The notes: generated by a model from the letters alone, not told the origin. A stretch of 64,000 nt of DNA from Candidatus Latescibacterota bacterium (GCA_964291625.2 OZ220089.1:32001-96000); one strand, 5' to 3'. Positions 1-64,000 are shown, numbered from the stretch's first letter. Numbers and translations: made by a program.

Positions 1-240
1 GTTGGGCCGCACCGGCAGGATGGGCAGGACGATGTCGAGCCGCTCGTTGGCGAACATCTCGTCCCAGGTGGAGTAGGCGGCGGCCCCGAAGCGCCGCGAG
101 GTCAGCTCCAGGTTCTCGGGGTCGGTGTCGGCCACGGCCACCACCGAGCACAGGGGGTGGGCATCGAAGGCGTGGGCCCTCGACGGGCCCGCGCGGCCGC
201 CGCCGATGAGGGCGACTCGGTACTTGGGCTCCTTCGACAT
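1..240 (-). CDS. Gfo/Idh/MocA family oxidoreductase (5' part; runs off window)
   Basis: Manual translation MSKEPKYRVALIGGGRAG...VVAVADTDPENL...YSTWDEMFANERLDIV; Rossmann start typical of the family. Confidence 0.85.
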   Translation of the reverse strand, partial: MSKEPKYRVALIGGGRAGPSRAHAFDAHPLCSVVAVADTDPENLELTSRRFGAAAYSTWDEMFANERLDIVLPILPVRPN

Positions 241-374
241 GGGTCAGGCTCCTTGGGCGGAGGGGTGGCGCGGTACCGGCGGTTCTCGCACAAGGTAGGG
301 AGCCGGCCGGGGGCGGAGCCAGATGCGGCCCCCGCGCCTTGCGGCACGGCGCCGGCGCCCCCACCCTTGCCGCC

Positions 375-1376
375 ATGGTCCACCGCCTGCTGGCCGACCT
401 GGTCGTCCTCCTCCACCTGGCCTTCATCCTCTTCGCCCTCCTCGGCGGGCTGGCGGCCATCCGGCGCCCTCGGATCGCCTGGCTCCACCTGCCGGCCCTC
501 GGCTGGGCGGTGGCCGTGGAGGCCGCCGGCTGGATCTGCCCCCTGACGCCGCTGGAGCGGCACCTGCGCCTGGCCGCCGGCGACGCGGCCTACGCCGGCG
601 GATTCGTCGAGCACTACCTCGTCCCCGTCCTCTACCCCGGGGGGCTGACGCGCACCGCCCAGGTGCTGCTGGCCATGGCCCTGCTGCTGTTCAACGCGGT
701 CGTCTACGGAGCCGGCTGGCGGCGGCAGCGGAGGCCCGACGGCGGCCGGCCGGCGACCGAGGCCGGTCCTCCGGGCAAGGGCGGCGACAGCCGCCGCTCG
801 GAGGCCGATCCCGTGTCGCCGGGGGGGATGTTCCTCGCCGCGGCGGGCGTGCAGGGCGCCCTGCTGCTGCTGGCCCTCGGCGCCGGCCCTCTCCTCGGGG
901 CGCCGCCGCTGCGCGGCCTGCACCTCTCCCTGGCCGAGGTCGCCTGGGGGCTGGCGGCGGCCCTGCCCCCGGCGGTGGCCGTGGTCCTCGCCGTGCACCG
1001 GGGGATCCCCTGGGCCCGGCGGCTGGCGGAATCGGTGGAGGAGATCCTCGAGCCTCTGCTCCTCAACTCGCCGGCGCGCCTGGCCCTGGTGGCGGTCCTG
1101 GCCGGCCTCGGCGAAGAGGCCTTGTTCCGGGGCGTGCTGCAGTCCGCCTTCGCCGCTGCCGCGGGGCCCGGGGCCGGCCTGGCGGCGGCGGCCCTGCTCT
1201 TCGGCGCCGCCCACTTCGTGAGCCGCGCCTACGCCGCCCTCGCCACCCTCTTCGGCCTCTACCTCGGCGCCCTCTACCTGTGGTCCGGCAACCTGCTGGT
1301 GCCCGCCACGGTCCACGCCGCCTACGACTTCGTCCTGCTCCTCTACCTGCGGCGCAGGGTCCGTCTCAAGGCCTGA
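375..1376 (+). CDS. DUF2784-like membrane domain fused in frame to CPBP (CAAX/Abi) intramembrane metalloprotease
   Basis: N-term LADLVVLLHLAFILF...WLHLPA...WICPLTPLE...GGFVEHYL; C-term EEALFRG, FGAAH, HAAYD CPBP motifs. Confidence 0.75.
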   Translation: MVHRLLADLVVLLHLAFILFALLGGLAAIRRPRIAWLHLPALGWAVAVEAAGWICPLTPLERHLRLAAGDAAYAGGFVEHYLVPVLYPGGLTRTAQVLLAMALLLFNAVVYGAGWRRQRRPDGGRPATEAGPPGKGGDSRRSEADPVSPGGMFLAAAGVQGALLLLALGAGPLLGAPPLRGLHLSLAEVAWGLAAALPPAVAVVLAVHRGIPWARRLAESVEEILEPLLLNSPARLALVAVLAGLGEEALFRGVLQSAFAAAAGPGAGLAAAALLFGAAHFVSRAYAALATLFGLYLGALYLWSGNLLVPATVHAAYDFVLLLYLRRRVRLKA

Positions 1377-2199
1377 GGCCGGCCTCTTCCAGAAACGCGT
1401 CCAGGTCCCGCCAGAACCGGCCGAAGTCCGGGGGGGTGTCGCCGTGGCCGGAGTCGTAGCTGATCAGCCGGCCCCGCGGAGCCGCCCGCGCCAGACGCTC
1501 GCCGTGAGCGTGGGAGATGAGACCGTCCCGGGTGCCGTGCACCACGAGGACGGGGCCAGCAAAGGAACGCAGGACCGCGGCGTTGTCGTAGCGGTCGCGC
1601 ACGAGGAAGGCCGGCGCCAGGTAGCGGTGCGCCATGGAGGGCAGGTCGGCGAAGGCGGCCACCAGGACGAGGGCCTGCAGGGGTCTGCGGGCGGCCAGGG
1701 CGCAGACCGCGGCGCCTCCGAGGGACTGGCCGAGGGCGAGGACGCGGTCGCCGTCCACCTCGGGGCGCGAGACCAGGGAATCCCAGGCCGCGGTGAAGGT
1801 CTCGGTCACGCTCTCGAGGGACGGCGCCCCGTCCGAGGAGCCGTACCCGGGGTACTCCACCAGCAGGAGCCCGAAGCCGCGCTCGCGGAAGCCCAGGAAC
1901 CCCTCGGGCATGGTGTCGATCAGGTCGTTGTTGCCGTGGGCGAGGATCACCGCCGGCGCCGGTTTCGCGGGGCGGCTCTCCCGGGCCGGAGGCAGGTACC
2001 AGGCCTCGACCTGGCCGAAGCTGGTCTCGAGCCAGACCACCTCGCGGCCCTCGTGCGCCGGTTGCGGCCCCGGGCGCTCGCGCAGGTGGGTGCCGGGATA
2101 GACCATGGTCGACTGCGTCGCCCAGAGCAGCGCGAGGTAGCCGCCGTAGAGGCCGAGAATGGCGAGCAGGCTGAGCATGACGGTCCGGACCCCCGGCAT
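1366..2199 (-). CDS. alpha/beta hydrolase with N-terminal membrane anchor
   Basis: HGN, EYPGYG, GQSLGG nucleophile elbow, HGTRD and GH triad. Confidence 0.9.
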   Translation of the reverse strand: MPGVRTVMLSLLAILGLYGGYLALLWATQSTMVYPGTHLRERPGPQPAHEGREVVWLETSFGQVEAWYLPPARESRPAKPAPAVILAHGNNDLIDTMPEGFLGFRERGFGLLLVEYPGYGSSDGAPSLESVTETFTAAWDSLVSRPEVDGDRVLALGQSLGGAAVCALAARRPLQALVLVAAFADLPSMAHRYLAPAFLVRDRYDNAAVLRSFAGPVLVVHGTRDGLISHAHGERLARAAPRGRLISYDSGHGDTPPDFGRFWRDLDAFLEEAGLRP

Positions 2200-2248
2200 T
2201 CGCTCGACCCGGTTGCGGGCGCCGGCGGCGGCCCCCGGCCGCGCCGCC

Positions 2249-3415
2249 TCAGCGCCCGAAGATGATCCGCTCCTTCTCGAAGAGCCGCGCCGTGATCTCC
2301 ACGCAGAGGAGACCGAGGAGGGTCGAGGACAGGACCACCGCCAGGCAGGCCCCCACCCGGACCGGCTCCCCGCCGAGGACGTCGGTGAGCAGCACGTACT
2401 GGCCCAGGGCCGGGATGGCGAACATCCACCAGGCGTCTCCGAGGCTCCACAGGGAGGCGATGAAGTGGGGGACCATGGGCAGGAGGATCAGCACCGAGAG
2501 GTAGGTCTGGGCCTCCTTGTACGAACGGGCGAAGGTGGAGAAGGTCACCTGCAGCCCGGCGGCGAAGAGCGCCAGGGGCAGGGTTCCCAGCAGCAGCCAG
2601 GCGGCCTCGCGGCCGCCGATGTGAAGCTCCACGCCGAGCTGCTCCAGGGGCACCCGGCTCAGGGCGAAGAGCAGGCTCGCCAGGGTGAGCCCGACCCCCG
2701 CCCCCGAGAACGCCGAGGCCGCCAGCCACTTGCCCATGACCAGCGTCCGCCGCGGCACCGGGTTGACGAGGAGCGGCTCCAGGGATTGGCGCTCGCGCTC
2801 GCCGGCTGTGGCGTCGATGGCCAGGTTCATGCCTCCCATGAAGGCGGCGAGGATGACGAGCATGGGGATGAAGGTGAACCAGCTCGCCGCCCGCTGCCGG
2901 GGGCTGGCCACGTCGACGTCGTCGATGGTGACGGCGTGGCCCAGCCCGGGGCTGACGCCTCTGGCCATGAGGCGCAGGTTGCCCACGACCCGGCTGTAGC
3001 TTCTCACCAGGCCGCGGACCCGGCCCACGGCCTGGGACGCCTCCTTGCGCGAGCCGTCGTGAACGAGCTCGACGGCGGCGCGGCGGCCCTCGGCGAAGAC
3101 GGCGGCGAAGTCCTCGGGCACGACGAGAACGAAGTCCAGGTCCTGGGCGCGCACCGCCTCCTCCGGGTCGGCGGGACCGTCGACGACGGCGTATCCCCGG
3201 CGCCCGAACCAGTCCATCAGGTCGGGGGCGCGCTCGGCGCCGACCACCGGGATGTCGATGTCCAGGGACTCGCGGTCGCGCTCCATCATCGTGTGGAAGA
3301 TGATGGGCAGGAGGAAGGGCATGGTCATGGGGAAGATCAGGGTCGCCAGGACCGACCGCCGGTCGCGGATCCCGTCGACCAGCTCCTTGCGCAGAACCGC
3401 CGGCAGGACCCTCAC
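2249..3415 (-). CDS. natB: ABC-2 permease, NatB-like
   Basis: KELVDGIRDRR start, AIDATAGERERQSLEPLL motif, 6 TM segments. Confidence 0.85.
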   Translation of the reverse strand: MRVLPAVLRKELVDGIRDRRSVLATLIFPMTMPFLLPIIFHTMMERDRESLDIDIPVVGAERAPDLMDWFGRRGYAVVDGPADPEEAVRAQDLDFVLVVPEDFAAVFAEGRRAAVELVHDGSRKEASQAVGRVRGLVRSYSRVVGNLRLMARGVSPGLGHAVTIDDVDVASPRQRAASWFTFIPMLVILAAFMGGMNLAIDATAGERERQSLEPLLVNPVPRRTLVMGKWLAASAFSGAGVGLTLASLLFALSRVPLEQLGVELHIGGREAAWLLLGTLPLALFAAGLQVTFSTFARSYKEAQTYLSVLILLPMVPHFIASLWSLGDAWWMFAIPALGQYVLLTDVLGGEPVRVGACLAVVLSSTLLGLLCVEITARLFEKERIIFGR

Positions 3416-4143
3416 GGCTCCACCTCGTCGAGGCCGCTCAGGGCGACGAAGGCGTCCTCCAGGTTGGCGTGGCCGGTGCGGGCCCGCAGCTCGTCAGGCG
3501 TCCCCTCCGCGGCCACCCGGCCCTCGGCGAGGATGACGATGCGGTCGCACAAGGCCGCCACCTCCTGCATGATGTGGCTCGAGAACAGCACGCAGCGGCC
3601 ATCCTCGCGCATGCGGCGGATCAGGCCGCGCACCGCCCGCGTGCTGCCCACGTCGAGGCCGTTCGTGGGCTCGTCCATGAGCACCGTGCGGGGATCGTGG
3701 ACCAGCGCCCGCCCGAGGGAGACCTTGGTCCGCTCGCCGTGGGAGAACCCCTGGGCCCTGCGGCCGGCGATGGCGCCCATGTCGAGGAGCTCCACCAGCT
3801 CGTCGACGCGGCGGTCGAGGTCGGCGCCCGCCAGACCCCGGAGCCGTCCGAAGTAGCGCAGGTGCTCGCGGGCGGTGAGCCTCTGGTAGAGGCCGTGGGC
3901 GTCGGGCAGGACCCCCATCCGGGCGCGGGCGCCGGCGGGGTCGGCGGCGGCGTCGACGGCGTCCACGGCGATGCGCCCGCCGTCGGGCTGCATCAACCCG
4001 TAGAGCATGCGCAGGGTCGTCGTCTTGCCGGCGCCGTTGGGGCCCAGCAGCCCCGTCACCTCGCCGTCCCGCGCCGCGAAGGAGACGCCGTCCACCGCCG
4101 TGACCTCGCCGAAGCGCTTGCTCAGTCCCTCGACGGTGATCAC
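3412..4143 (-). CDS. natA: ABC ATP-binding protein, NatA-like
   Basis: GPNGAGKTT Walker A, FSHGE signature, MDEPTNGLD, SSH; GTG start overlaps upstream stop. Confidence 0.9.
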   Translation of the reverse strand: MITVEGLSKRFGEVTAVDGVSFAARDGEVTGLLGPNGAGKTTTLRMLYGLMQPDGGRIAVDAVDAAADPAGARARMGVLPDAHGLYQRLTAREHLRYFGRLRGLAGADLDRRVDELVELLDMGAIAGRRAQGFSHGERTKVSLGRALVHDPRTVLMDEPTNGLDVGSTRAVRGLIRRMREDGRCVLFSSHIMQEVAALCDRIVILAEGRVAAEGTPDELRARTGHANLEDAFVALSGLDEVEP

Positions 4144-5636
4144 TCGGCGCCTCCCGCCGCCGCCGCGGCCTCCGCCCCGACCCGCGGACCGGTGAAGGAG
4201 CGGAAGTACATGGGCCGCCGGAGATCGTCGACACAGCCGGCATCGAGGTTGTCGACCCCGGCGTCCTCGAGGAACCGGGCGATGAGCCTGGGCACGCAGC
4301 CGTAGACCGAGGCCCCGTGGGCGGCGCCGGGCACGATCACGTGGAGCGAGTTCGACAGGTGCCGGGCCACCGCCTCGCCCCAGCGCGGCGGCGTCACCGG
4401 GTCCAGCCGTCCGGACAGGACCAGCACCGGCTTGTCGGAGACCACGGGGTCGTGATAGCCCGGGGGCAGCTCCCCCCGGGGCCAGAAGTCGCACACCGGC
4501 CCCCACATGTCGAGGACCGCCGGGCCCAGGAAGGGCTCGGCGGCGACTCCGCGGCGGTCCTCCTCGGTCAACCAGGCCACGTCCTCGGCGCACAGGACCG
4601 AGAACAGGAGGGGGACGTTCATCTCGCTCACGCCCTCCATCAGCGGCTCCGAGAGGGCCAGCAGGGGCGCGTAGTCGCCGCCGTGGGCGCGCTCGATCAC
4701 CAGCGGCAGGAGGCGCGTGGTCTCGGCGTCGTACAGGGCCGCGCGCAGGAGGAACAGGACGTGCCGGCGCCCCAGCTCGAACTCGACGACCTGCCCGGTG
4801 CGGGGGTGGGGCACGGCGACCTGCTCGGGGGCCTCCTCGAGCCGGGCGAGCAACTCCTCGTAGCGGCTCCGCACCCGGGGGAAGGCCTCGACGCAGTCGG
4901 GGTCGGCCTCGCAGTCGGCGAGCATCAGCTCCACCGAGCGCCGGGCGTCCTCCCCGATGTGCAGGGGCATGCGCATCCCCGTGGGAGCGACGCCGTCGAG
5001 GACGATGGCGCGCACGCGCTCCGGGTGGCGGCGCAGGTAGACCAGGGCCGCGCGCGTGCCGTAGGACCCCCCCCACAAGTTGATCCGCTCGTAGCCCAGG
5101 GCGCGGCGCACGTCGTCGAGATCGTCCATCGCCGCCGGGGTGGTATACCGACTCGGGTCGGCGTCGAAGGCCTCTAGGCAGCCGCGCAACTGCTGCACCG
5201 GGAGGTCCAGGTCGAAGTTGTAATAGGTTGAGTCGGCGTCGATGTCGTCGCAGCGGAGGGGGCTCAGGTCGCCGGTGCCGCGCTGGTCGACGAGGACGAT
5301 CTCCCGGCGCTCGCGCACCCGGCGCAGGCCGACCTCGGCGACGCGCGCCAGGGAGCTGGCCGGCATCCCCGGTCCGCCGGCGAGGAGGAAGAGGGGGTCC
5401 GGCGCCGCCCCGCGGCCGAGGGCGGGAAGGACGATCACCTTGAGTTCGAGGGTGCGTCCCCGGCCGGACTCCCTGTCCTCGAAGACCTCGAGACGGCCGC
5501 ACTCGGCGCCGCCCACGTCGACCTCGTCGGAGCAGGGCCGCAGCTCCAGGGTGCGCTCCGCGGCGCCCAGGGGAGCGGCGACGAGCAGGGCGGCCAGCAG
5601 CGCCGGCAGCCGCCTCGCCGGGGTGGGCCGGGACAC
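4140..5636 (-). CDS. secreted alpha/beta hydrolase (TAP-like peptidase)
   Basis: Signal peptide, GGPG, DQRGTG, GGSYGT, DPVTP...H motifs. Confidence 0.85.
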   Translation of the reverse strand: MSRPTPARRLPALLAALLVAAPLGAAERTLELRPCSDEVDVGGAECGRLEVFEDRESGRGRTLELKVIVLPALGRGAAPDPLFLLAGGPGMPASSLARVAEVGLRRVRERREIVLVDQRGTGDLSPLRCDDIDADSTYYNFDLDLPVQQLRGCLEAFDADPSRYTTPAAMDDLDDVRRALGYERINLWGGSYGTRAALVYLRRHPERVRAIVLDGVAPTGMRMPLHIGEDARRSVELMLADCEADPDCVEAFPRVRSRYEELLARLEEAPEQVAVPHPRTGQVVEFELGRRHVLFLLRAALYDAETTRLLPLVIERAHGGDYAPLLALSEPLMEGVSEMNVPLLFSVLCAEDVAWLTEEDRRGVAAEPFLGPAVLDMWGPVCDFWPRGELPPGYHDPVVSDKPVLVLSGRLDPVTPPRWGEAVARHLSNSLHVIVPGAAHGASVYGCVPRLIARFLEDAGVDNLDAGCVDDLRRPMYFRSFTGPRVGAEAAAAAGGAE

Positions 5637-5638
5637 GC

Positions 5639-7072
5639 TCAGCGCCAGCCGCGCTGGCCGGAGAGGCCGCGGTTCGGCGCCGGGGCGACGTCGCGGTCGG
5701 GCTCGCCCTCGAGGCGGCCGTCGCGAACCCAGCGCTCGTCCGAGCCGTAGAGCTCGCCCAGCAGCCGGCGGGTGAGGTCCTCGCGCACGCCGGCGTGGGC
5801 GGGATCCTCCGAGAGGTCCCGCATCTCCATCGGATCCCGGTCGACGTCGAACAGCTGCAGCCGGTTGCCCACGGGGTACCAGATCAGCTTGTGGGAGCCG
5901 CTCCGGACCATGCGCATCGACTTCTCGTCCTCGGAGTGCTCGCAGTAGAGGTGCTCCCGCCGGCTGCCCGAGACCAGCGACAGGCCCTCCACCGTCTCCG
6001 GGACCGGCAGCCCGCACAGGTCCAGGAGCGTGGGCATCACGTCGCGCAGCTCGGCCAGCCGGTCGTCCCGCTGATCGGGAACGCTGCGGTCGCAGCCGGC
6101 GGCGGGCATGAGGATCATGGGGATCTTCGCCGACCACTCGAGCATGGGCGGCTTCGCCCACAGGCCGTGGTGGCCGAGCATGTCCCCGTGGTCGGAGGTG
6201 AACACGAGGATGGTGTCGTCGAGGAGGCCTTCCTCGCGCAGGCAGCCGACGAGCAGCCGGAGCTGGTGGTCGATGTAGGTGCACTGGCCGTAGAACGCCT
6301 GCCGCGCCAGGCGGATCTCGGCCTCGCTCATGGGCGGCACCTTGGCGCGGTGCAGGCGCAGGGCGCAGGGCAGTCCGTCCGGGTCCTCGGCCCAATCGGC
6401 CACGACGGGCTCCTCCACGCCCAGCCGTTCGTAGAGGTCGTAGTAGGGCTGGGGCGGCACCACCGGCGGATGGGGGGTGATGAAGGAGCAGTACCAGAAG
6501 GCCGGGCGAGTCGGGTCCCGCCGCTGGATGGCCCGGCTCATCTCGCGCACCGTCCAGTTCGTCGGGTGGCAGTGCTCGGGCAGGTGCCAGGGCCGGGTGG
6601 TGTAGGCGTTGTTGCCCATGGCGTGGGTGAGCTCCTGGCCGGGGTAGCCCTCCTGGCGCAGGAAGCGCTCGAAGTCGTCGTCGTCGCCGCCGAGGTGGTG
6701 GCGCCCCTCCTCGCAGAGGATGACCTCGTCGAAGCCGATGCGGTCCCGCTGGGGGTAGACGTGCAGCTTGCCCACGGCGTAGGCCTGGTAGCCGTTGTCG
6801 CGGAAGACCCGGGGCATGGTGGGCAGATCCGGGTCCATGCGCAGGTGCTCGTTGAAGACGCGGTCGCCGTGGGTCCGGGCGGTGGTCCCCGTCATCAGGG
6901 CCCGCCGCGCCGGGATGCACGTCGGCGTGGCCGTGTAGGCCTGGGTGAAGAGGGTGCCGTTGGCGGCCACCCGGTCGAGGGTCGGCGTCAGGATGCGCTC
7001 GTGGCCGGCGGCGCCGAGCAGCGGGCCCGGCCAGTGGTCGGCGCAGATCAGCAGGACGTTGGGCTGCGGCAA
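5639..7072 (-). CDS. sulfatase (formylglycine type)
   Basis: PNVLLICAD, CIPARRALMTG (CxPxR), GKLH, PHPP, FTSDHGD. Confidence 0.92.
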   Translation of the reverse strand: MPQPNVLLICADHWPGPLLGAAGHERILTPTLDRVAANGTLFTQAYTATPTCIPARRALMTGTTARTHGDRVFNEHLRMDPDLPTMPRVFRDNGYQAYAVGKLHVYPQRDRIGFDEVILCEEGRHHLGGDDDDFERFLRQEGYPGQELTHAMGNNAYTTRPWHLPEHCHPTNWTVREMSRAIQRRDPTRPAFWYCSFITPHPPVVPPQPYYDLYERLGVEEPVVADWAEDPDGLPCALRLHRAKVPPMSEAEIRLARQAFYGQCTYIDHQLRLLVGCLREEGLLDDTILVFTSDHGDMLGHHGLWAKPPMLEWSAKIPMILMPAAGCDRSVPDQRDDRLAELRDVMPTLLDLCGLPVPETVEGLSLVSGSRREHLYCEHSEDEKSMRMVRSGSHKLIWYPVGNRLQLFDVDRDPMEMRDLSEDPAHAGVREDLTRRLLGELYGSDERWVRDGRLEGEPDRDVAPAPNRGLSGQRGWR

Positions 7073-7085
7073 GAACGCCTCCCCC

Positions 7086-8075
7086 CTACTCCTGGGTCAC
7101 CATCTCGTCGTAGAAGGCGACGAGGTCGCCCCGGTTCTCGGCGTTGAAGGCCATGCCGGAGCGCGGGTGCTCGTTGAGGATCCCCGTGACCATGTACGGA
7201 TGGTCGTAGCCCCACATCAGCTCCTGGCGCATCGGCTCGATGTGGTTCTGGATGCACTCGAGGACCGGGCGCAGGTGGTACTTCGGGTTGTGCAGGAAGC
7301 TGAGGAGCAGCTCCAGCTGGCAGTTGCCGGCGCCCCGCCCGAGGCCGGCGACGCTGGCGTCGAGGAAGTTGGCGCCCTTGATGATCGCCTGCACGGTGTT
7401 GGCGAAGGCCAGCTGCCGGTTGTTGTGGGTGTGGATGCCGACCTCCTTGCCGCTGCCCCGGGTCACGGCGAGGAACTTCTCCACCAGCGCCTCCACCTGC
7501 TCGGAGTAGAGGAAGCCGAAGCTGTCGACCACGTAGATCACGTCCACGGGCGAGTCGACGAAGAGCTCCACCGCCTCGTCGAGCTCGCGCTCCTGCACCT
7601 TGGAGACGGCCATGAGGTTCACCGTCGTCTCGTAGCCCTTGTCGTGGGCGTCCTTGATCATGCGCAGGGCCAGGGGGATCTGGTGGATGTAGGTGGCCAC
7701 CCGGATCATGTCGAGGACGCTCTGCTCCCGCGGCAGCACGTCCTCCTCGTAGTCGCTCTTCTCGGCGTCGGCCATGGCCGACAGCCTGAGCCCCGTGTCG
7801 TTGTCGCCGACGATCCGTCGCACGTCCTCCTCGACGCAGTGCTTCCAGGGCCCGAACTCGTTGACCGGGAACTGCTTCCGCGAGTTGATGTAACCGATCT
7901 CCATATAGTCGATGCCGGCCGCCACGCAGGCCTGGTACACGCCCCGCACCACGTCGTCGTCGAACTGGTGGTCGTTCATCAGCCCGCCGTCGCGGATCGT
8001 CGCGTCCAGGACCTTGATCTCCTCCCGGTACGAGATCCAGCGCTCGGCGGCGGTGTGCTCCTCCCGCTCCGTCAT
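7086..8075 (-). CDS. HMGL-like/DRE-TIM aldolase catalytic-domain protein
   Basis: LDATIRDGG, YVVDSFG, GIHTHNN, GLGRGAGN. Confidence 0.85.
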   Translation of the reverse strand: MTEREEHTAAERWISYREEIKVLDATIRDGGLMNDHQFDDDVVRGVYQACVAAGIDYMEIGYINSRKQFPVNEFGPWKHCVEEDVRRIVGDNDTGLRLSAMADAEKSDYEEDVLPREQSVLDMIRVATYIHQIPLALRMIKDAHDKGYETTVNLMAVSKVQERELDEAVELFVDSPVDVIYVVDSFGFLYSEQVEALVEKFLAVTRGSGKEVGIHTHNNRQLAFANTVQAIIKGANFLDASVAGLGRGAGNCQLELLLSFLHNPKYHLRPVLECIQNHIEPMRQELMWGYDHPYMVTGILNEHPRSGMAFNAENRGDLVAFYDEMVTQE

Positions 8076-8250
8076 GTCTCTTCCCTGCTGTGCCTGGTGG
8101 TTGCCGAATGCGGTCCGCGGCCCGTCTTGCGGGTCGTCCCGCGGGCTGAGACGGGCCTGGGCCAACGGGGCCCGGACAGCGAGCCTAAGGTCGACACTCG
8201 AGGCCGGTGGCGCCAGTGGCCGGCGCCGCCCGGCGTGGGCGAAGTCGTGC

Positions 8251-8278
8251 TTGACACCCCGGTCCTCCCCCCTATCTT
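8251..8278 (+). promoter_or_regulatory. sigma70-type promoter of the porin-imelysin-DHOR operon
   Basis: TTGACA (8251-8256), 16-bp spacer, TATCTT (8273-8278) before an AT-rich leader. Confidence 0.7.
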
Positions 8279-8284
8279 CCATTC

Positions 8285-8300
8285 GTTTGGCATGCCAAAC
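8285..8300. promoter_or_regulatory. perfect 16-bp palindrome, candidate DtxR/MntR-family metal-repressor operator
   Basis: GTTTGGCATGCCAAAC just after the -10; 14/16 copy upstream of feoA. Confidence 0.7.
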
Positions 8301-8362
8301 TCATGAATGGATTATCGATCATTCGATTGGTTACAGGATCATATGTATATATCGGATTCCGA

Positions 8363-9637
8363 ATGATGGCCCGGTCAACCAGGGGTCCTGCGCGGGGCTC
8401 CTGGACGGCGGCCGCGGCCGCTCTCCTCTGTCTGGCCCCGGTCCGCGGCTCCGCCTCCGGCGAGTCCCCCGGGGCGACGCCCTTCGAGCTGAGCGGCTAC
8501 GGCGAGATCAACTACTGGCGGTTCGACTACGGCCCCGACCAGAAGAGCCGGCCCGAGGGCTCGGCTCCCGACGACCGCGCCCTCATCGACGTCACCCGGC
8601 TGGCCCTGGAGCTGGAGGTGGAGCTGCTGCCCCGGGTCGAGCTGGAGGCGGAGGTGGAGTTCGAGCACGGGGGGACCGGCGGCGCCCTGGAGCTGGAGTA
8701 CGAGGAGTTCGGCGAGTTCGAGCAGGAGGTCGAGAAGGGCGGCGAGGTGATCCTGGAAGAGCTGTACGTGAAGCGCTCCTTCGGCGATGGCCTGGTCCTG
8801 GGCGCCGGCCACTTCTACGTCGCCGTGGGCCAGATCACCAGCCGCTACCGTCCCCTCGACCACTACGGCACGGTGCGGCCCGAGGCCGAGGCGGCGGTGA
8901 TCCCCGCCCTGTGGCACGAGACCGGGATCGAGGCCTCGGGCCGGGTCCGGCGGTGGCGCTGGCGGCTGCAGCTGATCAACGGCCTCGACGCCACCGGTTT
9001 CAGCTCCCAGAGGTGGGTCGCCGGCGGCCACCAGCTGCGCTTCGAGCAGGTCCGGGCCGACCGCCTCGCCCTGGTGGGCCGGGTGGACTTCGAGCCCGTC
9101 CGGGGAGCGCAGGTGGGCGCCTCGCTCTACCGCGGCGACAGCGCCGGCAACCGCCCGAAGCCGGACCTGAAGGGCACCGACGCCCACGTCACCATCGCCG
9201 ACGTCCACGCCCACCTCGACCGGGGGCGCCTGCGGGCGGCCGGACTCTTCCTCCGGGGGCACCTGCAGAACGCCGCCGCCGTGAGCGCCCGCAACCGCAC
9301 CCTCTCCAACAACCTCGACGTCCTGCGCAGCCCCGTGGCCAGCGCCGCCCACGCCCTCTGCCTCGAGGCCGGGTACGACATCCTGCCGTGGCTGGCCGCC
9401 CGTCCCGGCGAGCGCCTCGACCTGTTCGCGCGCCTCGACGACTACGACACCATGAGCGAGGTGCCGGAGGGCTTCTTCGACAACCCCCGCTTCGACCGGC
9501 GGGTGTACACGGTGGGCGTCAACTACGCCGTGGCCCGCAAGCTGGTGCTCAAGGCCGACTACGCCATGCGGCGCCTCGGGGCGGCGCGTTTCAACGACGA
9601 GAACACCCAGGGCCTGGCCCTCGGTTTCCAGTTCTGA
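8363..9637 (+). CDS. outer-membrane porin-like beta-barrel of iron-uptake operon
   Basis: Signal peptide, GYGEINY, EVEFEHGG, C-terminal LALGFQF; precedes imelysin gene. Confidence 0.75.
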   Translation: MMARSTRGPARGSWTAAAAALLCLAPVRGSASGESPGATPFELSGYGEINYWRFDYGPDQKSRPEGSAPDDRALIDVTRLALELEVELLPRVELEAEVEFEHGGTGGALELEYEEFGEFEQEVEKGGEVILEELYVKRSFGDGLVLGAGHFYVAVGQITSRYRPLDHYGTVRPEAEAAVIPALWHETGIEASGRVRRWRWRLQLINGLDATGFSSQRWVAGGHQLRFEQVRADRLALVGRVDFEPVRGAQVGASLYRGDSAGNRPKPDLKGTDAHVTIADVHAHLDRGRLRAAGLFLRGHLQNAAAVSARNRTLSNNLDVLRSPVASAAHALCLEAGYDILPWLAARPGERLDLFARLDDYDTMSEVPEGFFDNPRFDRRVYTVGVNYAVARKLVLKADYAMRRLGAARFNDENTQGLALGFQF

Positions 9638-9668
9638 AGCAGACTCACCTCAGACGGGAGAGCATCCC

Positions 9669-10739
9669 ATGGCACATCGCCTGACCCACCTTCCCCTCAT
9701 CGCGGCCCTGGCCCTCGGGCTGGCGGCCTGCGGGGACGACGACGGCGTCACCGGCCCCGCCACCGAGGCCTACGACTTCGGGCCGATCCTGGCCGACTTC
9801 ACCAACAACGTGGTCATCCCCACCTACCGGGACCTCGACGCCGCGGCGGGGGTCCTGGCCGAGGCCGTGGCCGCCCTGCGGGAGAGTCCCGGCGACGGCA
9901 CCCTGACCGCCGCCCGCGACGCCTGGGTCGCCGCCCGCGTCCCCTGGGAGGCGAGCGAGGGCTTCCTCTTCGGCCCCGTCGACTTCAACGGCTACGATCC
10001 GGCCCTCGACAGCTGGCCCGTCAACCGCACCGACCTCGATGGCGTCATGGCCAGCGGCAACGATCTCGTCGCCGAGTACGTGGACGGCCTCGACGGGACC
10101 CTGAAGGGCTTCCACACCATCGAGTACCTGCTCTTCGACGAGGGCGGCAGCAAGACGGCCGCCGATTTCACCGGGCGCCAGTTCGACTACCTCGTGGCGA
10201 GCACCCGGCTCCTGGCGCGGACGGCCCGGGATCTGCACTCCAGCTGGATCCCCTCGGGCGGGAACTTCGGGGCCAAGGTCATCGAGGCCGGCTCCGGCAG
10301 CGACGTCTACCCCTCGCAGCGGTCGGCGGCCCAGGAGATCGTCAACGGCATGGTCGGGATCTGCGACGAGGTGGCCAACGGCAAGATCGCCGATCCCTTC
10401 ACCGAGCAGGACGCCCGGCTCGTGGAGTCCCAGTTCAGCTTCAACTCCCTGGCGGACTTCCAGAACAACATGCGCAGCGTCTGGAACGCCTATACCGGGG
10501 ACTACGCCGGCCACGAGGGCCGCGGCCTCGACGAGTTCGTCGCCTCGCGCAACAGCTCCCTGGACAGCCGCCTGAAGAGCGAGATCCGGGCGTCGATCGA
10601 CGAGATCGGCAACATCCGCAACCCCTTCCGCGACGCCATCGCCAGCGACGCCGCCCAGATCGAGACGGCGCAGCAGGCGATCGCCAAGGTGCAGCAGACC
10701 CTCGAAGGGGATGTCCTGCCCCTGGTGCTCGCCGAGTAG
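9669..10739 (+). CDS. imelysin-family (peptidase M75-like) iron-regulated lipoprotein
   Basis: Lipobox LAAC, WEASEGFLFGP, GFHTIEYLLF (GxHxxE), ESQFSFNS. Confidence 0.9.
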   Translation: MAHRLTHLPLIAALALGLAACGDDDGVTGPATEAYDFGPILADFTNNVVIPTYRDLDAAAGVLAEAVAALRESPGDGTLTAARDAWVAARVPWEASEGFLFGPVDFNGYDPALDSWPVNRTDLDGVMASGNDLVAEYVDGLDGTLKGFHTIEYLLFDEGGSKTAADFTGRQFDYLVASTRLLARTARDLHSSWIPSGGNFGAKVIEAGSGSDVYPSQRSAAQEIVNGMVGICDEVANGKIADPFTEQDARLVESQFSFNSLADFQNNMRSVWNAYTGDYAGHEGRGLDEFVASRNSSLDSRLKSEIRASIDEIGNIRNPFRDAIASDAAQIETAQQAIAKVQQTLEGDVLPLVLAE

Positions 10740-10767
10740 GGGGTCGGTTGTCTCGGGAGCGCGGCTA

Positions 10768-12150
10768 TTGAGCCGCCTTTGGGGCGCGGGCGCCCTGCTG
10801 CTCCTGGCCGCCTGCGGCGACGGCGGCCCCTCCGGACCGGAGCCGGACCCGGCTTCGGAGAAGGCCCTTTCCGGGGGGGCCGCCACCGTCTTCGACGCCG
10901 CCAGCACCGCCTTCGAGAACCCCCTGCCCGGTCTCGACGGCGAGCAGATGGCCCGCTTCCTGGCGGGGGACGCCGACTTCGAAGCGATCTTCGTCAGTGC
11001 CCCCGCCGAGGTGAACGGCGGCCTCGGTCCGGTCTTCAACCAGACCTCCTGCGCCGGCTGCCACGGCCGCGACGGGCGCGGCCGCTCGGGCTTCGGAGCG
11101 ACCTCGCCCTTCATCGGCTCCTCCCTCATGCGGGTCAGCCTCCCCGGCGTCGGCTCCGAGCATCCCGGGGCCCCGGCGCCGGTGCCGGGATTCGGGGTGC
11201 AGATCGGCGACCGGGCGATCTTCGGGGTGACTCCCGAGGCCCGCGTGGAGGTGAGCTACTTCGAGGAGGAGGGCCGCTTCGCCGACGGCGGGACCTACAC
11301 CCTCCGGCACCCGGTCTACGACATCATCGACCCCTACACCGAGTGGCCGGCGGGGGTGCTCACCTCGGCGCGCATGGCGCCCCCCGTCTTCGGGCGGGGC
11401 CTGCTGGCGGCGGTGGAGGAAGCCGACATCCTGGCCCTCGCCGATCCGGGGGACGCCGACGGCGACGGCGTCTCGGGCCGGCCCAACTACGTCTTCGACG
11501 CGGCCTCGGGCCGCACGGTCCTCGGCCGCTTCGGGTGGAAGGCCAACAACCCCACCCTGCTCCAGCAGGTGGCGGCCGCCTACAAGGAGGACATGGGCAT
11601 CACCACGCCCTACTTCCCGCGGGAGTCCACCGCCGGCCAGCCCCAGGCCGACGGCCTCGACGACGACCCCGAGCTGCCCCGGAAGGTCCTCGACGACGTC
11701 GTCTTCTACATCGCCACTCTCGCCGTTCCCGCCCGGCGCGGCCTCGACGACCCCGAGGCCCTGCGCGGCGAGGAGCTCTTCGCCGGCGCCGGCTGCGCCA
11801 CCTGCCACGTGCCCACCCTGCGCACCGGAGCGGACGAGGTCGCCGACCTGTCCAACCAGGTCATCCATCCCTACACGGACCTGCTGCTCCACGACATGGG
11901 GGACGAGTTGGCCGATCACCGGCCGGACTACGAGGCGGACGGGCGCGAGTGGCGGACCCCGCCCCTGTGGGGCATCGGCCTCACGGCGACGGTGAACGGC
12001 GTCCCCGCCTACCTCCACGACGGCCGCGCCTCCACCCTGATGGAGGCGATCATGTTCCACGGCGGCGAGGGGGAGAGGTCGAGAGAGGCGGTGAGGCGGA
12101 TGAGCGCCGCGGACCGCAAGGCGCTGATCGCCTTCCTCAACTCGCTGTAG
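10768..12150 (+). CDS. di-heme oxidoreductase family lipoprotein (DHOR/DUF1111); start uncertain
   Basis: GLGPVFN, CAGCH and CATCH, GRFGWKA, YTDLLLHDMG, WRTPPLWGIG, YLHDGRA. Confidence 0.9.
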   Translation: MSRLWGAGALLLLAACGDGGPSGPEPDPASEKALSGGAATVFDAASTAFENPLPGLDGEQMARFLAGDADFEAIFVSAPAEVNGGLGPVFNQTSCAGCHGRDGRGRSGFGATSPFIGSSLMRVSLPGVGSEHPGAPAPVPGFGVQIGDRAIFGVTPEARVEVSYFEEEGRFADGGTYTLRHPVYDIIDPYTEWPAGVLTSARMAPPVFGRGLLAAVEEADILALADPGDADGDGVSGRPNYVFDAASGRTVLGRFGWKANNPTLLQQVAAAYKEDMGITTPYFPRESTAGQPQADGLDDDPELPRKVLDDVVFYIATLAVPARRGLDDPEALRGEELFAGAGCATCHVPTLRTGADEVADLSNQVIHPYTDLLLHDMGDELADHRPDYEADGREWRTPPLWGIGLTATVNGVPAYLHDGRASTLMEAIMFHGGEGERSREAVRRMSAADRKALIAFLNSL

Positions 12151-12354
12151 GCTGGACGGCGGGAGCCGCTCCGACGGCGCCAGGCTGCTGTCGACGGCGA
12201 GCCCGGCGGGCTCGGCGAGCTTCCTGGCGGCTCCGGTCCGCGAAGGACGGTTGCCCTCTTCGGCTGCCGGGGTACCGGCGGATCCGCGACGCTCGGACTC
12301 GGTTCCGCCGGCCCGGGCGGCCTGCTCTGGCCGGGTCGGGATCGACCGGCGGTG

Positions 12355-13086
12355 TTACGGCGACGGCAGGGAGACGCGCAGGTGGCCGGGAGCCCCGAAG
12401 TGGGGCGAGGCCTTCAACCCGAGGCCGAGGAACAGTCCCTGCCGCGCCCAGACGACCAGGGGTCCCGCCTCCGGGGTGCGCAGGTCCACGGCTCGCGCGT
12501 ACCCTCGCCGCGGCGCCGGGAAGGGGCCCGGGACACCCGGCTCGGAAGGACCCGAGGAGCCGTACTCCACCGGGGCCCGGGACACGCCGGTGAGCACCAC
12601 GTCGCCCCCCAGCCGCGCGATCCACAGGGACAGCCGCAGAGTCGGGTGCAGGCGCTCCCACTCGCCGCGCAGCTCCGGGGTCCGGAATCCCGCCTCCGGG
12701 AAGTACGTCATCGCCACGCCTCCCCCCGCCAGCAGCAGGATGGGAACCGCCGCCAGGAGCAGCAGGGCCCGCCGCGGGGAGGGCAGGCCGAAGGCCAGGG
12801 AGAGGGCTCCGAAGAGCACCAGGCCTCCGGCCAGCAGCCCGCCCGCCAGCGCCGTCCATTCGGCGTTCGGGTAGCGCTGCAGGATGGCCAGCTGCACGCG
12901 CCCGGTGACCACCAGGGCCGCCGCCAGGCCCAGCCCCAGGCGCAGCAGGCACCCGGGCAGGCGGGCCAGCGCGACGAAGGGGGCCGCGCCCGGGCGCCGC
13001 GCCGGCGGGGCCGAGTCGAAGCCGCGGGCGGAGCCGGCCTCCGCGAGCCCCCCCGGGACGGGACGCACCTCCTCCACGGCGCTCAC
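12355..13086 (-). CDS. 3-TM membrane protein with degenerate peptidase-M15-like C-terminal domain
   Basis: GTGA overlap with upstream gene; three hydrophobic helices; LHPTLR...AVDLRT...HLRVSLP. Confidence 0.55.
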   Translation of the reverse strand: MSAVEEVRPVPGGLAEAGSARGFDSAPPARRPGAAPFVALARLPGCLLRLGLGLAAALVVTGRVQLAILQRYPNAEWTALAGGLLAGGLVLFGALSLAFGLPSPRRALLLLAAVPILLLAGGGVAMTYFPEAGFRTPELRGEWERLHPTLRLSLWIARLGGDVVLTGVSRAPVEYGSSGPSEPGVPGPFPAPRRGYARAVDLRTPEAGPLVVWARQGLFLGLGLKASPHFGAPGHLRVSLPSP

Positions 13087-14510
13087 GAGCCGCTCCCGGG
13101 CGGGGAACCGCTCCCCCCGCGGTCGCGGGCGTCGAGGCGGTCCAGCTTCTCGCTCAGGGCGATCATCACGTCCTGGGTGTCGGTCATGCGCGACTCGAGG
13201 GCGGAGAGGCGGTCGCCGAGGCCCGAGGAGTCCGGCTGGGTCCGGCGGCGGGCCACGTAGACCGCCGCCAGGCCGACGGCCAGCCCCAGCAGGCACCCGC
13301 CGAGGAGCACGAGCCAGTCGTCGCGCCCGTAGGAGTCCCCCCGCAGTTCCCGTCGCACGGCCTCCAGCAGTTCGTCGTCGCCGCGAGGACTGACGTCCCC
13401 GCTCATCGCACCGCCGGGCGATCGCCACGGCACCGTCCTGTAGTCCCAGGTGGCGGGATCCGGAGCATCGGTCCCGAGGATCCGCGCATCGGCCGGGGCG
13501 ATGGCGCCGGCCGCCTGGTCCAGCCTCCGGGCCAGCGGGTGGGAGTGGGGCCGGGACCGGCCGGCCACCGATCTCTCTATGGCCGAGATCCAGACATCCG
13601 GATGATCCCTCAGCCAGGCCTCCAGGTAAGCCTCCATGGCCTCGGCGTCATACCCCGCCGACCAGTCCTCGGGGGCCAGCACCAGACGGCCCACCCGGCG
13701 GTCGCCCATCATCTTGACGGGGACCTGGGGCCCCCAGGGCACCCAGGAGGCGGTCTCCTCGGCCAGCAGGCGGCCCATGTGGGAGGAAGCACGGTACCCC
13801 GGGGGCGGGCCGTCGCCGTCGACGACGACCACGTCGAAACCGATCATCCCGCCGCCCTCGAGGGGGACCGCCCGCCCGGGGGCCGGGTTCGCCAGCGAGC
13901 GGCCGTAGCGCGGATCGGTCCGGGGAGGGGGCGGGTTGGAGGACCGCACCTGCACGCCCCACTCGTAGGTCGTGAGGTCGCCCTGGCGCTGCCAGGCCCC
14001 GCGCGACCTCCTGTCGATGCGGAGGTTGTGGTGGACCCCTCTGCGGTCGAAGGCGGGATAGGTGGCCTGTCCCGGCACGAGAGCGTACTGGATCGGAGGG
14101 TGGTCCTCCGACACGAGCCCCGAGACGTAGATCTCGCAGGCGTCGGTCCGGGAGACGCTGCTGTCGACCGGATAGAGGATGTCGTCGCGCACCTCCACGG
14201 CCACGTAGAGCAGCTGCTCCCCGGGATCGTACGCGACCCGGAAGGAGGGGCTGAGGTCGCGGCTGGTGGCCAGGTCCGTCCCCTCGGTGTCGGTGGGACC
14301 GTAGACTCCGAACTCGTTGCGGATCGGCAGGGCCGGCATCTCCCGCGGCCAGTCGGACAGATCCCCGTCGACGGTGATGCCGGAGATCGGCAGGGCCAGG
14401 GCCAGGTCCAGGTACTCGGGCAGCTCCGCCCTCGCGGCCAGGGGCGGTCCCGCAACGCTCAACCCCGCCAGAACGACGGCGAGATGCAGGGGTGGGCAGG
14501 GTCGAGGCAT
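13083..14510 (-). CDS. exported CBM9-like sugar-binding domain + TM + coiled-coil tail
   Basis: Signal peptide; ITVDGDLSDWP, FRVAYD..LYVAVEVRDD, IGFDVVVVDGD; one TM; tail TDTQDVMIALSEKLDR. Confidence 0.7.
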   Translation of the reverse strand: MPRPCPPLHLAVVLAGLSVAGPPLAARAELPEYLDLALALPISGITVDGDLSDWPREMPALPIRNEFGVYGPTDTEGTDLATSRDLSPSFRVAYDPGEQLLYVAVEVRDDILYPVDSSVSRTDACEIYVSGLVSEDHPPIQYALVPGQATYPAFDRRGVHHNLRIDRRSRGAWQRQGDLTTYEWGVQVRSSNPPPPRTDPRYGRSLANPAPGRAVPLEGGGMIGFDVVVVDGDGPPPGYRASSHMGRLLAEETASWVPWGPQVPVKMMGDRRVGRLVLAPEDWSAGYDAEAMEAYLEAWLRDHPDVWISAIERSVAGRSRPHSHPLARRLDQAAGAIAPADARILGTDAPDPATWDYRTVPWRSPGGAMSGDVSPRGDDELLEAVRRELRGDSYGRDDWLVLLGGCLLGLAVGLAAVYVARRRTQPDSSGLGDRLSALESRMTDTQDVMIALSEKLDRLDARDRGGSGSPPGSGS

Positions 14511-14527
14511 GGCTGTCCTCCGGGCGG

Positions 14528-14896
14528 TCAGGCCAAGTGTCCGTATCGGCGCCGGTCCAGCTTGTCGGCCATATCTATCATGACACCCTGAAGATCGGTC
14601 AACTGCCGGTCGATGCGGTCCATGCGCCCCCGCAGCTCCTCCGACCGGGATCCGGCCGCGGCCTCGGCCGGCATCCATTCCGAGATCCGCAGGCCGCCGG
14701 CGTCGGTGAAGGCGCCGCAGACGATGAGGATCAGGTCGACCAGGGACCAGAGGCCGAACCCTCCGAGGGTGAGGACCATCAACAGGCCGGTGCCCATCTT
14801 GCCGACGTAGAACCGGTGCGCGCCGATCCAGCCGAGGAAGAAGCAGAGCAGCGCCGCCGCCAGGCGCGAACGAGTGGAGGACCCGGCGCCGGTCAT
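14528..14896 (-). CDS. TM2-domain protein with coiled-coil tail
   Basis: RSRLAAALLCFFLGWIGAHRFYVGKMGTG (TM2); tail TDLQGVMIDMADKLDR. Confidence 0.9.
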   Translation of the reverse strand: MTGAGSSTRSRLAAALLCFFLGWIGAHRFYVGKMGTGLLMVLTLGGFGLWSLVDLILIVCGAFTDAGGLRISEWMPAEAAAGSRSEELRGRMDRIDRQLTDLQGVMIDMADKLDRRRYGHLA

Positions 14897-15624
14897 CGGG
14901 AACCCTCCCCCCTCGCCTCGCCGCGGGGGCGCAGGGCGGCCAACTCTTCATCGACCCGCCGGCGCATCTCGAGTTCCTCGAAGCGGCGCCCGAGGACGCC
15001 GTCCTCCCCGAGGAGGGTGCGGCGCGCCTCGGCCGAGGCCTCCCCGGCCACGTGGGCCAGCTCCAGGCGCTGGCGCATGCGGTCGAACTCGTTGCGGTTG
15101 TGCTCCAGGCGCTGCCCCAGGCGGTCGAACTCGGCCGCCGGATCGCCGTCGAGATCGTCGCGCCGGCAGCCCACCTGGCGGCTGGCGCGGATGCGCGCGA
15201 TCAGGGCGGCCTGGCGGTTGCGGGCCTCCTCCAGCTCCTGGCGCAGGGTCACCAGCTGACCCCGCAGCTGCGAGGCCGTCCGGCGCCCCTCCTCGAGGGC
15301 CGGCTCGATGTCGTCGGCCGCCTGGTCGCTGAGCACCTTGCGGGCCAGCACCTGGCGGGCCAGCTCCTCGTCGCCGGCATCCAGGGCCTGGCGGGCCCGG
15401 CTCTCCAGCCGGCGGCTGCGCTCGCGGTGCTCCTCCTGGTCCTTCTCCAGCCGGCGCTGGCCGGCCACGGCGGCGCCGGTGGCGCTGACGACCCGGTCGA
15501 CCTCGGCCTCCATGTCGCGCACCATCTGGCGCACCATCCTCTCGGGATCCTCCAGGTGATCGAGCAGGTCGTGGACGTTCGACCTGACGATACCGGTGAT
15601 CCGGGACAACGTCGATCTGACCAT
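14893..15624 (-). CDS. pspA: PspA/IM30 family protein
   Basis: RITGIVRSNVHDLLDHLEDPERMVRQMVRDME; GDEELARQVL; long coiled coil ending VDEELAAL. Confidence 0.9.
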   Translation of the reverse strand: MVRSTLSRITGIVRSNVHDLLDHLEDPERMVRQMVRDMEAEVDRVVSATGAAVAGQRRLEKDQEEHRERSRRLESRARQALDAGDEELARQVLARKVLSDQAADDIEPALEEGRRTASQLRGQLVTLRQELEEARNRQAALIARIRASRQVGCRRDDLDGDPAAEFDRLGQRLEHNRNEFDRMRQRLELAHVAGEASAEARRTLLGEDGVLGRRFEELEMRRRVDEELAALRPRGEARGEGSR

Positions 15625-15667
15625 CTCTGCCTCCGATTCGCTCCCGCTGGGTTGTGGGTGCCTTCTG

Positions 15668-15683
15668 TGCAATTCGGGTGCCA
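15668..15683 (-). promoter_or_regulatory. sigma54 -24/-12 promoter of pspA operon
   Basis: Minus strand TGGCACCCGAATTGCA, 44 bp upstream of the ATG. Confidence 0.85.
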
Positions 15684-15774
15684 CCGCCTCCACCCGTTGC
15701 TGGAAACGGTGTTCAAGTTGCTGTCATGCAGTCTGTTGCAAAGATCACCGGATGCCTGTCGGGAGATGGGGAAT

Positions 15775-15810
15775 CGGCTGATTCCGCCATCTCGATGGCG
15801 GGTCTCGCCA
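15775..15810. promoter_or_regulatory. tandem enhancer (UAS) sites, PspF-like
   Basis: CGGCTGATTCCGCCA (15775-89) and TGGCGGGTCTCGCCA (15796-810), 21-bp period. Confidence 0.6.
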
Positions 15811-15907
15811 CCGGGCGGCGGACAGGGGAAGGGGGGGACGAGACCACCCGGGGGCTCGCCTCCCCGTCAGGCCACCGCCCCCGCCCGGCGGCCGGCTCCG
15901 CGCCGGA

Positions 15908-16102
15908 TCAGCCGGGGGACCCGGCCGGATCCAGCGTGCCCCGGGCCCGCCGCTTCTGCACCCAGGGCGTCTCCACGCCGTACTTGCGGCACAGCCGTCC
16001 GAAGCTGCGCAGGGTGATGCCGAGGGCGGCACAGGCCTCCTGGTTGCTCTTGTACATGCGCGCGACGCGCTCGATCGTCGCCTTGTCGAATCCCCGATTC
16101 AC
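15908..16102 (-). CDS. small stand-alone Fis-type HTH protein (64 aa)
   Basis: GGAGGGAG RBS + GTG; YKSNQEACAALGITLRSFGRLCRKYGV resembles the bEBP C-terminal HTH. Confidence 0.7.
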   Translation of the reverse strand: MNRGFDKATIERVARMYKSNQEACAALGITLRSFGRLCRKYGVETPWVQKRRARGTLDPAGSPG

Positions 16103-16168
16103 GGCTCCCTCCTGGTGAAGGATGGACGCCGGGGCCGGTCCCCGGCGGGTGATGTCGAGGACGGGTAC

Positions 16169-16184
16169 AGCAAGGCCCGTGCCC
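16169..16184 (-). promoter_or_regulatory. sigma54 promoter of the small HTH gene
   Basis: Minus strand GGGCACGGGCCTTGCT. Confidence 0.7.
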
Positions 16185-16250
16185 GCCGCCGCGGGCAGCC
16201 GCCGCCAGAGAGCGGGACAGGAGAGGAGACGCCGGAGAGCGTTGCCGCGG

Positions 16251-16285
16251 TGGCCGCATCCGCCACCGTCCGGCGGCAGCCGCCG
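16251..16285. promoter_or_regulatory. tandem UAS sites
   Basis: TGGCCGCATCCGCCA + CGGCGGCAGCCGCCG, 20-bp period; near-identical block at 44857-44891. Confidence 0.65.
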
Positions 16286-16312
16286 GGAGCGGAGGTCCGC
16301 GAAGGGGGCTGG

Positions 16313-17551
16313 CTACAGGACGATCTCTCGCCCCTGGAGGAAGAGCCGCTCCGGGCGCAGCCCCTCGTCGAGGATGAGCAGGTCGGCGATCTTGCCCGTC
16401 TCCAGGCTGCCGACGCGGGCGTCGATCCCGAGGATCCGCGCCGGCGTCAGGGAGGCCATGCGCACCACCTCGGCCAGGGGCGCGCCGGTCAGCTCGCGGA
16501 AGGTGCGCACCATGTGGTCCATACCCTGGCAGGAGGAGGCGGGGCCGCCGCCGTCCGGCGTCACGCAGACATCCCCGCGGCGCAGGAAGGGCTCGCCGCG
16601 GTCCTCGGGGCCGAAGCGGTACTCGCCGTCGGGCCGGTCGAGGGCGCGGTTGCAGTCGGAGACCAGGGCGAGGCGGTCCGGCCCCTTGATCCTGTGCGCA
16701 AGGCGCAGGAGTCCGGCGTCGAGATGGACGCCGTCGGCGATCACCTCGGTGGACAGCTCGTCGAGCAGCAGGGCCGCCTCGAGCAGGCCGGCGCGCATCG
16801 GCCAGGGCTGCTCGCGGCGCAGCCTGGTCTTGTCCGACATGGCGCAGAACAGGTGGTCCACGTGGCCCACGCCCCAGTCCAGGCTGGCCTCCACCTGGGC
16901 GAGGGTGGCGTTGGAGTGGCCGGCGTGGAGACGGATGCCCCGCCGCCCGGCGGCCCGGGCGAAGGCCTCGGCGCCCGGCAGTTCCGGGGCCACGGTGGCG
17001 CAGGCGATGGCGCCGCCCTCGGGCAGGCCGCCGAAGGCGAGGTAGGCCTCGAACTCCTCCGGCAGCGGCGGGCGCAGAGGGCCGGCCGGGTGACAGCCCT
17101 GGGCCCCGGGGCCGAAGTAGGGGCCGTAGAAATGGGCGCCGGCCACGCGGCTGCCGGCCGTCCCTCTCCCGGCGAAGAGGCCGAAACCGCCCGCCCGGAC
17201 CGCCCGCGCGCAAGTCTCCAGGGCCGCCAGGATCTGCTCGTGGACCGCCACCGTGGTGGTCGGCGCCAGGGTCGTGGTGCCGTGGCGCAGGTGCGCCTCC
17301 AGGACGGTGCGGAAGGCCTCGGCGGTGCCGTCCATGAAGTCGGCCCCGCCGCCGCCGTGACAGTGGAGGTCGACGAAGCCGGGGGCCACCAGGCGGCCAT
17401 CGAGGTCGATCTCGACGGTCCCGCCCGGGGCCCCGTCCCCGGCCGCCGCTCCGACGGCGGCGATGCGGCCGGCTTCGTCGATGAGCAGGGAGCCCTCCTC
17501 GACGACGCGGTCGGGCAGGATCAGGGAGCCGCCGCGTAGCAGCGCCGGCAT
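16313..17551 (-). CDS. nagA: N-acetylglucosamine-6-phosphate deacetylase family amidohydrolase
   Basis: PGFVDLHCHGGGG, TVAPELPG, GHSNAT, HLFCAM, IADGVH, GSLETGKIADL. Confidence 0.85.
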   Translation of the reverse strand: MPALLRGGSLILPDRVVEEGSLLIDEAGRIAAVGAAAGDGAPGGTVEIDLDGRLVAPGFVDLHCHGGGGADFMDGTAEAFRTVLEAHLRHGTTTLAPTTTVAVHEQILAALETCARAVRAGGFGLFAGRGTAGSRVAGAHFYGPYFGPGAQGCHPAGPLRPPLPEEFEAYLAFGGLPEGGAIACATVAPELPGAEAFARAAGRRGIRLHAGHSNATLAQVEASLDWGVGHVDHLFCAMSDKTRLRREQPWPMRAGLLEAALLLDELSTEVIADGVHLDAGLLRLAHRIKGPDRLALVSDCNRALDRPDGEYRFGPEDRGEPFLRRGDVCVTPDGGGPASSCQGMDHMVRTFRELTGAPLAEVVRMASLTPARILGIDARVGSLETGKIADLLILDEGLRPERLFLQGREIVL

Positions 17552-18747
17552 CAGGCGAGGCCGCAGAAGCCGGCCGCCGCCAGGGCGTAGACGCGGGCGC
17601 AGCGGCCGAGCTGGGCCACCGAGACGCGCTCCCCGTCGGAGTGGGCCGTCTCGTGGGCGGGCCCGTAGTAGACGGTGGGCACGCCGCCGTCGTTGGCGTA
17701 GAGATTGGCGTCGCCCACCAGGCCCATGCCGACGATCTCGGGGCGTTCGCCGTTGACGCCCTCGCCGGCGCCGAGCAGGGCCTCCACCACGGGGTGCCCG
17801 GCGGGCGTCTCGAAAGGCTCCCGGTCGTTGCCCAGCTCCACCTCGAAACGCAGACTCGAGGCGTCGGCCAGACGGTCGCAGACCGCCGCCAGGTCGGCCT
17901 CGGCGTCGGCCCGGGTCGTGCCCGGCGTCCATCGGAGGGTGCCGGTCACCTGCCACTCCACCGGCAGGCGGTTGAACCAGTCGCCGGCGCGCACCATGCC
18001 CACGTTGAGCTGCCGGCGGCCGCACAAGGGATGGCGGGGGCCGGCCTCGTACCCGGCCTCCAGGCGGTCCAGCTCGGAGAGCAGCGCGCCGAGCCAGCGC
18101 ACCGGGTTGGCCCGCCAGGGCACCTTGATCGTGTGGATCGGCTCGCGGTCGGCGAAGGCCCGGATGGTGAACATGGCCGAGCCGAGGCTGGCCGCCCACA
18201 CGGCGAAGGGCCCCTCGACGATGATCACGGCGTCGGCCGGCAGGCGGCCGGAGCGGAAGTGCTCGATCAGCCGCCGCGGGCCCTCCTTGCGGCCCACGGG
18301 GGTCTCGTGGCCGACGACGCCCGTGAGCCACAGGTCGCCGGCCAGCCCCACCCCGGCCCGGCGCAGGGCCGCGGCGCCGTGGACCATGGCCACGAGTCCG
18401 CCCTTCATGTCCTCGGCGCCGCGCCCGAGGATCCAGCCGCCGTCGCGTCCGGGGCCGTGGCAGTCCCCCACGGGGATGGTGTCGGTATGGCCGTTGAAGG
18501 CCAGGGTGCGGCCGCCGCCGGCGCCCGCCAGGCGCGAGTAGACGTTCGGCCGGCCGGGGAGGAACTCGTCGACCTCGACCTCGAACCCCTCCCGGCGCAG
18601 CAGTTGCTCGAGAAAACGGCTCCCCTCCCCCTCCTCCCCGGTCTCGCTCACCACCTCGATGAAGGCCAGGGTGTCGGCCGCCAGGGCCTCCTCGTCCACG
18701 GCGGCGGCGACGGCGGCCTGCTGCCCGGGCGTCAGGGCGTGGTTCAG
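17551..18747 (-). CDS. M20 family metallopeptidase/deacylase (ArgE/DapE-like); start uncertain (CTG 18747 or GTG 18699)
   Basis: FNGHTDT, GRGAEDMKGG, YGP...AH motifs. Confidence 0.85.
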   Translation of the reverse strand: MNHALTPGQQAAVAAAVDEEALAADTLAFIEVVSETGEEGEGSRFLEQLLRREGFEVEVDEFLPGRPNVYSRLAGAGGGRTLAFNGHTDTIPVGDCHGPGRDGGWILGRGAEDMKGGLVAMVHGAAALRRAGVGLAGDLWLTGVVGHETPVGRKEGPRRLIEHFRSGRLPADAVIIVEGPFAVWAASLGSAMFTIRAFADREPIHTIKVPWRANPVRWLGALLSELDRLEAGYEAGPRHPLCGRRQLNVGMVRAGDWFNRLPVEWQVTGTLRWTPGTTRADAEADLAAVCDRLADASSLRFEVELGNDREPFETPAGHPVVEALLGAGEGVNGERPEIVGMGLVGDANLYANDGGVPTVYYGPAHETAHSDGERVSVAQLGRCARVYALAAAGFCGLA

Positions 18748-19472
18748 GCCGGCCTCCCGGCCCCGTGCGGGGCTTCCGCGTCCGGCCGGCGGCGGCGCTC
18801 CTCCTCGAAGCGGGCGACGATCTCGTCGCTGCCGTTGATGCTGCCGCGCAGCCAGCGCAGGAGCAGCTCCTCGCGCTCCGACTCTCCCAGGCGCCAGTCG
18901 GCGGCCCCCAGGCGCAGGCGGCGCGTCAGCTCGCGCAGCACGAGGGCGGCGCTCACGGAGATGTTGAGGCTCTCGGTGAATCCCACCATGGGGATGTGGA
19001 CCCTCTCCGGGCAGCGGCCCAGGGCCTCCTCGGTGAGCCCCTCCAGCTCGGTGCCGAAGAGCACCGCCGCCGGCCCCGCGCAGGGGTCGAAGTCGTCCAC
19101 GGAGGCCGCCCCGGTCGCCGGCGTGGCCGCCACCAGCCGGTATCCCCGCGCCGACAGCTCGTCGCAGCAGCGCCCGATGGCCGCGCCCTCCCCCGCCTGC
19201 CAGCGGACCACGTCGAGCCAGCGGGCGGCGCCGAGGGCGACGTCGCGGCTGACGCGGAACTCGTTGCGCTCCTCCACGACGTGGACCTCCTGGACGCCGA
19301 AGCACTCGCACGAGCGCAGGACGGCGCTGGCGTTGTGGGGCTGGTAGACCTCCTCGAGGACCACGGTGATCCAGCGCGTGCGCTCGGCCAGCACCGCCCG
19401 CATGCGGCGCAGGCGGCGCGGGGTTACGTGCCGCGACAGATGCTCGACCAGACCGGCGCTACCGGGAGCCAT
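18744..19472 (-). CDS. trmH: TrmH/SpoU RNA methyltransferase
   Basis: PHNASAVLRSCE, FGTELEGL, IPMVGFTESLNISV. Confidence 0.88.
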   Translation of the reverse strand: MAPGSAGLVEHLSRHVTPRRLRRMRAVLAERTRWITVVLEEVYQPHNASAVLRSCECFGVQEVHVVEERNEFRVSRDVALGAARWLDVVRWQAGEGAAIGRCCDELSARGYRLVAATPATGAASVDDFDPCAGPAAVLFGTELEGLTEEALGRCPERVHIPMVGFTESLNISVSAALVLRELTRRLRLGAADWRLGESEREELLLRWLRGSINGSDEIVARFEEERRRRPDAEAPHGAGRPA

Positions 19473-19560
19473 GGCAAGAGAGTAGGCAACCGCCGGAGGG
19501 TCACCAACCGGGTCGCGGCTCGCTGGCCGCGCCGCTGGGCGGCCGTTAACGTACCCCCCC

Positions 19561-20268
19561 ATGTGCGGGCGCTTCACCCTCCATCACGGTACCGAGGAGC
19601 TGACCGAACGCTTCGCCGTGGAGCAGGCCCTGCTCGACCTGAAGCCGCGCTACAACATCGCCCCCTCCCAGCCGGTGGCCGCCGTGGTCCAGCGCGAGAG
19701 CCGGGTCCTGGTGGAGCTGCAGTGGGGGCTGGTGCCGTCCTGGGCCCGGGACCCGGCCGTGGGAGACCGCATGATCAACGCCCGCGCCGAGTCGGCGGCC
19801 ACGAGGCCCGCCTTCCGCAACGCCTTCGCCCGCGGGCGCTGCCTGATCCCGGCCAGCGGCTGGTTCGAGTGGCGGCGGCGGGGCCGGCAGCGCATCCCCA
19901 TGCTGCTGCGGCGGCGGGGCGGCGAGCCCCTGGCCCTGGCCGGGCTCTACGAGCGCTGGAAGCGGTCGGACGACGCCGTCCTGCGCACCTGCGCCATCCT
20001 CACCACCGAACCGGACGGGGTCGCCGGATCGGTCCACGACCGCATGCCGGCGGTCCTGACGGCGGCGGCCTGCGAGCTCTGGCTCGACCGCGGGATCGAG
20101 GACCCGGAGCGCCTGTCGCGCCTGCTGCGCCCCTACCCCCTCGGCGACCTCGTGGCCCATCCCGTCTCGGACCGGGTGAACCGGCCCGACGAGGACGACC
20201 CCGCCCTGCTCGAGGAGGTGGAGTTGCCGCCGCCGGAGGACCACGGCCAGCTCGCCCTGGGGCTGTAA
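19561..20268 (+). CDS. SOS response-associated peptidase (SRAP/YedK)
   Basis: MCGRF N-terminus, RYNIAPSQ, INARAE, HDRMP. Confidence 0.95.
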   Translation: MCGRFTLHHGTEELTERFAVEQALLDLKPRYNIAPSQPVAAVVQRESRVLVELQWGLVPSWARDPAVGDRMINARAESAATRPAFRNAFARGRCLIPASGWFEWRRRGRQRIPMLLRRRGGEPLALAGLYERWKRSDDAVLRTCAILTTEPDGVAGSVHDRMPAVLTAAACELWLDRGIEDPERLSRLLRPYPLGDLVAHPVSDRVNRPDEDDPALLEEVELPPPEDHGQLALGL

Positions 20269-20273
20269 CCGCG

Positions 20274-20411
20274 ATGCCCGCCATCCTGGACCACCCGTTG
20301 GTCCTCTTCCTGGCCGCCGTCCTCGTGGGCTGGTTCCTGCTGCGGGACACGGTGGGCGCCATCGTCAGCCTCGTCCAGTCGGCCTGGCGGACCTGCTTCC
20401 GGGGCCGCTGA
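20274..20411 (+). CDS. small single-TM protein (45 aa)
   Basis: ATG 5 nt after SRAP stop; hydrophobic helix; host-like codon usage. Confidence 0.45.
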
Positions 20412-20486
20412 GGGCGGCCCCGGGCGGGCGGTCCTCCACCCGGCTCCGACTCCGACGCGGGCCGTCCGGTCGGACGGCCCCTCCCT

Positions 20487-20960
20487 TCAGGGGGCGGCCC
20501 CGACCAGCGCCTTGATCCGCGCCCACGTGGACGGGCGGGCGGCCGTGGAGACGGCCTCGGGGGGCCGGCTCTCGGCGTCCGCCGGATCGGTGACCCGGGC
20601 GGCGTCGCCGGGGGGATCGTCTCCCGCCTCCCAGGTGCCTTCGGGATCGCCGAGCTCCTGGCCGTTGGTGAAGCCGTCGCCGTCGGAGTCGAGGGCGGCC
20701 AGCTCCGGCGTCCAGAAGACCTCGCGGCCGTTGACCGTGACCAGGGCCTCCACGTCGAGGCCGAACCCGTTGCGCGGGCTGCCGCCGCCGGAGACATGGC
20801 AGAGGTTGCAGCCGGCGCCCACGGCCTCGGCGTTGGGGACCATGTTGCCCCGGAAGCCGCGGGCCTCGGCGGCTCCGGTCCACGGTCCCGCGGTCCACAG
20901 GCCGGCGGCCGCGAGGGCGGCGGCCAGCAGAGCGGGGTTTCTCCCGACTCGTGAACTCAT
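20487..20960 (-). CDS. secreted temptin-like protein with CxxCH and TW-x-x-IK tail
   Basis: Signal peptide; CNLCH; [23 protein letters not shown]; ends [16 protein letters not shown]. Confidence 0.7.
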
Positions 20961-21622
20961 GCTTCCTCCTCCTGGCGGGCAGCCCACAGCAGGCCGCGGC
21001 GCTGGATCTCCCGGGCCTCTGGCACCTCGAAGTCGGCGGCCACGTGGCCCAGCGATGAGTAGAACACCCTGCCCTCGCCCCAGACCCGCTTCCAGACCAC
21101 GGGCATCACCGTGCCGTTGACCCAGGGCGCGCTGCGGGCGTCGAAGGTGGTGGTGGCCAGCACCTCGTTGCCCGGGTCGACGTGCATGTAGTACTGCTCC
21201 GAGTGCATGCGGAAGTCGTCCATGCCGCGGACGACGGGGTCGTCGGGGGCGGTGATGTCGACGGTGTAGTCCTTGACCCCGTCGGGGTGGCCGACGAACT
21301 GGCCGCCCGTCATCATCTGGTAGCCGCAGTGGTTGCGGAAGGCGTCGCACATGCCGCCGTGCCAGCCCCCCAGGCCGACGCCGCCCTCCACGGCCTGCAG
21401 CAGCCCCCTCTCCTGCTCGCCCTCGATGGCGCCCATCGTCCAGCAGGGCACCACCAGGCTCAGGGAGCCCATGAGGTCGGCGTCGAGGTAGCTGTCCATG
21501 GTGTCGGACAGGATCACCTCGAGCCCCGCCTCCTGCAGCAGCGGCGCGAAGATGTCGACACACTCCTTCGGCTGGTGTCCGTCCCAACCGCCGTAGACCA
21601 TCAGGACCCTGGACCGGGGCAT
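20957..21622 (-). CDS. ThuA-like (glutamine amidotransferase-fold) protein
   Basis: [38 protein letters not shown]. Confidence 0.85.
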
Positions 21623-21679
21623 TCGACCCTCCTCCTCTCCCTTCGAGATGCGGCCTCGCCGCGCCAGGGGCGCGGCCCT

Positions 21680-23512
<1,833 letters not shown>

Positions 23513-23517
23513 CGTCC

Positions 23518-24963
23518 TCACCCGGCGGCCGCCACGCCCCGCCTCTCTTCGAGCTGCCTGCGGACCTGGTAGGCCTTCTCCTCGGTCAGGGTGTGGGTGG
23601 CGATCGCCCAGATGGCCAGCGCCGAGGTGACCATGGGCACGACCACGTCGAAGAGGCGCATGAGGAAGATGGTGCGCGCCGTCTGCGCCCCCTCGAGGGC
23701 GACGTCGAAGCCGGTGGCGTTGAGCAGCACGCCGCCGCCGGCCAGGGCCAGGGCCATGCCCAGCTTGACCACCCACCAGAAGATGGAGCCGAACATGCCC
23801 TCGCGGCGCTCGTGGGTCTCCAGCTCGTCGAGGTCGCAGACGTCGGCGATCATCGACGGCATGACGGTGAACAGGCAGCCGAGGCCGAAGGCCATGAAGG
23901 GGGTGGGCAGCAGCAGCAGCAGCGGATGGGCCGGGTCGTAGCAGACCCACTTCAGCCCGTAGCCGAGGATGGAGACGCCGATGCACAGGTAGAAGGTCTG
24001 GCGCTTGCCGATGTGGGTGCCCAGCCAGGTCACCAGGGCGATGACCACGAAGGTCGACGCCGCCGCCAGGGTGCCGGACCAGCCCGCGTATTGAGCGCCC
24101 AGGGACTGGTCCCCGGAGAACACGTAGTAGATGATGACGTAGGCCTGGAAGGAGGAGACCAGGATGAAGCCGTTGAAGACCAGGAAGGTGGCGGCGCAGA
24201 GCTTGAGGAAGGGCCGGAACCTCAGGGTGGCCAGGAAGCCGCTGAAGAACTGTTCCATGCTGCGGCGGAATCCGGAGCCCGCGCCGTCGGCCTCGGCGGC
24301 GGCGACCTCCTTGTAGCGCTCGCGCAGGAGGATCGCCGGCAGCACCCCGATGGCGATGGTGAACAGGCCGATCGCCACCGACAGGCCGGCGGCCCCGGCC
24401 ACCAGGTCGTCGAAGAGAGGCTCGTACTTCATGACCCACAGGAACCACGGGGTCACCACGTAGGCGAGCTGGCCGATGAAGTTCTGCACCCCCATGAGGC
24501 GGGTGCGCTCGTGGTAGTCCGGGGTCAGCTCGTAGCCGAGGGCGACCCAGGGCGTGGCGAAGATCGTGTACCCGAGGTAGAACAGGAGCGAGCCGACGAG
24601 GAAGTAGACGAAGTAGAAGCCCTCGCTCTGGCCGCGGGGCAGCTGCCACAACAGGATGAAGAGCAGGCCGGCGCCGATCGCCCCGGCGAAGATCCAGGGC
24701 CGGCGCCGCCCCCACCGCGACCGGGTGTGGTCGGTGATGTAGCCCATGAGGGGGTCGGTGAGGGCGTCGGTCAGGCGGGGCAGGGCGCCGAGGAGGCCCA
24801 CGAGGGCGGGGTTCATGCCCAGGCCCAGGTTGAGGACGATGGTCATGCCGCCGATCGCCCCGGCGAGGAGGTTGTTGACGAAGGCGCCGAGGCCGTAGGC
24901 CACCTTCTGGAAGAAGGGGATCCGGTCTTCGGGCGCCGTGTGGTAGTGACGCTCGGGGCTCAT
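23518..24963 (-). CDS. GPH-family MFS sugar symporter
   Basis: DALTDPLMGYITDHTRSRWGRRRPW, ELTPDYHERT, ADVCDLDE..RREG. Confidence 0.9.
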   Translation of the reverse strand: MSPERHYHTAPEDRIPFFQKVAYGLGAFVNNLLAGAIGGMTIVLNLGLGMNPALVGLLGALPRLTDALTDPLMGYITDHTRSRWGRRRPWIFAGAIGAGLLFILLWQLPRGQSEGFYFVYFLVGSLLFYLGYTIFATPWVALGYELTPDYHERTRLMGVQNFIGQLAYVVTPWFLWVMKYEPLFDDLVAGAAGLSVAIGLFTIAIGVLPAILLRERYKEVAAAEADGAGSGFRRSMEQFFSGFLATLRFRPFLKLCAATFLVFNGFILVSSFQAYVIIYYVFSGDQSLGAQYAGWSGTLAAASTFVVIALVTWLGTHIGKRQTFYLCIGVSILGYGLKWVCYDPAHPLLLLLPTPFMAFGLGCLFTVMPSMIADVCDLDELETHERREGMFGSIFWWVVKLGMALALAGGGVLLNATGFDVALEGAQTARTIFLMRLFDVVVPMVTSALAIWAIATHTLTEEKAYQVRRQLEERRGVAAAG

Positions 24964-25802
24964 TCCCCGGCTCGCTGGTAGACGCGCACGTAGTCGACGA
25001 GCATCCTCCGCGGGAAGGGGGTGGAGGCGTCGGGATCGCCGGCGAACCAGCCCCCCACGGCGACGTTGAGGAGGATGAAGAAGGGGTGGTCGAAGACCCA
25101 GTCGGCGCCCGAAGGCAGGTCGGCGGGGGTCACCTCGTGGAACTGGAAGTCGTCGACGTACCAGCGGATCCGGTGCGGCTCCCAGTCCACGGCGAAGAGG
25201 CGGAAGCGCCCCGCCAGGCCGCCGACGATGGCGGCCTCCGTGCCCAGGCCGCCGCCTCCGGAGTAGCCGGGCCCGTGGACGGTGCCCGCCACCACCGCCG
25301 GATGCTGGCCGCGGAACTCCATGACGTCGATCTCGCCGCAGGCGGGCCACCCGGCGGAGTCGATGTCGTTGCCGAGAAGCCAGAAGGCCGGCCAGATCCC
25401 CTGCCCTTCCGGCAGCTGGATGCGCGCCTCGAAGCGGCCGTACGCCGCCTCGAAGAGCCCCTGGGTCTTGATCCGCGCCGACGTGTAGCCGTTGCCGCCG
25501 AAGCTCTCCCGCCGGGCGACGATGGCCAGGCGGCCCTCGCCGTCGAGGGCCGCGTTCTCCGGGCGGTCGGTGTTGTGCTCGAGCTGCCCGTTGCCCCAGC
25601 CGTGTCCGCCCACGTCGAAGCGCCAGCGCCCCGGGTCGGGGAGGGTGCCCGCCGGGCCCTCGAACTCGTCGGACCAGACCAGCTCGAGGGCGGCGTCGCC
25701 GCCGCCGGTGTCGGACGGACTGGAGCTGCCGCCGCAGGCCGACAGGACGGCGGCGACGGCGAGGACGGGGTACCTGCGGACCATGGTCATCGTCGCGCGC
25801 AC
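24960..25802 (-). CDS. GH16 laminarinase-type lipoprotein
   Basis: Lipobox LSAC, LVWSDEF, WPAFWLLG, WPACGEIDVME. Confidence 0.93.
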   Translation of the reverse strand: MRATMTMVRRYPVLAVAAVLSACGGSSSPSDTGGGDAALELVWSDEFEGPAGTLPDPGRWRFDVGGHGWGNGQLEHNTDRPENAALDGEGRLAIVARRESFGGNGYTSARIKTQGLFEAAYGRFEARIQLPEGQGIWPAFWLLGNDIDSAGWPACGEIDVMEFRGQHPAVVAGTVHGPGYSGGGGLGTEAAIVGGLAGRFRLFAVDWEPHRIRWYVDDFQFHEVTPADLPSGADWVFDHPFFILLNVAVGGWFAGDPDASTPFPRRMLVDYVRVYQRAGE

Positions 25803-25842
25803 GGAGGGTGTCGGTATCCGGGACGTGCCGTGGCCCGAGGGT

Positions 25843-27006
25843 CTAGTCGGAGAGGAAGACGCCGTCGACGAGGACGAAGTCGCCGGCCGCCGCCTTCGGG
25901 CCGGTCAGCGACAGGGGCGAGGTCACCGCGGTCAGGTCCAGCCCCTTGGCGGCGAAGTCGGCCAGGGGAATCGCCAGGGAGTGCCACTCCCCGTCGGCGG
26001 CGTACCCGTAGTCGGCGGCGAGCACGAAGTGGCGGTCGTCCGAGGCCCCGTTCATGCCGACCTCGATGACGGCCAGGCTCTCGGAGCGGAAGCTCACGTG
26101 CAGGGCCGTCCAGCCCGACAGGTCCCGGGGATCGCTCCAGTGCACGCCCATCCCCCACCATTCGCCGCCGGCGTGGACCAGCCGGTGCGCCGCCTGCCCC
26201 TCCAGGGCCTCGTCCGTCTCCTGCACCGAGACCGTGTTGTCGTAGAGGAACAGGTTCGCCGTGGCGTTGTCGATCTCCACCATCTCCGACGAGGGGCCCT
26301 CGTAGAACACGCCGATGCTCAGGCGGCGGCCGGCGTCCGCCGTGGCCGTGCTCCCCGGCGTCAGGTCGAAGTAGAGGTTGTCGATGAGGACGAAGTCGCC
26401 GGCCTCCGACTTCGGACCTCCCAGGGACAAGGGCGAGGTCACCGCCGCCAGGTCCAGCCCCCGGGCGGCGAAGTCGGCCAGGGGGATCTGCAGGCTGTGC
26501 CACTCCCCGTCGGCGGCGTACCCGTAGTCGCTGGCCCGCACGGCGTGACGGTCGTCGGCCGCCCCGTTGAGGCCGATCTCGACCTCGGCCAGGCTCTCGG
26601 AGCGGAAGCTGACGTGCAGCGACGCCCATCTGGACAGGTCCCGGGGGCTGCTCCAGTGCACGCCCATCCCCCACCAGTCGCCGCCGGCGTGGACCAGGCG
26701 GTGCGCCAGGCGCCCCTCCAGGGGCTCGCCCACCTCCTCCACCGAGACCGTGCTCTCGTAGAGGTAGAGGTGCGCCGTGGAGTTGTCGATCTCCACCAGC
26801 TCCGACGAGCCCCCCTCGTAGAAGACGCCCACGCTCAGGCGCTGCTCGCCGGGCTCGAAGGGATCCGGCCCCGGCAGTCCGGCCTCCTCCCCGCCGTCGG
26901 GGCTCACCGCCAGGTCGAAGCTCTCCTGGGACTCGTAGTCGGCGTCGTCCAGCCCCGACCGGCAGGCGGCCAGCAGGACGAGCAGCGCCAGGCTCCAGCG
27001 GGTCAT
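25843..27006 (-). CDS. lipoprotein with two tandem ~155-aa CBM-like domains
   Basis: LAAC lipobox; RLS(V/I)GVFYEG...WWGMGVHW...DGEWHSL.IPLADF occurs twice. Confidence 0.75.
   Translation of the reverse strand: MTRWSLALLVLLAACRSGLDDADYESQESFDLAVSPDGGEEAGLPGPDPFEPGEQRLSVGVFYEGGSSELVEIDNSTAHLYLYESTVSVEEVGEPLEGRLAHRLVHAGGDWWGMGVHWSSPRDLSRWASLHVSFRSESLAEVEIGLNGAADDRHAVRASDYGYAADGEWHSLQIPLADFAARGLDLAAVTSPLSLGGPKSEAGDFVLIDNLYFDLTPGSTATADAGRRLSIGVFYEGPSSEMVEIDNATANLFLYDNTVSVQETDEALEGQAAHRLVHAGGEWWGMGVHWSDPRDLSGWTALHVSFRSESLAVIEVGMNGASDDRHFVLAADYGYAADGEWHSLAIPLADFAAKGLDLTAVTSPLSLTGPKAAAGDFVLVDGVFLSD
25846..26842. repeat. intragenic tandem duplication (~480 bp x2)
   Basis: ~25846-26326 and ~26362-26842 are highly similar at DNA level. 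Confidence 0.85.
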
Positions 27007-27560
27007 CGCCTCACCGCCTTCTGGTTGCCGTCGGGGTCCTGGACCAGCAGCCAGCCGCCGGTGGGGGTCCCGCCGAGGTCGAGGATGCCGAGGTAGGCCG
27101 CGGTCACCAGCTCGAAGGAGAAGGTGCCGGTGGCGTCCCAGCTGGCCGCGTCGGGGAAGTGGTCGAGGACGGACTGGAAGGCGGCCAGGGCCATGTCGCG
27201 CACCCGGGGCAGGTCCTCCTGCCGGGCCAGGCCCTTCGACCAGATCCGGCCGAGGTTGAGGGCCACGTAGTACTGGTGCTCGCCGGTGGGCTGGTTGGCC
27301 AGCCAGGTGGCCCAGCTGTAGTAGGCGGCCACGTGGTTCCCCGTGCTCTGGATGTCCCACTTGGTCTCCGGGCCGCTGGAGGCCCGGGCGAAGGGGTTGT
27401 TCGGGTCGTCGAGGACGGCCTTGCTCGGGTGGATGCCGGCGCTCTCGTCGTGGACCGCCAGGGGCGCGTCGCCCAAGGGGCTGCCGTAGACCAAGGGACC
27501 CGGCTCGGAACAGCCGGCCGCCAGCAGAGCCAGCAGGGGGATGGCGCTCGTCGGCTTCAT
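27003..27560 (-). CDS. hypothetical lipoprotein of glucan cluster
   Basis: LLAAGC lipobox; translationally coupled to downstream gene. Confidence 0.7.
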   Translation of the reverse strand: MKPTSAIPLLALLAAGCSEPGPLVYGSPLGDAPLAVHDESAGIHPSKAVLDDPNNPFARASSGPETKWDIQSTGNHVAAYYSWATWLANQPTGEHQYYVALNLGRIWSKGLARQEDLPRVRDMALAAFQSVLDHFPDAASWDATGTFSFELVTAAYLGILDLGGTPTGGWLLVQDPDGNQKAVRR

Positions 27561-27567
27561 GGTCGCC

Positions 27568-30500
27568 TCACAGTCCGACGTGGACGTAGAGGCCGACCTC
27601 GACCTCGGCGCCGGTGGCTCCGGGATCGCCGGGGTCGGCCACGTACTCGGGTGAGTGCTCGTCGAGGGTGCGCACCTGGGCCCGCAGGCCGAAGCGCGTC
27701 GAGGCGCCCTCCAGGCCGGCTGGCTTCAGCCCGTACGAGACGTCGCCGTACCACTGGAGCGGGTAGGTCAGGTTGAAGTCCCGGTGGAAGTCGTACGGCC
27801 CCCAGTCGTCGAGGCGCAGACGGGTGCGGGCGTCGACGGTGTGCCACCACAGGCGCAGGTCGCCGCCGTAGCGGCGGACCCGCCGCGGGTCGTCGCCGCG
27901 GGGCTCGCCTTCGCCGGCGAGGAGGGTGGTCGCCAGGCGCAGGTCGCGGCCGGGGTTGTGGACCGTGTGCAGCTTCGCCTCCCACTCGTCGGCGGCCGGC
28001 GGCGCCTCCCCGAAGGGCACGACGGCGCCGTTGGCCAGGGTGAAGGTGTGGGCGTCCCGGCGTTCCTCGTGGCGCCGGTACCACAGGTCCAGGGCGGCGA
28101 CGAAGGGGGCGTCCTCGCGGATGTCGCGGTCCCAGGTGTGGAACCAGGTACCCGGCGTCGGATCGTAGACCAGCAGCAGCTCGCCGGCCACGGTCTCGCG
28201 GTTGTCGAGCACGACGAAGGGGTCGTCGAGCACGTTCCGCGGCCGCACCGCCGGGTAGTAGAGGCCGGTGCGGGTGCTGTAGTGGTCGTCGATGCGCGGG
28301 TTGGCGGGCAGGATCGGCTGCTGGTAGAGGACCTGCGGGGAGATCTCCAGCAGGCCCAGGCGGTACGACGCGCCCGACGAGAGGGCCCAGTGGTTGCCGC
28401 GGCCGCTCTCCTTGAGCGACCAGCCGGTGAGCAGGGTGGCGCCCGGGTAGCCGCCGTCGGCGACGATGCCCTGCAGGCTGCCCTGGCCGTACCAGCGCGC
28501 GGCGCCCTCCCAGGTCAGGCGCAGGCGCCCGCCGAAGGTGTCCCCCCACTTCACCTCGTCGTCGATCACCTCCCAGCCGGAGTCGAGGTAGCCGCGGCCC
28601 GAGGTCTCCCGGACCCAGGTGAAGGGGTCGCCGACCTTGGTCGAGCCGGAGAAGATGCCGCCCACCTCCAGGGTCAGGGGCTTCGCGTCCCGGGCGACGT
28701 AGAGGGTGGTGCGGCGGTTGAGCGGCTCGGGCACGGCGAAGCTGGTCTGCGCTCCCGAGGCTTCCGCCAGGTCCTCGTGGTGGACGACCGACCAGCGCCA
28801 GCCGCCCCCCTCGCGGGAGTACTTGGCCAGCACCGCGGGGTTGGCCCCCCACCACAGCTCCGGTCCGACGGCGATCTTCCAGCCCTCCCAGGGCCCCTTG
28901 CCGGCGATCTCGAAGCCGTTCGGCGCCTGGCCGTTGTAGGTGTCGAGGTTGGGCCCGTAGTTGGCCTCCGGATAGAGGCCGAAGAAGTCGCCCTCGTAGC
29001 CCCAGTGGAAGTGGCCGGTGCGGAAGAAGCCCTCGACCGTGAAGCGCGGCCGCTCGATGGTGAAGTCGGCCGAATAGACGGCGAAGCGGTCGACCACCTC
29101 CCGGGGCTCACGGGAGGGCGCCTCGCCCGCCGCCGGCACGACCCGCTTCAGGGCGCGGTTCTCGTAGAAGATGTTGTCGAGGCGGTTCTGGCCCACGGCG
29201 CCGACGCCGTGCAGGGAGAGGCTGCCGCGCAGGTCGCCGCTGGCGATCTCGAAGTCGGTCCAGAAGGACTCGGTGTGGCCGAACCTCCCTCCCGGGCCGC
29301 GCTCGGTGCGCTCGTCGCCGTCGCTGATGCTCGACTCGTAGCGCATGCGCACGTCGCCGAGGCGCACGGCGCCCAGCCGCTTCACCTCGTCGAGGGCGCG
29401 GCCGGTGGCGTAGCGGTGGGAGTAGTCGGAGAGGCGGATCTCGCCGAAGCTCCGGCGGATGGCGTCGACCGTCGTCGTGCCGGCGTAGGGGTCCAGGCGG
29501 AAGGCGCGCTGCAGGACGTAGTAGGCGGTGCGCGGCGTCACCGGGATGAAGCCCCGGCCGTCGGAGGGCCCCTTGGCCGCGATCCCCCACCACTCCTCGT
29601 TCATGTTGTTGCGCCCCTCCACGAAGTCGTGGACGTAGGCGCCCGTCGCCCAGCTGGCGTTGGTGTCGTGGACGTCGAGGTTCTCCTCCTGGCGGAACTT
29701 CCACCAGCCGTCCGACCACTGGAAGATGAAGCCCCCCAGGGCGGTGCCGGCGCCGCCCTTGCCGTAGGACTGCTCGTAGATCTCCCGCCACTGGCCGAGG
29801 AGGTAGCCGGCCTGGGCCACGTCGTCCTCTCGGTCGCGCTTCGCGTCCCAGGCGTCGGCGCCGAACTCGGTGTAGACGAAGGGCACGCCCATCTCGTCGC
29901 GGACGCGCTGGAAGAGGTCGCCGCTGCTGACCCCGCGGTAGACGTTGGCACCCATGATGTCCACGTCGGCGCAGGTCCGGGCGATGACGTCGAGATAGTT
30001 GATGTCGCCGTTGGCCAGGGCCACCGGGTGGCGGTGGTCGAGGCCCTTGATCAGGGTCGCCCCCTCCCCCATCAGCGTGTACAGGTACTCGGCCCGCGGA
30101 TCGTCGGCCTCCTCGGGCAGGTCCTCGATCTCGAAGCTGGTCCACGACAGCCCGTAGTTGTTCTCGTTGCCGAGGAGGTACATCAGCACCCCCCGGGTCT
30201 CCTTGTAGGCCTCGACCGTCCTCTCCAGGTCCGCCAGGATCGCCCGCCGCGTGGTCTCGTCTCCGTAGTCGGTCTCCGGCACGAAGCGGCCGTTCACCTC
30301 GAAGCCGTAGCGCCCCATCAGGTGATTGACGGCGGTCATGATGCCGTAGCGGTCGTAGATGTGCTCCACCCAGCGGGGCGGGATCTCGGAGAACAGGCGG
30401 ATGGCGTTGACGCCCATGTCGCGGAGCATGGACATCTCGGCGTCGAGGGCCTCGACGATGAACTCGTCGGACTGTTCCCACAGGGAGTAGCGGTAGTTCT

Positions 30501-30684
30501 CGCCCACGGGGATGTAGCCCCAGTTCATGCCGAAGACCATGAAGTCCTCGCCGTCGACCTGGAGCTTCCAGCCGCGATCGTCCTCCACGAGGACCACCTC
30601 GTTCGCCTGCGCCTGCGCCCGGGGGGCGGCCCCGGCGAGCAGGGCCGGGAGCAGGAAGGCGGAGAGGAGCCGCAGGGCCGTCAT
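27568..30684 (-). CDS. clan GH-A glycosidase (GH2/GH158-like TIM barrel) fused to probable outer-membrane beta-barrel
   Basis: Signal peptide; GVNAIR, GNENNY (acid/base), YTEFGAD (nucleophile); C-terminal ~600 aa of amphipathic strands ending EVGLYVHVGL. Confidence 0.75.
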   Translation of the reverse strand: MTALRLLSAFLLPALLAGAAPRAQAQANEVVLVEDDRGWKLQVDGEDFMVFGMNWGYIPVGENYRYSLWEQSDEFIVEALDAEMSMLRDMGVNAIRLFSEIPPRWVEHIYDRYGIMTAVNHLMGRYGFEVNGRFVPETDYGDETTRRAILADLERTVEAYKETRGVLMYLLGNENNYGLSWTSFEIEDLPEEADDPRAEYLYTLMGEGATLIKGLDHRHPVALANGDINYLDVIARTCADVDIMGANVYRGVSSGDLFQRVRDEMGVPFVYTEFGADAWDAKRDREDDVAQAGYLLGQWREIYEQSYGKGGAGTALGGFIFQWSDGWWKFRQEENLDVHDTNASWATGAYVHDFVEGRNNMNEEWWGIAAKGPSDGRGFIPVTPRTAYYVLQRAFRLDPYAGTTTVDAIRRSFGEIRLSDYSHRYATGRALDEVKRLGAVRLGDVRMRYESSISDGDERTERGPGGRFGHTESFWTDFEIASGDLRGSLSLHGVGAVGQNRLDNIFYENRALKRVVPAAGEAPSREPREVVDRFAVYSADFTIERPRFTVEGFFRTGHFHWGYEGDFFGLYPEANYGPNLDTYNGQAPNGFEIAGKGPWEGWKIAVGPELWWGANPAVLAKYSREGGGWRWSVVHHEDLAEASGAQTSFAVPEPLNRRTTLYVARDAKPLTLEVGGIFSGSTKVGDPFTWVRETSGRGYLDSGWEVIDDEVKWGDTFGGRLRLTWEGAARWYGQGSLQGIVADGGYPGATLLTGWSLKESGRGNHWALSSGASYRLGLLEISPQVLYQQPILPANPRIDDHYSTRTGLYYPAVRPRNVLDDPFVVLDNRETVAGELLLVYDPTPGTWFHTWDRDIREDAPFVAALDLWYRRHEERRDAHTFTLANGAVVPFGEAPPAADEWEAKLHTVHNPGRDLRLATTLLAGEGEPRGDDPRRVRRYGGDLRLWWHTVDARTRLRLDDWGPYDFHRDFNLTYPLQWYGDVSYGLKPAGLEGASTRFGLRAQVRTLDEHSPEYVADPGDPGATGAEVEVGLYVHVGL

Positions 30685-30694
30685 CGGATCAACC

Positions 30695-31648
30695 CTACCT
30701 GGCCAGGACCACGCGGTGCGTTCGGGTGAACCCGCCGGCGGTCATCCGGTAGATGTAGACGCCGCTGCCCACGGGGGAACCGCCGTCGTCGAAGGCGTCC
30801 CAGGTGGCGGCATACTCCCCGGCGGCGTGGAACCCGCTCACCAGGGTCCGCACCTTCTGGCCCAGACTGTTGTAGACGGCCAGCTCGACGCCGCCGGCGT
30901 CCGGCACGGTGAAGTGGATGGTGGTGGCGGGGTTGAAGGGGTTGGGATAGGCCAGTCCGAGACTCCAGGCGGCGGGCACCTCCGACAGCCTCTCCACGGC
31001 CGTCGGCGCCTCGGGGGGGCCGCTGGTGAAGACGATGTCGTCGAAGTCGACGAGGACGTCCGTCGCCTCGCCGCCCTCGACGCCGGAGATGACGATGACG
31101 ACCTCGTCCACGGGGCCGTCGAAGGTGCCGTCGCCGCCGGTCTGCAGGTCGGTCAGGGATCCCAGGGGCGCGCTGACCTGCCGCCAGGTGTCGTCCGCGT
31201 CGGACTGCTCGAAGGAGAGGATGTGCTGGAAGGAGTCGTCCTCCCCCTCCTCGTAGCCCTCGCCGTCGGTGTCCTCGCGGACGGTGATCTCCACGGAAAA
31301 GCGGTCGACGGTGGTGCCGGTCTGGACCAGCACCCACAGGCTCAGCCAGGGATCGTCGGGCAGGGCGAGCTGCCCGTCCTCGGGGAGGTTGCGGAAGAAC
31401 CCGCCGTAGAACACGCTCTCGCTGCCGGCGCCGCCCCAGCCCGTGTCCAGGTACCAGGAGCCCTGCGCCGGCCGGTCGCTGGCCGGGCCGCCGCCGCCGC
31501 CGGCGGCGTTGCCGCCGAAGAAGATCCAGTCCGAGACATCGCCGTCCTCGAAGTCGTCGAAGGTCACCTGCCCCTGGGCGACTCCGGTCCCGAAAAGCAG
31601 CAGCGCGACGGTCAGCGCTCCTGAGCTGGCCAGCACGGAACTTCTCAT
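30695..31648 (-). CDS. secreted CBM-like protein with FlgD-Ig/T9SS-like C-terminal domain
   Basis: Signal peptide; FDDFEDGD...FDDIVF jelly-roll; AYPNPFNPATTIHF...GVYIYRM. Confidence 0.8.
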   Translation of the reverse strand: MRSSVLASSGALTVALLLFGTGVAQGQVTFDDFEDGDVSDWIFFGGNAAGGGGGPASDRPAQGSWYLDTGWGGAGSESVFYGGFFRNLPEDGQLALPDDPWLSLWVLVQTGTTVDRFSVEITVREDTDGEGYEEGEDDSFQHILSFEQSDADDTWRQVSAPLGSLTDLQTGGDGTFDGPVDEVVIVISGVEGGEATDVLVDFDDIVFTSGPPEAPTAVERLSEVPAAWSLGLAYPNPFNPATTIHFTVPDAGGVELAVYNSLGQKVRTLVSGFHAAGEYAATWDAFDDGGSPVGSGVYIYRMTAGGFTRTHRVVLAR

Positions 31649-31695
31649 GTTCGGTCTCCTGACTTCGGTCGATGGTGGGAACCGGTGTGGTTGAA

Positions 31696-31711
31696 TGCAA
31701 TTCCCGGGCCA
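31696..31711 (-). promoter_or_regulatory. sigma54 promoter of the glucan cluster
   Basis: Minus strand TGGCCCGGGAATTGCA; IHF-like AAGCAAGGAGTTG at 31741-31753. Confidence 0.8.
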
Positions 31712-31886
31712 CGAGCCGTGGAAACCACCGGGACAGACCGCAACTCCTTGCTTCTCAAGGAGATAGACCGCACGGTCCGAAGCCTGGGACGACGGTCGGC
31801 TCGTGAAGCCAAGGGAGCGACATGTCACCCCGGTGGCCTCGACCCGGAGCGTATCATGCTGATTGCCTTGGGCTTACGGTAGAAAT

Positions 31887-31919
31887 GAGCGATATATCGC
31901 TCGGCGCGAAATATCGCTC
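31887..31919. promoter_or_regulatory. tandem palindromic enhancer sites for the adjacent bEBP
   Basis: GAGCGATATATCGCTC (perfect palindrome) and GCGCGAAATATCGCTC. Confidence 0.7.
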
Positions 31920-31921
31920 CC

Positions 31922-34900
31922 TCAGCGGGGCCGCTCCAGGCCCAGCTTCTTCATGCGGCTGCGCAGGGTGGAGGGAGGCAGGCCGAGGGCCTCGGCCGCC
32001 CCGCCCTCGCCGCGTACGTGCCAGTTCCGGGACTCCAGGACCCGCCGGATGTAGCGCCGCTCGAACTCCTCCAGGGGCAGGATCTCCAGGTCCCCGGACG
32101 GCTGCGGCGCCGCCTTCAGCCCCAGGTCGCCGACCGTGATCCGGGGACCGCGGCAGGCGATGACGGCGCGCTGCAGGGTGTGCTCCAGCTCGCGCACGTT
32201 GCCCGGCCAGGGCTGGGCCTGCAGCACCGCCAGGACCTCCGGCGCCAGGGGGCCGATGCGCTTGTCCAGGTGGGAGGCCATGCGCTCCATGAACAGCTCC
32301 GCCAAGGCCGGGATGTCCTCCTTGCGGTCGCGCAGCGGCGGCAGGCGGATGGGCAGCACCCGCAGGCGGTAGTAGAGGTCCTCGCGGAACTCGCCGTCGC
32401 GGACCATCTGCTCCAGGTCGCGGTTGGTGGCCGCCACCACCCGGGCGTCCGACCCCAGGGTCCGGCTGCCGCCCAGGCGCTCGAAGGTGCCGTCCTCCAG
32501 GAACCGCAGCAGCTTCACCTGCGCCTCCAGGGGCATGTCGCCGATCTCGTCGAGGAAGAGGGTGCCCCCCGCCGCCAGCTCCACCTTGCCGAGCTTGCGG
32601 GCCAGGGCGGTGGTGAAGGAGCCCTTCTCGTGGCCGAAGAGCTCGCTGTCCACCAGGGTGGCGGGCAGGGCCCCGCAGTTGACGTGGATCAGGGGGCCGT
32701 CGCGGCGGCCGCCGAGGGCGTGCAGGGCCCGGGCCGCCAGGCCCTTGCCCACCCCCGTCTCGCCGAGGATGAGCACGGTGAGGTCGGCCTCGGCCGCCTC
32801 CATGAGCCGCGTCTGCACCCGCTGCAGGGCGGCGCTGCGGCCGGTGAACTCGACGCCGGCGGCGTCGCCGCCGAGGGCCGCCGTCAGAGCGGCGATGCGC
32901 GGGTCGGGCTCGACCGAGACCGGGACCTGGGCGACGGCCGAGTAGTTCAGGTCGCGGTCGACGGCGCGCACCTGGAAGGTGTACTCCCCCTTCGGCAGGT
33001 CCCGGTAGTAGGCCCGCATGCGCCGCGTCGCCGGCCGCCACTCCGGGTCGTGCCCCTCGAGGCGGACCACGTAGAGCATGTCCCGGGGATGGGTGGAGAA
33101 GCTCACCCCCTTGTACTCGAACATCACCGGCCGCCCCGCGGACAGGACCACCGCCGCCGGGGACTCGAAGACCTGGTCGGCCACGACCTGCACCAGGCGC
33201 ACCCGGGGCGGGTTCCGGCGCGGCCGGTAGCGGACCAGGGTGCCGAGGGCGGTGGCGAACCAGAAGGTGCCCTCGCGGTCCTCGAGGATCTGCAGGACCG
33301 GCCCCATCTGGGGCAGCTTGATCGTCTGGAACAGCCGGCCGTCGTGGTGGACGACGCCGCCGTCGGTGCCCAGCCAGAGATGGCCGCGGCCATCCTCGAA
33401 GAGGCAGCGGATGCGGTTGCTCGGCAGGCCGTCGTCGGTGGTGTAGTTGCGGAACCGGGTGCCGTCGAAGCGGCCCAGGCCGTTCTGGGTGGCGATCCAC
33501 AGGTGGCCGGAGCGGTCCTCGAGCAGGTCCACCACGCGGTTGTCGGGCAGTCCGTCTCCTGTGGTGTAGAGGGTGGCGCCGCGCTCCGGGTGCCAGCGGC
33601 CGATCCCCTTGCCCCGGCCGAAGGGGTTGTGCGTCCCCAGTGCGTACCACAGCTCGCCGTCGCGGGTGGCCACGAGGGCGCCGATGTGGTTGAAGGGGTC
33701 CTCCTTGGCCTCCTCCCGGAAGACGGTGACGAAGCGCTCTCCCTGGCGCCGCACGATCTGCAGCGGGCTGGCGAAGAGCTCCTCCCGCCGCGCCGTGGTC
33801 CCGTTCTCCCACTGGCCCACCAGCAGGCGGCCGTCCCGGTCCTGGGCGACGGCGCTGACGCCGGCCTCGGCGAAGCCGGCCTCGGCCCCGATGCGCTCGA
33901 AGCGGGCGCCGTCGTAGCGGAAGAGACCGTTGCCGCCGCCGAGCCACAGGTCGCCGCCGTCGTCCTCGTAGATGGCGAAGCAGCTGTTGAGGTCGAGCCC
34001 CTGGCCGGCGCCCACGAACTCGTAGCCGCTGCCGTCGAAGCGGGCGACGCTGCGCGCCGTCAGGCTGAGGAAGGGCGAGGAGAAGCCGATCCAGATGCGG
34101 CCCGTGCGGTCCTGCACCATCCGCGAGATCTCCGCCTCGCCCTCGGGATACTCCTCGGCGCGCTCGAAGAGCCCGACGCCGAAGGCGTCGTAGAGGGCGA
34201 CGCCGCCGCCCCAGGTGGCGAACCAGTGCTGCCGGTCCGGGTCCTGGTAGACGGCGTTGACCACCGGGTAGGGCAGCCCGTCTTCGGTGGTGACCCGGTC
34301 GAAGCCTTCGCCGGTCTGGTAGAGGGCGCCGCCGGAGGTGCACAGCCACAGGCGGCCGTCGCGGTCGGTCTGGATCTTGCGCAGGTTGCCCGGCAGGTCC
34401 ACGGCCACCGGGTCGAAGGAGGCGCCGTCCCACCTCCAGATCCGTCCTCGGTCCCCGGCGCGGCCGATCCACAGGCAGCCGGAGGGATCCTGCCCGACGG
34501 CGTAGCAGCTGGCGTCGGGGGGCAGGCCCTCCCGCTCCCCGTAGCGGCAGAAGCTCCGGCCGTCGTAGCGGACCAGGCGGTCGAAGGCGAACCAGAGGTC
34601 GCCACCGGCGTCCTGGGCGATCCCCCAGCACTGGTTGGTCCAGCGCGGCGAGGGAGGCTCTCCGTAGCGCTCCGCGTAGCGCGGGACCAGGTCGTGGAAC
34701 TCGTCGCCCTCGAAGTACCCCAGGGTCCCGGTGCCGGCGCACCAGAGGCGCGCCCGGCTGTCCTCGAAGAGGAACTGCACCTGCCGGCCGGCCATGCCCT
34801 CGCCGCCGGGCTGGTGGAACCGGCGGCCGTCGTACCAGCAGACGCCGCTGAGGGTGGCGAACCACAGCCGGTCGCGGCCGTCGCGGAGGATGGAGAAGAC

Positions 34901-35122
34901 GCGGTCGCCGCACAGGCCGTCGCCGCGGCCGTAGCTCTGGAACTGGTCGCCGTCGAAGCGGCTGACGCCGTTGTCCCAGGTGGCGAACCACAGGTCGCCC
35001 CGGCCGTCCTCGGCGATGTGCTCGGTGCGCACACCGGCGAGGCCGTCGGCCAGACCGAAGGTGCGCCACGAGCCTCGGCGGTCCAGCGAGCCGGTGGAAA
35101 TGACCGAAGCTTCCTTCGCCAT
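31922..35122 (-). CDS. sigma54 enhancer-binding protein with Reg_prop beta-propeller + Y_Y_Y sensor
   Basis: Many EDxxGxLWxxT repeats; YYRDLPKGEYTFQVRA; GETGVGK, ELFGHEKGSFTTA, FLDEIG, WPGNVREL, C-terminal HTH. Confidence 0.92.
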   Translation of the reverse strand: MAKEASVISTGSLDRRGSWRTFGLADGLAGVRTEHIAEDGRGDLWFATWDNGVSRFDGDQFQSYGRGDGLCGDRVFSILRDGRDRLWFATLSGVCWYDGRRFHQPGGEGMAGRQVQFLFEDSRARLWCAGTGTLGYFEGDEFHDLVPRYAERYGEPPSPRWTNQCWGIAQDAGGDLWFAFDRLVRYDGRSFCRYGEREGLPPDASCYAVGQDPSGCLWIGRAGDRGRIWRWDGASFDPVAVDLPGNLRKIQTDRDGRLWLCTSGGALYQTGEGFDRVTTEDGLPYPVVNAVYQDPDRQHWFATWGGGVALYDAFGVGLFERAEEYPEGEAEISRMVQDRTGRIWIGFSSPFLSLTARSVARFDGSGYEFVGAGQGLDLNSCFAIYEDDGGDLWLGGGNGLFRYDGARFERIGAEAGFAEAGVSAVAQDRDGRLLVGQWENGTTARREELFASPLQIVRRQGERFVTVFREEAKEDPFNHIGALVATRDGELWYALGTHNPFGRGKGIGRWHPERGATLYTTGDGLPDNRVVDLLEDRSGHLWIATQNGLGRFDGTRFRNYTTDDGLPSNRIRCLFEDGRGHLWLGTDGGVVHHDGRLFQTIKLPQMGPVLQILEDREGTFWFATALGTLVRYRPRRNPPRVRLVQVVADQVFESPAAVVLSAGRPVMFEYKGVSFSTHPRDMLYVVRLEGHDPEWRPATRRMRAYYRDLPKGEYTFQVRAVDRDLNYSAVAQVPVSVEPDPRIAALTAALGGDAAGVEFTGRSAALQRVQTRLMEAAEADLTVLILGETGVGKGLAARALHALGGRRDGPLIHVNCGALPATLVDSELFGHEKGSFTTALARKLGKVELAAGGTLFLDEIGDMPLEAQVKLLRFLEDGTFERLGGSRTLGSDARVVAATNRDLEQMVRDGEFREDLYYRLRVLPIRLPPLRDRKEDIPALAELFMERMASHLDKRIGPLAPEVLAVLQAQPWPGNVRELEHTLQRAVIACRGPRITVGDLGLKAAPQPSGDLEILPLEEFERRYIRRVLESRNWHVRGEGGAAEALGLPPSTLRSRMKKLGLERPR

Positions 35123-35175
35123 TGGGCAGGCGGTCCGGGCGGGTTATCGTTGGCGCGGTCAAGGTAGCCTGACCC

Positions 35176-36819
35176 GTGCCCCCCCGCTACATCGCCCGCC
35201 GAGGATGGGCCCGCCGGCTGGCCGCCGCCGGCCAACGCCTCGGAGACGCTCTCGACCCGCCCGGCACCGAGTACCGGCTGACGCGCTGGCTCTTCCTGCG
35301 CCTCCTCGGGCTGGTCTACGCCGTGGCCTTCCTGGTCTCGGCGCGGCAGGCCGCCCCCCTGATCGGCGACGGCGGCCTGCTGCCGGCGCACCTCTACCTC
35401 GACCGGGCCGCGGCTTCCGCCCCGGCGCCGTGGCTGGAGGTGCCGTCGCTGCTGTGGATCAGCACGAGCGACGGCTTCCTCGCCGGCCTCGCCTGGCTCG
35501 GCTTCGCCGGCTCGCTGCTGCTTGTGGCCGGGTACGCCTCGGCCCCGCACCTGCTGATCCTGTGGGTCCTCTACTCCTCCTTCGTCAACGCCGGCCAGTT
35601 GTTCTACGGGTACGGCTGGGAGATCCTCACCCTCGAGACCGGCTTCCTGGCCGTCTTCCTGTGCCCCTTCGGCCGCGGCGGCTGGCGCCACGCCGTGGCC
35701 CCGGACCGCGCCGTGATCTGGCTGCTGCGCTGGCTGCTCTTCCGCGTGATCTTCGGGGCCGGGCTCATCAAGCTCCGCGGCGATCCGTGCTGGCTCGACC
35801 TGACCTGCCTGCTCCATCACTTCGAGACCCAGCCGATCCCCAACCCCCTGAGCCCGTACCTGCACCAGCTGCCCGGCCTCGTGCACCGCGCCGGCGTGCT
35901 CCACAACCACCTGCTGGAGGTCGCGGTTCCCCTGCTCCTCTTCGGCACCGTGCGCCTGCGCCGGCTCGCCGGCCTGCTGATCGTCGCCTTCCAGGTGGTG
36001 CTCATCGCCAGCGGCAACCTCTCCTGGCTCAACTACCTGACCATCGCCCTGTGCCTGCCCTGCTTCGACGACGCCTGGCTCCGGCGCCTCGCGCCCCGGC
36101 CCCTGAAGGCCCTGCTCGCCAGGGAAGGGGAAGCCGCCCGGGCGCCAGGCCGGGGACGCCGCCTCGCCGTGGGCGCCCTGACGGTGGGGGTGGTCCTGCT
36201 GAGCGCCGCGCCCGCGGCCAACATGCTCTCCTCCCGCCAGGTGATGAACACCTCCTACGACCGGCTGAACCTGGTCAACACCTACGGCGCCTTCGGCCAC
36301 GTGGGGAAGGTGCGCCGCGAGGTCGTCCTGCTGGGCACCCTCGACGAGCCCGGTCCGGGCGGGGCCGTGTGGCGTGAGTACGCCTTCCACTGCAAGCCCG
36401 GCGACCCCTCCCGCCGGCCCTGCGTGGTCTCGCCCTACCACCACCGCCTCGACTGGCAGATCTGGTTCGCCGCCATGGCCGACTACCGGAGCCAGCCGTG
36501 GCTGGTCCACCTCGTCTACAAGCTGCTCCACGCCGACCCCGGGGCCCTCTCCCTGCTCGCGGAAGACCCCTTCGACGGGCGGCCGCCGCGCCGGGTCCGC
36601 GCCGATCTCTACGAGTACGAGTTCGCGCCCCCGGGAGAGTCCGGCTGGTGGCGGCGCCGCCGGCTGGGCGAGTATCTTCCCGCCCTCTCCGCCGGCGATC
36701 CGGCCCTGCGCCGCGTCGTCGAGGGATTCGGCTGGCCCCTGCTTCCCGTGCCTCGCCAGCCGCCGACCGCGCTGACCCCGGAGGCCGCCGGCTGTCCCTG
36801 CGGCGCCGGCTCCGGCTGA
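35176..36819 (+). CDS. lipase maturation factor (LMF1) family membrane protein
   Basis: LFLRLLGLVY, FGAGLIKLRGDPCW, HFETQPIPNP, GNLSWLN, NTYGAFG, PYHHRLDWQIWF. Confidence 0.92.
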   Translation: MPPRYIARRGWARRLAAAGQRLGDALDPPGTEYRLTRWLFLRLLGLVYAVAFLVSARQAAPLIGDGGLLPAHLYLDRAAASAPAPWLEVPSLLWISTSDGFLAGLAWLGFAGSLLLVAGYASAPHLLILWVLYSSFVNAGQLFYGYGWEILTLETGFLAVFLCPFGRGGWRHAVAPDRAVIWLLRWLLFRVIFGAGLIKLRGDPCWLDLTCLLHHFETQPIPNPLSPYLHQLPGLVHRAGVLHNHLLEVAVPLLLFGTVRLRRLAGLLIVAFQVVLIASGNLSWLNYLTIALCLPCFDDAWLRRLAPRPLKALLAREGEAARAPGRGRRLAVGALTVGVVLLSAAPAANMLSSRQVMNTSYDRLNLVNTYGAFGHVGKVRREVVLLGTLDEPGPGGAVWREYAFHCKPGDPSRRPCVVSPYHHRLDWQIWFAAMADYRSQPWLVHLVYKLLHADPGALSLLAEDPFDGRPPRRVRADLYEYEFAPPGESGWWRRRRLGEYLPALSAGDPALRRVVEGFGWPLLPVPRQPPTALTPEAAGCPCGAGSG

Positions 36820-36858
36820 GGGGGCCTGCCCATCACCGCTTTCCGGAGCCCACCCGAC

Positions 36859-37722
36859 ATGCAACTGACCGAGCAACAGACGCGGTTCTTCGACGCCTTC
36901 GGATACCTGGTCGTTCGCCAACTGCTCGACCCAAAGGAGGTCGAGCTCGTCATCGAGGGCTTCGAGTGGTCGATCCGCAACTGGGGCGGCGGGCAGAACC
37001 ACGACGGCACCAGGCGCACCATGTTCGGCGGTCCCATCGAGCATGCGCCGGAGATGTGCGCCCTCCTCGACCACCCGGGCGTGGTCGGGCTCATCGGCGG
37101 CGTGATCGGCGGCGACTTCAGCTACTGCGGCGGCGACGGCAACTACTACGTGGGCGACACCCACTGGCATCCCGACGGCAACTGGGGCCGCCTGTGGGCC
37201 ACCAAGACCGCCTTCTACCTCGACGAGGTGGACGCCGGCAGCGGCTGCCTGCGGGTGATCCCGGGCAGCCACCGCCCCGACCACTACCTGCGCGCCGAGG
37301 GCGTCAACCCAAGGGAGTCGGAGGCCCTCTTCGGCGTGCCGCCGAGCGAGTTCCCGGGCAGCGTGGCCCTGGAGTCGAGCCCGGGCGACGTGGTGATCTT
37401 CAACCACGACCTCTACCACGCCTCCTTCGGCGGCGGCCGGCAACGGCGCATGTTCACCATGAACTGCACCCGCCATGCCGCGACGCCGGAGGAGCACGAG
37501 CTGGCCCGCCAGTACATCTCCGTCCACTCCCCGGGCGGGTACGGCGTCGACACGGGCGCCGGCATGTTCTTCCCCACCATGCTCGACACCGCCGACGAGG
37601 GGCGCATGGAGCACCTGCGCCAGCCCGTGGAGATCCACGACGAGCTCTTCCCGCAGTTCGCCCGCGGCGCCGGCGGGCGGGAGCCGCACAAGGGGGTGAT
37701 GAGGCAATACAGGAAGGGATGA
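36859..37722 (+). CDS. phytanoyl-CoA dioxygenase (PhyH) family
   Basis: FFDAFGYL, WHPD, GCLRVIPGSH, GDVVIF..H. Confidence 0.88.
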   Translation: MQLTEQQTRFFDAFGYLVVRQLLDPKEVELVIEGFEWSIRNWGGGQNHDGTRRTMFGGPIEHAPEMCALLDHPGVVGLIGGVIGGDFSYCGGDGNYYVGDTHWHPDGNWGRLWATKTAFYLDEVDAGSGCLRVIPGSHRPDHYLRAEGVNPRESEALFGVPPSEFPGSVALESSPGDVVIFNHDLYHASFGGGRQRRMFTMNCTRHAATPEEHELARQYISVHSPGGYGVDTGAGMFFPTMLDTADEGRMEHLRQPVEIHDELFPQFARGAGGREPHKGVMRQYRKG

Positions 37723-37733
37723 GGAGGGCTTGT

Positions 37734-38513
37734 ATGGGCTCCTGTTACGACGCCGTGGCCCCTCTTGCGGTGGCTACGCTGACCATGTCACCGTGGACGG
37801 TCCCCACACATGCGGACGCCGCGAGTGACCCGGGCGTGATCCTGAAGTCCCTTGCCGCGGACCGGGAACGGTTGCCGGTGCCCCTCGAGGAGAAGGGGCG
37901 ACGCCAACGCCTGGACTTCGAGCGGATTCGGAGGGTGACCCTGCAGGAGTCGCCTCTCAAGTCCGGTGAGGCGGATGGCAACCGAGGGAGCATGAACGGT
38001 ACCGTCCGCGCGGCGTCTTCGGCGGAAACCGGAGGAAGGGAGGAAAGGCGTGGACGGATCACCAGAAAGCTCGGCGCCGGTCTCTGGGGAGGCTTGGGAG
38101 GGGGCCTTTTCGGGACAATTGGGGGGGCTGGACTGCTTGGATTGGGAGGTGGAGGCACAGACGGAATTGGCGCACCGGCAGTTGTCGGCCTGGGCGGCCT
38201 GCTGGGGTTCGCTGCTGGAGCCGCAGTCGGTGTGAGCCGCGTCGACCCTGTCGATCAGCTCGCCGGCTCCTTGATGGGCAGTGTGCTGGGGTTCGGGGCG
38301 GGCATCGGCCTGACTTGGGTTGCCGACCGTCCCAGCCTCCTCTACCTGGTCCCCGTCACCTCGCTCGCAGGGGCCGTGGGGCTCTCGGAGCACTCCCGCC
38401 ACCGTGGACGTGTATCGAGGCCCGATCAAGGTCGGCACTTGGCTGGACCGCTGGGCACGGGGCGTCTGGGCCGTTGGCCCTCAGCCCCTGCCCAGCATGG
38501 TGGTGGATGGTAG
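37734..38513 (+). CDS. hypothetical glycine-zipper membrane protein
   Basis: GAGGAGG RBS; Gly-rich helices; GAAVGVSRVDP shared with fragment at 44961; lower GC. Confidence 0.5.
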   Translation: MGSCYDAVAPLAVATLTMSPWTVPTHADAASDPGVILKSLAADRERLPVPLEEKGRRQRLDFERIRRVTLQESPLKSGEADGNRGSMNGTVRAASSAETGGREERRGRITRKLGAGLWGGLGGGLFGTIGGAGLLGLGGGGTDGIGAPAVVGLGGLLGFAAGAAVGVSRVDPVDQLAGSLMGSVLGFGAGIGLTWVADRPSLLYLVPVTSLAGAVGLSEHSRHRGRVSRPDQGRHLAGPLGTGRLGRWPSAPAQHGGGW

Positions 38514-39160
38514 ACTTGGGAGCCGGCGTTACCGCTTGCCGCGCCAGCGCCGGCCGCCGCCGTAGAAGGCGTCGTCCTCATCGTTTCGAGCTTCTCGCGC
38601 TGACCGTCGGTCAGGACGCCCTCCAGGGCCTTTCGGTGGTTCGTGCGCGTTTCTCCCATCTCCGTGCGGTGCTCGGTGCGCAGTTCCTCGAGCCGTTCCT
38701 TCTGCTCGTCGGTCAGATCCAGCCTGGAAAACGGATCCCTGACACCTTGCCGGGCGTCGTGCCAGCCCCTGCCCGGGCGGCCCATGTCGCCGCGCCAACC
38801 CCTGCCGCCGCGCCGCATGTCCCCCCGGTCCCAGCCCCTGCCTCCGCGCCGGTCGAAGAACCGGCCGCGCATCTCCTTCAGAGTCTCCTGCTGTTCGTCG
38901 GTCAGGACTCCCATCACGGCTTCGCGCTGCTTCCTGGCCATGGCGGCCATCGTCTCGCGGTGCTCGCGCCGGGCCTCGCGGTGCTCCTCGCGCAGCGCCT
39001 GCAGCTGCTCCCTCTGCTCGTCGGTCAGGTCCAGACGCCCCAGGAACGGCATGCCCTGCCGGTGCTCGCGCATCTTCTCTCCGCGCTCGGCCACGGCCAC
39101 GGTGGCCGCTGCGCCGAGGGCCAGCGCCACGCCGGCCGTGATGATCCATCTCTTCCTCAT
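38426..39160 (-). CDS. Spy/CpxP-like LTxxQ periplasmic protein (probable 3' frameshift, natural stop 38529)
   Basis: Signal peptide; LDLTDEQ, VLTDEQ, LDLTDEQ, VLTDGQ motifs. Confidence 0.75.
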   Translation of the reverse strand: MRKRWIITAGVALALGAAATVAVAERGEKMREHRQGMPFLGRLDLTDEQREQLQALREEHREARREHRETMAAMARKQREAVMGVLTDEQQETLKEMRGRFFDRRGGRGWDRGDMRRGGRGWRGDMGRPGRGWHDARQGVRDPFSRLDLTDEQKERLEELRTEHRTEMGETRTNHRKALEGVLTDGQREKLETMRTTPSTAAAGAGAASGNAGSQVYHPPPCWAGAEGQRPRRPVPSGPAKCRP

Positions 39161-39229
39161 CTGCTGCTCTCCCGCGTTGGGTGGTGATGGGCTCTCTGTC
39201 TCGCCCGTTAGACCACTCCATCGATCGTT

Positions 39230-40732
39230 TCATTCCGCCGCCGGCTCTCCAAACCAGAAGGAGAAGATCTCCGCCTGCCACAGGTGGAAGCGAACCTGCA
39301 CGACGCGGCCCCGAAGCCCTGCCAGCTCCGGGCCGCCCTCCCACGACAGGACCTCGTCGATGCGGTCGGCCATCAGCGGCCGGCTGTCCTGCCGCGAGAA
39401 CCCCTCGATCGGCTCGCCGGTGCCGGGGTCGAGCAGCTCCGCCTGCAGGCGCCCGCGCCAGGCGTCGGCGTTGACGTGGAGCGCCCCCCCGTCGACCTCC
39501 ATCGGCTTCGAGGTGACCGCGCCCCACTCGACGCCGCCCTTGAGGCCGACGAAGCCGTCCATCCGCATCCGCGCCAGGCAGACGGCCGAGGCGTCGAGGG
39601 TCCCGCGGTGGGCCTCGTCGTGGAAGCTGAGGCTGCGGTGGCGCAGGCCCGTGTAGTAGAACCACAGCTCGTCGTTGCGCCGCACCGGGCCGTTGGTCAC
39701 CACCACCTGCCCCGTGTCGTACGCCGACCCGTCCCCCACCGGCGACAGCTCCAGGAAGGGGGCGCGGCCGGCGACCCGCTGCCATTGCCGCAGGTCGCGG
39801 CTGCAGGCCAGCTCCACCGTCTTGCGGCTGTCCACGTTCTCGTATCCGGGCGGGTGCTTGCCGATCCAGTGGTGCATGACGGGCAGCGCCAGGTAGAGCC
39901 CCTCGTAGGGGAAGAGGGGGAAGTTGTACACGTCGGTGCGCCACTCCTCGGGGCGGTTGAAGACCGGCTTCAGGTAGGCGGGGTCTTCGAGGAACCGGCG
40001 CACGCGGCGGAAGCCGTTCTCCTGGTCCTGCTGGTCGGCGTGGAAGATCAGCTCCGGCTCGGTCCAGGTGTCGAAGTCGCGGCTCGTGGACAGGGCGAAG
40101 GAGCGCCCGTACGGACCGCGCTGCTTGGGGGTGGCGATGAACAGCCCCCGCGAGGCGTCGTGGGTGAGGTGGGCCTCGTCGGCGCTGGGCACGGCGGCGC
40201 CCTCGAGGTCGCGCCAGTGGATGCCGTCGGCGGAGACGGAGGCCTGCAGGGAGCGGGCGTCGTTGCGCATGCCCTTGAACCGCCGCTCGGGGTCCGGGTC
40301 GGCGCCGTCGTGGATCGGGCCCTGGAGCATGCCCCGGGCCGTGGGCAGGATGTTGTTGGCGGTGCCCAGGGGCCGGCCGGCCCAGTCGCGGCCCCCGTAC
40401 TCGAACAGGCCCAGGTCCGGCTTCTCCCAGTTGACGCCGTCCTCGGAGAAGGCGCAGCAGGCGAAGCTCTCCCCGCCCGGCGGCGCCCAGGGCGAGCGCA
40501 TCTCCGGCGCGTCGACGTCGGGGGCCTCGGCGGCGCCCAGGTAGATCAGGTGGAAGCGCCGCGCCTCCGGGTCCCAGGCCGGCGTGGTGCGGATCTGGAT
40601 GGCGCAGTTGTCCCAGCGCCGGTCCGGTCGGAGCACGGCGTTGCCGTGGTACTTGGCCGGCTGGTGCAGGACGCGGGCCAGGTTGTCGATGCGGTCGACG
40701 TCGCCGTCGTCGATGAACAGCCGGCGGGTCAC
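39230..40732 (-). CDS. five-bladed beta-propeller glycosidase-like hypothetical protein
   Basis: LFIDD start; Asp-box repeats SEDGVNW, SADGIHW, SRDFDTW, SRDLRQW; RMDGF. Confidence 0.7.
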   Translation of the reverse strand: MTRRLFIDDGDVDRIDNLARVLHQPAKYHGNAVLRPDRRWDNCAIQIRTTPAWDPEARRFHLIYLGAAEAPDVDAPEMRSPWAPPGGESFACCAFSEDGVNWEKPDLGLFEYGGRDWAGRPLGTANNILPTARGMLQGPIHDGADPDPERRFKGMRNDARSLQASVSADGIHWRDLEGAAVPSADEAHLTHDASRGLFIATPKQRGPYGRSFALSTSRDFDTWTEPELIFHADQQDQENGFRRVRRFLEDPAYLKPVFNRPEEWRTDVYNFPLFPYEGLYLALPVMHHWIGKHPPGYENVDSRKTVELACSRDLRQWQRVAGRAPFLELSPVGDGSAYDTGQVVVTNGPVRRNDELWFYYTGLRHRSLSFHDEAHRGTLDASAVCLARMRMDGFVGLKGGVEWGAVTSKPMEVDGGALHVNADAWRGRLQAELLDPGTGEPIEGFSRQDSRPLMADRIDEVLSWEGGPELAGLRGRVVQVRFHLWQAEIFSFWFGEPAAE

Positions 40733-41703
40733 GGCGCCACCGCTTCGGAGACGCCGATCATGCTGTCGCGGGTGACCAGGGGGGCCAGCTCCTCCTCGGA
40801 CAGGCTCTCCGTGCCGGCGGGCCGGCGCGGCAGCACGAGGTAGCGCAGGTCGGCGGTGCTGTCGATGACGCGCACCTGCACGCTCTCGTCGAGGTCGAGG
40901 CCGAACTCGCGCATGACGGCCCGCGGCTCGGCCACCGCCCGCCGCCTGTAGGGGGCGCTCTTGTACCAGTCGGGGGGCGGACCCAGCAGGGCCGTGGGGT
41001 AGCAGGAGCAGAGGGTGCAGACGACGAGGTGGTGGATGCTCCCGGTGTTCTCCACCACCGCCAGCTCGGCGTCGCCGGTGAGGCTCAGGCCCAGCTCGCC
41101 CACGGCCGACCGGGCGTCGGCGAGCAGACGGGTCCTGAACGCCGGATCCACCCAGGCCCGGGCCACCACCCGGGCGCCGTCGGCGATGGCGCGGGACTGG
41201 ACCCGGCGGGCCTGTTCCTCCACCTCCCCGGCCTGGAGCACGCCCTTCTCCACGAGCAACTCGTGCATGGCCAGGGCGCGCCGGGCCCGGGGGCTGAAGT
41301 CTGCGTCGGGCTGCACGCCCTGGTGCTCGTCATGTTCGTGGCTCATGTCGTCTCCTCCTTGCTGTCGGTGATCCACGGCGGGGGGCTCGGATCCCGTGGC
41401 CTTCTCCAGCCACTGCTCGTACAGGTCCATGAGCAGCAGGTCTCCCCAACCCTCCCGGCAGCGGGCGCCCCAGACTTCGGCCTGCCGGAACTCGACGTGG
41501 TAGAGCAGGCGCCGGGGCTCGCCGGTGCCGCCGTGGGCCCGGGTCTCGGGGTCGAGGAAGGGACCGCTCACGGAGCGGACCCTGCCGCGCTTGCCCTTGA
41601 TGAAGGAGGGCGTCCGGTGGTGGTGGTCCACGGCGTCGGTGCGGACGGTGACGGGCTCGCCCACGCGGAAGCGGCCGGGCCGGGCGGAGAGGACTACCCC
41701 CAC
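40729..41703 (-). CDS. SH3-like NHase-beta C-terminal (ScnA-like) domain in frame with Co-type nitrile/thiocyanate hydrolase alpha (ScnC-like; internal ATG 41346)
   Basis: FRVGEPV..HHRTP..KGKRG..LYHVEF..LYEQWLE; then GARVVARAWVDP, VCTLCSCYP, RYLVLPRRP. Confidence 0.85.
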   Translation of the reverse strand: MGVVLSARPGRFRVGEPVTVRTDAVDHHHRTPSFIKGKRGRVRSVSGPFLDPETRAHGGTGEPRRLLYHVEFRQAEVWGARCREGWGDLLLMDLYEQWLEKATGSEPPAVDHRQQGGDDMSHEHDEHQGVQPDADFSPRARRALAMHELLVEKGVLQAGEVEEQARRVQSRAIADGARVVARAWVDPAFRTRLLADARSAVGELGLSLTGDAELAVVENTGSIHHLVVCTLCSCYPTALLGPPPDWYKSAPYRRRAVAEPRAVMREFGLDLDESVQVRVIDSTADLRYLVLPRRPAGTESLSEEELAPLVTRDSMIGVSEAVAP

Positions 41704-41996
41704 CGCCCCTGCACCTCGGCGGACCGGGCGTCGATCTCGGCCGTCGTGAGCAGGCCCTTCTCCACCAGCAGGGTCTCGAGGGAGGCCGACCAGCGTTCGT
41801 AGTAGCCGCAGGCCTCGTAATCATCGGCCGGCATGGCCTCGATCCCGCGGCGCAGCTCGTCGACGTTGATCACGCGGCGATGGCGCAGGACCCCGACCAG
41901 GGCGTTGGTCAGGCGCTCCCAGTCCGCCATCTCGTGCTCGGACCGGTCGATCGGCTCTCGGCTCGGCTGGCCGCCCATGTCGTGTACGCCTGGCAT
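41694..41996 (-). CDS. NHase-beta N-terminal (ScnB-like) subunit
   Basis: VHDMGG, WE, VDELRRGIE, YYERW, LVEKGLL. Confidence 0.85.
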   Translation of the reverse strand: MPGVHDMGGQPSREPIDRSEHEMADWERLTNALVGVLRHRRVINVDELRRGIEAMPADDYEACGYYERWSASLETLLVEKGLLTTAEIDARSAEVQGRWG

Positions 41997-42159
41997 GGAG
42001 TGCGAATAAAGGGGGCGCCCCCGGTGGGTCAACCGGAGTCGGACAGGGACGGAGGCCGCGTCCGGAGCCTGGGCGGGCGGTTTGAGCATGGCGGGCGGGG
42101 CCCCTTTCTTCCGGCGCCCCGCCTTGAGGCGGCGACCATCCGAAACGAAGGAGCACACA

Positions 42160-42948
42160 ATGCCCGATCCATACTCCCTCGAAGGGAAGAAGGCCCTGGT
42201 GACCGGCGGCAAGCGCCGCATCGGCCGGGGGATCGTCCTGGCCCTGGCCGAGGCCGGCTGCGATGTGGGAGTCAACGACCTGGAGCTGGACGCCGACGGC
42301 GAGGAGACCCTGCGCCTCGTCCAGGCCCGCGGCCGGCAGGCGGAGTTCTACGCCGCCGACATCTCCGACAGCGCCCAGGTGGAGGGGATGTTCGCCGCCT
42401 TCCTGGAGCGCTTCGGCCGCATCGACATCCTGGCGAACAACCCCTTCGGGGGCACCGGGCAGACCTTCCTGGAGCTGACCGAGGAGAACTGGGACGCCAA
42501 CCTCGACATCGGCCTGAAGGGGTTCTTCCTGTGCAGCCAGCAGGCGGCGCGGGCGATGGTGAAGCAGGGCGGCGGCGGCTGCATCGTGAGCACCTCCTCC
42601 GTGCACGCGAAGCGCGCCTGGAAGGACGACACCGCCTACGGCACGGCGAAGGCGGGCATCCTTCGCCTCACCCAGAGCATGGCCGTCGACCTCGGCCGGC
42701 ACGGCATCCGCTGCAACGCCATCATGCCCGGGTACATGGACACGGATCACGTGCTCGGCACGCCGCCGCCGGAGACCGGCAGCCTCCGCGAGCAGCTCTT
42801 CGACGCCGTGCCCCTGCGCCGGCCCGGCACCCCGGAGGACATCGGCCGGGCCGCGGCCTTCCTGTGCTCGCCGGCGGCGGGCTGCATCACGGGGGTCTCC
42901 CTCCAGGTCGACGGCGGGCTGCTGGCCGCTTCCCCGGGCGTGCCGTGA
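42160..42948 (+). CDS. SDR oxidoreductase
   Basis: TGGKRRIG, YGTAK, IRCNAIMPG, VDGG. Confidence 0.9.
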   Translation: MPDPYSLEGKKALVTGGKRRIGRGIVLALAEAGCDVGVNDLELDADGEETLRLVQARGRQAEFYAADISDSAQVEGMFAAFLERFGRIDILANNPFGGTGQTFLELTEENWDANLDIGLKGFFLCSQQAARAMVKQGGGGCIVSTSSVHAKRAWKDDTAYGTAKAGILRLTQSMAVDLGRHGIRCNAIMPGYMDTDHVLGTPPPETGSLREQLFDAVPLRRPGTPEDIGRAAAFLCSPAAGCITGVSLQVDGGLLAASPGVP

Positions 42949-44027
42949 TGACCGCGGCGCCGGCGGGAACGAAGTACCGGGTGGGCATCATCGGCTGCGG
43001 CAGCATCTCCCACTACCACATTCGCGGCTGGAACGGGGTGGACCGGGTCGAAGTGGTGGCCCTGGCCGATCCGGTGGCCGAGGCGCGGGAAGAGTTCGGC
43101 GAGCGCTACGGCATCGCCCGGCGCTACGAGGACTTCCGCCGGATGCTCGACGACGAGTCCCTCGACATCGTCTCGATCTGCACCTGGCACAAGCTGCACG
43201 CGCCGATGACGATCGCCGCCTGCGCCCGCAAGCCCAAGGCGGTGCTGTGCGAGAAGCCCATGGCCACCAGTCTGGGCGAATGCGACGACATGCTGACCGC
43301 CGCCCGCCGCAACCGCGTCAAGCTGGCCATCGCTCACCAGCGCCGCTTCAATGCGGCGTGGACCCTGGCCAGGGAACTGGTGGCGGAAGGGGCCATCGGC
43401 GAGGTGCGGCAGGTCAGCGCCCGCGGTGGGCAGGGCCTGCTCAACGACTGCTCGCACCTGCTGGACATGATGCGCTACGTGATGGGCGATCCGCGGGCGG
43501 TGTGGGTCATGGGCAACGTCGAGCGCAAGACCGAGCGCTTCGAGCGCGACATCCCCATCGAGGATCGGAGTCTGTGCGTGGTGCAGTTCGACAACGGCGC
43601 CATCGGGCAGGTCCTGCAGGAGCTGGCCGGTCCCAACTACCAGGGCGGGGTGTTCTACGGCTCGGAGGGCATCCTCGAGCTCGACGAGAGCAAGGTGCGG
43701 CTGCTCAACAGCCGGACCGGAACCTGGGAGGAGCGCCCGTGCGAGGGCGAGGACCCCAGCGTCGGGCAGCAGCGCGAGATCGTGGAGTGGATCGAAGGCG
43801 AGGTCGAGCACCGCGGCCAGGCGGAACACGGCCGCGCGGCGGTGGAGATCATCATGGCCACGTACGAGTCGGCGCGGCGGCACGAGGTGACGGCCCTGCC
43901 GTTGCGGACGATGGCCTCGCCCCTGGAGGTGATGATCGAGGCGGGGGACTTGCCGGTGGAGCGGCCGGGCCGCTACGACATCCGCGCCTTCCTGCTGCGC
44001 GGCGAGGAGATGCAGCCCGAGGGATAG
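42948..44027 (+). CDS. Gfo/Idh/MocA oxidoreductase
   Basis: VGIIGCGSI, VLCEKPMA, HQRRF. Confidence 0.92.
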   Translation: MTAAPAGTKYRVGIIGCGSISHYHIRGWNGVDRVEVVALADPVAEAREEFGERYGIARRYEDFRRMLDDESLDIVSICTWHKLHAPMTIAACARKPKAVLCEKPMATSLGECDDMLTAARRNRVKLAIAHQRRFNAAWTLARELVAEGAIGEVRQVSARGGQGLLNDCSHLLDMMRYVMGDPRAVWVMGNVERKTERFERDIPIEDRSLCVVQFDNGAIGQVLQELAGPNYQGGVFYGSEGILELDESKVRLLNSRTGTWEERPCEGEDPSVGQQREIVEWIEGEVEHRGQAEHGRAAVEIIMATYESARRHEVTALPLRTMASPLEVMIEAGDLPVERPGRYDIRAFLLRGEEMQPEG

Positions 44028-44055
44028 GGGGCCGGTGCCGTGGTCTTCGGATCCT

Positions 44056-44712
44056 CTACTCGATCCTGACCATCCTGCGGACCTGCATCTCACGCCCCTG
44101 GTGCAGCCGCACGACGTAGACGCCGGCGGCGACCGGTCGTCCATCTCCGTCCCGGCCATCCCAGCCGAGCCGGTGCTCACCAGCGGCCAGGGGACCGCTC
44201 CACAGGTGGCGCACTGGCTGCCCCGAGATGTTGTAGACCGTCAGACTCACGGCGACTCCGCCAGCCATGACCGTAACCGGGATGGTCGTGGCCGAGTTGA
44301 ACGGGTTGGGATAGTTGGCCCCGAGGGCGAATGTGGTGGGTGCGGTCGTCCCCTCCGCTATGGTCGTGGCCGCGCCTGAACCACATGTGGAGTACACGTA
44401 CACGCATCCCGGCATACCGGGATGGTGGTAGTAGTGGTCCTGCCGACGATGGTGATAGTGGTCCCGCCAGAACTCGACGGGCAGGTGGTCTTCCCAGTCG
44501 CATGGAAGCGAGGTCATGCGGGAGCCGCTGCTGCCCTCGGCGATCCCGTGGCAGTCATCGGCCCGCGTCCGGTCGGCCATGGAGAACACCACCACCATCG
44601 CAGCCGCTACCCTGCCCGGCGACCGCAGAGCCAACCACCCGGCGCGGCTCCGGGCGGCCGCCGGCGATGCCGGGGGCGTGTTCGATCGTCGTTCGTGGAA
44701 TCCCCGATTCAC
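44056..44712 (-). CDS. His/Tyr/Cys-rich protein with FlgD-Ig C-terminal domain (possibly chimeric)
   Basis: WRDHYHHRRQDHYYHHPG; NYPNPFNSATTI...WDGRDGDGRPVAAGVY. Confidence 0.6.
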   Translation of the reverse strand: MNRGFHERRSNTPPASPAAARSRAGWLALRSPGRVAAAMVVVFSMADRTRADDCHGIAEGSSGSRMTSLPCDWEDHLPVEFWRDHYHHRRQDHYYHHPGMPGCVYVYSTCGSGAATTIAEGTTAPTTFALGANYPNPFNSATTIPVTVMAGGVAVSLTVYNISGQPVRHLWSGPLAAGEHRLGWDGRDGDGRPVAAGVYVVRLHQGREMQVRRMVRIE

Positions 44713-44774
44713 GGCTCCCTCCCGGTGTATGGCACGCCAGCCCCGATCACTGGCGGTGCGCTCGAGGAGCTTGA

Positions 44775-44891
44775 AGCAAGCCCCGTGCCTCGGCCTCCGG
44801 GAGGCCCTCCCGTAGCTTGCCCTGGGGAGATCCGTCTGAGAGGGTGGTGTCGAAGGTGGCCGGATCCGCCACTACCCGGCGGCAGCCGCCG
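44775..44891 (-). promoter_or_regulatory. sigma54 promoter + tandem UAS, copy of the 16169-16285 module
   Basis: AGGCACGGGGCTTGCT (44775-90, minus); TGGCCGGATCCGCCA + CGGCGGCAGCCGCCG (44857-91); same promoter-UAS spacing as 16.2 kb. Confidence 0.7.
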
Positions 44892-44960
44892 GGAGCCGCG
44901 ACGTTCCGCGGGCGGCCTGGCCTGGGAACTGGTCAGACGGTGCGTGCCTTCCGCGGCGGT

Positions 44961-45320
44961 TCAGAACCGCAGGGCGGCGACGGCGAATCCCCTTCCGGGA
45001 TGTGGCGACAGACGGAGGGAGAGGCCGCTGTCTTCAGGGGGACCGCGGAACCACTCGGACACCATCGTGGCCGTGAGGACCGGGCAGGCGAAGAGGGCCG
45101 GCCAGAGTGTGTCTTTGGCAGCTGTCAGATAGACGCCGGCGAGGAGTCCCGCCGCACTGCCTCCCAGGACAGGAATGAACCGGTCATGCGGATCCATCCG
45201 GCTGACGCCGACGGCGGCTCCGACGGTATAGCCCATCGTCCCAAAGAGAAGAGCACCCGCGACTCTTCCCATACCGCAGAAGTCACCCTCGTCTCCCCCC
45301 GGGCAGGTTTCTGTCGAGCC
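44961..45320 (-). pseudogene. 3' fragment of glycine-zipper family gene
   Basis: GYTVGAAVGVSRMDPHDRF...AVAALRF*; 5' end abuts integrase relic. Confidence 0.5.
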
Positions 45321-45324
45321 CAGG

Positions 45325-45682
45325 GCCGAGGCGCTCCTCCGGTGGCGGTCTGCCGCCGGCCTCGAAGGCGATGGCGGCGCCGTGTTCCGGGCGGTGCGCA
45401 AGGGCGGAAAGCGGATCGGGCCCGCTCGACTCCCGGAACATCCGGCGGATCATCGTCACGCGGGCCCGGGCCGCCGGGATCGAGGGCCGGGTCTCCGGCC
45501 ACTCGCTGAGGGTGGGCGGGGCGCAATCGCTGGCCGCCGCCGGCGCCGGCCTCGTGGAGCTGCAGCAGGCGGGCGACTGGCGCTCCCCCGCCATGCCCGC
45601 CCACTACGCCAGGGGCCAGCCCGGGGCCCGGGGCGCCGTCGCCCGGCTCCGCTACGGCGCCCAGGGCGGGCCGGCGACGTGA
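45325..45682 (+). pseudogene. tyrosine recombinase (Cre-like) C-terminal fragment, frameshifted
   Basis: GAVFRAVRKGG in one frame, then SGHSLRVGGAQ...AGDWRSPAMPAHY in another. Confidence 0.8.
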
Positions 45683-47352
45683 CCGACGCCACAGACCAGC
45701 GGCGGCGGCCATGCTGCTACCCTCTTGTCGGCCGGCAGCGGTTCGGGGAGCGTGTAGGGTTCGGCTTGGGAGAAGTCCACTTCGTAGCCCATATCGGCCA
45801 GGGCTGCAACCGTGATCGCCGACAAGCGGGTGAGCGGGCGGCTCCACGCAGTCGGGGTGAAGTTCGGGTGGACCCACGGCAGCACATAGCCGAAGCCGTC
45901 GGGGCCGTAGCGAATCCACAGCGAGGTGCCGGGCTCGTCGTCAGGCGGAGGCTCGTATAGCACGCCGTTGCTACCGTAGAGGATCTCCGATGACATCAGT
46001 TCCCCCCTCGCCCTCGCTGCGGTCTCCTCGCGGCGGTTCGGGTCAATGGGCATCGTGAAGACCCAGCTTCTCCAATGACTACCGTCCGACTCTGTGGGGA
46101 CCTTCTCAGCGTAGGAACTCCCGCCGGCCTCGTCGAACGCTTGGATCGCAAGAGGGCCGGTAAAGCTGTACCCATCGGCGGACCGTAAGGCCTGCCAAGC
46201 CTCGCCGGTCCCGATACCCAAACAATGGCCGATCTCATGCAGGGCGAGGCGGACCAAAGAAGGGTTCGGGAAGCGAAGGCCGCTTTGCTTGAAAACCGTC
46301 CTCGCCAGGTAGGGTGTGCCATTGGGGCGTTCACCGGTGACCCACGCCACTGCACCGACGTCGGGGGGCGCCCATACTGGGGATGATCCCGTGTCGCCAA
46401 CGGAGATCCGGAGATCATCGACGACATCCGTTTCACCTCCTACCCCCACGTCCACGTCGTCCAGATCCCCGGTGATGACTTCTTCCCACCGGTCGGCCGC
46501 CAGCCGGATGAGGGCTTTCTGGCGCTCCGTGAAAACGGCGCGAGAATCAAACACCAGCTCGATATCAAAGCTGCCGGAAGGATCGTCGGAAGGGGGCTCC
46601 CGAACCGTGACCGGATAGGACGCCAGCAGGTTGTCGTCGCCGTCCAGGATCTGTACCGCGCCGTCGCCCGCTTGGCACCCGGCCAGCCAGAACACCCGTC
46701 CGTGATCGCCGGTCTTCGTGTCGTTCGGCTCGCCGGCGCACCAGTCGTCACCGGGGGCGGTCGTTCGCCGGGCGATCTCCAGGACGGGGGAGCCGGTGTC
46801 TTCAGGATTGACGCGGACCCGGACCTCCTCCGTGGAGGCGGCCCCGTCCAGGGCCGTAACGCTCAGGGTGAGCCGTTGCCAGAGGGTGCCGTCGGGCACC
46901 AGGTCCAGCTCGGAAGGGGACGGCGACAGGGCCGCCAGGATGGGGGGCGCGAGCGGCTCCCCGATCTTCCAGGGATTGCCCGATTCGGCCACGTAGAGGA
47001 AGCGCCCCAGGTGCTTCAGGTCGTCCCAATCGTTGTCACCGTCGCGGTCGATGTCGAGCAGGTCGAAATCGTAGTGCTCAACCATGTAGGTCTTGCCCGT
47101 GAGATATTGCCACAAGGGCCACAGATCCCAGAAGGTGACCTCGCCGTTGCCGGTGGCGTCACCCAGGAGGCGGTGACCGCCGGCCGCCTTGCTGGCCGCC
47201 TCGACGGCCGGCGGGCCCCCGGCCGGGGCCGGGATTCCCTGGCGAGCCAGCCACGCCCCCAGGGCTTGGTACTCGTCGGGTGGGCTGGTCGGCTTCGTGC
47301 ACTGGGACAGGGCCACAGCCACAGCGATTAGGGCCGGGAGCCTTCCGTTCAT
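45652..47352 (-). CDS. lipoprotein: dockerin-like EF-hand pair + leishmanolysin-like (M8) Zn metalloprotease
   Basis: LSQC lipobox; GDATGNGEVTFWD and DIDRDGDNDWDD; HEIGHCLG, SHWR, ELM. Confidence 0.75.
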   Translation of the reverse strand: MNGRLPALIAVAVALSQCTKPTSPPDEYQALGAWLARQGIPAPAGGPPAVEAASKAAGGHRLLGDATGNGEVTFWDLWPLWQYLTGKTYMVEHYDFDLLDIDRDGDNDWDDLKHLGRFLYVAESGNPWKIGEPLAPPILAALSPSPSELDLVPDGTLWQRLTLSVTALDGAASTEEVRVRVNPEDTGSPVLEIARRTTAPGDDWCAGEPNDTKTGDHGRVFWLAGCQAGDGAVQILDGDDNLLASYPVTVREPPSDDPSGSFDIELVFDSRAVFTERQKALIRLAADRWEEVITGDLDDVDVGVGGETDVVDDLRISVGDTGSSPVWAPPDVGAVAWVTGERPNGTPYLARTVFKQSGLRFPNPSLVRLALHEIGHCLGIGTGEAWQALRSADGYSFTGPLAIQAFDEAGGSSYAEKVPTESDGSHWRSWVFTMPIDPNRREETAARARGELMSSEILYGSNGVLYEPPPDDEPGTSLWIRYGPDGFGYVLPWVHPNFTPTAWSRPLTRLSAITVAALADMGYEVDFSQAEPYTLPEPLPADKRVAAWPPPLVCGVGHVAGPPWAP

Positions 47353-47526
47353 GCGCCATTGCTCCTTTCGCAAGGATGTCCACGGGCTTGCCCCGGGCGC
47401 CTGGGCGAGCTTGGGCAAAATGATACGTGGGACGCTGCCGGGAGGGTAAATCACCCGGCGGGGCGGCGGATCGGCCTCCGGGTTTGCTTGCACGTCGGGG
47501 GTGGGCGATGCGGCAGGACCTAGTGT

Positions 47527-47886
47527 CCGCCGCGGCCACATCCCACAGCCGGACCTCGCCGTTGCGCCTGCCGCTGGCAAGGATCGAGCCGTCCGGAGAG
47601 AAGGCCAGGGCCTGGACCCAGGTCCCGAGCCCCTCAAGCGTGTCGGTGTGGACGTAGCCCTTCCACGTGTCCAGCCGGGCCCACTCCCCCGAGACAGGAT
47701 GCCGCTCACCCCGCCCGTGGACGACCGTCACCGGGCGCCCGCCTGCATGCGGACATCGATCTCGCCGGCTTCCAGCACCACCTCCGCCGGCGGTGGTCCG
47801 CCCTCTGCGGACGCGGATGCCGCGCACACAAGGAGTGCTACGGCAGGAAGGGGGATCACCCCGCGGGGGGTCCGGATGGAGTTCAT
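47527..47886 (-). pseudogene. chimeric relic: signal-peptide N-terminus (frameshifted) joined to a single WD40 unit
   Basis: MNSIRTPRGVIPLPAVALL...; HTDTLEGLGTWVQALAFSPDGSILASGRRNGEVRLWDVAA nearly identical to a repeat in 50233-52461. Confidence 0.6.
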
Positions 47887-47929
47887 GTCTCGTTCCTTCT
47901 CGCCATATCTCCGAGACGGGGACGGCGCA

Positions 47930-50149
47930 TCACTTGAGAAGAAGCATCTTCCGCATCTGCACGATCGCCCCGGCCTGCAGCCGGGCGAAGTAGACCCCGC
48001 TGGCCAGGGTCTCGCCCCGCTGATCGCGGCCGTCCCAGCGTGCGGCTCGCCCGCTCGTGCGGTACCAGCCGGCCGGCCGGTAGCCCAGATCGATCTCCCG
48101 CACCCGGGCCCCCCGCACATCGTGGATCGTCAGACGCACCCGCGCCGGCGCTTGGAGCTGGAAGGGGATCCAGGTCTCCAGGTTGAAGGGATTGGGATAG
48201 CTGGCCTGCAGGGCGGTCCGGTCCGGCTGCGCCGGGGGGAGCCCGACCGATGTCGGCCCGGCTATGTGCGGCGACAGGTCCCACAGCAGGATGGTGCCGT
48301 CGCGGTTGCCGGTCGCCAGGGTCGTGCCCTCCGGGGAGAAGGCCAGGGCAATGGCATTGTACATGAAGAGTCCTTTGGGACGGCCACTCTCCGCCGCCCA
48401 GAGTCTGATAGCCTGGGCCCCGCCGGTGCTCACCAGGAGAGCGCCATCGGGCGAGAAGGAGACTTCACGGATGCCTCCGTGACCCGGTTCCCCATGTCCC
48501 TCCAGGACGGCCCGAAGCTCTCCGGTGCCGGTGTCCCACAGCCGGAGAAGGCCATCCCAGCCGCCGCCGGCGAGGGTCCGTCCATCCGGTGAGTAAGCCA
48601 CCGCGTCGACCGAGCCTCCGGTTTCCTCCCGAAGATCCCGGAGCTCTCCAGTGGCGGTATCCCACAGCCGGATTCCGTCGTCATGGCCGCTGGCGAGGGT
48701 TCGGCCATCGGGCGAGAAGGCCAACGCCCGGACCACCTTCGGCCAGGCCTCCAGAGTGGCCTCGAGGCGGCCGTCCTCCACCCTCCGCAGCAGGATCGTG
48801 CCGTGTCCATCGCCGCTGGCCAGGGTCAGGCCGTCCGGTGAGAAGGCCACCGACGTGACCTGGCCTGAGGGCCCGGGAAGGGTGGCCGTGTGCCGGCCGC
48901 TGCCGGGGTCCCACAGACGCACCGTCAGGTCCACGCTGCCGCTGGCCAAGAGCGAGCCATCGGGCGAGAAGGCCACGGTGCTGACCGGCCGCCGGTGACC
49001 GTGGAGGATGGCCCTGAAGCGGCGGCCGTCCACGTCCCACAGGCGGACGGCGTTGTCAGCGCCGGCACTGGCCAGGCTCTTCCCGTCCGGCGAGAAGGCC
49101 ACCGACGCCACGTACCGCATGTGCTCTTCGCCGAAGCTCAGGGAGGCCTGGAGCTGGCCGGCCATGTCCCGCCGGCGGACCGTGTAGCCGGAACCGCTGC
49201 TGACCAGGACGTTGCCGTCGGGTGCAAAGGTGAGGGAGAGGATCCCCCAGCCTTCCATCGGTAACGAGGCCCCGGGCTGGCCGCTGGCCACGTCCCACAG
49301 CCGCACCTCGCCACCGCCGCCGCTGGCCAGGGTCGCCAGGGTCGCCCCGTCCGGCGAGAACGCCAGGTAGTAGACCAGGCTCCGGTGCGGCAAGGTGACC
49401 TTGTGGCGGCCGGAGGCCACATCCCACAGCCGGACCTCACCGTCCCGGGCGCCGCTGGCCAGGAGCGAGCCGTCCGGCGAGAAGGCCACCGAGTAGACCC
49501 AGTCTCCATGCCCCGGCAAGGTGGCCGTGTGGAGGCCGTCCTCGACCGACCACAGCCGCACCGTGCCGTCGCCGCTGCCGCTGGCCAGGCTCGTCCCGTC
49601 CGGCGAGAAAGCCACGGAGACAACGTCCCACAAATGGCCCCCGAGGGTGGCCAGGGGCCGGGCCGAGTCGACGGACCACAGTCGGATCCGCTTGTCCTCT
49701 CCCCCGGTGGTAGCCAAAGTGGCCCCGTCCGGGGAGAAGGCCATGGCGAGAACCCTCCCCCTGTGCTTCTCAGGGGCGTCCCGGTAGCGGCCGCTCTCCA
49801 CGTCCCAGAACCGGACCGAACCGTCCGCGCCTCCGCCAGCCAGGATGGACGCGTCCGGGGAGAAGGCCAGGCTCCTCCGGATGCCGTCCGCGCCACCCTC
49901 CATGCGGGCGACCTCGGCGCCGGTCTCCCCGTCGCGAAGCCAGACGCCGTACCTGCTGCCCGCGGCCAGCCGCTTGCCATCGGCCGAGAGGGCGGACTTC
50001 ACCCATATCTCCCCCCGGCCCAAGCGGGCGATGCTGCCTTCGGGCAGCGGCACGGTCTCGCCGCCCGCGAGGCTGTCCCGCGCCAGCAGCAGGCAGAGCC
50101 CCGCGAGCACAACCCTCAACTCCGGCCTCGGCATTCCGTGTCGACGCAT
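47930..50149 (-). CDS. secreted WD40-repeat protein with FlgD-Ig C-terminal domain
   Basis: Signal peptide; LPEGSIARLGRG; ~13 AFSPDG..LASG..D..VRLWD units; YPNPFNLETWIPF. Confidence 0.92.
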   Translation of the reverse strand: MRRHGMPRPELRVVLAGLCLLLARDSLAGGETVPLPEGSIARLGRGEIWVKSALSADGKRLAAGSRYGVWLRDGETGAEVARMEGGADGIRRSLAFSPDASILAGGGADGSVRFWDVESGRYRDAPEKHRGRVLAMAFSPDGATLATTGGEDKRIRLWSVDSARPLATLGGHLWDVVSVAFSPDGTSLASGSGDGTVRLWSVEDGLHTATLPGHGDWVYSVAFSPDGSLLASGARDGEVRLWDVASGRHKVTLPHRSLVYYLAFSPDGATLATLASGGGGEVRLWDVASGQPGASLPMEGWGILSLTFAPDGNVLVSSGSGYTVRRRDMAGQLQASLSFGEEHMRYVASVAFSPDGKSLASAGADNAVRLWDVDGRRFRAILHGHRRPVSTVAFSPDGSLLASGSVDLTVRLWDPGSGRHTATLPGPSGQVTSVAFSPDGLTLASGDGHGTILLRRVEDGRLEATLEAWPKVVRALAFSPDGRTLASGHDDGIRLWDTATGELRDLREETGGSVDAVAYSPDGRTLAGGGWDGLLRLWDTGTGELRAVLEGHGEPGHGGIREVSFSPDGALLVSTGGAQAIRLWAAESGRPKGLFMYNAIALAFSPEGTTLATGNRDGTILLWDLSPHIAGPTSVGLPPAQPDRTALQASYPNPFNLETWIPFQLQAPARVRLTIHDVRGARVREIDLGYRPAGWYRTSGRAARWDGRDQRGETLASGVYFARLQAGAIVQMRKMLLLK

Positions 50150-50232
50150 GTCGGCCCCTCTCAGAGCGGATCGGACTTCCCCCGCGGGCCAGGAACCCTG
50201 GCGCGGCGGACGCTGACGCTCCGCTGCCACCT

Positions 50233-52461
50233 TCACTTGAGAAGAAGCATCTTCCCCATCTGGACGATCGCCCCCGCCTGCAGCCGGGCGAAGTAGACCC
50301 CGCTGGCCACGGGCTCGCCCCGCTGATCGCGGCCGTCCCAACGGGCGGCCCTCCCGTCGGTGCGGTACCAGCCCGCCGGCCGATGGCCCAGGTCGATCTC
50401 CCGCACCAGGGCCCCCCGCACATCGTGGATCGTCAGGCGCACCCGCGCCGGCGCGTGGAGCTGGAAGGGGATCCAGGTCTCCAGGTTGAAGGGATTGGGA
50501 TAGCTGGCCTGCAGGGCGGTCCGCTTCGGAAGCGGCTGGGAGAGCCCGACCGACGTCGGTCCGTCCAGGTACGGCGACATGTCCCACAGCAGGATGGTGC
50601 CGTCCGAGCCGCTCGCCAGCAGCGCGCCGTCGGGAGAGAAGGCCACCGACAGGACCGGAGTCTCGTCTCCCTGTCGTTCAAGGACGGACCGCAGCTCCCA
50701 GGTATCCGTATCCCACAACCGGACCAGGCTGCCGGCACTGCCGGCCAGGATCCGTCCGTCGGGAGAGAAGGCCAGGGAACGAGAGTCCTCCAGAGAACCC
50801 CGGAGCTCCCAGGTGTCCGTATCCCACAGCCTGATCTGACTGCCGCCAGCGGCGAGGATCCGTCCGTCGGGAGAGAAGGCCACGGGCGTCCTGCCCCGCC
50901 ACGACGAAGGAGATGAGCCCCCTTCCAGGTTCGCCCGGAGGTCTCCGGTCCCAGCGTCCCACAGCAGGACCAGACGACCGCCGCCGCTGGCGAGAGTCCG
51001 GCCATCCGGTGAGAAGGCCAACGACTGCGCGCCGCCGACCGTCTCGCTCCCGCCCAGGATCCCCTTCAACCGGGCATCGGGCACCGAGTACAGGTAGATC
51101 AGCCCGCGCCCGGCGGAGTTGGCCAGGCTTGCGCCGTCCGGCGAGAAGGCCAGGCCTACGACCGCCGCGCCGCCTGGAAGGCGGGCCAGGTGCCGGCCGC
51201 TGCCGACGTCCCACAACCGGACCGCATGGTCGCCGCCTCCACTGGCCAGGAGGGAGCCGTCCGGAGAGAACGCCACCGACAGGGCCCGCCGCCAATGGCC
51301 GTAGAGAACGGTCCGCAGGCGGCGGCCCTCCACATCCCACAAGCGGACGGGATTGTCGCCGCCGGTACTGGCCAGGCTCTTCCCGTCGGGGGAGAAAGCC
51401 AGCGACCCCACGTATCCCATGTGCTCGGTTTCGAGGCCCAGGGTGGCCTCGAGCTGTCCGCTTTCCGCGTCCCACCGGCCGACCGTATGGCCCTGACCGC
51501 CGCTGACGGCGACCCTGCCTTCGGGCGAGAAGGTCACGGAGAGGATCCTGTAGTTCCCCATCGGCAGCGAGGCCCCGGACTGGCCGCTGGCCACGTCCCA
51601 CACCCGCACCTCGCTGCCGCCGCCGCTGACCAGGGTCGCCCCGTCCGGCGAGAAGGCCAGGCGATAGACCCTGGCCCTGTGGCGATGCGGCAGGACCTGG
51701 TGTTTGCCGGCGGCCAGGTCCCACAGCCGGACCTCGCCGTTGCGTCCGCCGCTGGCAAGCATCGAGCCGTCCGGAGAGAAGACCAGGGCCTGGACCCAGG
51801 TCCCGAGACCTTCGAGGGTGCCGGTGTGAAGAGCTTCGTCGACGGACCACAGCCGGATCGTGCCGTCGGCGCTGCCGCTCGCCAGCGTCTCCCCGTCCGG
51901 AGAGAAGGCCACGGAGAGGACGTCCCACAGATGCCCCGCCAGGACCGCCTCGGTCCGGGCGGAGTCCACGGACCACAGCCGGACCCGCCTGTCCTTGCCG
52001 CCCGCCGCCGCCAGGAGCGAACCGTCCGGAGAGAAGGCCAGGGCGACCATCATCTCCCTGTGCCTTCCCAGCAGGCTGTCTTCCAGCAGGCTGTCCTCGT
52101 AGCGACCGCTGGCCAGGTCCCACAGCCGGACCCGGCCGCCCTCGCCCCCGCCGGCCAGGGTCGACCCGTCCGGGGAGAGGGCCAGAATGCGGATCCCCTC
52201 CGCAGTCCCCTGCAGCCGGGCGACGTCGGCGCCGGTCTGCCCGTCCCGGATCCAGACGCCGTACTTGCCGCCCAAGGCCAGCCTCGTGCCGTCGGTCGAG
52301 AAAGCCATGACCTGGATCTCCCCCCGGCCCAGGCGGGCGATTGCGCCTTCGGGCAGCGGCACCGCTTCGCCGCCGGCGAGGCTGTCCCGCGCCGTCAGGA
52401 GGCAGAGCCCGGCGAGGGCCACGGTCGACAGCGGTCTCGGCGTCACCCGCCCCCTACCCAT
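50233..52461 (-). CDS. secreted WD40-repeat protein with FlgD-Ig C-terminal domain (tandem paralog)
   Basis: Same architecture; last ~290 bp nearly identical to 47930-48220. Confidence 0.92.
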   Translation of the reverse strand: MGRGRVTPRPLSTVALAGLCLLTARDSLAGGEAVPLPEGAIARLGRGEIQVMAFSTDGTRLALGGKYGVWIRDGQTGADVARLQGTAEGIRILALSPDGSTLAGGGEGGRVRLWDLASGRYEDSLLEDSLLGRHREMMVALAFSPDGSLLAAAGGKDRRVRLWSVDSARTEAVLAGHLWDVLSVAFSPDGETLASGSADGTIRLWSVDEALHTGTLEGLGTWVQALVFSPDGSMLASGGRNGEVRLWDLAAGKHQVLPHRHRARVYRLAFSPDGATLVSGGGSEVRVWDVASGQSGASLPMGNYRILSVTFSPEGRVAVSGGQGHTVGRWDAESGQLEATLGLETEHMGYVGSLAFSPDGKSLASTGGDNPVRLWDVEGRRLRTVLYGHWRRALSVAFSPDGSLLASGGGDHAVRLWDVGSGRHLARLPGGAAVVGLAFSPDGASLANSAGRGLIYLYSVPDARLKGILGGSETVGGAQSLAFSPDGRTLASGGGRLVLLWDAGTGDLRANLEGGSSPSSWRGRTPVAFSPDGRILAAGGSQIRLWDTDTWELRGSLEDSRSLAFSPDGRILAGSAGSLVRLWDTDTWELRSVLERQGDETPVLSVAFSPDGALLASGSDGTILLWDMSPYLDGPTSVGLSQPLPKRTALQASYPNPFNLETWIPFQLHAPARVRLTIHDVRGALVREIDLGHRPAGWYRTDGRAARWDGRDQRGEPVASGVYFARLQAGAIVQMGKMLLLK

Positions 52462-53830
52462 GCCTCCTCCCCTCCCTCCTCTCCTCCGCCCGCAGACGCC
52501 GGTGCATCCACGCCAGGGCGACGAAGGAGGTGATCAGCCCCGAGGCGGCGAAGGAGAGCCACACCGTCTCGATGCCGAGGTGGAAGACGCGGGTCAGGGT
52601 CCACGCCAGGGGCACCGAGATCAGCAGCACCCGCAGCGAGGTCAGCACCAGGCCGGGCAGGCCGCTGCCCAGCCCCCGGAAGACGCTGCCCGAGACGATG
52701 CCCACGGCGATGAAGGGGAAGGCCCAGGTGAGGACGCGGATGTAGCCGACGGCGACGTCGACGATGACGGGCTCGGTGGTGAAGAGGCCGGCCAGCCGCG
52801 GCGCGAAGATCCAGAACAGGACGCCGATGGCCACGGCGAAGGCGACGCTCCGGGTGAGGGCATAGCGCACGGTGGAGCGGATCAGGTCGACGCGGCCGGC
52901 GCCGAAGAACATGCCGACCACGGTGACCATGCTCGTAGCCAGGGCGATGACGGGGAGGAAGAACACGGCGTCGAGGCGGCCGCCCACGCCGAGACCGGCC
53001 ACGGCGTCGGGGCCGAAGGCGGAGACGATGCGGTTGTAGAACATGCCGCCCGCCGCCATGAGCACCATCGACCCCGACGACGGCAGGCCGACGCGGAGCA
53101 GGCCGGCGGCGGTGGCCGCCCTGGGCCGGAACTCCCGGAAGCGGAACTCGACGTAGCTGCCGCGGCGCACGAAGAGGTGGAGGAGGAAGGCGCAGCAGAC
53201 CAGGGCCTGGCTGACGACGGTGGCCACGGCGGCGCCCCGGATGCCCATGCCGGCGGCGAAGATGAAGACGGGGTCGAGGCCGATGTTCAGCAGCGTGCCG
53301 CCGCCCTGCAGGGCCACGGGGGTGCGCGTGTCCCCCTCGCCGGCGAGGATGGCGTGGAAGGTCCCGTTGAGCAGGACGAGGACGAAGCCGGGGGCCAGGA
53401 TCCCGAAGTAGCGGGTGGCCAGGTGCAGGGGCTCGTCCCGGGCGCCGAGGGCCTGGAAGAGGTCGATCTGGAAGGCGATCGCCGCCGCCGCCGTGCCGAG
53501 GCCGACGGCCAGGGCCAGGAGGATGGCGTGCTCGGCGGCGTGGCCGGCGCCCGGCCTGTCGCCGGCCCCGAGGTGGCGGGCCACGGCGCTCGTCGCTCCG
53601 GCGCCGAGACCGAAGGCGATGCCGGTGGCCAGGAAGACCAGGGGCATGCTGAAGGTCAGGGCCGTCACCGACGCGCCGCCGAGGCGGCCGACGAAGGCCA
53701 TGTCGGTGAGGTTGTAGAGGGTCTGCACGCCGATCCCGGCCAGGATCGGCAGGGCCAGCCGCCAGACCGCCCGGCGCGGGTCGGCCAGGGCCTCGGCGAC
53801 CCGGTCCCCTCCGGCCGGCCGCCGGGTCAC
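52454..53830 (-). CDS. MATE efflux transporter
   Basis: LALP..QTLYNLTDMAFVGRLG, GDTRTP, NIGLDPVFI, GIRGAAVAT. Confidence 0.92.
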   Translation of the reverse strand: MTRRPAGGDRVAEALADPRRAVWRLALPILAGIGVQTLYNLTDMAFVGRLGGASVTALTFSMPLVFLATGIAFGLGAGATSAVARHLGAGDRPGAGHAAEHAILLALAVGLGTAAAAIAFQIDLFQALGARDEPLHLATRYFGILAPGFVLVLLNGTFHAILAGEGDTRTPVALQGGGTLLNIGLDPVFIFAAGMGIRGAAVATVVSQALVCCAFLLHLFVRRGSYVEFRFREFRPRAATAAGLLRVGLPSSGSMVLMAAGGMFYNRIVSAFGPDAVAGLGVGGRLDAVFFLPVIALATSMVTVVGMFFGAGRVDLIRSTVRYALTRSVAFAVAIGVLFWIFAPRLAGLFTTEPVIVDVAVGYIRVLTWAFPFIAVGIVSGSVFRGLGSGLPGLVLTSLRVLLISVPLAWTLTRVFHLGIETVWLSFAASGLITSFVALAWMHRRLRAEERREGRRHG

Positions 53831-53957
53831 GTCCGGGGCCGGGCGCGGCCGCCCGTCAGCCGATCGGCTGGAGCGCCCCCCTCGAGATCCGTCACCGTAC
53901 CTGGGGCCGCGGGTGAGCGCCCGTCACCAGGCCGGCGGCGCCACCGCTCTGCGCCCG

Positions 53958-54575
53958 TCACCGCGCCGACCCCCCGCAGCCCTCGAGGCGGACGTAGCGG
54001 TAGGCCTCCGGGTCCCGCTCCCGGGCGGCGAGGTAGTCGCGGCGGTTGACGGCGTACTCCTCCTTGTCGTGGTGGGAGTCCCACTTGGGCACGAAGTGCA
54101 GCCGCCGGCGCTGGTGGCGCATGCCCAGCTTGCGCAGCACGCTGCCGGAGCGCGGGTTGTGGCTCAGGTGGGAGGCGGCGATCTGCTCCAGGCCCAGCTC
54201 CTCGAAGCCGAAGGCGACGACGGCCCGCCCCGCCTCGGTGGCGTAGCCGCGGCCCCAGTAGCGCCGCCCGAACCAGTAACCCATGCCGGCGCGGGTGTCG
54301 CCTCCGCCGATGGTCACGAAGCCGGCCAGGACCCCGGTCTCCCGCTCCTCCACGGCGAAGCTCAGGGAGCCGGAGGACTCGTAGCCCGGGCCATGACGGG
54401 AGAGCCAGCGCCTCGCCATCTCTTCGGAGTACGGGTACCTCACGGCCACCAGCGTGGAGGCGACCTCCCAGTCCCCCACCAGACCCTTGACCTCGGCGGA
54501 CTCGTCCGGGGAGAAGGGCCGCAGGCGGAGGCGGGGGGTCTGCAGGACGGGGAAGGCGGAGGAGACCTTCCTCAT
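53958..54575 (-). CDS. GNAT N-acetyltransferase (RimJ/RimL-like)
   Basis: LQTPRLRLRP, GYWFGRRYWGRGYATEA, NPRSGSVLRKLGM. Confidence 0.9.
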   Translation of the reverse strand: MRKVSSAFPVLQTPRLRLRPFSPDESAEVKGLVGDWEVASTLVAVRYPYSEEMARRWLSRHGPGYESSGSLSFAVEERETGVLAGFVTIGGGDTRAGMGYWFGRRYWGRGYATEAGRAVVAFGFEELGLEQIAASHLSHNPRSGSVLRKLGMRHQRRRLHFVPKWDSHHDKEEYAVNRRDYLAARERDPEAYRYVRLEGCGGSAR

Positions 54576-55816
54576 GCCGGCCCGAAGAACGACCCCTCGG
54601 CCTGGGCGCGCGCGTAGAGCCGGCCGAACTCCTCGGAGCCGTCGTCCTGCCGCAGCTCGAAGCGATGGCCGCGGATCAGCCCCTCCTGGAAGCCCATCTC
54701 GCGCTCGAGGTTCGGCGGCCCCACCGAGTAGAGGGTGCTCCCCCCGGCGAAGCGGGTCACGCCGAGGACCCGCGGCATGGTGTAAGGCTCGCGGGCGGCC
54801 AGCCGGGTCAGCTCCTCCTCGCGGACCTCGACGCCGAGACCCGGCCGCTCGGGCACCGGCGAGCAGCCCTCGACGACGGGGATGCGCTCGGCCGCCAGGT
54901 CCTCTTCGTAGTTGTCGTCGAGGGTGATGGTGTGGGCCACACGCGGCAGCACCGCCCCGAGGTGGAGGGCGAAGGCGGTGGCCAGGGATCCCCCCGTGAG
55001 CTGGATCACCGAGGGGATGTTGGCCTTGGAGTAGGCGAAGCCGCGGTGCAGGGCGTCGCCGAAGCCGCCGCAGTACTCGCCGATGATGTAGCCGTCGGCG
55101 AGGCCGTGGATCATCTCCTGCAGGCCGCCGAGGGGCGGCACGTGCATGTAGAGGGGGATCTCCGTCTTCTCCCGCAGGCGCCGCCAGCCGTCGATGTCCC
55201 TCAGGTCGAGGGGGTCCTCGATCGAGCCCACGACCCAGGACTTCTCCAGCCGCTTGATGATCGGCAGGACCACTCCCACGGAGCGGTTGTGGTTGAAGTC
55301 GTACTGGATGCGGAAGCGGTCCGGCGCGCTCTGCTCCACCGCCTCGTTCTGCTCGAAGACGTCGTAGTGGTGGCAGGTGTGCATCTTGAACAGGTTGTAG
55401 CCCTGGTCGACGGCGCGGCGGATCTCGCGGCTCAGGACCTCGGGCGGCGCCGGGCGCGTCCAGGCGGCCACGGCCACGCGGTCCCGCACCTTGGTCCCCA
55501 TCAGCTTGTAGGCCGGGATCTCCAGGTGCTTGCCCATGGCGTCGTAGAGGGCCGCCGACAGGCCGAGGCACCACTGGCTGAGGCCGATGTTCAGGTCGTG
55601 GCTGATGAAGTCGAAGGGGTTGCGCCCGATGAAGGGCTCCACGGCGGAGCGGTCCGGCGCGTAGCACCGGTACTCGCCGTACCCGGCGACGCCGTTGTCG
55701 AGGCTGACCTTGAAGACGACGCGCTGGTGGAGCTGCGCCATGGGCGGCAGGTAGTCGGGCAGATGGGGCCGGATCGCCGGTTCGACGCAGAAGACCTCGA
55801 TGTCGTCGATTCTCAT
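54572..55816 (-). CDS. mandelate racemase/enolase-superfamily enzyme
   Basis: GVAGYGE, ALYDAMGK..IPAYKLMG, YDFN, IEDP, PGLGVEV. Confidence 0.88.
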   Translation of the reverse strand: MRIDDIEVFCVEPAIRPHLPDYLPPMAQLHQRVVFKVSLDNGVAGYGEYRCYAPDRSAVEPFIGRNPFDFISHDLNIGLSQWCLGLSAALYDAMGKHLEIPAYKLMGTKVRDRVAVAAWTRPAPPEVLSREIRRAVDQGYNLFKMHTCHHYDVFEQNEAVEQSAPDRFRIQYDFNHNRSVGVVLPIIKRLEKSWVVGSIEDPLDLRDIDGWRRLREKTEIPLYMHVPPLGGLQEMIHGLADGYIIGEYCGGFGDALHRGFAYSKANIPSVIQLTGGSLATAFALHLGAVLPRVAHTITLDDNYEEDLAAERIPVVEGCSPVPERPGLGVEVREEELTRLAAREPYTMPRVLGVTRFAGGSTLYSVGPPNLEREMGFQEGLIRGHRFELRQDDGSEEFGRLYARAQAEGSFFGPA

Positions 55817-55826
55817 GGACTCTCTC

Positions 55827-56246
55827 TCACGGGTTGGGCGGCGAGGTGCAGATCAGGATCACCAGGGTCTCGCGCCCCGTGTTCTCCACCCCGTGCTCGC
55901 ACCAGGGCGGCAGGTAGATGAAGTCGCCCTTGCTCACCTGGCGCTGCGAGTTGGCAAAGGTCATCAGCCCCTCGCCCTCGAGGACGACGTAGGTCTCCTC
56001 CGTCGGGTGCGATCCCGGCTCGAGGACGACGTGGGGCGGAACGTAGAACAGGACCAGGCCCAGGTTGGCGGCCGGCGCCTTGTCGTTGGCCGGGTGCACG
56101 ACGCGCACGCCCACGCCGTGGCACCCGGGGTAGACCACCGGCACGCCGTCGGCGACGGTGACGATCATCGGGTCCGGCGACTCTTCCGGCCGCGGCGGGC
56201 CCGTGGGCGGGCCGTCGTATCCCTTGAACTCGGTGATCTTCGCCAT
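55827..56246 (-). CDS. cupin domain protein
   Basis: SHPTEETYVVLEGEG, GDFIYLPPWCEHGVEN. Confidence 0.85.
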   Translation of the reverse strand: MAKITEFKGYDGPPTGPPRPEESPDPMIVTVADGVPVVYPGCHGVGVRVVHPANDKAPAANLGLVLFYVPPHVVLEPGSHPTEETYVVLEGEGLMTFANSQRQVSKGDFIYLPPWCEHGVENTGRETLVILICTSPPNP

Positions 56247-56381
56247 GCTCTCGTCCTTCTCCTCGGTGGTGGGTTGGGTCCGGCGGCCGGGGAAGGTACG
56301 CAAGGCGCACCCGCCTCGCCGGAGCCGGACGCGGTGACTACATTGCGCCGCTCCCGAACCCGAGACAGGAGACCCGCCGGA

Positions 56382-57212
56382 ATGATGAAGCTTGGCTGCA
56401 TGTCCCTCAGCTACAACCAGGAGTTCAAGGCCGGAGACCTCGACCTGGAGGGATTCATCGACCGCGCCCACGAGCTGCGCCTCGACGGCGTCGACCTGCA
56501 CACCCGCGCCTTCGCCTCCGAGAGCCCCGACTACCTGCGCAACATCCGCATGCAGGCCCTCAAGCGGGGCCTCGCCCTCTCCTACATCGGCGTCAGCTCG
56601 AACTTCGGCGTGCCCGCCGGCGAGCAGCTCGACAAGCAGGTGAGCGACGCCAGGCACTGGATCGACGTGGCCGAGTTCATGGGCATCCCCCTGGTGCGCG
56701 TCTTCGCCGCCTGGATCCCCGAGGGCGAGACCGAGGAGGCCGTGTGGACGCGCATGATCCCGTGCCTGAAGGAGGTCGCCGCCCACGGCCGGGAGAAGGG
56801 CGTGGTCGTGGGCCTGCACAACCACAACCACGGCTGCGTCACCCGCACCGGCCGGGACGTGCGCCGCATCATCGAGGAGGTCGACGACCCGTACTTCTCG
56901 CACATCCTCGACACCGGGCAGTACGTGGGCTCTCCGGGCGCTTCCGGCCAGCGCGGACGGGAGGATCCGTCCCTCGACTTCTACGGCTCCATCGCCGAGA
57001 CCGCCAACCTGGCCGTGCACGTGCGCTGCAAGATCTACCGGATCCAGTCGGGGACCGAGGAGTGGCTCGACTATCCCCGCATCTTCGAGATCCTGCGCGG
57101 CGTCGACTTCAACGGCTGGTGCTCCATCGTCTACGAGGGCCAGGACGTGGAGGCCGAGGCCACGGCGGTGCCGAAGGCGGTCAACTACCTGCGCGGCCTG
57201 ATGAACGCCTGA
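56382..57212 (+). CDS. sugar phosphate isomerase/epimerase (AP2/xylose isomerase-like TIM)
   Basis: GLHNHNH, LDTGQY, HVRCK, SIVYEG. Confidence 0.88.
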   Translation: MMKLGCMSLSYNQEFKAGDLDLEGFIDRAHELRLDGVDLHTRAFASESPDYLRNIRMQALKRGLALSYIGVSSNFGVPAGEQLDKQVSDARHWIDVAEFMGIPLVRVFAAWIPEGETEEAVWTRMIPCLKEVAAHGREKGVVVGLHNHNHGCVTRTGRDVRRIIEEVDDPYFSHILDTGQYVGSPGASGQRGREDPSLDFYGSIAETANLAVHVRCKIYRIQSGTEEWLDYPRIFEILRGVDFNGWCSIVYEGQDVEAEATAVPKAVNYLRGLMNA

Positions 57213-57215
57213 GCC

Positions 57216-58409
57216 TCAGGCGCTCTCCCAGCCGTCGACGAAGCCCTCCAGGGTCAGCTCCCCGGGGAGGCTCTCGAAGCGATAGCTCATCGGCCCGGAC
57301 TGGTACCCGGGCACGTACTCCCTGTCCCCGGGAGCCTTGAGCATGTCGTCGAGGGGCTCGAACCGCCGCCACAGGGCTTCCAGGTCTTCATCGGTGAAGC
57401 GCGGCGCCAGCTCCCGGTCCTGGGTGAAGTCGCCGCCGTAGCCCGGACGCTCGGGGTGGCTGCCGCCGGCCAGCTTGCGGGCCAGCTTCGACAGCAGGAT
57501 GAGGCAGACCTGGCGCATCGACTCCCCGGGGTGCAGACGCTCCACGGCCGCGAGGAAGGCCGGCGCGTCGGCGGCGATGGCCGCCCGGAAGGCGGCCTCC
57601 ATGAGGTCGCACTCGGCCTCGTAGAGCTCGCGGTGCCGGCGCCAGGCCTCCTGGTGGGCGGCGCCGAGGAAGGGGGAGGGATCGCCGCGCCGGTGCAGGC
57701 CGGCCACGTAGGGCAGCAGGTCCCCCCCGAAGCTGCGGTGCCCGAAGTGCACGGTGCGCCGCAGCCTGCGGCTGTAGTCGCTCCCCCAGTGCAGGATCAG
57801 GTTGGTGTAGACGACAGCGTCGCCGGCGGCCAGCTCGACCGGGACGCCGCCCGGCAGCGGCCGCCGCGGTTCCTGGGCCAGGGCCTGGTTCTCGGCCTCG
57901 GTGTTCGGCCGCCGGTGGCTGCCGGGCACCACCCACAGGACGGGATCGTCGTAGAGGGGCAGGTTCCACTGGAGGTACCCGGGTCCGTTGGCCAGCAGGT
58001 CCCGCTGCAGCCCGGCGACCGGCGCCTGGTCGATGGGATGGATGTCCCGGTGCCAGGCGGCCGGACCGTGGTCCCGCGCCGGGTTGCACATCATCATGAA
58101 ACTGGTCGGGGCCGCCTCGGCGCCCATGATCCGGCGGCTCGTCTCCAGGGGCCGGCCGAGGAGCAGCTCCACGGCCGCCGCCGACTCGCCGTCCACGAGC
58201 CCCTCGTAGCCGACGACCCGCGGTTGGGGTGATGTCTCCCAGACGCCGCCCGGCAGGTCCTCCGGGCCCCGCTCGCGGCGCCAGATCCGGCGCTGGCGGT
58301 CGAGAAGGCCCTCGAAGGCGGTGCGAAGGCGGTCCAGCTCCGAAGGCGGGACGGCGTTGCGGACGATGCAGAAGCCGTTCTCCAACAGCTCTGCCCGGAG
58401 ATCGCTCAT
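57216..58409 (-). CDS. PhyH-family dioxygenase
   Basis: ENGFCIVRNAV, WHRD, LWVVPGSH, GDAVVY..ILHWG. Confidence 0.85.
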   Translation of the reverse strand: MSDLRAELLENGFCIVRNAVPPSELDRLRTAFEGLLDRQRRIWRRERGPEDLPGGVWETSPQPRVVGYEGLVDGESAAAVELLLGRPLETSRRIMGAEAAPTSFMMMCNPARDHGPAAWHRDIHPIDQAPVAGLQRDLLANGPGYLQWNLPLYDDPVLWVVPGSHRRPNTEAENQALAQEPRRPLPGGVPVELAAGDAVVYTNLILHWGSDYSRRLRRTVHFGHRSFGGDLLPYVAGLHRRGDPSPFLGAAHQEAWRRHRELYEAECDLMEAAFRAAIAADAPAFLAAVERLHPGESMRQVCLILLSKLARKLAGGSHPERPGYGGDFTQDRELAPRFTDEDLEALWRRFEPLDDMLKAPGDREYVPGYQSGPMSYRFESLPGELTLEGFVDGWESA

Positions 58410-58534
58410 GGCCGGCGGTCCTGTGAGAGAGGGTGAGTGGCTCGCGGGCCCCGCATGGGCCGCCGAGTGAAGCCCCTCGATGGCCGGGGCGCAATCGGGG
58501 CGATCCCGGCCCCGGGCCTCGGGGGTCTGGCGCG

Positions 58535-59425
58535 CTAGGGGATCCCCAACTCGGCGCGGAAGGCCTCGTCGTCCAGAGACTGCAGGTTCCAGTACGGGCG
58601 CCGCACCGAGGCCAGCAGCTCGCCGCTGGCGCCGGAGGAGTCCTGCCACCGCAGGATCCGGTGCGGGTACTCGGTGTCGACCCATACCGTCTTCTGCCGC
58701 TGACCGTAGCTCCAGGTCCACGGCACGGCCTCCCGGCTCCGACCCTGCACCTCCACCTGCTCCCGCCGGCCCTTGCTCAGGACCGCCTCCACCAGCTCCC
58801 GGGGGCGGTGACGGAGGCGCAGCTCCCACAGGCCCGGCAGCAGCATCACGCCGCGGCTCTCCCCCTCCGCCATCAGCGGCCCCCGCAGCTCGCGGATCCG
58901 GATCAGCAGGTTGTCCTCGCTGACGAGCTCCGGCGGCCGGTCCAGGCGCCAGGACTGGCGGCCGGCGCGCTCGAAGTAGCTGAACAGCTCCCCGAGGACG
59001 GCGCCGCCGCGCACCTGCACCTCCTCGAAGACGTGGCCGCACCACTCCTGGGCGGTGAAGGTGATGCGCAGGGGCTCGAAGGAGCGGCCGCCGGTCCGGG
59101 GCTCCACGGCGCTGAAGACGGAGGTCATCATCGAGTAGTCGTAGATGCCGGTGGTGAATCGCAGCATCCGGTTGAGCTTGAGGACGTAGATGCGGTCCGA
59201 CTTCGGCGTGTCCGGGCTCTCCACCTTGATGCGGGTCCCGGCGTGCACGTCCTCGGTGACGAAGACGAGGACGGCATGGCCCTCGCGGGGCTCGCCGTAG
59301 CGCGGCTGTACCACGCGGTAGCCGGACAGCTCGGCGCGGCCGTCGGCCCAGTGCCCGTAGAAGTCCTGCGTCCGGCCCGGCGCCGCCGCCGTCAGCAGGG
59401 CGAGAGCCAGAATCGTTCCTCTCAC
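58535..59425 (-). CDS. secreted conserved hypothetical protein
   Basis: Signal peptide; WADGRAEL..Y..RYGE.REG..VFVTE; VLKLN..FTTGIYDYS; QEWCGH. Confidence 0.7.
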   Translation of the reverse strand: MRGTILALALLTAAAPGRTQDFYGHWADGRAELSGYRVVQPRYGEPREGHAVLVFVTEDVHAGTRIKVESPDTPKSDRIYVLKLNRMLRFTTGIYDYSMMTSVFSAVEPRTGGRSFEPLRITFTAQEWCGHVFEEVQVRGGAVLGELFSYFERAGRQSWRLDRPPELVSEDNLLIRIRELRGPLMAEGESRGVMLLPGLWELRLRHRPRELVEAVLSKGRREQVEVQGRSREAVPWTWSYGQRQKTVWVDTEYPHRILRWQDSSGASGELLASVRRPYWNLQSLDDEAFRAELGIP

Positions 59426-59695
59426 GACGGTTCCTCCCGTATCGAGGGGCCGGGGGGTGCCGTCATCGCCGCCGCCCGGCCGGCGCAATGTAGGCGCAGT
59501 CCCGGGCGGGGATAAAGTCCCGGCCCGTGCGGCACCCGCGGAGACCGAACCCGCCCCGGATCCCCTCCGACCGGCCCGGGACTCCCCCGACCCCCTTGCG
59601 GCCGGTGCCCTGCCTGAACCCGGGTCGCTGGAGGGGCCGTTCCGGATGCACGGTAAGCGCGGGGATTTGTTTCAGTTACAGGCGAGATTTGGCCG

Positions 59696-59757
59696 TTGCA
59701 TTGTGGCCCGGCGTGGCTATATTTGGGCGGACCGATCATCCGTTAGGCATGCCATAC
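59696..59757 (+). promoter_or_regulatory. sigma70-type promoter and metal-repressor operator of feo operon
   Basis: TTGCAT, 16-bp spacer, TATATT (59696-59723); GTTAGGCATGCCATAC (59742-59757). Confidence 0.65.
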
Positions 59758-59789
59758 ACCGCTTCGACAGCCCAAACGGCGGCGGCGCC

Positions 59790-60077
59790 ATGAGAGCGTT
59801 TCTGGAGTGGTTCCAAGCGAGCGTGGAGGGGGATCTCCCCCAGGAGGGCCGGCTCTCCGAGTGGCGCCGCGACGCCGAGGCCGTCGTCGTCGACCTGCCG
59901 GGGACCGACCGCCTGTCGGCGCGGCTGCGCGAGTTGGGCATCCTGCCCGGCGTGCGCCTCCGGGTCCTGCGCACCGGCAGCCGCCTCGTGGTGCAGATCG
60001 GCGAGGACCGTTTCGCCCTCAGACGCGCCGACGCCGCCGCCATCCTCGTGAGCGCCGCCGGACCCGCGGCGGCGTGA
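59790..60077 (+). CDS. feoA: ferrous iron transport protein A
   Basis: RLRELGILPGVRLRV...FALRRADA; directly upstream of feoB. Confidence 0.9.
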   Translation: MRAFLEWFQASVEGDLPQEGRLSEWRRDAEAVVVDLPGTDRLSARLRELGILPGVRLRVLRTGSRLVVQIGEDRFALRRADAAAILVSAAGPAAA

Positions 60078-62236
60078 CGGTCTCGGTCGGCCTCGTCGGC
60101 AACCCCAACACCGGCAAGTCCACCCTCTTCAACGCCCTCACCGGTCTCTCGCAGCGGGTCGGCAACTACCCGGGCGTGACCGTCGAGCGCAAGGCCGGCT
60201 CCCTGCGCCTGCCCGACGGGACCGAGGCCGAGCTGGTCGACCTTCCCGGCGTGTACAGCCTCTCCGTCGACGCGCCCGACGAGCGGATCGCCGCCGAGGT
60301 CCTCCTCGAGGGCCGCCGCGACGAGATCGACGCGGTGATCGCCATCGTCGACGCCGGCAACCTGCGGCGCAACCTCTACCTGGTCTCCCAGCTCCTCGAA
60401 GGGGAACTCCCCGTCATCGTCGCCCTCAACATGTGCGACGTCGCCGAGGCCCGGGGGGTGCGGATCGACGCCGCCGGCCTCGAGGCGCGTCTGCAGACGC
60501 CGGTCGTGCCCATGGTCGCCAATCGAGGGCGGGGCATCGATGAGCTGCTCCGGCGGTTGCCGGAGACGCTCGAGGAAGAGAGGCCGACCCGGCAGCCCCC
60601 GCCCCTGCCCCCGGAGCTGGCCGGCGCGGTCGACCGCCTGCTGGCCGCCTCCGGGGAGGCGGGCGGGGGCCCGACCCGGCAGCAGGCGCTGCGCGCCCTC
60701 GTCGACGAGGGCGGCCCCTCGGAGCAGGGGCTGATCGAGGCCCGGGGCGACGGCTTCCGGCGCCTGCTCTCCGACCTGCGCAACGGCGCCGGCGTCTCCG
60801 CCCCCCTCTCGGCGATCGAGTCCGAGGCCCGGTATGCCTGGATCGGGCAGGTCCTCGATGGCTGCGTCCGGGAGGGGCCCCCCCTCGGCCGGAGCCACTC
60901 CGACCGCATCGACCGCGTCCTCACGCACCGCGTCTTCGGACTGGCCGCCTTCCTGGGGCTCAGCGCCATCCTCTTCCAGGGCATCTACGCCTGGGCGACG
61001 CCGGCCATGGACCTCGTGGAGACCGCCGTCTCCGCCCTGGGAGCCGCCCTCGGTTCCTCCCTGCCCGAGGGACCGCTGCGGAGCCTGCTCGTCGACGGCG
61101 TCGTCGCCGGCGTTGGCGGCGTGCTCGTCTTCCTGCCCCAGATCGCCCTCCTCTTCCTGCTGATCGCGATCCTGGAGGACTGCGGCTACATGTCCCGCGC
61201 CGCCCTGCTCATGGACCGCCTCCTCGGCCGGCTGGGGCTCTCCGGACGCTCCTTCATCCCCCTGCTCTCCAGCTTCGCCTGCGCCGTGCCGGGGGTGATG
61301 GCGGCGCGCACCATCGCCGACCGGCGCGACCGCTTCGTCACCGTCCTCGTGGCGCCGCTCATGAGCTGCTCCGCGCGGCTGCCGGTGTACGCCCTGTTCA
61401 TCGCCGCCTTCATCCCCGAGCGCGCCCTCCTCGGCGGCTGGGTGGGGCTCCAAGGCCTGACCCTGCTGGCCATGTACTCCCTCGGCGCGCTGGTGGCCGT
61501 GCCCGTCGCCTGGTTGCTGCGCAGGACCCTCCTGCGGGGGGAGTCGAGCCCGTTCCTGCTGGAGCTGCCGGCCTACAACTGGCCGACGCCGCGCACCGTG
61601 CTGCTGCGCGTCTACCAGGCCAGCCGCGCCTTCGTCGTGCGCGCCGGCAGCGTCATCCTCGCCGCCACCATCGTCATGTGGGCCCTGGCCTACTATCCGC
61701 GGTCGTCGGAGATCGCCGACCGCTACGAGGCCGAACGCACCGCCGCCGCGGTCCTCGCCGAGGAGGTCCGCGAGGCCCGTCTCGCCGGCATCGACCGGGC
61801 CGAGGCCGCCGACTACCTGCGGTCCAGCTACCTCGGCCGCGCCGGCCGGAGCCTCGAGCCCGTCTTCGAGCCCCTGGGCTGGGACTGGCGCATCGGCATG
61901 GCGGCCCTCGCCTCCTTCCCGGCCCGGGAGGTGATCATCTCCGCCCTGGGAACCATCTACAGCCTCGGCTCCGACGTGAACGAGACCTCGCCGGAGCTGC
62001 GCGACGGGTTGCGCCAGGCCAGGCGGCCCGACGGCAGCCCCGCCCTGAACGTGCCCGTGGCCCTGTCGGTGATGGTGTTCTTCGCCCTCTGCGCCCAGTG
62101 CATGTCCACCCTCGCCGTCATCCAGCGCGAGACCTCGAGCTGGGCCTGGCCGGTCTTCGCCTTCGTCTACATGACCGCCCTGGCCTACGCCGGCGCCCTG
62201 GCCGCCTACCGCCTCGGCCTGTGGATGGGATGGTGA
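60074..62236 (+). CDS. feoB: ferrous iron transport protein B
   Basis: GNPNTGKS, VGNYPGVTVE, DLPG, NMCD, CSARLPVY, ELPAY. Confidence 0.97.
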   Translation: MTVSVGLVGNPNTGKSTLFNALTGLSQRVGNYPGVTVERKAGSLRLPDGTEAELVDLPGVYSLSVDAPDERIAAEVLLEGRRDEIDAVIAIVDAGNLRRNLYLVSQLLEGELPVIVALNMCDVAEARGVRIDAAGLEARLQTPVVPMVANRGRGIDELLRRLPETLEEERPTRQPPPLPPELAGAVDRLLAASGEAGGGPTRQQALRALVDEGGPSEQGLIEARGDGFRRLLSDLRNGAGVSAPLSAIESEARYAWIGQVLDGCVREGPPLGRSHSDRIDRVLTHRVFGLAAFLGLSAILFQGIYAWATPAMDLVETAVSALGAALGSSLPEGPLRSLLVDGVVAGVGGVLVFLPQIALLFLLIAILEDCGYMSRAALLMDRLLGRLGLSGRSFIPLLSSFACAVPGVMAARTIADRRDRFVTVLVAPLMSCSARLPVYALFIAAFIPERALLGGWVGLQGLTLLAMYSLGALVAVPVAWLLRRTLLRGESSPFLLELPAYNWPTPRTVLLRVYQASRAFVVRAGSVILAATIVMWALAYYPRSSEIADRYEAERTAAAVLAEEVREARLAGIDRAEAADYLRSSYLGRAGRSLEPVFEPLGWDWRIGMAALASFPAREVIISALGTIYSLGSDVNETSPELRDGLRQARRPDGSPALNVPVALSVMVFFALCAQCMSTLAVIQRETSSWAWPVFAFVYMTALAYAGALAAYRLGLWMGW

Positions 62237-62451
62237 CCGCCGTGGACTGGCAGGCCCCGGTCACCGTCGTCCTCGCCGCGGCTTGTGCGGTCTACCTCCT
62301 GTACGGCTGGCTGCGCCCCCTGTTCTCCCGGGTGGCCGGCGCCTGCGGCGCCTGTCCGGCCTGCGGTTCCGGCGAAGAGGATGGAGAGCCGGGGCTCGTG
62401 CAGATCGACGCCGCCGAGGGGCCCGCCGGGGACCGGGCCTCCGCCCGCTAA
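62230..62451 (+). CDS. FeoB-associated Cys-rich membrane protein
   Basis: One TM then CGACPAC; overlaps feoB stop. Confidence 0.7.
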   Translation: MVTAVDWQAPVTVVLAAACAVYLLYGWLRPLFSRVAGACGACPACGSGEEDGEPGLVQIDAAEGPAGDRASAR

Positions 62452-63548
62452 CGGCGGCGCGTCCAGGCGCCGCCGGGCAGGGACTCCACCCGCCCCGCCA
62501 GCTCCAGCTCCAGCAGCCGCGCCGCCACCTGCGCCGGCGGAAGACCGCTGTCACGGGTCAGATCGTCGACGCGGCGCACCCCCGTCTGCAGCAACCCCAG
62601 CAGCCCGTCCGGGTCCTGCCCCGGGGCGGCCGGATCGCCGTCGGCCGCGCCCGGGCGGGCGTCGCGGACTCGGTCCGGGAGCCGCGGCCACAGCTCCTCC
62701 AGCACGTCGTCGGGGGAGCGCGCCAGGCAGGCGCCGTCGCGCAGCAGCGCCAGGCCTCCGTGGCAGCGGCGGTTGCTGACCTCCCCCGGCACGGCGAAGA
62801 CCTCGCGGCCCTGCTCGGCGGCGCAGCGGGCGGTGATCAGGGCCCCGGAACGCTCGGGGGCCTCGGCGACCACCACGCCGAGGCTCATGCCGCTGATGAT
62901 CCGGTTGCGCCGCGGAAAGGAGCCGGCCGCCGGTCCGCTGCCCAGGGGCACCTCGGAGAGGATGGCGCCCTCGGCGAGAATGCGGTCGTAGAGGGCGCGG
63001 TTGGAGGCCGGGTAGGGCACGTCGGCGCCGCAGCCGAGGACGGCGATCGTCGCACCGGCGGCCAGGGCGCCGTCGTGGGCGGCGGCGTCGATGCCCCGGG
63101 CCAGGCCGCTGAGGACGGCCAGTCCCCGCCCCGCCAGGTCGCGGGCGAAGGCGCGGGCCACCTCGCCGCCATAGGGGGTGCAGCGGCGGGAGCCGACGAT
63201 CGCCACCCCGGTCTCCCGCAGCAGCTCCACGCGGCCGCGCACGAAGAGGATCGGCGGCGGATCGTGAATCTCGCGCAGCAGCGGCGGATAGCGGGGGTCA
63301 TGGAAACCCACCAGGGCGGTCTGGAGACGGGCGGCACGGGACAGTTGGTCGTGCGCCCAGGCCAGCGGGTCTCCGGCTTCGACCGCGCGGTCCTTCAGGG
63401 TAGCGCGCAGGGCGGACCGCGCCGACCCGAAGCGCCGCAGCAGGCGGAGACAGGTGACGTCGCCGCAGCCGGGCAGGCGCCGCAGGGCGAGGAGAGCCGC
63501 GGTCTCGCCGCCGTCGGGGCCGGGAGGCGCGGCCGTGGAGGAGGTCAT
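62448..63548 (-). CDS. dprA: DNA-processing protein DprA
   Basis: YPPLLREIHDPP, AIVGSR, SGLARGID, FPRRNRIISG, SGALITA. Confidence 0.95.
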   Translation of the reverse strand: MTSSTAAPPGPDGGETAALLALRRLPGCGDVTCLRLLRRFGSARSALRATLKDRAVEAGDPLAWAHDQLSRAARLQTALVGFHDPRYPPLLREIHDPPPILFVRGRVELLRETGVAIVGSRRCTPYGGEVARAFARDLAGRGLAVLSGLARGIDAAAHDGALAAGATIAVLGCGADVPYPASNRALYDRILAEGAILSEVPLGSGPAAGSFPRRNRIISGMSLGVVVAEAPERSGALITARCAAEQGREVFAVPGEVSNRRCHGGLALLRDGACLARSPDDVLEELWPRLPDRVRDARPGAADGDPAAPGQDPDGLLGLLQTGVRRVDDLTRDSGLPPAQVAARLLELELAGRVESLPGGAWTRRR

Positions 63549-64000
63549 CCCTCCGGCGCCCGGATCTGCGGGGACCGGGAGGCGGTGCGCGCGCGGAGGA
63601 CCTCGCCGCCCAGCCAGGTGACCAGCTCCGGCAGGCTCCGGCCGCTGACCGAGGAGATCAGGAAGGAGGGAGCGTCCACCCGGAGGGGAGGCTCGAAGCT
63701 CCGGGCCGCGGGGCCAAGCAGGTCGGCCTTGGTGTAGGCGATGGCGAAGGGCTTGTCCAGCAGCGAGGCTTCGTACTGGTGCAGCTCCCGGCGCAGGGCG
63801 TCGAAGGCGGCCTCGGGATCCTCCCCGGCGACGTCGATGGTGAACAGCAGCACCCGGGTGCGCTCCACGTGCCGCAGGAAGCGGATGCCCAGGCCGCGGC
63901 CGTCGTGGGCGCCTTCGATGAGCCCCGGCAGGTCGGCGAGGACGAAGCTGTCGTAATCCCCGAAGCGGACGATGCCCAGGTTGGGCTGCAGGGTCGTGAA
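63545..64000 (-). CDS. obgE: GTPase ObgE/CgtA (3' part)
   Basis: FTTLQPNLG, ADLPGLIEGAHDGRGLG..FLRHVER, TKADL. Confidence 0.93.
   Translation of the reverse strand, partial: FTTLQPNLGIVRFGDYDSFVLADLPGLIEGAHDGRGLGIRFLRHVERTRVLLFTIDVAGEDPEAAFDALRRELHQYEASLLDKPFAIAYTKADLLGPAARSFEPPLRVDAPSFLISSVSGRSLPELVTWLGGEVLRARTASRSPQIRAPEG

What the first reader, a model, noticed from the sequence alone, without database searches (positions are those of the whole stretch)
12355..16285. Non-canonical sigma54 Psp-like envelope-stress system: HTH mini-protein + PspA + TM2 + CBM9-TM + degenerate M15
Seen: four co-oriented, tightly coupled genes led by pspA, with a near-consensus sigma54 promoter (TGGCACCCGAATTGCA) and tandem TGGC-N7-GCCA-type sites. 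Upstream is a 64-aa HTH gene with its own sigma54 promoter and the same sites. Established: the E. coli pspABC operon is sigma54/PspF-driven from two ~15-bp UASs, and PspB/PspC are the membrane sensors that recruit PspA. No pspB/pspC-like genes are recognisable here. Inference: a TM2 protein, an exported carbohydrate-binding membrane protein and a possible peptidoglycan-binding pseudo-peptidase replace them, linking PspA (ESCRT-III-like) membrane repair to cell-surface glycan/peptidoglycan status.
Basis: partly seen in the sequence, partly recalled or inferred. Interest (0 to 1): 0.85.

Follow-up and report, generated by a model that had tools for sequence, protein, structure and literature searches.

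The report
Sigma-54 PspA operon with new partners
An uncultured bacterium carries a real membrane-stress (PspA) operon that keeps the classic sigma-54 switch but uses unfamiliar membrane partner proteins, which share a short tail, in place of the usual PspB and PspC.

Summary
On the minus strand lie a 64-aa HTH gene and a tightly coupled operon: pspA, a TM2 protein, a CBM9-fold membrane protein and a membrane LAS/M15-like protein. The last has lost three conserved histidines. A perfect sigma-54 promoter precedes pspA; only 10 exist in the 5.9-Mb genome. The gene order, both promoters and a tandem enhancer (TGGCG-N5-CGCCA, repeated 20-21 bp on) are conserved in relatives.

- The same enhancer precedes a second pspA operon elsewhere, which encodes a TPR kinase and a receiver-domain enhancer-binding protein. 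That protein is the genome's closest PspF homologue (48% identity, near-identical recognition helix) and is the likely activator.
- The TM2 and CBM9 proteins share a roughly 28-residue tail with small membrane proteins of the second operon. The tail occurs in 102 of 168 genomes of the phylum. All 16 tails that could be placed lie just downstream of a pspA.
- A fourth promoter of the regulon lies in the window, near 44.8 kb.

No PspB or PspC was found. That the partners sense glycan or peptidoglycan, and that the tail docks PspA, are inferences. This is a new variant of a known kind.

The parts
16251..16285 (-). Tandem enhancer (UAS) of the HTH gene. Read on the minus strand it is CGGCGGCTGCCGCCG, then 5 nt, then TGGCGGATGCGGCCA.
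   Evidence: The same block is kept in G002, G006, G004 and G007, and recognisably in G001, G013 and L077. A near-identical copy lies at 44855-44891.
16169..16184 (-). Sigma-54 promoter of the HTH gene (GGGCACGGGCCTTGCT, 1 mismatch).
   Evidence: A GGCAC-N5-TTGC element with a varying spacer sits at the same place in the 7 relatives examined; one, G013, reads GGCAT.
15908..16102 (-). 64-aa Fis/RWP-RK-like HTH mini-protein.
   Evidence: The family has 148 clusters, all unnamed. 51 of 60 members match RWP-RK below cut-off. Among the 19 enhancer-binding proteins of the genome, its best match is the DNA-binding tail of the PspF-like regulator (37% identity).
15775..15810 (-). Tandem enhancer of the pspA operon: TGGCGAGACCCGCCA, then 6 nt, then TGGCGGAATCAGCCG.
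   Evidence: It is conserved with variable spacers before pspA in 8 further loci, and is also present before pspA2.
15690..15770 (-). Less G+C-rich spacer between the enhancer and the promoter. It may be a DNA-bending site.
   Evidence: Read by eye; not computed. It is very A+T-rich in L068. Inference only.
15668..15683 (-). Sigma-54 promoter of the pspA operon (TGGCACCCGAATTGCA, perfect match).
   Evidence: A perfect site lies before pspA in every orthologous locus that includes the region.
14893..15624 (-). pspA1 (PspA/IM30 family, 243 aa).
   Evidence: It is one of 3 PspA genes in the genome.
14528..14896 (-). TM2-domain membrane protein (122 aa) with the C-terminal tail. The tail is residues 88-115, at 14552-14635.
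13083..14510 (-). Exported CBM9-fold domain, one TM helix and a cytoplasmic tail (475 aa). The tail is residues 431-458, at 13137-13220.
12355..13086 (-). Membrane protein with three TM helices and a C-terminal LAS/M15-like domain (residues about 130-243) that lacks conserved histidines.
12255..12354 (-). G+C-rich hairpin after the last gene. It may be the operon's end.
   Evidence: z -2.62; 2 of 200 shuffles fold as well. The simple scan found no terminator-like site with a T-run here. The next genes converge on it.
44775..44891 (-). Fourth promoter of the same regulon: enhancer at 44855-44891 and sigma-54 site AGGCACGGGGCTTGCT at 44775-44790.
44056..44712 (-). 218-aa His-rich protein with a FlgD_ig / sorting-type C-terminal domain. 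It starts with the same five codons as the HTH gene.

Best explanation
The locus is the accessory arm of a two-locus, sigma-54-dependent Psp regulon.

Its core regulator is homologous to the E. coli one. A PspF-like enhancer-binding protein binds tandem TGGCG-N5-CGCCA sites about 65-130 bp upstream of sigma-54 promoters. It drives four units:
- the HTH gene;
- pspA1 with the TM2, CBM9 and LAS-like genes;
- the pspA2 operon, which encodes the regulator itself;
- a secreted His-rich protein.

Unlike PspF, the activator carries a receiver domain. It sits next to a soluble TPR histidine kinase. Induction is therefore probably by phosphorylation rather than only by release from PspA.

PspB and PspC are missing. 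In their place the clade uses membrane proteins that end in a conserved cytoplasmic helix (consensus R-x3-[IL]-[ED]-x-R-[LM]-T-D-x-Q-[DE]-V-M-I-x-L-S-E-K-L-D-R). In the window this tail has been attached to a TM2 protein and to a type-I membrane protein with an exported CBM9-fold domain.

Inference: the tail couples these envelope-facing proteins to PspA or to the TPR kinase. The periplasmic LAS-like domain, which has lost catalytic-type histidines, acts as a binding module rather than an enzyme. The co-induced HTH mini-protein, whose recognition helix resembles PspF's, modulates the same enhancers, most simply as a feedback competitor.

What is shown: the genes, promoters, enhancers, synteny, homologies and tail distribution. 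What is inferred: every binding step and the signal that is sensed.
For: Promoters and enhancers.

Synteny:
- pspA, TM2-tail, CBM9-tail and gene 5 lie in this order in G001, G002, G005, G006, G007, G008 and G013.
- In G004 the contig ends after the CBM9 gene.
- G003 is partial and G009 is degraded.
- The more distant L077 has HTH, pspA and TM2-tail only.

Activator:
- E. coli PspF's best hit in the genome is the receiver-domain regulator of the pspA2 operon. It scores 269 bits with 48% identity over 313 aa. The next of 19 scores 236 bits.
- The recognition helices are LGLTYDRFRHLLRKHG and, for PspF, LGLTYHQFRALLKKHQ.
- The PspF model TIGR02974 gives 353 bits, against 258 and 235 for the two enhancer-binding proteins that lack a regulatory domain.
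- The E. coli psp control region carries AATTCGCCA and AATTCGCTA 20 bp apart. That is the same CGCCA half-site and spacing.
- E. coli pspA has two UASs (PMC3709507, passages).

Kinase and regulator domains.

Tail:
- Exactly 5 tail proteins occur in the genome. Four are in the two pspA operons.
- The tail is in 102 of 168 genomes of the phylum sample, confined to three families (51/75, 21/22, 29/31).
- 16 of 16 listed tails in 9 genomes lie within 2.5 kb downstream of a pspA on the same strand.

PspC was found in only 3 of 131 genomes of the class sample.

Gene 5 has lost S186, H188, Q192, H198, D234 and H237 of its family's consensus.
Against: - No experiment or transcript-end data are available. 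RNA-library contigs cover parts of the operon but cannot show a start site or prove transcription.
- The activator is assigned by homology, by the shared enhancer and by operon membership, not by binding data.
- Two other enhancer-binding proteins have the PspF architecture, with no regulatory domain.
- The HTH mini-protein has 6 paralogues with near-identical recognition helices in unrelated contexts. This argues against a role specific to this enhancer.
- The similarity of the tail to PspB is weak (hhalign score 17.4, probability 6.6%).
- Gene 5 and the CBM9 gene evolve fast (pairwise dN/dS 0.44-0.65).
- The fold match of gene 5 is only middling (Z 6.8-7.2).
Confidence: 0.6

Rival explanations
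1. Control is classical. One of the two enhancer-binding proteins without a regulatory domain (G000:C1:1599444-1600511 and 1600765-1601745) is the activator. PspA inhibits it directly, as PspA inhibits PspF in E. coli. The receiver-domain regulator serves only its own operon.
For: Both have the PspF architecture, an AAA+ domain plus an HTH with at most about 30 residues before the AAA+ domain.
Against: - They are weaker PspF matches: 202 and 177 bits against 269, and 258 and 235 against 353 bits for TIGR02974.
- Their recognition helices differ from PspF's.
- They are not near any pspA.
- pspA1, pspA2 and the HTH gene share one enhancer type, and the receiver-domain regulator lies in the pspA2 operon.
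Confidence: 0.1
2. The tail is an input to the kinase, not a PspA anchor. Envelope-facing tail proteins signal to the soluble TPR histidine kinase through the tail. PspA acts independently at the membrane.
For: - The kinase has no membrane segment and carries TPR repeats, a peptide-binding fold.
- It is encoded directly after the tail proteins.
- The tail co-occurs with this operon type across three families.
Against: - The evidence does not separate this from PspA docking, and both could hold.
- L077 and the window locus keep tail proteins next to pspA but far from the kinase.
Confidence: 0.25
3. The TM2, CBM9 and LAS-like genes are merely co-induced envelope-maintenance cargo. They have no physical or signalling link to PspA.
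For: - No interaction evidence exists.
- The regulon also drives an unrelated secreted protein.
- 71 of the 80 TM2 loci fetched from other organisms have no pspA within 7 kb.
Against: - Overlapping stop and start codons.
- The order is conserved over pspA divergence down to 43% identity.
- The same tail is present on otherwise unrelated proteins found almost only in pspA operons.
Confidence: 0.15

Closest known systems
E. coli PspF / pspABCDE (sigma-54 phage-shock system)
   Same: - A PspA effector.
- A sigma-54 promoter with two upstream activator sites about 20 bp apart holding a CGCCA half-site.
- An activator 48% identical to PspF with a near-identical recognition helix.
- Autoregulation through the same enhancer.
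   Different: - No PspB, PspC, PspD or PspE.
- The activator has a receiver domain and a partner TPR kinase, and lies in another locus.
- PspF's W56, needed for PspA control (PMC3709507, passages), aligns with alanine.
- The membrane partners are TM2, CBM9-TM and LAS-like proteins plus a mini-HTH.
Bacillus subtilis LiaIH-LiaGFSR (recalled, and named in PMC11237479 passages)
   Same: A PspA homologue is co-transcribed with a small membrane anchor protein and controlled by a two-component system.
   Different: - Lia uses a sigma-70-type promoter and a LiaR (NarL-type) regulator.
- Its kinase is membrane-bound and has LiaF as a partner.
- There is no sequence relation between LiaI and the tail proteins (not tested beyond Pfam).
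Psp operon variants with NtrC-like regulators catalogued by Ravi et al. 2024 (PMC11237479, passages)
   Same: These are PspA contexts with NtrC-AAA plus HTH regulators that carry extra N-terminal domains.
   Different: - Those described have ACT or PAS domains and occur in Gammaproteobacteria.
- 'TM2', 'Gemmatimonad', 'Latescibacter' and 'peptidase' have 0 occurrences in that main text.
- Supplements and the web app were not seen.
LAS / peptidase M15 zinc peptidases and the Hedgehog N-terminal domain
   Same: - The gene-5 family has SLHY...HAVD...DHLHVS motifs.
- Its C-terminal domain matches ShhN (Z 7.2), the VldE zinc-peptidase domain (Z 7.1) and the phage RB49 L-Ala-D-Glu peptidase (Z 6.8).
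   Different: - No Pfam or PDB sequence match.
- It has three N-terminal TM helices.
- The window's copy lacks three of the conserved histidines.

Membership tests
PspA/IM30 (PF04012) | Match to the family model above the curated cut-off | tested here: met
   110.9 bits against 33.9, residues 6-232. The equivalog models for PspA and LiaH score below their cut-offs.
Canonical PspF/PspABC system | Sigma-54 (-24/-12) promoter before pspA | tested here: met
   Perfect TGGCAC-N5-TTGCA. rpoN is present in the genome. The transcription start was not mapped.
Canonical PspF/PspABC system | Two upstream activator sites for a PspF-type activator | tested here: met
   Tandem sites conserved in relatives. 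They have the same half-site and spacing as the E. coli region. Binding was not tested.
Canonical PspF/PspABC system | Activator without a regulatory domain, controlled by PspA through W56 | tested here: not met
   The closest PspF homologue has a receiver domain. Alanine sits at the position aligned with W56.
Canonical PspF/PspABC system | PspB and PspC membrane partners | tested here: not met
   No PF06667 or PF04024 match in the genome, which is 94.99% complete. PspC is in 3 of 131 genomes of the class sample. The tail scores only 17.4 against E. coli PspB by hhalign.
TM2 domain (PF05154) | Match above the cut-off | tested here: met
   69.2 bits against 27.9, residues 8-56.
CBM9 (PF06452) | Sequence match above the cut-off | tested here: inconclusive
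   The window protein scores 18.3 bits against 23.4. 9 of 9 orthologues match at E up to 0.1, best 1.8e-8.
CBM9 (PF06452) | CBM9 beta-sandwich fold | tested here: met
   Foldseek: 7nwn E 7.6e-9 (TM 0.70 by target length); 1i82 E 3.3e-8. The model is only moderate (mean pLDDT 54.4; the core blocks are higher).
CBM9 (PF06452) | Sugar-binding residues and actual ligand | not tested
   No residue-level comparison was made.
LAS / peptidase M15 | Hedgehog/DD-peptidase fold | tested here: inconclusive
   Z 6.8-7.2 with 93-98 residues aligned. Foldseek gives E 0.2-1 with probability 0.84-0.92. No Pfam M15 match in 8 of 8 members.
LAS / peptidase M15 | Metal-binding and catalytic His/Asp motif (SxH...AxD...HxH) | tested here: not met
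   The family consensus has it. The window copy has P188, R198 and R237 in place of His, and keeps D201, H229 and H235.
Fis-type HTH_8 / RWP-RK HTH | Match to the family model | tested here: inconclusive
   RWP-RK matches in 51 of 60 members, all below cut-off (best E 2.7e-4). HTH_8 matches in 1 of 60. BLASTP to the DNA-binding tails of enhancer-binding proteins gives E 3e-5.
NtrC-type response regulator (the proposed activator) | Receiver domain, sigma-54 AAA+ domain and Fis-type HTH | tested here: met
   PF00072 at 62.6 bits and PF00158 at 220.4 bits. HTH_8 is below its cut-off at 18.7 bits against 22.

The most novel reading that the evidence does not exclude
The conserved roughly 28-residue cytoplasmic tail is a new PspA-coupling module. 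It replaces PspB and PspC across three bacterial families. It can be grafted onto unrelated envelope-facing proteins so that they recruit or trigger PspA. This would give the TM2 domain, whose function is unknown from bacteria to humans, its first functional link: to ESCRT-III-type membrane repair.
Probability: 0.3. Interest if true: 0.8.

Novelty: new variant of a known kind. Interest (0 to 1): 0.62.

Why it matters
Psp/ESCRT-III membrane repair is ancient, but how damage is sensed is known in only a few model bacteria.

This locus keeps the PspF/sigma-54/enhancer core far outside the Proteobacteria. It swaps the input for a TPR kinase with a receiver domain. It swaps the membrane partners for tail-bearing TM2 and CBM9 proteins and a peptidoglycan-peptidase-like pseudoenzyme.

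It offers:
- a defined enhancer and regulator pair to test;
- a short tail motif that predicts PspA partners from sequence;
- a first genomic handle on bacterial TM2 proteins.

Tried and rejected
- Complex prediction on PspA1 (alignment A3) with the TM2 tail (A1, residues 76-122) gave no verdict (scores 0.01 and 0.02 against a mark of 0.32). It says nothing either way.
- Pfam and NCBIfam gave nothing for gene 5. A profile search of PDB sequences gave only a chance hit at E 1.3.
- The HTH profile against PDB sequences gave only E above 1.
- hhalign of 34 tails against E. coli proteins: PspB scored 17.4 (P 0.0055, probability 6.6%, above all 30 shuffles, whose maximum was 12.7); PspC scored 11.2; PspD scored 6.7. 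This is too weak for homology.
- The hairpin after the HTH gene folds no better than shuffles (z +1.14). It is therefore not claimed as a terminator.
- The sigma-70 and terminator scan found 0 promoter-like sites and 1 terminator-like site, which lies inside a gene.
- Rfam gave 0 matches at E up to 0.1.
- Protein-atlas searches returned only unnamed clusters, plus one lead to HTH_8 at score 0.85.
- TM2 loci outside this clade: 71 of 80 have no pspA within 7 kb. TM2 is therefore not a general PspA partner.
- Laid runs were contigs only, so no start site could be read. Uncovered bins mean nothing.
- The tandem-site scan at loose settings gave 17 hits. Three lie at sigma-54 promoters. The other 14 were not examined and are taken as chance. 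The scan misses pspA2's weaker second site.
- Supplements of the two Psp survey papers were not seen, and they may list such neighbourhoods.
- Literature searches: searches found no paper joining PspA with a bacterial TM2 domain or with Gemmatimonadota.

Full report
**What is there**

Five genes lie on the minus strand:
- a 64-aa HTH gene (15908-16102);
- pspA (14893-15624; PF04012, 110.9 bits);
- a TM2-domain gene (14528-14896; PF05154, 69.2 bits);
- a 475-aa gene (13083-14510);
- a 243-aa gene (12355-13086).

The last four are tightly coupled. The stop and start codons overlap as ATGA and as GTGA, and one 17-nt gap holds a GGAGG (read). The genome is 69.5% G+C, 5.9 Mb in two contigs and 94.99% complete. 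Related records are named as uncultured Gemmatimonadaceae or Candidatus Latescibacterota MAGs.

**Promoters**

TGGCACCCGAATTGCA at 15668-15683(-) matches the sigma-54 consensus perfectly. The window has 4 sites with at most one mismatch, against 0.79 expected, and none of 100 shuffles reaches 4.

The genome has only 10 perfect sites. One precedes a second pspA at G000:C2:461090, and another precedes a paralogue of the HTH gene. The HTH gene has GGGCACGGGCCTTGCT at 16169-16184(-). rpoN is present, as are 19 sigma-54 activators.

**Enhancers**

Upstream of pspA lies TGGCGAGACCCGCCA, and 21 bp further on TGGCGGAATCAGCCG (15775-15810). Upstream of pspA2 lies TGGCGGGAGCCGCCA, and 20 bp on a TGGCGG half-site.

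The perfect palindrome TGGCG-N5-CGCCA occurs 43 times in the genome. Only two copies lie within 400 bp of any of the 67 sigma-54-like sites, and these are the two pspA promoters.

In the orthologous regions of 8 further loci the half-sites and the 20-21-bp register are kept while the spacers vary. A less G+C-rich stretch separates them from the promoter. The HTH gene has the same tandem arrangement at 16251-16285, and it recurs, exactly or recognisably, in all 7 relatives examined.

A loose scan for the tandem arrangement found a fourth case in the window. The enhancer is at 44855-44891 and a sigma-54 site at 44775-44790. The gene at 44056-44712 begins with the same five codons as the HTH gene. 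Only the enhancer, the promoter and the ribosome-binding/start block are conserved between the two upstream regions. The product is His-rich and has a FlgD_ig / sorting-type C-terminus.

**Synteny**

The order pspA, TM2, CBM9 gene, gene 5 holds in G001, G002, G005, G006, G007, G008 and G013. G013 belongs to another genus, and its pspA is 43% identical. In G004 the contig ends after the CBM9 gene. G003 is partial. In G009 the TM2 and CBM9 genes are broken.

The HTH gene lies upstream in G001, G002, G004, G006, G007, G009 and G013. It was not found in the 2.2 kb available upstream in G005. No upstream sequence exists for G003 or G008.

A more distant MAG (L077) has HTH, pspA and TM2-tail only, with the HTH gene abutting pspA. 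Of 80 TM2 loci from all bacteria, 9 have pspA within 7 kb, and all 9 are from this clade.

**The activator**

The pspA2 operon (L027) reads:
- sigma-54 promoter;
- pspA2;
- a 156-aa membrane protein with a winged-helix-like C-terminus;
- two small membrane proteins;
- a TPR-plus-HATPase kinase without membrane segments;
- a regulator with a receiver domain, an AAA+ domain and an HTH_8 domain.

E. coli PspF, taken from the K-12 record, finds this regulator as its best match in the genome. The match is 48% identity over 313 residues and 269 bits, and the next best is 236 bits. The recognition helices are nearly identical: LGLTYDRFRHLLRKHG here and LGLTYHQFRALLKKHQ in PspF.

The E. coli control region has AATTCGCCA and AATTCGCTA 20 bp apart, 66-100 nt upstream of its TGGCAC. 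That is the same right half-site and register. Passages of PMC3709507 state that pspA has two UASs, that IHF assists, and that W56A escapes PspA control. The aligned residue here is alanine.

Two other activators lack any regulatory domain, but they are poorer PspF matches. I therefore assign the receiver-domain regulator as the activator, by inference at about 0.65.

**The tail**

tblastn showed that the C-termini of the TM2 and CBM9 proteins match the two small proteins of the pspA2 operon. An HMM of the tail finds exactly five proteins in the genome. They are these four and a 61%-identical paralogue of the CBM9 protein.

The motif is a predicted helix that follows the last TM segment and a run of arginines, so it should be cytoplasmic.

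In a sample of 168 genomes of the phylum it is found in 102, confined to three families (51/75, 21/22, 29/31; 0 in the others). In 9 genomes where I also located pspA, 16 of 16 listed tails lie within 2.5 kb downstream of a pspA on the same strand. A few further tail matches in those genomes were not listed and could not be checked, and for G143 no tail row was listed.

PspC was found in 3 of 131 genomes of the class sample, and in 0 of the 10 genomes of the window's genus. PspB and PspC were not found in the window's genome.

The tail is thus a marker of PspA-operon membrane proteins in a clade that lacks PspB and PspC. What it binds is not known.

**The other proteins**

CBM9 protein: 9 of 9 orthologues match CBM9_1 (best E 1.8e-8). 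A moderate model (mean pLDDT 54.4) matches CBM9 modules best.

Gene 5:
- A profile search found 223 representatives at E up to 0.001.
- In a 75-sequence alignment the consensus reads LHPxLR...SLHY..DGYVHAVDLRT...RHxGTADHLHVS.
- The window's protein differs at S186, H188, Q192, H198, D234 and H237, among other positions. It keeps H147, D201, H229 and H235.
- Orthologues in G005, G008, G001 and G013 keep the motif. G007 keeps the HxH only.
- The model (pLDDT 85.6) has three TM helices and an alpha/beta domain. By the positive-inside rule the domain should be periplasmic; this is my reading.
- Its best domain matches are ShhN (Z 7.2), the VldE zinc-peptidase domain (Z 7.1) and a phage L-Ala-D-Glu peptidase (Z 6.8). 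These scores are middling.

Pairwise dN/dS is 0.48-0.65 for gene 5 and 0.44-0.62 for the CBM9 gene. It is 0.16-0.45 for TM2 and 0.24-0.40 for pspA. Strong codon bias may inflate these ratios.

HTH protein: it belongs to an unnamed family of 148 clusters. 51 of 60 members match RWP-RK below the cut-off. There are six paralogues in the genome, mostly in unrelated contexts. Its role is the least certain part.

**Expression**

One RNA-library run kept as contigs holds pieces of gene 5, the CBM9 gene, a contig across the CBM9/TM2 junction, pspA and the region upstream of the HTH gene. This cannot prove transcription or show a start site.

**Comparison and novelty**

The regulatory core is homologous to PspF/sigma-54/UAS. 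The system fails the PspB, PspC and regulatory-domain-free PspF criteria.

The two large Psp surveys do not mention TM2, Gemmatimonadota or Latescibacterota in their main texts. Their supplements were not seen. Searches found no paper that links PspA with a bacterial TM2 domain or with this phylum.

I rate it a new variant of a known kind.

Noticed in passing
window 44056-44891: A partial duplicate of the HTH gene's control region (enhancer, sigma-54 site, ribosome-binding site and first five codons). It drives a 218-aa His-rich protein with a FlgD_ig / sorting-type C-terminal domain.
   Followed up: partly
window 31696-31711 and 32348-32845: A sigma-54-like site (TGGCCCGGGAATTGCA, 1 mismatch) lies just downstream of a large sigma-54 activator gene (AAA+ domain at G000:C1:64348-64845). 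Its target is unknown.
   Followed up: no
L064 about 4230-4420; L067 about 4280-4540; G000:C1:1137095-1137200: In G007 and G001 a tiny hydrophobic peptide gene with its own sigma-54 promoter sits between the HTH gene and pspA. In G007 it is preceded by a TGTCCG-N4-CGGACA palindrome. The same palindrome precedes the sigma-54-driven HTH paralogue at C1:1137009. This suggests a second regulon with another activator.
   Followed up: no
G000:C1:1599444-1601745: Two divergently transcribed sigma-54 activators without any N-terminal regulatory domain (355 and 326 aa).
   Followed up: partly
G000:C2:69001-73406: The third PspA gene sits with a small acidic protein, an oxidase-like gene and a spermidine-synthase-like membrane protein. 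It resembles the polyamine-linked PspA context described in PMC11237479. The reading is from translations only; no family search was run.
   Followed up: no
window 15908-16102 and 6 paralogues in G000: The mini-HTH family resembles the RWP-RK domain of plant and algal regulators (LGIT.RSF.RLCRKYGI). 51 of 60 members match PF02042 below the cut-off. It may be a bacterial relative of that domain.
   Followed up: partly
L027 3291-3761 (G000:C2:461790-462260): A 156-aa protein of the pspA2 operon has membrane segments and a weak winged-helix match (HTH_IclR, E 0.0076). It is conserved next to pspA2 in the class-level relatives G011, G029 and G034.
   Followed up: no
L067 5920-7335; L037 1098-2390; G002:C60:9458-10825: Some CBM9-gene orthologues carry one in-frame stop codon. 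They may be pseudogenes or assembly errors. Several relatives have two tandem CBM9-tail genes.
   Followed up: no
window 12300-16300: Most public runs that hold near-identical pieces of this stretch are labelled sponge metagenome, from several studies. The shares are small (0.18-0.34) apart from one run at 0.99, which may be the source.
   Followed up: partly
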